Of a stretch of DNA of 34,417 bases, positions 1 to 34,417 are shown piece by piece. Origin of the DNA: a virus (lineage: Duplodnaviria > Caudoviricetes); IMG/VR virus record IMGVR_UViG_3300033816_000368, positions 1 through 34,417 of that record; one strand, written 5' to 3'. The notes beneath the pieces are model-generated. The model saw nothing but the letters and a program-made list of their open reading frames with translations. It searched no databases and was not told where the DNA came from. Made by a program: the position numbers and the translations under genes. The first letter of the stretch is position 1. Every line of letters begins with the position of its first letter.

Positions 1-161
1 CTTGTTTGCACCCAAGAAGTGTCACGACCAAAGAGTTGCCACAAGAAACCAATTCCAAGCTGCTCGTCTTCTTGTCCTTGAGGGTTTGTAATTTGAGAAT
101 TTGCAACAACTAAAACATTGATGACGGCATTCTGATCGTCAAGCTGTGCGTAGTGTGCCAT
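1..161 (-). CDS. Hypothetical tail-associated protein, 3' end truncated by window edge (MAHYAQLDDQNAVINVLVVAN...WVQT)
   Basis: Translated by hand. ATG at 161, just after the Gly-rich gene stop, and open to the window edge. The MAH[YF]A.LD.N.V..V.VV...W.QT pattern is common downstream of phage Gly-rich proteins. Confidence 0.75.
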   Translation of the reverse strand, partial: MAHYAQLDDQNAVINVLVVANSQITNPQGQEDEQLGIGFLWQLFGRDTSWVQT

Positions 162-163
162 TA

Positions 164-973
164 TTAAAGAATTGAGTAGCGGATAACAACGATGCCGGAG
201 CCACCATTGCCGGCATAAGAGCCAGGGTGCCCGCCTCCACCCCCACCAGTATTTGTTGTGCCGTTGTGGCTTCCATTATTGGTGTTGTAAACGCCACCAC
301 CTCCACCGCCGCCTGGACCGCCAAAGCCTGGTGAAGAACCAAGGCCGCCGCCACCTCCACCGCCTGCATACGAGAGGTTGGTGCCAGTAATGCTGCTAAT
401 TGAGCCACTTCCGCCGTGGCCACTCTGACTACCACTGCCGTTTCCTCCTGCAGCCGCTGCGCCACCACCACCGCCGCCGGTATAGACGCTGCCCCCTGCG
501 TAATCTCCACTGCCGCCGCTGTTGCCTTGGCCTGCAGTTCCTGCGGCACCACCAGTGCCAAAATTATTGTTGGCCCCACCTCCGCCACCAGATCCGCCTG
601 TCCCGGCAGCGCCACCGCCGCTGCTACCGCGACCTCCCCCGGTTGCGGCAATGCTGCTAAAGATGGAACTGGTGCCATTGGACGCAGATCCACCCGCACC
701 AACTGACACGGTGTAGGTCCCAGTGGCGAGGGTTAGCGTTCCAGCTCTCATGCCACCAGCGCCACCGCCACCAGCGCCGTAGAAGCCACCACCACCACCG
801 CCACCTCCGGCGACAACGAGGTACTCAACCGTGGCTCCCACGGGAACACTATTTACAGTAAATGTATCAGTAGCCGCAAAAGTGTGAATACGAAATCCGC
901 CGGAACTTGTGACACTGCCTCCGGTTGCCGAAATACCGGAACTCCCACCAAGCAACATCTGCTGCATTGACAT
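164..973 (-). CDS. Glycine-rich tail/fibre-associated protein
   Basis: 269 aa with ATGG...HTF, VEYLVVAGGGGG, YAGGGGG, NTGGGGGG and GGSGIVVIRY motifs. Start overlaps the tail fibre stop. Confidence 0.8.
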   Translation of the reverse strand: MSMQQMLLGGSSGISATGGSVTSSGGFRIHTFAATDTFTVNSVPVGATVEYLVVAGGGGGGGGFYGAGGGGAGGMRAGTLTLATGTYTVSVGAGGSASNGTSSIFSSIAATGGGRGSSGGGAAGTGGSGGGGGANNNFGTGGAAGTAGQGNSGGSGDYAGGSVYTGGGGGGAAAAGGNGSGSQSGHGGSGSISSITGTNLSYAGGGGGGGLGSSPGFGGPGGGGGGGVYNTNNGSHNGTTNTGGGGGGHPGSYAGNGGSGIVVIRYSIL

Positions 974-1974
974 CAGCTCAATCCCCCGCCGCTAATAACA
1001 AAGGTATTTGATGCCACACAGAGAAGTGTTGCAATGCCGTACTGAGCCAATGTGCGAGTGCCAGTATTTGCCGTGCCTGTTTGTCTAATCGTCACAGACG
1101 CACCCTGGACAATGCTCTGATTACTTGTGCTGTTGTTGAAGATAGTGATTGCATCTCCAGCTGCAAAGATTCCCGATGGGACCGTGACGCCACCAGTAGT
1201 GATGGAGATACATTTCCCAGCATCAGCCAAGACGAGTGTGTAGGCAGAGACTTGAGGATTAACGGGAATAGATCGGAGGTTACCTTTACCATCAATAACA
1301 GCACCACTGAACGAAGCATTGATACCAGAAACAGTTCCAGTAAATGTAGGAGATGCTAAAGGTGCATATGTGCTTGCCGCTGTGGCTGTGGTTAGGTATG
1401 AGCCTAGGCCGGACAGAGGTGCGTAGGTAGCTGCCGCTGCTGATGTAGTCAGGTATGTCTGATTAAGTGTCCAGACATTACCTTGGCTTGAGATAGTAAT
1501 ATCACCTTTGTTCCCATCGGCAATGCCCGTAGTATTGAACGCTAGGGTGTCAACATAAGATTTACTTACGGCCTGGCCAGATTGAGTGGGGGTGGGAACA
1601 ACTGGGGATTGAAGAAAAATCCAGACACTATCAATGGTTTGATTGGTGACATTCTGAATCGAGTAGTTAGTAACTTCTTGGACTTTATACAGAGTCTGCG
1701 TGAAGTTATCGTTCAGGTCCGAAGACCGGATAGCAGAACCCGGATAGAACGTTGACTGAAGATTGGAGTCATCAGTCTGCCTGTAAATACGTATCGCAGC
1801 TCCATTGTCCGGAGCCGTTGTGAATTGGATAGTAGTGGCGTTGGCTAGAGTGTATGCAGTTGTAACCGTACCATCCAAGGAAACCTTGATGTCGGTTGTC
1901 TCAAGATATGGAAAGGTGAAGGCATAGAGAACGGTTGAACCGTTCCCTGTGTAGGTATTTTGGGTTGTTGCCAT
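973..1974 (-). CDS. Tail fibre protein (T7 gp17-like N-terminal anchor)
   Basis: N-terminus YTGNGSTVLYAFTFPYLETTDIKV...IRIYRQT...FYPGSAIRSSDLNDNFTQ matches the T7 tail fibre anchor. Lies directly after the gp16-like gene. Contains a short YLTT.{4}TYAPL repeat. Confidence 0.9.
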   Translation of the reverse strand: MATTQNTYTGNGSTVLYAFTFPYLETTDIKVSLDGTVTTAYTLANATTIQFTTAPDNGAAIRIYRQTDDSNLQSTFYPGSAIRSSDLNDNFTQTLYKVQEVTNYSIQNVTNQTIDSVWIFLQSPVVPTPTQSGQAVSKSYVDTLAFNTTGIADGNKGDITISSQGNVWTLNQTYLTTSAAAATYAPLSGLGSYLTTATAASTYAPLASPTFTGTVSGINASFSGAVIDGKGNLRSIPVNPQVSAYTLVLADAGKCISITTGGVTVPSGIFAAGDAITIFNNSTSNQSIVQGASVTIRQTGTANTGTRTLAQYGIATLLCVASNTFVISGGGLS

Positions 1975-1976
1975 TA

Positions 1977-4900
1977 CTACTTACCGTTTGGAAGGTTAAG
2001 GACTTGTTGCATCTGATCGGCATCGTTATAACGACCCTTCTTCCGTAGCTCCGCAAGTGCGTTAGCAGTAGCTTCTCGCTGCAGGATGGCACTGACTTCT
2101 GGGAACTGCGTCATCTGTACCCAAGCCTGACGCTTGGCGTTTTTAAAGATGCTATCGACTGCTTGGTAGTGGACATATGTCGAAGCTTCAGTCAGCTGAC
2201 CTGCATCACGATCCTTTTCCATCTTCTGGATCGAAGCCATCATCTGTTGACCAGTCTTCTTGCCGTAGAAGAGTTCAGTCAGTTGTGCTTCGACATTCTG
2301 TTTTCCGATAAGCATCTGCCATTTACTCTTTAGTTGACCAGGAATAGGTCCACCATCAGGCTTGGTGTTGACCGAGACTTTTACGTCATACAGCGACCGC
2401 CACAGTGTTTGACGAGTGGCAGTGGGGGCAGTATTCAGTTGGAACGGCATCACAGCATTCCAAGTCCGAGTACCCCAGTCGTACAGCTTCAAGGGTTCAC
2501 CATTGAGCGTGTCGTATTTGTAGGGAAGCTCAGCAAGTTCTCCTGCCCACAGGTTACGGTTCTTCAGACTGTCTCGGAAGCCAGCCTCAAGTTCACGCAT
2601 CCCAGGGTTGAAGTATTTACCAACTTCATTCCGCATGCTTGACATAGGAATGTAGCTGTTCAGCATACCTGCGGCAACAGAGCCGATCTTGTCAGCATCC
2701 CGGGCACCCATCAACTCAGTAAGTTGAGAAAGCCCAAAGAGGAATGACTTATTGACAACGTTTGCTTGTACCAGATACCACAGGCGACCAATCATCTTTT
2801 CACTGAATGCTTCACCCATTTGTTTTTGAGTGTCGCCTACGTCAGCAACCATTGCGAGGAAGCTGTTGAATGGTTCAATCGAGTCGTAGCTGACAAACTT
2901 ATCGCCAACCATGATTGACCTAGGTTGCCACCCTTGTCCGATCCATGCATCCCTAAGTGTCTTGTCTTCAGGTCCATTACCAGTAAGACGGCCGGACATG
3001 TACAAACCACCAGCAAGGAAGATGACGGATGCACCCATTGCTTCACGGCCAGCAATCAATGCTTTAGCTGCTTGGTGATCATCAGCAGTAGAGATGCCGT
3101 ACTTCAACAGGTCAGGGTGGCCAGTTGGAAGGTTCTTGACTGCTGAGACCTCTTCGACAAACCGGTTCAGAAACGGTGTGTGTTTACCAGCCAGTTCAAG
3201 TGCGTTGTAGCCTGTCCGAGTGAACAGCATGAACGGCTTAGTGAACGGGTGAGCAGCAAAGGCTTGCTCTAAACGTTCCACAAGCTTGGGAATATCATTT
3301 GTCATTGCAGCTTCAGATGCTGAGTACTTAGCCATCTGATCTGTCAACATCCCACGTTCATCAAAGACCTCGTCGTAGAAAGCAGTTTCGTATCTGCTTA
3401 CAAGGTCTGGCATAGCAGCTTCATCTACAACTCGACCTGACTCGACCAAGGAGTCGTAGGCTTTGTGGTAGGCAATCTCACGCAACCTGGCACGACCAAT
3501 CATGTTATGGAAGGCCATGTCGGACGCGGACATAACACGTGAAGACCATGTGAGGAACGGGTTATTGTTCATCCACCGCAGTGTGTTCGCCCAGCCGTAA
3601 GCAGCTTGGTGGGCATCAGTACCACGGTTCTTGACCCACTCACCCATCGCTTCCCATTCAGCATCCGTATCGGTACGGGTGTAGTTGGTAGCAATGGTGT
3701 TCAGGTCGGGGATCTCGTTCCCGCTGAAGTTAGATTTGAGTTGATGACGGAAGATCTTCCATGATTCACCAATGCTGTCGGTCATACCGTTCAGCGATGC
3801 CCAAGCACCTCGTAACGCACGTTCGTCGCCACGCAGCATTGCACCCATCGCGGTCTGTACTGGACGTGTGAAGGTCACCAGGCCCGTACCAAAGGCTGCA
3901 CGGAGCGGCGTCTTGGGACCAGAAATTGTGCTGTGGATGATCAGGGAGCCAAGCTCTTTCTGGATAGCACTTTGATGGCGGATATCACCATCTTTGTAAC
4001 CAGTCAGCTTGTTAGCGAAGAACTCATCAACGTCAGCCCAAGTGGACAACTTGTCGTTCATTGAGAACGCATCGGTCACCAGCTTGAGCAGTTCATCTGA
4101 AGTATCGTTGTCAATTGCTTCACGGATGAGTTCTTTGATGTTCCGTTGACTATCGGCAATCTCAGTTAGCTTTGCACCGATTTCAGTCTTTGCTGGAGGT
4201 TTGACTGTTGTCTCACCATTCAGGTACTTCAGGTTGCTCAGTGCAGTACTACGGAGATACCGGCTTTGCTTGAGACCAATGCCAATAGCCGTGTAGCGGT
4301 CCAGCATTTGATCAAGTGTCCCATCCTTTACAGTGGGGTCTACCTGATCCATGATTGAGCGTTGAAGCTGTGCATAGTCACGCAGCTCGCGGTTCAGAGT
4401 ACCGGTCAGAACAGCAGCCTTGAGGTGGTCAACATCTGAGTAGAAATCAACTCCTGCATACCGCCCGTACTCGTCGTAGTTACGGGTGAACAGAGATTCA
4501 AACTCAGCATCAGTCATGTTGGCAATAGTCTTTCGCCCAGCAATGACTTCGTCGAACTCACGCATGACCTGCGGAGCCAGCTCATCGATGGGTACACGAT
4601 TGGCACGTAACTGCTCAATGGTCTGACGGAAGATCGGATCACGATCAACCCGCTTCATGTACTCCTCTTGGGTAATTGGAGTTCCACCGGGCGTGTTGTT
4701 AATCCGCTCTAGTTCGTTCTTAGTGATGAAGTTATTTGGCGTACCATCCATCTCCGACCATTTGGTTGACATGTGATGTGTACTTTCCAAGGTGTCCACA
4801 ATGGACCTTGTAGTGCTGTTGGCACGTCCCTGGTGGACATCACCACCTTCGTTGATGTAGGAATCAAACCCACGTTCACCATCGGGGTCAGCCTTCAGGC

Positions 4901-6059
4901 GTTCAATACCGTTGTTGATTTCGTTGGCTTCTTGGGACTCCTGACGCTTTAGCGCTGGGTGCTTGTCGCTAGCCCAGTCGTAACCAGCCTTACGGGCATA
5001 GGCCTGTTTAGCGGCGTACTGCTCGTCAGCAGACATCTCCTTCCACTGCTTGTTGATCGTCGGATCAGCAGTGAAAGCTTTCTCCACATCACGCTGAGTA
5101 CCAGCAGTAACTTTGAAGTCAAGCTGATCTGTAGCAGCCTTACGCATCGATGCATAGCGGCTGTCGTTCGGGTGTGGTACGGGAGCTTTCGTTTCACCAA
5201 CACCACCACGCTTACCGAGGTTGGTAGTGACCTTCTTGACTCCAGCACCAATACCAGATGCTGCAATATCGAGTACAGGACCAGCCCCCATCCCCTCCAG
5301 CATGTTGTACAAGGAACGCTGTGCTGGGCTCATTTGCTCATGAGTTGCAAACGGCTTTAGCGCATCTTCCCAGTCAGGCCGCATCTTGATCAGATCAGCT
5401 GCCATATTGGATTCAGTGGACGTGCTGGCGATCAGGTCAGCAGGAGCACCTACTACAACACCGTGTAGGGCGGTTCTACCGAGGTTCTGAAGGGGTTGAC
5501 CCTTAACCATCGGAGAACCCTTAGCAACGTATTGGAGGCCCTTACCAACGACGTTCCCAGTACCTGCAACCTTCGATAAACCACCAGATGCCTTCCGAGT
5601 CAGGGCCATAAGACCACCGAACTCAACAGCACCACGAAGGAACTTACCCCAAACAGTCTTATTGATGGGCTGCTCATCAGGGTTGAATGGCAACCAAGCA
5701 GGACGGTAGGGACCGCTTGAGGTTTGATAGAAGCGAGGATCAAAGATCTTCTGTGGCACAGCTGCTACAGAGTTGACAACGTCCTGTGCTCCACCAACAA
5801 CAGCATTCTGGGCTTCTTGGAAGTTCTCCTTCAGGCCGAACTGCTTTGGATCCTTTGTATCAAAGCTTGTTTTAAGTTGACCATCAGGTTTGACTAGGTC
5901 AGCCTTTTGATCATATTGCTGCGCTTCCTGTTGGACCTGACCTTCAAATGCTTGGGTACGCGCAGCCTCTTCTTGTGCATAGTTCTGGGAATCAATGACC
6001 TGCTGTTTTAAGGCATCCTGATCCCAGTCTTCTTCAGTAAAGTTTGAATTAGAAAACAT
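1977..6059 (-). CDS. Internal virion (ejectosome) protein, T7 gp16-like
   Basis: 1360-aa ORF in the syntenic position between the gp15-like and tail fibre genes. Confidence 0.8.
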   Translation of the reverse strand: MFSNSNFTEEDWDQDALKQQVIDSQNYAQEEAARTQAFEGQVQQEAQQYDQKADLVKPDGQLKTSFDTKDPKQFGLKENFQEAQNAVVGGAQDVVNSVAAVPQKIFDPRFYQTSSGPYRPAWLPFNPDEQPINKTVWGKFLRGAVEFGGLMALTRKASGGLSKVAGTGNVVGKGLQYVAKGSPMVKGQPLQNLGRTALHGVVVGAPADLIASTSTESNMAADLIKMRPDWEDALKPFATHEQMSPAQRSLYNMLEGMGAGPVLDIAASGIGAGVKKVTTNLGKRGGVGETKAPVPHPNDSRYASMRKAATDQLDFKVTAGTQRDVEKAFTADPTINKQWKEMSADEQYAAKQAYARKAGYDWASDKHPALKRQESQEANEINNGIERLKADPDGERGFDSYINEGGDVHQGRANSTTRSIVDTLESTHHMSTKWSEMDGTPNNFITKNELERINNTPGGTPITQEEYMKRVDRDPIFRQTIEQLRANRVPIDELAPQVMREFDEVIAGRKTIANMTDAEFESLFTRNYDEYGRYAGVDFYSDVDHLKAAVLTGTLNRELRDYAQLQRSIMDQVDPTVKDGTLDQMLDRYTAIGIGLKQSRYLRSTALSNLKYLNGETTVKPPAKTEIGAKLTEIADSQRNIKELIREAIDNDTSDELLKLVTDAFSMNDKLSTWADVDEFFANKLTGYKDGDIRHQSAIQKELGSLIIHSTISGPKTPLRAAFGTGLVTFTRPVQTAMGAMLRGDERALRGAWASLNGMTDSIGESWKIFRHQLKSNFSGNEIPDLNTIATNYTRTDTDAEWEAMGEWVKNRGTDAHQAAYGWANTLRWMNNNPFLTWSSRVMSASDMAFHNMIGRARLREIAYHKAYDSLVESGRVVDEAAMPDLVSRYETAFYDEVFDERGMLTDQMAKYSASEAAMTNDIPKLVERLEQAFAAHPFTKPFMLFTRTGYNALELAGKHTPFLNRFVEEVSAVKNLPTGHPDLLKYGISTADDHQAAKALIAGREAMGASVIFLAGGLYMSGRLTGNGPEDKTLRDAWIGQGWQPRSIMVGDKFVSYDSIEPFNSFLAMVADVGDTQKQMGEAFSEKMIGRLWYLVQANVVNKSFLFGLSQLTELMGARDADKIGSVAAGMLNSYIPMSSMRNEVGKYFNPGMRELEAGFRDSLKNRNLWAGELAELPYKYDTLNGEPLKLYDWGTRTWNAVMPFQLNTAPTATRQTLWRSLYDVKVSVNTKPDGGPIPGQLKSKWQMLIGKQNVEAQLTELFYGKKTGQQMMASIQKMEKDRDAGQLTEASTYVHYQAVDSIFKNAKRQAWVQMTQFPEVSAILQREATANALAELRKKGRYNDADQMQQVLNLPNGK

Positions 6060-6064
6060 AAGAG

Positions 6065-9000
6065 TTAGGCATTAGTGCCATGCAAGAATTGGAAGCGTCT
6101 TCCATCAGGAAGTTGAATAATTAAATGGTCGGTGCCGCCATCACCTTTGAAGCTACCGACAGCGACCGCACCGTTCTTCAGGCGTACAGGAGTGCCTGCA
6201 GGGGCTGCATAATCGATTCCGTAAGATGAGCGGGAACGTGACCTATGCTCTTTTTCACCATCAGTAATTACTGTGCCCTTAGAAAGGGGTTTCCATGCAC
6301 CTTTTGTCTGAACCTCAACATACTGATCGAGTTCAGTGGTGGCAATTGGAACGCTGCCGGTTGATTTCATCGTTCCACGATCCACACGTTTCAGATCTAG
6401 GTGTGGTCCAGTGGAGCCGTAACCAAGGCTGCCGATCTTGTAAACGACACCAGTTCGGATGTTTTCTGGTTGTCGCCACATGTTGGGGCTATTAAGGCGA
6501 GCTTTAACCGTTTCAAGGCGTTTTGCAAGGGTGGCACGGCTTACCTTTTCAAGACCAGACCACTCATTGCCCATCCCGACAATCGCTTCACTCAGCGTTC
6601 CAGAGCCACTGAAGAACCGCCCAGCACGTCCACGAAGCAGAGCGATAGCAAGCTTGTCTTGAGTTGCAGCGTTGAATGGATCGTTTAGGTTGACTCCGGT
6701 TGAGCCGTAGCTACCGGCCATCAGACCACCAAGTGTCTTGGCAATGATTTGATAGCGGCCAGCAGCATGGACCTTCCTACCCTTTTGAAGCTCCATTATC
6801 TGTGCGACTGTCATGTTTGACAGGCCGACTCCAAATACATCTTTTGAGTTTGCAGAACCAATTGGTTCGTGAGCACTGTATCCACCACGATTCATTGCGT
6901 CGTAGTGACCGTATGCAGCACTCTCTTTGTCAGCAATCAAATTGAGCAGTTCACGGTATGGATCCGGTCCATTGTTCATCCCAAAGGATTGGTAGGTATT
7001 TGCAGAGGATGGACGATATTCAAGAATCCTCCGTTGGTACGGTGAGAGACCCTGACGTACCTCCTCCGAATACACCGGCTGAAGTGGATCTATCCCAGCA
7101 GCCTTCAGCTGTGCATTTATGATGTCAACAGGAGACAGTGATGGAGACTTAGCAGCAAGTGCAAAGATGATTGGAGGAAGTGAACCACCCCGACCTGTAG
7201 CAAATGCTTGAAGCTGCTTCATTTCTGGGGCAGTCAGCTTGACGTTGTTCTCCAGGTACTGAGAATCTTTGTCGATGCTGGCTGCAATTGCTCCGACACG
7301 CTGGACCTCTTTGACATAGGTGTTAGCCTTTCCCATCCCGACATATGGATTAAGAGACCCTATGTCGTTAGTCATTGCAAATGGACCTTTACGGGACTCT
7401 TTCCCATCCCACAGGAGGTTGTTGACGTATTCAGAAGCAGCGCCTATGGCTCCAGCTTGGTTACCCTTTCTGATCTCATCAAGAGCCTTGTCTTTGAAGA
7501 CACGTTCGATTTCAACTTGAACCCACTTATAAGCACTAGAGTCCTTCTTGTCAGCTCCTGTCTGCTCAAGCAATTCAGAGGCACGTGCATTGAGAATCCC
7601 AAGCTGTGCTTTCATTGCCGTCTGATCAATAGCGCCAAGCTTGTCACCGTTAGAGGCGGCATCTTTGTACTTCTTGATTAGTGTCTCCGAATACTTCCCT
7701 GGACGCAGGAGTTCTTTTGATGTAAGAAGTCCTCGGTTGCTCAGGTAAGTTAGGTGTTGGTCGGCAAGAGAATCGGCGAGCTTTGTAGATGTACGGGATT
7801 CAATGCTGGATAGGAACTGTGACTGCTTGCCACCAGTTGCTTTCGCGTATTTCTCCTTGGCTTGCTCAAGCTCTTCATCGGAGAAACCTTCGGCTTCATA
7901 TTTCTGTTGGAAGAGGTCGTCCAGTTCCTCACCAGCCAACGTGTCTTGGAACTCTCGGTTCTGGTACGCCTCCTTCTGACGGGCTGTTAAGGCCTTCTCT
8001 ACATCACCTGCATAGAGAGCGAACGTGTCGGAGACCTTCCGAGTAGAGCCGTCATTGTGGGTGTAAGAGTGACTCTTGATCTTTTCCCACACACCAGGCT
8101 CTAGCAAACCATCAGTGGCCAGCTTCGTCAGGTGCTTAAACAGTTCACGACCCTTCTGACCTAGGAATGGCGACTTACCATCAGCACCAACACCAGCCTC
8201 ACGTCGAACCCAATTCAGGGCACCTTCACCGGCTGTTTCTGGATCAGAAATCATGGAGCGAAGATCATTGAGCTTCTGCTCCTCCATATCCTGTTGCTTT
8301 ACCTTGTAGAGTGTTTCAAGGTATTGAGCTTTTTCTGTTGTTTCCTGAAGACCCATCTTCGGGAACAGGTGCTCATTCAACAGAATTGGATTGATTCCAA
8401 GGAACTGCTTTTGGAACTGGGTGCGAAGCAGGGCATTAGCGGTCTCCCAATCGGCTTCACTTTTGGCACCGTTAAGCGTTAGACCGGCCTCATTCAGTTC
8501 TGTGTCACCGTTCTGTGCTCGCCACAGCGGGTACTCCATCGCACCTTGGATGGCGTACATCTTTGTCGCGCCGTACAGCTTACGACCAGACAGGTTGGTT
8601 AGCTTTTCAAGTACGTCAACCGGAGTACCTTCAAACTCAAGCTGGTTTACAACACGTTTAACTGTTGCATCAGCTTGATCCAGCTTGGCAATGCTCTCCT
8701 TGTAACGTTGGAGTTTTTCAGGTGAGACCCCGTATTGACTCACGAGGTTCATGCCCTCAATTTCATCAGCCTCATCCTTATTCTTTTGGTAGTTGAGGAC
8801 TACCTTGTTAAGGGATGGTGCTAATGAAGCTAGGGCACCAACAGCTGTGATGTTGTTTTCTAGGTTCTGCTGGTTACGTACAGCGTTTTCAACGTTCGTC
8901 TTGAGGTTCTGCTGAACACCTTGTTGGTAGCGTTCCCGACTCCTCTGACTGAATTCAAAGTTCGCATCACGATTCTGTTGCTCGATCCTTTGCCGTGTTT

Positions 9001-9172
9001 CTTGACCAGAAAGATAAGCATCCCGGTTGCTACGCTCGATCTGTTGATTCTCTCGCATCTGCCGTAGCAGTGCCTGGCCTTGCTGACCTATCGATTCAAC
9101 ATTAGCGTTAGAAACCTGGATGGGGTTAAAACCTCTCTCGCGGGCGTACCCTTGATACCTGATTTGTTCCAT
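6065..9172 (-). CDS. Internal virion protein, T7 gp15-like, with C-terminal lysozyme-like and permuted M23-like domains
   Basis: 1035 aa, assigned by synteny. Has IADKES...YDAMN...HAAGRYQII (lysozyme-like) and STGPHLD / GIDYAAPAGTPV (M23-like) motifs. Confidence 0.8.
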   Translation of the reverse strand: MEQIRYQGYARERGFNPIQVSNANVESIGQQGQALLRQMRENQQIERSNRDAYLSGQETRQRIEQQNRDANFEFSQRSRERYQQGVQQNLKTNVENAVRNQQNLENNITAVGALASLAPSLNKVVLNYQKNKDEADEIEGMNLVSQYGVSPEKLQRYKESIAKLDQADATVKRVVNQLEFEGTPVDVLEKLTNLSGRKLYGATKMYAIQGAMEYPLWRAQNGDTELNEAGLTLNGAKSEADWETANALLRTQFQKQFLGINPILLNEHLFPKMGLQETTEKAQYLETLYKVKQQDMEEQKLNDLRSMISDPETAGEGALNWVRREAGVGADGKSPFLGQKGRELFKHLTKLATDGLLEPGVWEKIKSHSYTHNDGSTRKVSDTFALYAGDVEKALTARQKEAYQNREFQDTLAGEELDDLFQQKYEAEGFSDEELEQAKEKYAKATGGKQSQFLSSIESRTSTKLADSLADQHLTYLSNRGLLTSKELLRPGKYSETLIKKYKDAASNGDKLGAIDQTAMKAQLGILNARASELLEQTGADKKDSSAYKWVQVEIERVFKDKALDEIRKGNQAGAIGAASEYVNNLLWDGKESRKGPFAMTNDIGSLNPYVGMGKANTYVKEVQRVGAIAASIDKDSQYLENNVKLTAPEMKQLQAFATGRGGSLPPIIFALAAKSPSLSPVDIINAQLKAAGIDPLQPVYSEEVRQGLSPYQRRILEYRPSSANTYQSFGMNNGPDPYRELLNLIADKESAAYGHYDAMNRGGYSAHEPIGSANSKDVFGVGLSNMTVAQIMELQKGRKVHAAGRYQIIAKTLGGLMAGSYGSTGVNLNDPFNAATQDKLAIALLRGRAGRFFSGSGTLSEAIVGMGNEWSGLEKVSRATLAKRLETVKARLNSPNMWRQPENIRTGVVYKIGSLGYGSTGPHLDLKRVDRGTMKSTGSVPIATTELDQYVEVQTKGAWKPLSKGTVITDGEKEHRSRSRSSYGIDYAAPAGTPVRLKNGAVAVGSFKGDGGTDHLIIQLPDGRRFQFLHGTNA

Positions 9173-9189
9173 CTAAATCACTGTAATAG

Positions 9190-10083
9190 TTAACCTGTGT
9201 ATTGAAGGTTCTTAGGAAGCACTGAATTGAATAGACCGCTGGTGTATCCACCGGCAATCCCATTTGCCACACTTGCTGCCATAGTGATACCAGAACCACC
9301 CTGTACGGTATTCGTACCTTTGATTGGCTTGGGCGGCTTGCGTGGTTTCCGTGGATCCATGACCACAGCCCTAGGCATCTTCAGTGGTGCGCTCGGGTCA
9401 GGTCCCTTCAGTGGTGCAAGCATCCGTCGAGCGTTTGCTGCTAGGTCTGCCCCGTACTTCTCCGTGTCAATCTGGCGGTTAGCAATACGGTTCTCCTTAG
9501 TAGCACTCACAAGGCTTTCAGCAAGGATTGCCTGGTTTCTCCCGTATCCAGCAATAGCTGAAGCCAGAGCTTTACCAGCGGACCGTCCAGAGCCACCAGA
9601 GGCGACGACCTGACCTTCTTCCTGCAGCATCTTGACGAACATATCTTGCTGGTCAAATGCCATGCCAGTCAGGACTTCTTGAAACTTCCTAGCTTCAGCT
9701 TCACGTGCAACACCAGCTGCCATGTTGTTGAAACCCATCTGCAGTTTATAGTTCTTCTCAGACTGGTTAAACTGCCGGACTTCGTTATCGTAGCCAAACT
9801 TGCGGATTGCTAGAGTGTCCCGATAGTTACGTAGGTTTGTCTCGTCCTGCCAAGCAAGGTTTGCTTCTTGGTTGCTGCGCGTGTTGGCAGCTTCCTTTTT
9901 GCGGTATTTGTAATCAAGACGTGTGTCTTTCCAGTTGAACTGGTACTGACTATTGTCGTATTTAAACTGGTTGTCGATCCTTTCCTGCTCAGCACGTCTT
10001 GCGGCATTGGCTGAGGAGTTAGAACCGATTGCACCAAATATTGTAGAGCCTAATCCAAGGACGGCCCCCAATGGAAATGCCAT
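9190..10083 (-). CDS. Internal virion protein, T7 gp14-like
   Basis: 297 aa with a hydrophobic Gly/Ala N-terminus, coiled-coil body and G.SGRSA motif. Follows tail tube B. Confidence 0.7.
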   Translation of the reverse strand: MAFPLGAVLGLGSTIFGAIGSNSSANAARRAEQERIDNQFKYDNSQYQFNWKDTRLDYKYRKKEAANTRSNQEANLAWQDETNLRNYRDTLAIRKFGYDNEVRQFNQSEKNYKLQMGFNNMAAGVAREAEARKFQEVLTGMAFDQQDMFVKMLQEEGQVVASGGSGRSAGKALASAIAGYGRNQAILAESLVSATKENRIANRQIDTEKYGADLAANARRMLAPLKGPDPSAPLKMPRAVVMDPRKPRKPPKPIKGTNTVQGGSGITMAASVANGIAGGYTSGLFNSVLPKNLQYTG

Positions 10084-10086
10084 CTA

Positions 10087-12510
10087 TTATCTCCTTGTGT
10101 AGAAACGTGGTGAATAGTTTCCTTCCCACATCATTGACAACAGGCTGACTGGAAAGGGCGAATCAGAAGTCAGGCGAAGATTGAAGTTCTCTGACCGTTG
10201 ATGAATAGGTACTGTAAACTGAGATGTACCGACAAATGGAACATCATTGGCTAGATAGAACTCAGCGTCCTTGACGCCTTGAGTTTCAACCCACTCAGTA
10301 CGTCCAGCGGTCTTAAGACGGAAGATTACGTCACCACCAAGACCAAGCATGAACTTCAGTCGTGCAAGGATCAGCGAGGCAGCGTAGTCGGATTGATTAG
10401 CGTTATTGCTTGACCGGTAGTAGATCCGTGGCATCTCTAGATCCATGCTGTACGTGTAACCCACAACAAGGTCATCACTAGATAGGTCTAGGTCATCTAC
10501 CTTTGCGTAGTACCCACCACCGTCTTGCAGCACTGTCGGGAACAGAACAAGACCAGCGTTTGTGTAGGTTGGTGTTGTTGCAGGGTTAGTGGTTACAACA
10601 CACAGTGTCCGATTGGAATCGTGCTTATACGGCAGGTAGACCTTGGTGTGCTCAGATCCTGGTGTACTGACATAGGTCTTACTTGCAGGTGCTGACCACA
10701 TATCCAATCGAGGATCCACACGGCTACCGTCACTGGTGACAAAGCTGGAGGTGGTGGAACTCTGGATCAGGTTGATTCTGTGGATGACGTAGGAGCCAGC
10801 CTGCTTTGTCAACACCCAAAAGACATCACTGTCGATTGCATGGTGCAGTACAAGTCCAGACATCCTCCAAGTGAACCAGGATTGGATCTGTCGCTCTTCA
10901 CCAGTGGTGTAGAAACGGAACAGGTACAGGTCTCTGCTTGATGTAGAACCCATCGATAGGATCGAGTTCTGCGGAGAACCTACAACCTGATCAACTGTTG
11001 AAGGAATCCACTCAGGTACAACCCGAGAGATATCCAACACAATCGGGCTTTCATCTTGACCACGGGTCTGCATCTCAAACACGCGGCTATATGACGGTGT
11101 CTTAGATAGGAATCCAACCGTAGTACCTAGGTCAACCGGATCATTCAACGTATCCATCTCGTAATTGGAGATGGTCTTGATGGTGGTTGTACCAGGCGTC
11201 AACACCCCGTTAGCACCTTGTAGAAGGAACTGCTGGGACCGGCTAAATAGCAGCAACCCCTGTGCAACAGGAACCACACCGTGGAGCGTTGCAGGACGGA
11301 TCGAGGAGCAGCTGATGTCAACCGGGTCTGACGCAATGGTGGTCAGCGCACTGTTGTGATAGAAGTTGAAGTAGTCTCCGGTTTGACTCATGGAGACGTT
11401 CTCTTCAGTTAACGCACCAAGACGGTTGTTGTAAAAGAAGAGCTTCTTAATGGTTTGACCTACAAAGGTCGGGTGTTCATTGCTTTCGTTATCACCAACC
11501 AGACGGTTCTCCCACGTTGCTTGCCTGAACGTGAAGGTTCCATCGTTGTTACGTACTAGCTGGTGTGGCATTGTTGATGCAGTCAAACCAGTACTGACAT
11601 CAGGTTTGATTGTCTCTTCCCAGTACCCAGGACCAGAGACAGTATTATCTGCAAAGAACTTGAGGAAATAATCATCCTCTACAGCCACGCTATTGCTGAC
11701 CTTCACGATCCTTCCGTGCTTGGCCTTTGCAGGAAGCCGAGAGATATTGTCTACTGAATCTTGAAAGGCAACGATGGCTTCCTTATCAGCACCACCTTTG
11801 ACGGTGATAGTAAAGGCTGAAGCATTCTCTACTTCAATCGTTGTACCGATCTTGGTTGCAGTGAACCCACTGACACCATTGATCGATGTCACCAGGGAAT
11901 CAATTATCCTATCTGCAGTTACTGTGTTCTCTGTCTGTGACGGAGTAGTGATCGCTGCTTCAGCGTTGAACGTGGTGTAGCTGACTGTGGTGCTGTTCAG
12001 TGTGACTTCGTACTTAGCTGCATATTCAACAGTATTCAGACGGATGGTCGCACGTTTACCGTAGGTGTAGCTCGGTGCTGCTTGTGTACCTACAGTAACG
12101 ATCTTGTTGGTGATGAACGTGTAGTCATTGATGGTCAGGACATCGTAGTCATCCTTTGCACCGGTGAGATAGCTAGTTGCACCAGCACCGTAGGTGACGG
12201 TCTTAGGAGCACCAGTCAGCAGACTCCAGATCTTGATCTCAGCTCCTTTAATGACGCAGATGTATTGTTCAACACTGTCCCGAAAGATCGAGAACCATTT
12301 ACCGTTGTCGTATGTAGACGGGGAGATCACTGCCCCAGCAGCATCCTTTAGTTCAGCAACGAACTTACCACCAGGACGCTTCATCAAACCGAACGTCGGT
12401 TCAGGGTATGCGTTCTGACAAATACGTAGCTGACCAGGAAACTTCAGATCATCTGTCTGTTGAGAGACACCACCTAAGTAGTTAGGAATACGTTGAGTGA
12501 CTGAAGCCAT
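10087..12510 (-). CDS. Tail tubular protein B (T7 gp12-like)
   Basis: 807 aa. MASVTQRIPNYLGGVSQQ...GLMKRPG, W.NRLVGD..SN..PTFVG, FFYNNRLG and terminal WEGNY motifs. Confidence 0.95.
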   Translation of the reverse strand: MASVTQRIPNYLGGVSQQTDDLKFPGQLRICQNAYPEPTFGLMKRPGGKFVAELKDAAGAVISPSTYDNGKWFSIFRDSVEQYICVIKGAEIKIWSLLTGAPKTVTYGAGATSYLTGAKDDYDVLTINDYTFITNKIVTVGTQAAPSYTYGKRATIRLNTVEYAAKYEVTLNSTTVSYTTFNAEAAITTPSQTENTVTADRIIDSLVTSINGVSGFTATKIGTTIEVENASAFTITVKGGADKEAIVAFQDSVDNISRLPAKAKHGRIVKVSNSVAVEDDYFLKFFADNTVSGPGYWEETIKPDVSTGLTASTMPHQLVRNNDGTFTFRQATWENRLVGDNESNEHPTFVGQTIKKLFFYNNRLGALTEENVSMSQTGDYFNFYHNSALTTIASDPVDISCSSIRPATLHGVVPVAQGLLLFSRSQQFLLQGANGVLTPGTTTIKTISNYEMDTLNDPVDLGTTVGFLSKTPSYSRVFEMQTRGQDESPIVLDISRVVPEWIPSTVDQVVGSPQNSILSMGSTSSRDLYLFRFYTTGEERQIQSWFTWRMSGLVLHHAIDSDVFWVLTKQAGSYVIHRINLIQSSTTSSFVTSDGSRVDPRLDMWSAPASKTYVSTPGSEHTKVYLPYKHDSNRTLCVVTTNPATTPTYTNAGLVLFPTVLQDGGGYYAKVDDLDLSSDDLVVGYTYSMDLEMPRIYYRSSNNANQSDYAASLILARLKFMLGLGGDVIFRLKTAGRTEWVETQGVKDAEFYLANDVPFVGTSQFTVPIHQRSENFNLRLTSDSPFPVSLLSMMWEGNYSPRFYTRR

Positions 12511-12511
12511 A

Positions 12512-13126
12512 TCATCGAGCTAAGGTACGGTACGGTTGATAGCTGTTATAGAAGTTCATCCCACGGGGGAAGCCAAAGAAGGTGTAGTTACCTTGATTGC
12601 ATTCATACTCAAGAGCATTGGCACGGGCCATTGCTTCCTTTTGTTGAAGCATTGAATAGACTGTGGAGTCACCCACCATCTTGGTTGAAGCCTGAACCGC
12701 TGCTCGTGATGTGATGTAGTCACGGAACGGGATCGGGAGATCCTTAAAATCAAACAACCAGACCACGTCGCACTTCAGTGTGTCTGTCCATGTGTACTTG
12801 TGATCGATCTTGTTGTACAACTTGCTATCCCTGCGGACTACCTCAACCCCTCGATTCTCCGGTAGGTCGGAAAGATCAAGAAGAAGGATGTTGTCAGCAA
12901 TTGCAATCTCACCGTTGTCGTCCGGTTTGAATGGGAATTCAGATTCTGTGTTGAATGACCACCCCTCTGCTTGCACTTCACGGTTCACCTCATTCAAGGT
13001 GTCGTATGCGATAGCTACGTCAGGGTTGGTTTGATCGAGAGTAGTGACAGGAGCCTGTCCTACTGCTCCGAGTATTTGATTTACGGCAGCCAGTTCGGTG
13101 GCCACTAAAGCACTAGGAAGGGGCAT
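12512..13126 (-). CDS. Tail tubular protein A (T7 gp11-like)
   Basis: TELAAVNQILGAVGQAPV...VQAEGWSFNTE...LP..FRDYI motifs and synteny. Confidence 0.95.
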   Translation of the reverse strand: MPLPSALVATELAAVNQILGAVGQAPVTTLDQTNPDVAIAYDTLNEVNREVQAEGWSFNTESEFPFKPDDNGEIAIADNILLLDLSDLPENRGVEVVRRDSKLYNKIDHKYTWTDTLKCDVVWLFDFKDLPIPFRDYITSRAAVQASTKMVGDSTVYSMLQQKEAMARANALEYECNQGNYTFFGFPRGMNFYNSYQPYRTLAR

Positions 13127-13135
13127 ATCACTATT

Positions 13136-13171
13136 AAAGAAAAAGAGGGGAACTCTTAATAAGCTCCCCCG
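13136..13171 (-). terminator. Intrinsic terminator after the capsid genes (T-phi-equivalent position)
   Basis: Minus strand reads GGGGAGCT-TATTAAG-AGTTCCCC, followed by TCTTTTTCTTT. Confidence 0.8.
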
Positions 13172-13182
13172 TAATTAAAAGA

Positions 13183-13353
13183 TCAGACGTTGGTGATGTT
13201 GCACTCAACGCTGGGGTAGGCAAGACGAAGACCTTTGGTCACCGACTTGACAGCAGAGTCAGCCACAGCAGTGCCGTAGCCTTTTTGGGTCTTAGCCACC
13301 GATTTGCGTTCAGCATCAGTGGTGCAGACGCCAGCGGCGTTAGAAGCAGCCAT
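13183..13353 (-). CDS. Small 56-aa protein after the capsid gene, possibly a capsid accessory (MAASNAAGVCTTDAERKSVAKT...VECNITNV)
   Basis: Translated by hand (below the ORF-track cutoff). GAGGT Shine-Dalgarno upstream. Fills the gap between the capsid stop and the terminator. Confidence 0.75.
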   Translation of the reverse strand: MAASNAAGVCTTDAERKSVAKTQKGYGTAVADSAVKSVTKGLRLAYPSVECNITNV

Positions 13354-13365
13354 TGGTTAAATACC

Positions 13366-14613
13366 TCAGGAACGAGCAGACTGCAGCTCGATAGCAGCAG
13401 CGGGGTTCAGGGTGCCGCAACCCATGGCCAGACGGCCCAGGATCACATCGCCCTGATACAGCACAGAGACATCACCAGAGGTGGTCTGCACTTGAGGACC
13501 GATGGCCTCCACCACACCAGCAGCATCCTTCTGATAGATGAGGCCGCAGTGGGTGCTGAAGTCACCGGAGTAGTTGTTGTTCTCACCACTCACAGCAGCC
13601 ACGTTACCGGCCAGGAAAGGCAGGTTGTTGCTGCGCTTGATGGTGATACCAGCGATTTCATACAGGCCTTCACCGCTGTTCAGGTTACCTTGGGAGGCAC
13701 CGTAGTCACGGTTGAGGATGTTGGAATCGACCTGGCTGATCAGTGCGTAGTACTGACGGGGAGACAGCACAGCATGACGGCCAGTCTTGGGCAGGTTCTT
13801 CTCGTCGAGAATAGCTGCAGCTTCAAAGAAAGCGTCCACCAGAGACTGAGCATCAAACTCCTTCTGAACACCCAGTTGGATGATCGAACCACCGGGCTCA
13901 GGACCAGGAGCTGCAGTGATGGGGTGCGCCTCACGTGCGGCCTTGGCGATCATACGGAAGATCTTTTTGTCATAAGCCTCAGCGAGGGCATGACCGATCT
14001 TTTTGGAGATCTCGCCGCGCAGCGAGTAGTGAGCGAGAGTCTCGTCCAGGTCATACACAAAGGCAGAGCTGACGAGCAGGTCGTCACAGACGATGGTCTT
14101 CTCGGCCACCGGGGGATCACCACTACCAAGGATAGGAGTACCAGGGGTGTGGTAACCAGCGGTCATACGACCGGTAAAGATGAACTGCAGGGACTTGCCG
14201 TTCTTCAGAGTACGACGCTGCACGGTATCACGTGCAATCGTGGCGGACTCATAAGCTTTGAACAGCTCGCCGCTGAACAATTTGCTCCGTATCCTAGTCT
14301 TTCGATTAGGGGAGGACTATATCTTCATCCACTTGGGATGTCGGGCGCTAATCATGTATTACGTGCCACGCTTGACACACCATGTAGTCTCTGGACCTTT
14401 CTTGCAAGAACGTGCAAGACTTGGCTGCTGATTGCCATAGGTATATTATACCCTTAGGGTTCCAGCAATTCACCCGATGCACTCAGCCAATTACTTGGAT
14501 GAGGCCCCATTATTGAGGTAGGTAGCGTATTTGGTATCGTATGCACGATTACCAGCGGTATCGGCTACAGCTTTATTAAGAGTACCGAGTACGGATTGAG
14601 TGGCGTTAGCCAT
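13366..14613 (-). CDS. Major capsid protein (T7 gp10-like), two exons: 14613-14516 and 14284-13366, 338 aa after splicing
   Basis: Exon 2 encodes LFSGELFKAY...RTLKNGKSLQF...DDLLVSS...RLAMGCGTLNPAAAIEL. Exon 1 encodes MANATQSVLGTLNKAVADTAGNRAYDTKYATY and joins in frame (CT|C AAA = L K) when the intron is removed. Confidence 0.95.
14285..14515 (-). ncRNA. Group I self-splicing intron (231 nt, ORF-less, probably subgroup IA) in the major capsid gene
   Basis: Core elements: P GAAUUGCUGGAA (14471-14460), Q AAUCAGCAGC (14433-14424), R GUCCAGAGACUACA (14396-14383), S AAGAUAUAGUCC (14325-14314). The 5' exon ends in U within P1 (CCU|CA-AUAA-UGGGG, U.G pair) and the intron ends in G. P3 is UCGGGUG/CGCCCGA, P8 is CAUCC/GGAUG, and P2 and P9 have GNRA loops. 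Confidence 0.95.
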
Positions 14614-14763
14614 TGTTAGAAAAGAGAGAGAAGTTAATAGTTCTCCCTAACCGGTTAGGAATTCACAAGACGTGATGTCATGTGCATTCAAGTGTTTTGT
14701 TTTTTGTCTGTCTCTCCAGACTGTCAATGACTAAAGGGTGTCCGCCTTAGCGGGCCAATAGTC

Positions 14764-14797
14764 AAAGAAAAGGGGATCCGACTCTGAGGTGTCCCCA
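14764..14797 (-). terminator. Probable intrinsic terminator at the end of the accessory island
   Basis: Minus strand reads GGGGA-CACCTCAGAGTCGGA-TCCCC followed by TTTTCTTT. Confidence 0.55.
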
Positions 14798-14809
14798 GTC
14801 CAGTTATTG

Positions 14810-15094
14810 TTATGCGAATACTCGCACCGGCTGCTCAGGGCTGACCACATAGGCGTCCCAGCCCTCGGGCAGCTCACCGATGTAGTTCACATGCCAGCCG
14901 TCCAGCACCGTGGGAGGCGCCAGCACCTCGCCAGTTTCTGGGTCGTACTCACCGCCGATGGAGATGGTGCCGATTACATCCAGTGCATGGGTGTGACTAG
15001 CCGTGATGGGGTTCAACCCGTCATCCAACAGCCCTGCATTGTCCAAGGCAGTCATGCCAGATACGGCATCGGGAAAGCGTAGGTAGTGGGTCAT
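14810..15094 (-). CDS. Hypothetical protein, probable partner or chaperone of the upstream fibre-like protein
   Basis: 94 aa with ALDVIGTI...DGWHVN...P..P.RVFA. ATGA coupling to the upstream stop. Confidence 0.7.
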   Translation of the reverse strand: MTHYLRFPDAVSGMTALDNAGLLDDGLNPITASHTHALDVIGTISIGGEYDPETGEVLAPPTVLDGWHVNYIGELPEGWDAYVVSPEQPVRVFA

Positions 15095-16923
15095 TGCGTC
15101 ACCGCCTGGAGCGTGGAGTTGCTGAGGCGCTGGGGCCAGTAGGCTAAACGCGCAATAGTGCCGTTAGCGTAATTAGTATTAGCCGCGTTACGACCAATAT
15201 TTGCTTGAATAACTGCTGGAACTGTTCCCGTTGCGTCCGTTACTGGAGTGGCGCCATTTGCTGACAAAGCAAAATCATTTAATGCGTAGCAGCCAACCGA
15301 CTTAAGAACCGTATAAGGGGAATAAGATATATTCAGTGCTCCTGTCTGAGTTGTTCCGCTAACGACTACATTAAAGTTTGCTTGTGTTGCTGTTGTACGG
15401 CTAGTAATAGTGTCGTTGTTTGTAGTGTTAATGTTAACAATTGTATTAAATGCTCCAGGTGGAAGAATGGCCTGACTAAACACCGTCCCCTCATCCTGCC
15501 GATACCAGCTGCTGAAGTTCGCCCCCGTGATGCTGGCCACGTCTGCACTGCGGGTGACCGTTGCGGTTGTTGTGGGGATGTAGCTGGTGGGGAAAGCGCC
15601 GGCTTCTAGCTGCGCACCCCAGATCAGGATGGTGCCGGTGCCGTCGCCTTGGTAAGTAGTTCCTGTTCCGCCAATTAATAGAGCCGTGCGAATTTGCATA
15701 GCACCAGTGCCACTGGTCGTAGCAGTCATGGTGGTGGTAATTCGATACCAGCCGTTTGGGTAAGCAGTAATTATGTTTGTGGCACCAGTGGCGCTTGCCA
15801 CTATTGTTCCGTTGGTGATATTCGCCTTTATTCCAATAGTTGCATTCCCAAGCATTGCTGACGGAAACACCACTGCGACACTTTCTAGAGTACCCCGTTT
15901 CGCAAACACGGAGAATGTATAAGCAGTGCCGCTAGCAAAAGCTATACCTGGTTGTGTAATGATGTGGTTATTGGAAGACGCGTCCAACGTATCCCTTAGC
16001 TCCCAAGCTGTGTTTGTTCCGTCTGGTGCAATTCCAGCGGCGGCTGTTTCACTTGATAGTGTGTTTATCCATGTCGTATCAAACCCATTGCTCTGCAGCA
16101 GCAGGTTCGTCCTCTGCTCCTCCACCAGCAGCCCCAGGCTTTCGCCGGTCGTGGGGTTGTGGTCGAAGCGGGGCGCACTGTTAATCGTGCTGGTAGTAGG
16201 GATGTATTCACCCACACTAGACGACTGCTCTAGTTGGGCTCCCCAGAGGTAAATACCGGAGGTGTTATCGCCAGTGTAGTTGGCAACAGAAGTGCTAGTT
16301 GCTAATCTAAATTGAACCGCAGACGACGCGCTGGCGGTTGCAGCAACTGTAAATGAGCATCGAAACCATCCATCGCCAACATTAACAACAGTCGCTCCTG
16401 ATGTTGGCGTAGTGCCATTAGATAGATCAAAAAACGAATTAGCTTGAGCTCCTATAAATCCGGAGCCAAATGCAATGCTAAAAAACGTTCGTTCTGCAAC
16501 TTTTACAAAACACGACGCTGTGTAAGTAGTCCCAGAAGTATGAGCAATAATTTGTTGAATTAAATGAGTGCTAGTATTGCTGTTTTCAATTAACTTATCT
16601 GCCGTGAGGCTTCCATTGGGGCTCTGAATCACATTTGCGTTGACGCTGGTTTGGCCAGGCGTCCAACTCGCACTCTCAAACTCCTCACTCCGCAGCAGGA
16701 GGTTCGTCACCGCCGTCCGAATCAGCCCGTCGCTGCCCACGTAGGTGCCGCTGCTGGCGCGGGTGAAGGTGACAAGGTTCTGGCCACTTGCGGAATCAAT
16801 AAGACTCTTGTTAGCAGCGAAGTTGAGATCTAATGAAGGTAGTTGACCTGATAGGTCATAAAGCTGGTCACCAAACCCACGATGCGAAGAGTTTGCCGCC
16901 AGCTTGGTGCCAAGCAGTCTCAT
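15091..16923 (-). CDS. Virion fibre/decoration-like structural protein with two tandem beta-sandwich (carbohydrate-binding-like) repeats
   Basis: 610 aa. FTRASSGTY...PRFDH...GLLVEEQRTN framework, duplicated TNLLL.S..F...GW[FY]R...[IL]WGAQLE units, and PTSYIPT...TRSAD. Confidence 0.7.
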   Translation of the reverse strand: MRLLGTKLAANSSHRGFGDQLYDLSGQLPSLDLNFAANKSLIDSASGQNLVTFTRASSGTYVGSDGLIRTAVTNLLLRSEEFESASWTPGQTSVNANVIQSPNGSLTADKLIENSNTSTHLIQQIIAHTSGTTYTASCFVKVAERTFFSIAFGSGFIGAQANSFFDLSNGTTPTSGATVVNVGDGWFRCSFTVAATASASSAVQFRLATSTSVANYTGDNTSGIYLWGAQLEQSSSVGEYIPTTSTINSAPRFDHNPTTGESLGLLVEEQRTNLLLQSNGFDTTWINTLSSETAAAGIAPDGTNTAWELRDTLDASSNNHIITQPGIAFASGTAYTFSVFAKRGTLESVAVVFPSAMLGNATIGIKANITNGTIVASATGATNIITAYPNGWYRITTTMTATTSGTGAMQIRTALLIGGTGTTYQGDGTGTILIWGAQLEAGAFPTSYIPTTTATVTRSADVASITGANFSSWYRQDEGTVFSQAILPPGAFNTIVNINTTNNDTITSRTTATQANFNVVVSGTTQTGALNISYSPYTVLKSVGCYALNDFALSANGATPVTDATGTVPAVIQANIGRNAANTNYANGTIARLAYWPQRLSNSTLQAVTQ

Positions 16924-16925
16924 GA

Positions 16926-17270
16926 TTAGGTAAGCTCGGTAAGGGCCAAGCTACCATTTACAGTAGCTGCAGATTCACGAATGACAGCAATGTTTGCACC
17001 AAACGGTACAGCCAGATCAAGCCGCTCACCGTTGGCAATGAAGTGGCCAGTAGAGGCATTAGCAGTTTGAGTACCGACGCCAACTACATATCGAATATCA
17101 CAACCGCGAGCACGGATACTGATACGAGAGATGTTGGCAGTCAATGCTGTATTAGCAGAAGTTGTAGTAGCAGTAAGTTGCCTAGCTACGGTAGGAATGC
17201 CGAGAGTCTCAACATGCTCCGCATGCCGATTGTTCGGGACATTGAATGTAGTGGCGCCTGAATAGGTCAT
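16926..17270 (-). CDS. Hypothetical beta-rich protein (possible capsid/fibre adaptor)
   Basis: 114-aa ORF tightly packed between rlpA and the fibre gene. Confidence 0.65.
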   Translation of the reverse strand: MTYSGATTFNVPNNRHAEHVETLGIPTVARQLTATTTSANTALTANISRISIRARGCDIRYVVGVGTQTANASTGHFIANGERLDLAVPFGANIAVIRESAATVNGSLALTELT

Positions 17271-17272
17271 GA

Positions 17273-17578
17273 TTAATGTACCGGTGTGATGGTTACTTGA
17301 CCTACACCCATGCTCCTCAAGCCAATCGCATCAGCTGCTGCCCTACTCAAATCAATATCACGACCATGAACAAAAGGTCCACGATCATTAATAGTGACAT
17401 TCGTACACCTCTTGGTTGTGGTGCTACACACTCGGACTTTGGTTCCAAATGGGAGTGTGCGGTGAGCAGCAGTGTGTGCATTCATGTTGTAGATCTCACC
17501 AGAAGCGGTGCGTCTACCGTGATATGGAATGCCATACCACGAAGCGAGAGAAGCAAGTGTAAGTGTCAGAGTTAGCAT
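17273..17578 (-). CDS. rlpA: RlpA-like double-psi beta-barrel lytic transglycosylase
   Basis: ASWYG...GRRTASGEIYN...TAAHRTLPFGTKVRV...INDRGPFV.GR.IDLS..AA..IG is the RlpA/DPBB_1 signature. Confidence 0.9.
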   Translation of the reverse strand: MLTLTLTLASLASWYGIPYHGRRTASGEIYNMNAHTAAHRTLPFGTKVRVCSTTTKRCTNVTINDRGPFVHGRDIDLSRAAADAIGLRSMGVGQVTITPVH

Positions 17579-17634
17579 TAGTTCATTGCAAAGGACTTTT
17601 ATATTGCTTACTCGACTGTCACGTTTTTACTTGA

Positions 17635-18411
17635 CTAGTACTGGAGGTTGGAACGTTCCAGCTTGTCATACACATCCTGCCGGTAGGCCGGATCGTTTTC
17701 ATAGCGAGGATCACTCATTGCACGGACAACCTCTGCCTGACTGCGGAATGCATCCACAGTTCGTGCAGCGTTACCGGTCAACAGCTGACCGTCATACCCA
17801 ACGGAATCATTGAATCGGTAGCTCAAAGCCTGAATAGCAAAGTAAATAGCTTGAGGATCTCCACGGTCCATAACTTGGTCATAGACCTGAATCTCCTCCG
17901 GTGAAAGGTTCTGAGCTGCCCATGCCATCATGTTGTTGTATTGCTGCTCACCACCAGCAACACCCTTTAGTTCACTGACATCAGTCTCATCAAGAGCATA
18001 GCTCTCAACTTGAGGCTCAGCGTTCTGTCGGTAGCTGAGGAACATATCAGCAATATCAGCAGCTGACATCCCCTCCAGAGCTTGCAGAGTTTCATCAGAA
18101 AACTGACCAGAGTCAGCCTCCTCAGCAAGACGATTAAGGAAGGAATAGTCTCCCTCCTCGATCACCTCTTCTTCCTGCTCTGCTACTTCAGGTTCCTCGG
18201 CTTCGGGTTCCTGTCCACGCTGACTGAACCTCGATTGAAGTTCAAGGTAAGCACGTTCCAGCTCTTCAGCGTCACGATACTTACCAGCCAACAGGGCTTC
18301 TTGTTCTTGTGCTAGACGTTCACCAATCTCCAGACTTTCAGAGTCACGAGCCTCAGCCTCTTCAAGAGCTGTCGGATCGTCGGAGGGGTCATACGTCAGG
18401 TTGAATGCCAT
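17635..18411 (-). CDS. Capsid assembly scaffolding protein (T7 gp9-like)
   Basis: Acidic protein with LLAGKY, AGGEQQY..M..WA and FRSQAEVVRAMSDPRYENDPAYR motifs. Confidence 0.93.
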   Translation of the reverse strand: MAFNLTYDPSDDPTALEEAEARDSESLEIGERLAQEQEALLAGKYRDAEELERAYLELQSRFSQRGQEPEAEEPEVAEQEEEVIEEGDYSFLNRLAEEADSGQFSDETLQALEGMSAADIADMFLSYRQNAEPQVESYALDETDVSELKGVAGGEQQYNNMMAWAAQNLSPEEIQVYDQVMDRGDPQAIYFAIQALSYRFNDSVGYDGQLLTGNAARTVDAFRSQAEVVRAMSDPRYENDPAYRQDVYDKLERSNLQY

Positions 18412-18616
18412 AAGAAGTTTGTACTTTTAGATTACCAAGACCAACCGACTCAACACGATTAGGACGACCAATGGTCGATTTACCAATCAGGTTGGTACGA
18501 CGGGCGTATTTGTTTTCATTGAACTCTTCGCGGTCTTCCTGGGTAAGAGGATTAGAGACCGGGTGGAGGGGTTCCTTCTTGACCCGTTGGGGCTTGCTGG
18601 GTGTCTGTTTGTCCAT
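18389..18616 (-). CDS. Small basic hypothetical protein between portal and scaffold
   Basis: 75-aa ORF (ENKYARR) that fills the portal-scaffold gap and overlaps both neighbours. Confidence 0.55.
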   Translation of the reverse strand: MDKQTPSKPQRVKKEPLHPVSNPLTQEDREEFNENKYARRTNLIGKSTIGRPNRVESVGLGNLKVQTSYGIQPDV

Positions 18617-20159
18617 TGAGTAAAGTCATTGCATCTGGATTCTTGCTGGGATCGAACAGCGGTGTACCTGCAAGAGCAGCAGTCTGGTTGACCAGAGCCA
18701 TCTCCTTCTGCATACCCATCTGTTGTTGCATCTCAGCTTGTTGTGCTTCCATGCTCTTGATCAGGTTCAGTACATCGATGCCTTGGGCAGCAGCAAGACG
18801 CTTGATTGCCTCGTCGGGGTTGATGTACTTACTAAGAGCTTCAGGTCCAATGGTCTGGGCAATCGTCTGCAGGAACGATGTAAGGCTTTCCCGATCTTGA
18901 CCACGACCAAGAGCGTTGATACCAGCAACGATGGTTGGATTAACCAGACCCTTTGGAAGCCTGACGATTTCACCGCTTCGTTGCATCACATTCAGTTTTC
19001 GATTCAGATATGGAATCAGGAACTCAACAGTCAGAAGACTGAATAGTCCACCGAGTTGTTGCTCCAGTTCCATCTGAGTCATCCGCACTTCTTCAGCAGT
19101 AGTGCGTTCACTCTGACGTGGATTCAGTACAAGCATTGCTTCGCTGATTCGCCGTTCAAGTGTTGATGCCATCTCAGCAGCTGTACGGAAGTCAGCAGTT
19201 TTGCCAACCTGGATGACACCGATGTCGTCGGGTCGCCCCTGGACGATGGCGCCATTTCCAGCAGCAGCAATAGTTGCAGGCTTTGTCGTACTACTAGGAG
19301 ACACAACAAAGACCACTTTTGCAGCAGCAGCAGAACCTTCAACCAACGCTTGCATCAACGCTTCAAGAGAACGCAAGTCACCGAGGAATTCCTCAACGCG
19401 ACCACGCCCGAAGCATTCACCATCAACGGTGTTAAACCTCAATGGAAGCCAAGGACTTGCATCAATAGGTGCTTTACCCATTGACCCAGGAAGGATCTTA
19501 TCCAGAACTTCTTGGTGCCAGATCCAACGGTTGTTATCACGTCGGACATGGGTGAAGACTTCAACGTCTTCTTCGTCATTCGAGCCGTCATCACCAGGAG
19601 CATTAGGTACAGCCGTAGCCAGTGGTCCCAATAGCTTCTTACTGATGCGCTCCTTGGTGACGATCTCAATCACCTGGCCGTTACCATCTCGGTCTACAAC
19701 GTACCGGTTCAGCGGATACAACTTAAGACCTTCCTTACCCATGTAGATCAGAGCATTACCTCCAACCACAAGGTGCTTGATTGCTTGGTGAATCACAACC
19801 CGATCACTGCTTGCAGCAATCGAGTCCATCACCATCCGTTCAAGCTTGGCAAAGCTCAGGTCCAGTTCAGACCGTGCCTCTGCCGGAAGCTCAACACCTA
19901 ACTTGGAATCATTAATCTGTAGCTTAAAGAAGCTGGTCTGTGGAGGTAGGAGAGCAAGCATCAGTTTCGATGCCAACGTCACCACACCCTTTGCACCAAC
20001 GCTTTGCCACGGAGTAATCAGACGCTTGTAGGAGGTTCGACCGACGTACTCTTCCTGTTGAATCAGATAGGGAAGAGTCAGTTCGGAACACTGAACAGCA
20101 ACGTCGAGAGTCTGTGTACGGTTTCGTGTGAGATAATCATACCGTGTACGAGCTGTCAT
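18552..20159 (-). CDS. Portal / head-to-tail connector (T7 gp8-like)
   Basis: WQSVGAKGVVTLASKLMLALLPP, YVVDRDGNG, GRGRVEEFLGDL and ERTTAEEVR motifs. Confidence 0.97.
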   Translation of the reverse strand: MTARTRYDYLTRNRTQTLDVAVQCSELTLPYLIQQEEYVGRTSYKRLITPWQSVGAKGVVTLASKLMLALLPPQTSFFKLQINDSKLGVELPAEARSELDLSFAKLERMVMDSIAASSDRVVIHQAIKHLVVGGNALIYMGKEGLKLYPLNRYVVDRDGNGQVIEIVTKERISKKLLGPLATAVPNAPGDDGSNDEEDVEVFTHVRRDNNRWIWHQEVLDKILPGSMGKAPIDASPWLPLRFNTVDGECFGRGRVEEFLGDLRSLEALMQALVEGSAAAAKVVFVVSPSSTTKPATIAAAGNGAIVQGRPDDIGVIQVGKTADFRTAAEMASTLERRISEAMLVLNPRQSERTTAEEVRMTQMELEQQLGGLFSLLTVEFLIPYLNRKLNVMQRSGEIVRLPKGLVNPTIVAGINALGRGQDRESLTSFLQTIAQTIGPEALSKYINPDEAIKRLAAAQGIDVLNLIKSMEAQQAEMQQQMGMQKEMALVNQTAALAGTPLFDPSKNPDAMTLLNGQTDTQQAPTGQEGTPPPGL

Positions 20160-20161
20160 CT

Positions 20162-20941
20162 TTACATGCCAATATTGACGCCGGAAGCAGAACCGACCTT
20201 AAGGGTGTTACGGAACTGACCAGTACCACGACTAGTCAAACCGGCAGCACGAGCCGTTGACCTCTTACGACGGAAAGACGTAGCCGTGCCGTCAACAGTA
20301 GAGCCCGTTCCACTGCTGAGTGCAATTGGGTCGGGCTTTTCTTCAGGCAACAGTGGCGGTGCCGCTTCTCCGCCACCAGCACCAGTTCCAGGAGCCCAAG
20401 GACCCGGACCATTTGGATCGGATGGTTTAATTTCCATGCCGTCATAAGGACCAGCCCCACGGCCGGAGGAACTAGCATTCGCAACTGCTTGTGGTTTGAT
20501 CTGCAGCTGAGGTGCTCCGTTGTAGGAACCGATAACTTGCTGACCTTGAGGGATCTTACCTGTACCGGCAGTACTCGTACCATTGAAATCAGAAGTTCCT
20601 TTGGCTTGTGTAACTGCTTGGCCGATAGCACCACTACCGTAGTTGTTGTACGGATCACTCAGGCCAAGACTTGCCGGCGACTGACCCATAACGGTGCGTG
20701 AAGTCGGAGTCTGCAGCAAGCTATTGAATGCTGCACTACCAAGACCAATAGGTGCCTTGTTATTAGCAGCACTGTTTGCGTTGACCTTATCAAGCTGGCG
20801 GATGACTTGATCGACATCCTTACCAGTTTGATTCGAGATCTTCATAACCTCGTTCTTGCTAAGGTTGCCGTTTGATCCAAGATCCTTGATCGCTTGGCGT
20901 ACCGAAGGCGGATCTGCCTTCTTGTTGTTATTCTTGGCCAT
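20162..20941 (-). CDS. Low-complexity virion-associated protein (T7 gp6.7/7.3 position)
   Basis: 259 aa, Gly/Ser/Pro-rich, basic C-terminus ending ...LKVG...GVNIGM, immediately before the portal gene. Confidence 0.6.
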   Translation of the reverse strand: MAKNNNKKADPPSVRQAIKDLGSNGNLSKNEVMKISNQTGKDVDQVIRQLDKVNANSAANNKAPIGLGSAAFNSLLQTPTSRTVMGQSPASLGLSDPYNNYGSGAIGQAVTQAKGTSDFNGTSTAGTGKIPQGQQVIGSYNGAPQLQIKPQAVANASSSGRGAGPYDGMEIKPSDPNGPGPWAPGTGAGGGEAAPPLLPEEKPDPIALSSGTGSTVDGTATSFRRKRSTARAAGLTSRGTGQFRNTLKVGSASGVNIGM

Positions 20942-21137
20942 TTAAATCCTCGTCGGATAATCGGTTAACAATCCACTCGACCACTGAACGCTGACCACTC
21001 TTGTACATGATCATGTTTACTGGATCGCTTGGTTGTGGCAGGAACTGGGGGAAGTTATCCTCCAGCTCTTGCACAAGTCGCTCGACCGTAAGGCCGAGGT
21101 TAAGCATATTGCGGGAGGTTTGTATTTGCATGTTCAA
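20928..21137 (-). CDS. Conserved podovirus hypothetical protein (start may be the internal MLNLG)
   Basis: LVQELEDNFP...IMYKSGQRSVVEWI motif, typical of the small gene upstream of podovirus portal modules. Confidence 0.7.
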   Translation of the reverse strand: MNMQIQTSRNMLNLGLTVERLVQELEDNFPQFLPQPSDPVNMIMYKSGQRSVVEWIVNRLSDEDLNGQE

Positions 21138-21813
21138 AGAAAGCCGGAACTCGTCCTCGTTTGGTCTCGGAAAGTTCGGGTGCCTTACCTTCGTACATCA
21201 GACGGTCGCTTGCATCCAGCCAAAATTTTTTGCTTAGATACTTATCAGGACTTGCTGCCTTCAACGGCTGCATCACCCAATTTATTGTTGCCTTACGGAG
21301 TTTGTCGAGACTTGCAGAGGGCGTAAGCCCAAGCTCTCGGCATACGATACTGTTGGCAGCAACGTGGATCTGTTCATCTCGGCTGATGTCAGCTGATACG
21401 GTCCTGAGTCCAGCGTCACCATTAAACCTAAACAGTGGGAGTAGTACGAAGAACACCGCACGCTCGGCCACCAGTGCCTTGAGGACTGTGTGATCAGGAT
21501 GCGTCGTCCACGCTTCTCTAATTCTCTTGGCTTCTTCCTCAGCTTTCGGATCAACGCCGAGAGCATTGGCAATGTAGCCGAGAGCCAGGTCGTGGTTTTC
21601 TTCGTCTTTGATATTGGATCGCAGTAGGTCTTGCGATAGAACTGGAATTTCACTAAGAGCAGATTCAATGAAGTCTCCAACGGGTAGTTCCATGTGACGC
21701 ATTGCCAGGGCTCGGAAGATGACTTCCTCTGCACCTTCCTTTACTTGTCCAGCAGTTGTCTGAACAGGAGTCCAGGTCCGCTTTCTATTCTGTAGCTTTT
21801 GATAGGGATTCAT
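21100..21813 (-). CDS. nrdB: Ribonucleotide reductase class I beta subunit (short ferritin-like, cyanophage type)
   Basis: Two DExxH-type metal motifs (DEENH, DEQIH) plus ELPV and AERAVFF. TAATG coupling to the alpha gene gives the ATG at 21813. Confidence 0.8.
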   Translation of the reverse strand: MNPYQKLQNRKRTWTPVQTTAGQVKEGAEEVIFRALAMRHMELPVGDFIESALSEIPVLSQDLLRSNIKDEENHDLALGYIANALGVDPKAEEEAKRIREAWTTHPDHTVLKALVAERAVFFVLLPLFRFNGDAGLRTVSADISRDEQIHVAANSIVCRELGLTPSASLDKLRKATINWVMQPLKAASPDKYLSKKFWLDASDRLMYEGKAPELSETKRGRVPAFFEHANTNLPQYA

Positions 21814-23204
21814 TACTCTCCACAATTACAATCTGGTGCTGGATCGCCAAGGATGGAATCCAGGTAGTCGTCAACCTCAGCCTCATCCAATGCAGCGTAT
21901 GCACTGGACTTATCCTGTACATCACTCATCACTTGAAGGCTGTAATACAGCGACGTTTGTGGCGAGTTCAACCACTCTTCAATGAACGCTTCGTCGTATG
22001 TGACGACATCGCTCCAACTGTTGAATGAGTAACCGTGCAGGAGGCCTGTACCGTTGAGGAGTGAGACGACACCATTGGCTACATTGAAGTAGTCATCCCA
22101 GCCAACTTCAGATGCGATCTCAACTGGACCGTAGTCAAAGCTCTGGACACCAAACGTACCGCTATCACGGTCAACCTGGCGGGCAATAGGAGGAGCGATC
22201 TCAGGACAGGTGGTGTACCCATCGAGGTCTTTGTAGCGGTAGCTGCACGAGGCAGTAGGAGCGATGGCAAAGGCACGATCCATCGAGTAGAAGCGAGCCA
22301 CCTGGGCAGCAGCTTCGACACCTTCCTTCAGTGCCTTAGCAATCAGCACAGCAGGAGTCTCTACTTCATTACGAAAGTCACGACCTGCATTCACCTTTGT
22401 GAGGGCTTCACCGAACTCTTTGTAAGAGACTCCATAGCGTCGGAGTAGGTTGGCAAGGCCAAGCATTCCGAGACCGACTTGGCGATCAGTCTCGCTAGGT
22501 AGGTACTCCCCACTATCTCCGACATTCGTTTTGGAGTGTAGGCTGCACAGCTCGGACATTCCGTTGACAAACGCACCTTGAATGTCATCGAGTTCACATC
22601 CCCCGAGGTTGACATGCTGCAGAAGACAGGTTCCTCGTGAAGGCAGGTACACTTCCAGGCATACGTTTCCTCGGATACGATTTCCATCTTTGTCTACCTT
22701 TGTTTTGTTGAGCCAAATGTCTCCACGCTTGATACCAAAGATCAGAGCATCCCGAACCTCTTGAGAAGCTTCAGTCCACCAATGGGGATTGATGTTTACA
22801 CACCGCTTTACCCAAGGAAGATCAGATCGATTAGCTTCAATAAACTCAAGGATGTCAGGATGGTTAAGGTCAAGATGGCACACGACAGCACCGTTCTTGT
22901 AAACACCCCCGCGTCGGAGTACTTCATTCAGGGTCGAGTAGATCTTGGCGAAGGAGACGGGGCCAGAGGCTACAAGCCCTTTCCCGTTCTCATCACCCTT
23001 AGGTCGGAGCTTAGACAGGTGGACCGCTACACCAGCTCCGTAGCGCAAGGCGTGGCTGACGAAACGCCAGCTTGCTTCAATTCCATTTGGTCCTTCCATG
23101 GTGTCTTCCACAACGAAGACGGTGCAGGAGACAGGAAGTCGGGAGGTTGGATCGTTGATCCAGTTTTCTACACGGCCAGTTCGTGCAATTTGTTCAGTCT
23201 TCAT
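21813..23204 (-). CDS. nrdA: Ribonucleotide reductase alpha subunit (compact, no ATP cone)
   Basis: SCTV, GNVCLEV (NxCxE), TCLLQHVNL, AIAPTASCS, SLYY tyrosine pair and C-terminal CNC. Likely start MKTEQIARTGRV at 23204. Confidence 0.92.
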   Translation of the reverse strand: MKTEQIARTGRVENWINDPTSRLPVSCTVFVVEDTMEGPNGIEASWRFVSHALRYGAGVAVHLSKLRPKGDENGKGLVASGPVSFAKIYSTLNEVLRRGGVYKNGAVVCHLDLNHPDILEFIEANRSDLPWVKRCVNINPHWWTEASQEVRDALIFGIKRGDIWLNKTKVDKDGNRIRGNVCLEVYLPSRGTCLLQHVNLGGCELDDIQGAFVNGMSELCSLHSKTNVGDSGEYLPSETDRQVGLGMLGLANLLRRYGVSYKEFGEALTKVNAGRDFRNEVETPAVLIAKALKEGVEAAAQVARFYSMDRAFAIAPTASCSYRYKDLDGYTTCPEIAPPIARQVDRDSGTFGVQSFDYGPVEIASEVGWDDYFNVANGVVSLLNGTGLLHGYSFNSWSDVVTYDEAFIEEWLNSPQTSLYYSLQVMSDVQDKSSAYAALDEAEVDDYLDSILGDPAPDCNCGE

Positions 23205-23337
23205 TACTAGGTTTCTTTGGACAATTAAGTACGTAGTTCTGAATGACCCGATAGCAGTACATAGCTTCCTCTGCATCCAGCCCACCATTGACTAAGTCAA
23301 TAGCTGCTTCCAGTACAGCTTGCTGCTCTTCGGTCAT
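23194..23337 (-). CDS. 47-aa hypothetical protein (MTEEQQAVLEAAIDLV...)
   Basis: Translated by hand. ATGA-coupled to the MazG-like stop and overlapping the nrdA start. Confidence 0.6.
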   Translation of the reverse strand: MTEEQQAVLEAAIDLVNGGLDAEEAMYCYRVIQNYVLNCPKKPSNED

Positions 23338-23714
23338 ACAAGATCAATCAATTCAGGTTCGTAGTAGTTCGGTCCTTTGAGGATCTTTCCATCCTCTCGG
23401 TGGATAGGCTTTCCATCCTCACCGAGCTTGGACATGTTGCTTCCATGCACTCGGTTGTATGCAGTTTGCAGATCCCACCCAAAGCAAGCAGCCATTTGGT
23501 GGATGACATACGTCAGATCAGCCAGCTCCTTTAGCATGTGAGCCCGTGCCCGCTTGTTCGTGATGTCCTGCTTCAGCAGCAAGAACGCATGAGCAAGTTC
23601 AAGGTGCTCCTCATCGATCAAATTCTGCTGCAGATTCAAAGAGGAAGTCGTCAGCCCGAGCGGCTGCTCGTACTTGTTCCTGAACTCGTAGGCAGCTGTT
23701 TCGTAGAAACTCAC
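23334..23714 (-). CDS. MazG-like / HisE-like all-alpha NTP pyrophosphohydrolase
   Basis: LIDEEHLEL...LKELADLTYV...RVHGSNMSKLG.DGKP..REDGKILKGPNY. Probable GTG start at 23714; the ORF is open to 23801. Confidence 0.85.
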   Translation of the reverse strand: MSFYETAAYEFRNKYEQPLGLTTSSLNLQQNLIDEEHLELAHAFLLLKQDITNKRARAHMLKELADLTYVIHQMAACFGWDLQTAYNRVHGSNMSKLGEDGKPIHREDGKILKGPNYYEPELIDLV

Positions 23715-23895
23715 GTTCGTTTTCGAGGTAGTGGATTGCTTTGTCGAGGTCTGCGAGTGCGTCGTCTTTGTGTCCAGCACGGCAGATGTATTTGATTGCA
23801 TTTCCTAAGTGGTAGTTGAGTTGCTGGTCACGGACAAAATCCCAAACTTCTATGCTTCCACGTTTGTAGTAGCCTGGTCCCTTGGCATTGGCCAT
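23611..23895 (-). CDS. DUF3310 family protein (T7 gp1.7-like nucleotide kinase family)
   Basis: P.YY.RG.IEVWDF......YHLGNAIKYICRAGHK....DL.KAIHYL signature. Confidence 0.85.
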   Translation of the reverse strand: MANAKGPGYYKRGSIEVWDFVRDQQLNYHLGNAIKYICRAGHKDDALADLDKAIHYLENEREFLRNSCLRVQEQVRAAARADDFLFESAAEFDR

Positions 23896-24044
23896 TGTTT
23901 AACTAGGTTAGATACGGTGTTTGAAAGAACAAAGTTCTGATGCTGTAGTGCCATGAAGACCGTGATGATGTCTTCCTTCTTGGCGTCAGGCAGCAGATCC
24001 GTCAGCCGCCGCAGCTTGAACTGTTGTTCCATTGTCAGCTCCAT
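23850..24044 (-). CDS. nblA: NblA-like phycobilisome degradation adaptor (N-terminal extension possible; frame open to 24143)
   Basis: ELTMEQQFKLRRL...KEDIITVFMALQHQNFVLSNTVSNLVKQW fits the NblA pattern L[ST].EQ.F.L...Q......N....L.K.W. Confidence 0.75.
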   Translation of the reverse strand: MELTMEQQFKLRRLTDLLPDAKKEDIITVFMALQHQNFVLSNTVSNLVKQWPMPRDQATTNVEA

Positions 24045-24780
24045 CACTGGAGGTGGGGGTCCAAAGGACTGGGGTGTTTGTGTCACGGTCGAAGTTTTCG
24101 TATTGAAGGATTTTGGCAAGCCGTGCATTAGAAAGAGCATCATCAGCAGTCAGTCCTTTTTCTTCAAAGGTTTCAACAACGGTGTCCCATGTCCAACCTT
24201 TCTTTTCAAACAGAGCCACAGCCCGTTTGATTCCAATCCCAGGAACACCTCCGTAGCCATCCGTCTGGTCACCACTCATCGTTTGAATCAGGTGCCAACG
24301 ATCCCCCATCTCCTTGGTGATTTCAGTCACAGGGTTTGTTAGGTCAAATAGTTGACCAGGGATCTGCCGCATGTCTTTGTCTGGTGAACACAAGATGTGG
24401 CCAGCATCAGCCTCAACAGGATCAGTAGCGAAGACACCCAGAGCATCATCTGCTTCCAGGTCGTCAATCATGATCGTGTCGTAGTTATCGCCGCACCAGT
24501 TGAGCAAACGTTTGTAGCCGCATGGCTTCTTACGAGTTCGGTGTCCTTTGTATTCGGGAGAAATTTTCTTCCTGAAATTTGTAGGGCTGCTGAAGAACAG
24601 CATCACATCATCCATCCCACCGAGACACTCGACAATGCTGTTGAGTTCCCGTTGGAACATGTCCAAGACATCGGAGAACCGACTGGTGACAACGATTACG
24701 TCATTACCAAAGTCTGTCTCGTCTTCGCAGGCTGCACATGATTTGTATGCGAGGTAATCAGCGTCAATGAGTAGTGTCAT
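23986..24780 (-). CDS. 5'-3' exonuclease (T7 gp6-like)
   Basis: LLIDAD, NFRK...YKGHR, LEADDALG, SPDKDMRQIPG and GDQTDGYGGVPGIG motifs. Confidence 0.95.
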   Translation of the reverse strand: MTLLIDADYLAYKSCAACEDETDFGNDVIVVTSRFSDVLDMFQRELNSIVECLGGMDDVMLFFSSPTNFRKKISPEYKGHRTRKKPCGYKRLLNWCGDNYDTIMIDDLEADDALGVFATDPVEADAGHILCSPDKDMRQIPGQLFDLTNPVTEITKEMGDRWHLIQTMSGDQTDGYGGVPGIGIKRAVALFEKKGWTWDTVVETFEEKGLTADDALSNARLAKILQYENFDRDTNTPVLWTPTSSDGADNGTTVQAAAADGSAA

Positions 24781-24917
24781 TTACCCTGACCTCGTCGCAG
24801 TTTCTTTGTGTCCTTTTGGAGTGACCGGGTCCCGTTCCCTTGGCGGGTATGCTTGAACTTGGCACGTGATTCAAATTGTTTGTGGGCTAGGTTTGTTTTT
24901 GATTTGAGTGGTGGCAT
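24777..24917 (-). CDS. 46-aa basic hypothetical protein (...KHTRQGNG...RRGQGK)
   Basis: Translated by hand. Coupled on both sides (TAAATG, ATGA). The TRQG/RGQG motif is typical of small cyanophage proteins. Confidence 0.7.
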   Translation of the reverse strand: MPPLKSKTNLAHKQFESRAKFKHTRQGNGTRSLQKDTKKLRRGQGK

Positions 24918-25316
24918 TTATTTTTCCCAGAAGTTTTCAAGGCCAGCCGGCACTGTCTTTGGATGCCAACTAATCTGATGTGTGATTGGATGTACTGCGA
25001 TCATGTACACACCAGGCGCGACTCTTCCAATTTGTGGAGCGTAGTAGTTTCTTCCACGTTTAGTCATTACCTTCACATCACACTTCAAGAGGTGCCCCTT
25101 GTGCGATATCACTAGATCTGTATCCCCACTACAGCCTATGTTTTTGAAGACTTCAGCACCCTTTTTCCAAGCAACTAGTGAGGTGTGCAACTCCCAGTAG
25201 TCACCCTTTCTGTTGCAGTCAGTGGGTTTCAGCCCAGGTTTTCCCGGTACTAGCTTCAGCGGCGATTGGAATTCGGAGGTTGTAGTACTCTCCAGATTGA
25301 GCTGCTGCGAGTTCAA
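24918..25316 (-). CDS. Free-standing PD-(D/E)XK endonuclease resembling the I-Ssp6803I homing endonuclease family; start uncertain (TTG 25316 or CTG 25232)
   Basis: KGDYWE...KKGAEVFKNIG...DLVISHKGHLLKCDVK has the KGD..E/Q...G..V....G...DLV....G.LLK.[QD]VK layout of this family. Confidence 0.7.
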   Translation of the reverse strand: MNSQQLNLESTTTSEFQSPLKLVPGKPGLKPTDCNRKGDYWELHTSLVAWKKGAEVFKNIGCSGDTDLVISHKGHLLKCDVKVMTKRGRNYYAPQIGRVAPGVYMIAVHPITHQISWHPKTVPAGLENFWEK

Positions 25317-26490
25317 GATTAAACATTAGAGTGTCCGCATGAGCGGGGTTACATTCAAACTGCACTTCGTCGTGTATAAACCCCAACTGATGTGCATCAA
25401 TATTCAGTTGTTTCAGTTGATCGTTGGCAATTAGCATCCAACGCTTTGCGATGACACCAGCTCCTGATTGCAGCAGGTAGTTCAGCGCCTTATGGGGGCC
25501 ATCAACAGCGATACGTCGTCCGTCAATTGAATTGACATAGCCAGCTGATTGAACCTTTTCCTTGACGGCATTAACAAGGCTCTCAAGACCTTCAATTGCA
25601 TCGAGATACGCTTGACGTATTTCTGCACCCTTCTTTCTTGCCTTAACGGTTGGAAGTTGAGGGTCATATGAGAGTCCGATCTTTTCGTTCCCAGCCCCGT
25701 AAAGAAAAGCATAGGTAACGGTCTTGACGAGCTTACGACTAATGCCAATCTTGTCGGCATTAACTTGGTGGATATCACCATTAAGCAGGATTTCACCATA
25801 GCGCCCATCGTCATAACGACTAAGGTAATGCGCAAACATCCGCAACTCGATGCCGCTAAGATCGGCGCCAACCATGCATAGTCCTGGAGTTGATTGGAAT
25901 AATCGTCTGAATCGTGCATCCGAAGGGACTTGTCCTAGGTTTGGATTTCGATGAGCACATCGATGCGTGTTTGTTGCAACTGAACAGTGGTGATGGACTC
26001 GACCATTTCGACAAAGCTTTAGCCAGGCATTGATGCCTTCCGTCAACATGCCAAGCTGCTTTTTCAATTCCAAGCACTGGAGAAACTCCAGAGCAATTGG
26101 AGTGCCGATGTCCGTCAAGACAACTTCATCCACGGTTGCTTTCCCTTTGTCAGTGAACTGAGTAGGTTTCCATCCGTAGAACTCCTTCATCACCCAGGCG
26201 ATGTGCTCTCGACTGGTGGGGTTAAGATCCTTGATGCGCGTAAAAGTGCATCCAGTGAAATATCCCGTGGTCTTGTTAGGGCGACGAGGAGTAAACTCGC
26301 TTCCCGCAACGAAAGGGTGCCGTCTGCGGAGAGCTGCTGACAACGATTCAAGTGAAGATCGTAGTTCCGATTCCAACTCATAAGCGGATCGCTCGTCGAA
26401 GTACCATCCATGGAGTTCTTGTCTGGTCAGGATTTCTGCAACTTGGTGTTCAAGTAAGACCCATCCAGGTATTTCTGGAAATGTTTCCAT
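25219..26490 (-). CDS. Family A DNA polymerase, polymerase domain (T7 gp5-like C-terminal part)
   Basis: LEHQVA, THRCAHRNPNLGQVP, motif A GADLSGIELR, motif B RKLVKTVTYAFLYG and motif C IHDEVQ. First ATG is at 26490. Confidence 0.93.
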   Translation of the reverse strand: METFPEIPGWVLLEHQVAEILTRQELHGWYFDERSAYELESELRSSLESLSAALRRRHPFVAGSEFTPRRPNKTTGYFTGCTFTRIKDLNPTSREHIAWVMKEFYGWKPTQFTDKGKATVDEVVLTDIGTPIALEFLQCLELKKQLGMLTEGINAWLKLCRNGRVHHHCSVATNTHRCAHRNPNLGQVPSDARFRRLFQSTPGLCMVGADLSGIELRMFAHYLSRYDDGRYGEILLNGDIHQVNADKIGISRKLVKTVTYAFLYGAGNEKIGLSYDPQLPTVKARKKGAEIRQAYLDAIEGLESLVNAVKEKVQSAGYVNSIDGRRIAVDGPHKALNYLLQSGAGVIAKRWMLIANDQLKQLNIDAHQLGFIHDEVQFECNPAHADTLMFNLELAAAQSGEYYNLRIPIAAEASTGKTWAETH

Positions 26491-26990
26491 AGTTGTTGAG
26501 TGACCTCTAGGTCTTGTTTGCAGTAATCCTCCATTTCTTGAGACCATTCCTTCCAGTCGGTGTGTTTTGCGAATGTACCTTTGTACACCTTTAGTCGATA
26601 GCCGTAAGCTTCAAGTGAATGCCTACCTACCAGCTTCAGTGGCATGTCTTTCCAGCGGCACACTGACTCTCCCTTGTCGTTCACCTTTCGGTCGATCTTA
26701 AGAAGGTCAGGATGATAAAGGCGAGAAAGAATAAGAGTGTCAAGAGGCCGCTTTGGGGTAAACCATGCATAGAACTTCTGAATTACTGGTACGTCATACC
26801 CGATCACATTGTGACCAATGATCGTGTCAGCCTCCTCCAGCATCGCAATACCACGTGAAATGGGTGGCTGAGTACCGACATCATTGAAGACATAAGTTTC
26901 ACCGTTACCAAGGTCTTTGATAGCAACACAATGAATCTGGGTTACGTTGTTGTAGAGGCCGTCTGTCTCGATGTCAAAGAGAAGGTTCAT
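26427..26990 (-). CDS. Family A DNA polymerase, 3'-5' exonuclease domain (separate reading frame)
   Basis: ExoI FDIETDG, ExoII GHNVIGYD, HSLEAYGYRL and ExoIII YCKQD motifs. Confidence 0.92.
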   Translation of the reverse strand: MNLLFDIETDGLYNNVTQIHCVAIKDLGNGETYVFNDVGTQPPISRGIAMLEEADTIIGHNVIGYDVPVIQKFYAWFTPKRPLDTLILSRLYHPDLLKIDRKVNDKGESVCRWKDMPLKLVGRHSLEAYGYRLKVYKGTFAKHTDWKEWSQEMEDYCKQDLEVTQQLWKHFQKYLDGSYLNTKLQKS

Positions 26991-27157
26991 TAGTAGACAT
27001 CAGTGGGACTCCAATGCGGGTTAACTCCGTAGTGCTCACACAACACCTCAAACAATGCCTCAAGGGTGATGCAGAAACCGGTCTCACCTACTTCACCACG
27101 GCTGTGCATGGCTACTAGCTCATCTGGTGTGCAGATGATGAGGGTGTCGTCAGTCAT
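26990..27157 (-). CDS. 55-aa hypothetical protein (MTDDTLIICTPDELVAM...)
   Basis: Translated by hand. ATGA and TAATG coupling to both neighbours. Confidence 0.65.
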   Translation of the reverse strand: MTDDTLIICTPDELVAMHSRGEVGETGFCITLEALFEVLCEHYGVNPHWSPTDVY

Positions 27158-27318
27158 TCAGTGGGATACTGATACTTTGGAGTTCTGATCACCGCTTCCA
27201 TTACCTGGATGGTGTCGGCTCGGAAGGGTTGCGCTCGTTGCACCATTTCTGGAGACGGCGGCTTTGGACGTTGAAGGAGTTGCTCGTAGTTAGAAGTCCG
27301 GGTTTGGTTGGAATTCAT
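27154..27318 (-). CDS. Small hypothetical protein (RPKPPSPEMVQRA)
   Basis: Distal part of ORF 27154-27471. The ATG at 27318 overlaps the helicase end, and the ORF fills the gap. Confidence 0.5.
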   Translation of the reverse strand: MNSNQTRTSNYEQLLQRPKPPSPEMVQRAQPFRADTIQVMEAVIRTPKYQYPTE

Positions 27319-28876
27319 CTTCAAGTTTGTGTTCAGTAAAACGACAGGTGTCAAGGTCGTAAGTAAGCTCACAACAAGGCCCAACTTCACCGGAGTACCG
27401 ATTTTTGAGGACTCGTATAGTTGTGTTGGAGTCAGCTTGTTGATCGCGTTCCAAGGCAATAACGGCATCACTTAGCTGCGATATAGACGCAGATCCCCTC
27501 AGCTGTCCCAATGTGACGCGAGCCCCTTCCTCGTGATTCTTGTCATTGGTTGTCCGACGCAAGTGAGATACAAGGAACATCGCAATGCCAGTCCGTTCAA
27601 CAAGTGAACGCAATCTGGTCATCGTCACATCCAGCATCCGCCTTTCATCACCGTCTAGCCCACTCAGTAGGATGCTGAGGTGGTCAAGGATGACAACTTT
27701 GACATCCAAGCCTTGAGCCAGATACTCGATACGGTTGTAGATAACATCAGGATCAAAAGACCCAAACCCATCAAAGAGGTAAAGGCTCCAGTCTTTGATT
27801 GTTTTGTCATACGCTTGAATTAGCGTTTCACGTTCGTGTTCACCAATGTGGAAGGCCTTTCCTTCGGCAACAGACATCAATCCCAAGGCGGTTCTACGGT
27901 TACTCTCCTCAAGCGCCAAGTAGCCAACCCGTTCTCCGCTGTTGAGAAGGTGAGTTGCGAGTTCACGACAGAAGCTGGATTTACCAATACCAGAGCCTGC
28001 AGTAACTGTGACAAGCTCTCCATATCTGATCCCGTGTAGTTTCGTTTGCAGACCGCTGTAGGGGTACTCATGAGCACAAGGTGGATTTGGAGTGGTGATT
28101 ACTTCAAGGAGGTTCTTCGCATCGACAATGCCATCTGGGCGGAATGGAATCGCATTCCAGATCGCTTCTCTAATCTTTTGTGCCTCGCCTGCCTGTAATG
28201 CATCGGAAGCATCCTTCCAATCATTGAGGCGAGCGATCTTAACCTTGCCTGGTGGGAGAACGCTTGCTGCATCCTTCGCCGCTTGACGGCCAGGGTCGTC
28301 ATTGTCGAAGAACAACACAATCTCTTCGTAGCCCTGGAGCCACTCAAGCTGCCTTTGTATCGACCGCTTTGCCGAATGGGCACCATCCGATATTGAAACC
28401 ATCGGCCACCCCGGCATAGCTTCACAACACGAAAGCGCATCGAGTTCTCCTTCGGTGATAACCACTCTCTTTCCAGTGCTTGGGAAGAGATGCTGTCCAA
28501 AGAATGTGTGCTCAGGATTACTGCCCTCCCAACTGAATTGTTTGTCGGCGGTCTTAACCTTTGCACCAGTACATGTTCCTTCACGCGTGAAGTAATGGAA
28601 GTACAGCCGCTTGTCATCGCGCTGTACACGATACTTTCGGCAGACCTCTTCACTAATCTTTCGACGTGGAAGTGGTCCAGGGGCACCTTTAAGGGTGAAG
28701 GTCATGAATTCCTTTTGTCTTTGTACAACATCACCAGAAGCAGGTTCCCAATAGCCACAACCAAAGCAGTAGCCGTGACCGTCGTCGTAACGCCCCAGAT
28801 TGTTTCGTGATCCACAAGCAGGGCAGGGTTCATGAGCAGAGAACTCACTTTGTACAGCGTGGCTGGCTTGATGCAT
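27290..28876 (-). CDS. DNA primase/helicase (T7 gp4-like)
   Basis: Zinc finger CPACG...CFGC, TOPRIM ITEGELDA / FFDNDDPG / KDASD, Walker A AGSGIGKS, LDHLS, LRGS and LKNRYSG. Confidence 0.97.
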   Translation of the reverse strand: MHQASHAVQSEFSAHEPCPACGSRNNLGRYDDGHGYCFGCGYWEPASGDVVQRQKEFMTFTLKGAPGPLPRRKISEEVCRKYRVQRDDKRLYFHYFTREGTCTGAKVKTADKQFSWEGSNPEHTFFGQHLFPSTGKRVVITEGELDALSCCEAMPGWPMVSISDGAHSAKRSIQRQLEWLQGYEEIVLFFDNDDPGRQAAKDAASVLPPGKVKIARLNDWKDASDALQAGEAQKIREAIWNAIPFRPDGIVDAKNLLEVITTPNPPCAHEYPYSGLQTKLHGIRYGELVTVTAGSGIGKSSFCRELATHLLNSGERVGYLALEESNRRTALGLMSVAEGKAFHIGEHERETLIQAYDKTIKDWSLYLFDGFGSFDPDVIYNRIEYLAQGLDVKVVILDHLSILLSGLDGDERRMLDVTMTRLRSLVERTGIAMFLVSHLRRTTNDKNHEEGARVTLGQLRGSASISQLSDAVIALERDQQADSNTTIRVLKNRYSGEVGPCCELTYDLDTCRFTEHKLEDEFQPNPDF

Positions 28877-29012
28877 GGAATCGTTGGATCAATTCTTCGT
28901 ACTCATCAAGGGCATCCTCAAATCCTTCGACGATGTCATTGGGAGACGAGTGCTTATCAAGGGCCATGATCAGGTTGGCCGCAAGATCTTTAATTACTTT
29001 TAGGTCAACCAT
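28845..29012 (-). CDS. 55-aa hypothetical protein (MVDLKVIKDLAANLIMALD...)
   Basis: Translated by hand. Overlaps the endonuclease stop and the primase start; acidic and helical. Confidence 0.65.
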   Translation of the reverse strand: MVDLKVIKDLAANLIMALDKHSSPNDIVEGFEDALDEYEELIQRFHASSQPRCTK

Positions 29013-29353
29013 TCAATAGGGATGGAGTGGTAAGCACACCACAGGAAGCCGTGTTTCTCGGCCCACTTGGCGTAGGTTGTCTTTGATCCTTTGTAGATCT
29101 TGTTGTAGGGGGATTGAAAGACGAAACGAATGTCCAACTCAGGGTTGGCTTCCTTCACTGCTTTCATCTTGCGGCGGTCCTCCTCGGTGAGGTGACCCTT
29201 CGTCTCAAGAAAGACAGAATTTGGCAGCAAGAAGTCCGGCGTGTAATTACACCGAAGCACGTATGGAACTTTGGTTGACTCGTATTCGTACTTAACCCCC
29301 AGGTTGGTGAGAAGATCAGCAACCTTCTCTTCCAACCCAGAGCGGAATGCCAT
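29000..29353 (-). CDS. Endonuclease I / Holliday junction resolvase (T7 gp3-like)
   Basis: FRSGLEEKVA...YTPDFLLPN...ETKG...DRRK...DIRFVF...TTYAKW motifs. Confidence 0.97.
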   Translation of the reverse strand: MAFRSGLEEKVADLLTNLGVKYEYESTKVPYVLRCNYTPDFLLPNSVFLETKGHLTEEDRRKMKAVKEANPELDIRFVFQSPYNKIYKGSKTTYAKWAEKHGFLWCAYHSIPIEWLT

Positions 29354-29360
29354 GACTCAA

Positions 29361-29915
29361 TCAGAAATCGTCGTTAGTGTCTTCATCGGGAGGATTCATA
29401 GACACACGTGGTGTACCAAGCTTGAAGCCTTCAGTTTTGTCAAAATCCAGACCACCACTGTCCACCCCAGCACCACCGCTACAGCTAATAACCTGAACCT
29501 TCAGGAGCTTGCAGGTCGTGTTTACTTCCTTGCGGGTATTGTCCGGGTAAGGATAGTGATCAAATTTGATCTTCACAGCACTGCCACTGTAAAGGGGAAT
29601 CTCTTCAGTGATTACAGTGCCTTCACTATCCACAAACACAGGTGCTTGGTCGGGCTTCCAAGTGAAGTTGATGACATACTTTCCATCATCAACATCAGAC
29701 CATTTCGTGTTACGTGCAGCAACCCAACGCTTTGGATCAGGTTGCTTTTGGATCTTGCTTGTGATCATGTCATCACGCTCTGCTTCCAGAGTGTCTACAG
29801 TATCTTGATCAACAATCACTTTGATCCCACAAGTGCCAAACTTACCTGCCTTGAAGGGAGACTGAAAGCCCTCAAGAGTGAAAGTCTTGTCCTTGATTAC
29901 GTGAGTGGTGCCCAT
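29361..29915 (-). CDS. Single-stranded DNA-binding protein (T7 gp2.5-like)
   Basis: Syntenic position, LYSGS.VK and VQV motifs, and an acidic tail ending in Phe (DEDTNDDF). Confidence 0.85.
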   Translation of the reverse strand: MGTTHVIKDKTFTLEGFQSPFKAGKFGTCGIKVIVDQDTVDTLEAERDDMITSKIQKQPDPKRWVAARNTKWSDVDDGKYVINFTWKPDQAPVFVDSEGTVITEEIPLYSGSAVKIKFDHYPYPDNTRKEVNTTCKLLKVQVISCSGGAGVDSGGLDFDKTEGFKLGTPRVSMNPPDEDTNDDF

Positions 29916-29921
29916 GTTTGA

Positions 29922-32255
29922 TTAACAAAAAAAGTAAGTGGATTCAAGTACAGAGTCGAGATCGAGATCCCCGATGATTGGTGGGTCTGTCTCTGCTCCA
30001 ATTGCGTCAGCAAACTCCTGAAGGAAGTTGCCGTTGGCAAAGATTTCGTAGTAGGTCTCCCTGACTACACGGTTCAACTCAGACATATCTGTGGCACGGC
30101 ACAGAACTGAGTCGTGGATGACGGTGAAGGGTGCAGTGAACTTCAGGAATGCCATGTGCAAAAGGCTGGCATCCAGGGAGTGGATCAGGTTTGGTGCAGT
30201 GCTGGACTTGTGTCCGTTGACATCTGGACCTTCAAAGCCGGTCGTGAGGTTGACTTCACAGCGGCCAAGTACCTGAAGATTGACTGTTTTAATCTTCCGC
30301 TTTCTCCGGTTTTGTTTTACAACGAAACCAGATGGTGTCTGCCACTGCAGGTGATCAGCGCCCCGCTTGAACGCAGCTCCAACTTCCTGCTTGATCCAAT
30401 CCATGACCCGCATTGGGCCAGGAAAAATTTCAAACATGGCATCCCTTACAGCATTGACAATCAAGGTCAACTCTTCAGGAGTAAACTCAGCACCTTTTTC
30501 CTTCAATGCATCACGGATGTACTGACGGTTTGAGTGCCTGGTTGAGTTATAAGGTATTGTGAGGCAAGTCCTCTTTGTAACCTTTCGATCTAAGAGAACT
30601 GCCAAGTGATCCGGTAAGCGAGTCCTAGCACTATCCGCAACCGCCTTATAGGCATCCTGCGGCTTCTCACCATTCAATACATTTACGTATCGTGCCGTTG
30701 ATTGATCTCTTGCGAGCCCAGCGAGGATCTGAAGTCCACTACACGTAGCATCTACAGCCACAGGCAAAGATGTCCAACTACGTGAACACTCAATGACACA
30801 GGCGTTGTATTCCTCACAAGCTACAAGGAACTGCCAGGGCTCATCGGCTCCTTCCCAATCACTCAGTTGCCCAAGTGGATCCGAAGCGACACGAGAAATC
30901 AAGGAGAGGTTGTCCTTGACCCAAATCTGGCGATCCTCCATGGTGGCCTTGTCAAGACCATATGTTGTAGCGACTTGAAAGGCCAACCACTGCTCAGCCT
31001 CTGGTGTCATGAAGCTGGGCTCTGCGAACTTCAGAAGGGATTTCCCGAAGTCCGTATCCTGCGGTGTGAGAAAGGCTGGGATTGGATAAGTCCGTCCTCG
31101 GTAGTCAAATGACCACGGCAGATAGAACCTGCCCCGCCCTTTAAACAGCTTCACCGTATCCATGGTCATCCGAGTTCGACACGACCGTTTGAAGGACGCA
31201 GCGTTCTCGTTCATGGCCTCAGCAGCAGCTCGCCGGTAAGCTTGCCGTGCTTCCTCGTTGTCCGCGATATCCCATGGCTTATTCGGCAACGGGAGTTCGA
31301 CAATCGGCAAGAACTTGCCCAGCCTGTAGCCCCGTTCCATCAACACCTCCGCCGTTTCCACGACTACAGGGTTGAGGGTGTAGGCCACCTTCTGGAGCTT
31401 GTTCAGAAACAGGAGAGGAGTGTTCCCCTGTATTAGTCCGTCATCACCGCGACGCACCATTTCATGGCCCTTCATGACCTCATTCATGAGGTATCCACCA
31501 GGGCTGATCGGTGACCAATCCCGAGGAGGGATCAGCATCGGCCAGGCCATCGGAGCAAACAGCAGGGCCTCCCGCATCAGCTCATCGCGCAGCTCGGCAA
31601 AGCGCTGGCTGGGGATGATCAGCGTGGGTGTGCCGTTGAACCGCTTCACGGTGACCCGTTCAAACCAGCCAGTGGCCTGCATGACACAGTCCAACAGCCA
31701 GGCCCCGAGCTTTGCCCGCACCACGGACCCCCAGGTTTGCCACGTGTAATCGTGACGATTCATTAAGGTTCGGGCAATCGTCACTTTCTGCCGCGATCCG
31801 CAACTGCTGTGCCAGTACTTGCGCCGGATGCGGTCCAACAGCTCTGGATCCTGGGATTGATACCAGCGCAGCTGTGCCTCCTGCTCCAGGGCCGCACCAA
31901 TGGAGGTGATCACCGAGGCGATCTCATTGACCTTGTCCCGAGGGCTGAAGACTTTGTCAAAGGCGATCTTGAGGGCGATGGCGGCTGCTGCCTCTGGCTC
32001 GATCTCCTCCAAGTATTGGTGGATCGTGGCGAAGTCCCTGCCGTTCTTTCCCTTGTGGATCCTGAGCAGTGTGTCCTCGATAACCCTTGCCACCTCTGGC
32101 AATGCTGCCTTAATACTTGGAGTTCCATACACTGATGCTGACGCATAAGAACGTGCTTCAAGTTTCTCAGTGTTTTTAATCAGCCGTTCGTGGCCGCATG
32201 AAATGGCCTGCAGTTCAAAAGCCATCTGCTCTTCAATTAGAGCTGGCGTTGTCAT
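29922..32255 (-). CDS. Single-subunit phage RNA polymerase (T7 gp1-like)
   Basis: PMLIPPRDW, FDYRGRTY, DATCSGLQ, RKVTKR...IPY, PNLIHSLDAS and IHDS motifs. Confidence 0.97.
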   Translation of the reverse strand: MTTPALIEEQMAFELQAISCGHERLIKNTEKLEARSYASASVYGTPSIKAALPEVARVIEDTLLRIHKGKNGRDFATIHQYLEEIEPEAAAAIALKIAFDKVFSPRDKVNEIASVITSIGAALEQEAQLRWYQSQDPELLDRIRRKYWHSSCGSRQKVTIARTLMNRHDYTWQTWGSVVRAKLGAWLLDCVMQATGWFERVTVKRFNGTPTLIIPSQRFAELRDELMREALLFAPMAWPMLIPPRDWSPISPGGYLMNEVMKGHEMVRRGDDGLIQGNTPLLFLNKLQKVAYTLNPVVVETAEVLMERGYRLGKFLPIVELPLPNKPWDIADNEEARQAYRRAAAEAMNENAASFKRSCRTRMTMDTVKLFKGRGRFYLPWSFDYRGRTYPIPAFLTPQDTDFGKSLLKFAEPSFMTPEAEQWLAFQVATTYGLDKATMEDRQIWVKDNLSLISRVASDPLGQLSDWEGADEPWQFLVACEEYNACVIECSRSWTSLPVAVDATCSGLQILAGLARDQSTARYVNVLNGEKPQDAYKAVADSARTRLPDHLAVLLDRKVTKRTCLTIPYNSTRHSNRQYIRDALKEKGAEFTPEELTLIVNAVRDAMFEIFPGPMRVMDWIKQEVGAAFKRGADHLQWQTPSGFVVKQNRRKRKIKTVNLQVLGRCEVNLTTGFEGPDVNGHKSSTAPNLIHSLDASLLHMAFLKFTAPFTVIHDSVLCRATDMSELNRVVRETYYEIFANGNFLQEFADAIGAETDPPIIGDLDLDSVLESTYFFC

Positions 32256-32286
32256 AGATTTTAAGTTGGTAAGTACTACAACGAGA

Positions 32287-32333
32287 ACTAGAACAACCTG
32301 CTACTAGAACAAGTCACGAGTCGTTGGTCTAGT
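32287..32333. repeat. Direct and inverted 10-bp repeats ACTAGA(A/C)CAA, putative protein-binding sites
   Basis: ACTAGAACAA at 32287-32296 and 32303-32312, and inverted TTGGTCTAGT at 32324-32333. Confidence 0.6.
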
Positions 32334-32348
32334 GGAACCCAGATAGGC

Positions 32349-32373
32349 AAAGAAAAACCGGGGTTTCCCCCGG
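32349..32373 (-). terminator. Intrinsic terminator downstream of integrase/attP
   Basis: Minus strand reads CCGGGG-GAAA-CCCCGG-TTTTTCTTT. Confidence 0.85.
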
Positions 32374-32408
32374 CTCGGTTGATTCAGTGGAACGATTTCC
32401 TATGTGGA

Positions 32409-32447
32409 ACCTGAAACTAGCGCGTCTACCAATTCCGCCACATCCGC
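32409..32447 (-). other. attP core: 5' half of a tRNA-Leu(CAG)
   Basis: Minus strand GCGGATGTGGCGGAATTGGTAGACGCGCTAGTTTCAGGT gives the acceptor 5' strand, D arm and anticodon loop (CAG), then similarity stops. It lies about 100 nt downstream of the integrase. Confidence 0.85.
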
Positions 32448-32549
32448 AAGTGGTGGCCTGGGTTTTGGCCTGGTTGTCTAGGAGCGCGGGTCAGAAACTG
32501 AACCGTTTCTCCATGGATGGGAGCGTAGCACCCGACCCAGTAGACGCTG

Positions 32550-33590
32550 CTAGACGGGCTGGGAAGCCTGCAACAGAGCCATTTGACGGGCCTGCTCAAA
32601 GGCCTGGAATTCCAGGAACTTTGCCCAGACCTGTGGGTCAGGCATGACCATAGCAGGTGCCACTACCGGCTCAACTTTGGGCGTCGTAACGCGGGGTTGG
32701 TCGGACAGACCCCTCATCGCCTCGACCTTGGCGCGGGGGCTGACCTTGAGATACACCATCGTGCTGTCGATGTGTTTGTGACCCATCAAGGCTTGAATCG
32801 TGGCAATGGGCACACCCTTATCGTTGAGCCACGTAGCAAAGCTATGGCGCAGTGTGTGATAGACATAGTGGTTGTCAATCTTGAGATGGTCCAACACTTT
32901 GTTGTAGGCACGGCGGAGCTGTTCGGCTCGCGTGAACTCAGGGAACAACCGACCCGAGTTCTCCCGGCAACGGCGTTCAATGATGTCAAAGATACGATCC
33001 TCAATGGGAATCGCTCGCCAGTTGCGGGCCTTGGTGACATGGCCATCAGGGCGGCCACCAAAGTGGATTAACCGCTGGCCCAGATCGACATCCTTAGCCG
33101 TGAGCTTGAGGATCTCCGTCTGACGGCCACCTGTGTAGGCAGCCACTAGGATGTTGTCAGCTAAGTCCCTGCGCCGGAACGGATCCAACGCGGTGTAGTA
33201 GAGCTGTTCAACCTCATCTTTGGAGAACCAATGGATGCGGCGATCATCGACCTTGCGCTTGATGTACTTGTGGTACGGCAAGGCTTTGATCTTCTTCTTT
33301 TCCCAGCAGTGGGTAAGAACTGTGCCCAAATACGTGGGGATCTTGTTGGTGGTCCGTGGTGACCACCCCCTCTCATCCTCTAACTCATACATCAACTCAG
33401 AGACATGCTCTTCGTCGAGGTGCTTGATCGCAAAGCCAGGGCCACGAGCGTTGAGGATGTGCTGAATCACATAGTGAACGGCACAGTTGGACATGTCGTG
33501 CTTGGACATGCGGAGCCGCTCTTGGATCCATGCTTCTCTCGTGCGGTACGTGTAGTCAATACACTGACCGAGTTTAGTCAGAGTCTCCAT
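32550..33590 (-). CDS. int: Tyrosine recombinase / phage integrase
   Basis: Catalytic residues intact: YTGGR, TKA, HTLRH, MGH and TMVY. Confidence 0.95.
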   Translation of the reverse strand: METLTKLGQCIDYTYRTREAWIQERLRMSKHDMSNCAVHYVIQHILNARGPGFAIKHLDEEHVSELMYELEDERGWSPRTTNKIPTYLGTVLTHCWEKKKIKALPYHKYIKRKVDDRRIHWFSKDEVEQLYYTALDPFRRRDLADNILVAAYTGGRQTEILKLTAKDVDLGQRLIHFGGRPDGHVTKARNWRAIPIEDRIFDIIERRCRENSGRLFPEFTRAEQLRRAYNKVLDHLKIDNHYVYHTLRHSFATWLNDKGVPIATIQALMGHKHIDSTMVYLKVSPRAKVEAMRGLSDQPRVTTPKVEPVVAPAMVMPDPQVWAKFLEFQAFEQARQMALLQASQPV

Positions 33591-33939
33591 AGATTTGATC
33601 CTTGATTTGGTAAAGAAGTGCAGTACCTTTGGGTGTCAACCGGCAGATACGTGTACGCCAATTCAGGGGATTAGCCTCCTTGGTGATAAGACCAAGACCA
33701 ACACGGGTCTTAATCCGGTGATGGCTCGACAACCAGTCAGTGTTTCGACTCACACTGCTCTTGGCTAAACCGGTGGCCTTGCCGATTTGCAAGGTGTCCA
33801 CCGGTTCATACGCTGCAATGTAAAGAAATGTGGAGACCAGCTGAGCCGGCATTTCCCGATCCAGAATCCGCAGCAATTCGATAGCTTCGTAAATGCGTTT
33901 GGCTTTTGGGTCAACAAGTAATGCCGGCGTGGAATCCAT
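33574..33939 (-). CDS. MarR-like winged-helix transcriptional regulator
   Basis: LDREMPAQLVSTFLYIA...GLAKSSVSRNTDWL...GLGLITKE...R...LTPKG. Typical position upstream of int in cyanopodoviruses. Confidence 0.85.
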   Translation of the reverse strand: MDSTPALLVDPKAKRIYEAIELLRILDREMPAQLVSTFLYIAAYEPVDTLQIGKATGLAKSSVSRNTDWLSSHHRIKTRVGLGLITKEANPLNWRTRICRLTPKGTALLYQIKDQIYGDSD

Positions 33940-33949
33940 GACTACGTGG

Positions 33950-34078
33950 CTAGAACCAATCACATACTAGCTCGACCTTTCCCAGAATTACATGAGTGGA
34001 ACCCTTGGTGCGGCAGAATCGCAGTAGATTTACTTCAGACCAACGGACATGTAAACCAGGGAGATACAGGATTGTCAT
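33950..34078 (-). CDS. 42-aa early hypothetical protein
   Basis: Translated by hand (MTILYLPGLHVRW...ELVCDWF); tightly packed with neighbours. Confidence 0.5.
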   Translation of the reverse strand: MTILYLPGLHVRWSEVNLLRFCRTKGSTHVILGKVELVCDWF

Positions 34079-34081
34079 CGC

Positions 34082-34243
34082 CTACCAACAGGACGAAGTA
34101 GTGTAGTACAGACGTACCAGTTCCTCAGGGGTTGGCTCAAGGGAATCCCGCTCGTATGCAAAACACGCAAGCCCATCAGGAAAGACCGTCATGGATTCAC
34201 CCTCCAGCAGTTCAGAAAATTCATCCGTCGTAAGAAAATTCAT
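34082..34243 (-). CDS. 53-aa early hypothetical protein
   Basis: Translated by hand (MNFLTTDEFSELLEGE...YYTTSSCW); tightly packed with neighbours. Confidence 0.55.
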   Translation of the reverse strand: MNFLTTDEFSELLEGESMTVFPDGLACFAYERDSLEPTPEELVRLYYTTSSCW

Positions 34244-34249
34244 GGATCA

Positions 34250-34417
34250 TCAAGGCAGGTAGTTAAGAGTTCCGATGATGTCTTGAGTCAGAATGGTCAC
34301 CTCCTCCTCAGTATCCGCAAGCTTTAACAAGCGATTGCGGGCTTTGGAGTGATACTTGTAGGCGTACTCGCGGAGCTTCTGTGTCGTTGGGTTGTACGAG
34401 CGAATGACACACACATA
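34250..34417 (-). CDS. Early hypothetical protein, 5' end outside the window
   Basis: Open frame YVCVIRSYNPTTQKLREYAYK...NYLP* running in from the window edge. Confidence 0.65.
   Translation of the reverse strand, partial: YVCVIRSYNPTTQKLREYAYKYHSKARNRLLKLADTEEEVTILTQDIIGTLNYLP

Follow-up and report, generated by a model that had tools for sequence, protein, structure and literature searches.

Predicted self-splicing group I introns in the major capsid genes of T7-like cyanophages: an interruption at codon 33 and its relatives at other sites

In the stretch of viral DNA analysed here (IMG/VR record IMGVR_UViG_3300033816_000368, 34,417 nucleotides; hereafter the window), the ORF caller starts the major capsid gene at a TTG at position 14280, which lies inside what is described below as exon 2, and a further piece of capsid-like sequence lies upstream. 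This raises the question of whether the segment between the two is an intron that has to be removed before full-length capsid protein can be made and, if so, whether it serves the phage or simply travels with it. The original prediction, made from the letters alone, proposed a group I intron of subgroup IA that splices itself and gates the production of capsid protein.

Results

A group I intron in the capsid gene

The capsid locus consists of the following parts.
14516..14613, minus strand: exon 1 of the major capsid protein gene, 98 nt, with ATG at 14613, 32 codons plus 2 nt and a final U
14285..14515, minus strand: group I intron, subgroup IA-like, without an ORF, 231 nt (RF00028, skipped in intron-less alleles, homologue in L122)
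14491..14493, minus strand: in-frame TAA in the P2 loop, ending the unspliced frame after 40 aa
13366..14284, minus strand: exon 2, T7 gp10A-like major capsid gene (Pfam PF21703, 283.5 bits)

These boundaries of exon 1, intron and exon 2 are exactly the ones originally proposed, and a covariance-model search bears out the group I call: 14515-14285 (minus strand) matches Rfam Intron_gpI (RF00028) with 100.0 bits against a gathering threshold of 50 bits (E 5.8e-25, model positions 1-253). It is the sole Rfam match within the window and likewise in the complete 44,259-bp IMG/VR assembly of the same phage, and its GC content is 47.6%, against 56.4% in exon 2. The insertion interrupts codon 33 of the phage's only major capsid gene, and its excision gives a joined frame of 338 aa. 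Exon 2 is 90.8% identical to the major capsid protein of Synechococcus phage S-CBP1, with capsid identities of 85-91% to S-CBP1, S-CBP3, S-CBP4 and S-SRP01, and the genes follow the T7-like order of portal, scaffold, capsid and tail tubes (PF21703, PF05396, ORF order), so that, judged by domains, gene order and identities, the window phage is the T7-like cyanophage it had been taken for.

In intron-less relatives and in PDB 2xd8 (for which L007 served as proxy query) the N-terminus is homologous to exon 1, and cyanopodovirus and T7 capsids of known structure align with this region. Exon 1 is likely to be needed, because the residues around the junction (28-29 and 32-36) are almost invariant across 106 intron-less capsids. 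The unspliced RNA does run into the TAA as anticipated, which supports the view that full-length capsid from the ATG at 14613 requires splicing.

Intron-less alleles fix the boundaries

When the proposed YATYL/KLFSGE-type junction was aligned with intron-less capsids, it proved contiguous in 85 of the 86 nearest relatives (6 cultured, 80 from IMG/VR), the remaining locus being truncated and uninformative; the site-33 intron is carried by none of these 86 loci. Near-identical strains without the intron also exist, and DNA contigs that lack it, from runs X2, X3 and X14, each skip a net 231 nt (364-133, 235-4 and 282-51), so that the intron boundaries are fixed independently by intron-less alleles. 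The intron-plus stretch was found in one piece, with 0 differences, in the lake-water runs X1 and X2, from two studies of which the one or the other may have yielded the record, and it is also whole in the complete 44,259-bp genome. A survey of metagenomes thus recovers both the intron-plus allele (X1, X2) and the intron-minus allele (X2, X3, X14), and an assembly chimera, which we had considered, is ruled out by the intact stretch in two runs and the complete genome. The X14 contig, which lies on 14283-14566, comes from an intron-less strain with a nearly identical exon 2 (7 differences in 356 nt), in which the 50 nt immediately upstream of the insertion site diverge, a pattern compatible with a co-conversion tract.

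Informative spliced RNA was not found in contigs of the runs listed as RNA (X14, X19 and X20), and run X14, though so listed, is probably DNA. One RNA contig of X19 crosses the junction; its exon 1 differs from that of the window at 4 of 20 nt, and an intron-less relative is for this reason the more likely source. X19 and X20 contain only a small share of the window's words and are uninformative on habitat.

Predicted fold

Self-splicing of the window intron is predicted from the following modelled fold.
14505..14518, minus strand: P1 with the 5' splice site (C14518-G14505, C14517-G14506, U14516.G14507, C14515-G14508, A14514-U14509)
14426..14477, minus strand: P3 5' strand (14477-14471), P4 (14467-14462/14431-14426) and P5; from RF00028 and covariation
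14395..14425, minus strand: P6 and P6a; loop L6a (14412-14407) is one P11-type partner
within 14353..14391, minus strand: P7 5' strand, with the guanosine-binding pair G14389-C14315; from covariation
within 14353..14391, minus strand: P7.1 (14384-14381/14356-14353) and P7.1a (14378-14373/14368-14363); from covariation
within 14353..14391, minus strand: loop L7.1a (14372-14369), the other P11-type partner
14314..14347, minus strand: P3 3' strand, P8, J8/7 and P7 3' strand; from RF00028 and covariation
14285..14313, minus strand: P9.0 (14313-14311/14288-14286), P9 with a GAAA loop, and the terminal G 14285 as 3' splice site; from sequence and L122

The P1 guide also pairs with exon 2 to form P10 (-2.6 kcal/mol). 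Two helices of the first drawing needed revision: P4 forms, but its register was off, the correct helix being UGCUGG/UCAGCA in place of one that had included a base of P6, and the extra stem noticed between P7 and P3 is real, but is actually P7.1a (a name that we take to follow the Michel-Westhof scheme), seated on the longer P7.1 helix CAUG/CAUG. Plain minimum-free-energy folding of the intron gave a weak signal (z -1.87), which is expected because the core is pseudoknotted.

The same site is occupied in a second phage. In locus L122, where the capsid shows 76% identity, an intron of 230 nt (81.4 bits) is inserted at exactly this nucleotide position; it is 74.5% identical overall to the window intron, and its P2, P6a, P7.1a, P9 and all three P9.0 pairs have changed yet are still paired. 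Because three pairs of P9.0 change in a compensatory way, the 3' splice site is located without recourse to the protein alignment.

A family of introns at 11 sites

The original prediction implied a lone case and in this respect understated the novelty of the intron, which belongs to a multi-site lineage in cyanopodovirus capsid genes. At least 96 distinct introns of 194-233 nt, without an ORF, occupy 11 sites in T7-like cyanophage capsid genes (125 partly redundant loci). By site, in window codon numbers with the number of introns in brackets, they are distributed as follows.
33 (2), 39 (17), 77 (27), 110 (1), 118 (13), 124 (1)
185 (2), 210 (3), 211 (2), 307 (7), 312 (21)

Clustering the 96 introns at 95% identity leaves 62 groups, and at 90% it leaves 42; the copy number per capsid gene is 0-4, L322 has four, all above the Rfam cut-off, and an Rfam check of 10 family loci gave 17 matches of 73.6-109.5 bits. 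An in-frame stop is present in 96/96 introns, and none of the 96 has room for an internal endonuclease ORF, the longest stop-free run being 74 codons (66 introns).

The collection was built from a P7/P7.1 motif search, which gave 58 IMG/VR and 67 metagenome loci (125), 89 of them with a T7-like capsid gene; 104 introns were called in these 89, of which one was dropped and 66 were distinct. A variant motif gave 120 further viral loci (from half of the collection) and 120 genome loci, 42 with a capsid gene, and added 30 new introns. Rows dropped were L085 (truncated), L403 (doubtful boundary), 4 + 2 truncated introns and L496 (a psbA intron). Since the boundary-calling script imposed the terminal U and G, these letters are not independent evidence for the family; P9.0 (61 of 66) and P10 (87 of 96), given below, do count as such. 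By a rough estimate, a few per cent of the cyanopodovirus capsid loci in IMG/VR carry such introns (some 85 contigs against about 2,700 estimated stretches), with one of the scans having taken in half of the IMG/VR collection.

Searches with other patterns gave the window phage alone among 18 loci (3' junction), the window phage, L122, many intron-less capsids and chance matches among 62 loci (5' junction), and one cyanopodovirus capsid intron, L217 on a contig already in the set, among 122 loci (generic core). No podovirus capsid intron in cultured phages appeared among the blastn matches listed (best 40 of 225; best 40 of 276), and in the best 40 of 1,507 tblastn matches the capsid was unbroken except in P-SSP2 and P-SSP3, where the type of break, judged from three IMG/VR relatives (L120, L140, L146), is an in-frame protein insert. 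In these three, the insert is Thr/Gly-rich, about 97 aa long and located near capsid residue 257; we rejected it as an intron, as it is an in-frame protein domain. A plasmid search gave a single weak 52-nt match. In bacterial genomes a capsid intron was present in 2 of 120 motif loci, both from one MAG labelled Gammaproteobacteria, and these are probably mis-binned phage contigs.

Outside the capsid gene, introns of this lineage interrupt terL, DNA polymerase, tRNA and psbA genes (unannotated loci identified by motifs). The terL introns are in L303, L311, L314, L337 and L413 and those of DNA polymerase A in L325, L334, L349 and L412; in the annotation of Vibrio phage 1.187.O, terL is split into three pieces and no intron is recorded. 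Read by eye, the anticodon loop of a tRNA is interrupted after CAT by family introns in L362 and L397, and in L352, L389, L391 and L393 they apparently lie in the T-loop of a tRNA- or tmRNA-like gene. L496:742-944 is a psbA intron in a T7-like cyanophage at the S-PM2 intron site, and the capsid gene of L496 is intron-less.

Several capsid introns are strongly reduced. The site 210 introns (L304:3022-3218, L318, L319, L323, L328, L385) are 197 nt long, with a very short P5 and a terminal G 7 nt past P7, hence no P9, and still score 82 Rfam bits. At site 77, L296, L301, L324, L326, L330, L336 and L343 carry variants of 196-207 nt without P2, of which L301, L326 and L330 are additionally almost without P8; these short variants are candidate minimal natural ribozymes. 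A further peculiarity is found at site 39 (e.g. L312, L298, L293), where 15/17 introns end in an ATG in the exon-2 frame after a purine-rich stretch, vs 4/79 elsewhere. The ATG may be there through ancestry together with the constraint that P9.0 imposes, or it may let a shortened capsid be made from RNA that is left unspliced.

Covariation and subgroup

Covariation was scored over 66 introns. Paired cells amount to 455/462 in P3, 396/396 in P4, 190/198 in P6, 461/462 in P6a, 396/396 in P7, 264/264 in P7.1 (a count partly fixed by the search pattern) and 392/396 in P7.1a, and P3, P4, P6, P6a, P7, P7.1, P7.1a and P8 are 96-100% paired with double changes. The guanosine-binding G-C pair of P7 is present in 66/66, the pair preceding the P7 bulge occurs as A-U, G-C, U-A and C-G, and the P9.0 pairs are found in 61/66; the pair count for P2 (62%) is unreliable because the 5' end aligns badly. 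The loops of P6a and P7.1a are complementary, with at least 4 Watson-Crick pairs in 62 of the 66 and 3 plus a possible G-U in the other 4, and the loop-loop pair occurs in two swapped polarities between lineages. Shuffles, which ignore kinship, gave a mean of 30 and a maximum of 43 of 66.

The swapped loop-loop pair fits the P11 pseudoknot of subgroup IA, which the available text of PMC12088405 describes for subgroup IA1 as joining an extension of P7 to one of P6; helices P7.1/P7.2 between P7 and P3 are class features according to the review PMC3984707, as far as its accessible part goes. The P7.1/P7.1a helices and the P11-type covariation support the subgroup IA first suggested, and on these features we file the intron as IA1-like. 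Guides are fitted to their sites, in that for 87 of 96 introns the P10 pairing of the guide is stronger to the exon 2 that follows it than to those of other sites (-2.95 vs -0.27 kcal/mol).

Relation to known introns

Capsid introns have been published before. In the major capsid gene of mycobacteriophage LittleE, RT-PCR together with sequencing of the protein's N-terminus showed splicing (Pope et al. 2013, PMC3706429, in the portion available), and the same source cites a major capsid intron in lactococcal phage Tuc2009. The LittleE intron resembles that of the window in lying near the 5' end of the capsid gene, with a U before it and a G as its last letter, and in making splicing necessary for the most abundant virion protein; it differs in belonging to a siphovirus, in its length of about 820 nt with an endonuclease ORF and in its single site, whereas the window has a T7-like podovirus and a 231-nt, ORF-less intron, at one of the 11 sites of its family, with predicted splicing. 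Crass-like phages of the Delta and Zeta groups have group I introns in their MCP genes, by the accessible text of Yutin et al. 2021 (PMC7886860), and as in the window family there are multiple introns per capsid gene, derived from metagenomes; unlike the family, they were detected via endonuclease domains, in large gut phages that are not T7-like. Jumbo gut phages are described, in the part of that literature at hand, as having many short introns.

Closer in sequence are two psbA introns, each ORF-less and 62.8% identical to the window intron: that of S-PM2 (212 nt), which comes with the free-standing F-CphI, and intron 2 of S-CBWM1 (227 nt), which scores 130 bits on the family profile and has P7.1/P7.1a and the loop pair as in the family. 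They differ in gene and in that the phages are not T7-like, and collaborative homing has been shown for S-PM2 only. T7-like phages are represented by the self-splicing group IA2 intron within cyanophage Pf-WMP3's DNA polymerase gene (Kong et al. 2012, PMC3428280, consulted in part), which differs in its gene, its 672 nt and its HNH enzyme I-PfoP3I, and by the DNA polymerase introns of PhiI/W31 cited there. The C.a.mtLSU intron of Candida albicans (IA1) has a P11 joining a P7 extension to an extended P6 stem, as in the window family; in the text seen of PMC12088405 it is a mitochondrial rRNA intron with a P9.1 module, which the compact window intron lacks.

The novelty originally claimed was thus overstated, given the capsid introns of LittleE, Tuc2009 and crAss-like phages; what stands is that no report of an intron in a T7-like capsid gene was found, in a literature search that covered few subscription papers and no supplements. 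The text on the Selles Vidal 2025 database mentions neither 'capsid' nor 'phage'. The window intron is real and of a known class, lies in a host gene and phage group without a report found, and represents a sizeable multi-site lineage.

Discussion

A tolerated passenger or a regulator

We consider it probable that this 231-nt ORF-less group I intron, predicted to self-splice from late mRNA, is a tolerated selfish passenger and not a regulator. Group I splicing proceeds in two guanosine-dependent steps. By group I chemistry, free guanosine bound at G14389-C14315 would attack the U14516.G14507 site in P1, and the exon-1 3'-OH would next attack after G14285, aligned by P9.0 and P10, while the P6a-P7.1a loop-loop pair (P11) would brace the small core; the early stop would free the RNA of ribosomes, letting the intron fold. 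More speculatively, the intron could spread between co-infecting phages by recombination, perhaps helped in trans by free-standing homing endonucleases adjoining the capsid gene (collaborative homing), and might more rarely jump to new sites. The patchiness of the intron, which the nearest relatives lack, makes a selfish passenger more likely, as does the presence of its lineage in psbA, terL, DNA polymerase and tRNA genes, and the patchy distribution together with the mixing of sites on the intron tree points to a mobile one: the tree requires 11 changes of site vs a minimum of 8, and sites 39, 77 and 307 are not single groups, on 226 columns and with the reservation that recombination between introns could give the same picture.

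According to the original prediction, ribozyme activity gates capsid output, such that a splicing rate set by GTP, Mg2+ or the light-dependent state of the host would tune the timing or amount of capsid. Full-length capsid does appear to need splicing obligatorily, the lineage is concentrated in one highly expressed late gene with its structure kept without any endonuclease, and the S-SRM01 paper, in its accessible text, cites light-linked upregulation for a psbA intron (PMC8557907). However, conserved structure is expected anyway because a failure of splicing is lethal, the intron is missing in the nearest relatives (80 from IMG/VR, 6 cultured) and in all cultured ones examined, the family is spread across 11 sites, each gene holding 0-4 copies, and the Rfam search of the window found no aptamer family; we find no support for a gate and regard it as improbable. 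It is hardly credible that the intron is dead or bypassed, with translation of the capsid beginning at the TTG at 14280, a ribosome site supplied by the GGAG that ends the intron, and exon 1 unused. While GGAG does lie 4 nt ahead of the in-frame TTG, and the in-frame ATGs ending most site-39 introns could be read in the same way, such a start would lose 34 residues, nearly invariant ones among them, exon 1 is intact and the catalytic core fully conserved, L122 has CAA in place of the TTG and a terminal ATG that is out of frame, and introns at the internal sites 110-312 could not be bypassed in this way.

How the introns may move

Endonuclease genes do occur beside capsid genes: a LAGLIDADG gene stands immediately upstream in L122 (intron-plus), L420 and L047 (both intron-minus), and an endonuclease VII-type gene directly upstream in the intron-less L041. 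Endonucleases were not enriched beside intron-plus capsids (1/51 intron-plus vs 2/120 intron-minus loci), and no endonuclease gene adjoins the capsid gene of the window phage. Near site 33, L420 (H29) and L122 (Q35) have residues absent from 106 intron-less capsids. One could speculate that the intron acts as a shield, breaking the target site of a competing phage's capsid-gene homing endonuclease to the benefit of its carrier, for which the psbA/F-CphI arrangement of S-PM2 is a published precedent (PMC6083498, in the part seen). The LAGLIDADG and endonuclease VII genes of relatives would suit such a role, as would the mild bias of sites to conserved codons (mean 0.91 vs 0.84, p about 0.03, 8 sites), but such endonucleases are rare in the sampled loci (4 found) and 11 sites are not explicable by one enzyme, so that we think a shield rather unlikely.

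A route mainly through RNA, in which the introns would reverse-splice into the plentiful capsid mRNA and reverse transcription and recombination would follow, would fit introns of 194-233 nt of which none has room for an ORF, P1 guides for which 2-8 exon bases suffice, and the relatedness of introns that occupy different sites in a single, highly abundant transcript; kinship between introns at different sites is what the review PMC3984707, in its accessible part, names as the circumstantial sign of this route. The same review states that direct evidence for spread by reverse splicing is lacking, no reverse transcriptase is among the annotated ORFs of the window phage genome, and ancestors that once bore endonucleases would leave the same pattern; we judge this route unlikely. 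A broader reading, which we put forward tentatively and with more doubt than conviction, is that the capsid gene of T7-like cyanophages is a hitherto unrecognised hot spot in which a lineage of minimal, endonuclease-free ribozymes takes hold at new sites and spreads via trans-acting endonucleases or reverse splicing into the phage's most abundant mRNA, possibly throttling assembly. The family would then offer a natural setting in which to study how group I introns without an ORF move; in phages carrying as many as four introns, virion assembly might also be throttled through its dependence on splicing.

The 96 sequences at 11 sites extend capsid-gene introns to T7-like phages and show them to be recurrent there. 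As no member carries an endonuclease, the spread of ORF-less introns becomes directly testable with this set, and the natural loop swaps and the variants without P2 or P9 are ready material for minimal-ribozyme work. Gene callers cut short or split intron-bearing capsids, which affects a commonly used marker gene.

Other features of the genomes

Outside the window, the phage (L414, G001) carries near terL a gene of endonuclease VII type, which directly precedes terL, and two genes of HNH type (L414 positions 3837-4199, 2075-2320 and 2317-2646). A small ORF overlapping the end of the DNA polymerase gene (24918-25316, minus strand) has a weak PDDEXK_5 match (E 0.03, below the cut-off) and is possibly a free-standing endonuclease. 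A promoter scan gave matches at chance level only. The window also contains nblA and an integrase gene (23850-24143; 32550-33590, minus strand), and at 14810-17578 (minus strand) an RlpA-like gene and a tail-like gene lie between scaffold and capsid, where S-CBP1 has hli and psbA. Glutamine-II riboswitch matches (RF01704) were found upstream of the capsid region in L309, L304, L301, L294 and L322. Just before the capsid ATG of the window, at 14625-14648 (minus strand), there is a hairpin with AGGGAG in its stem and a U-rich run, and the leader of L496 is similar.
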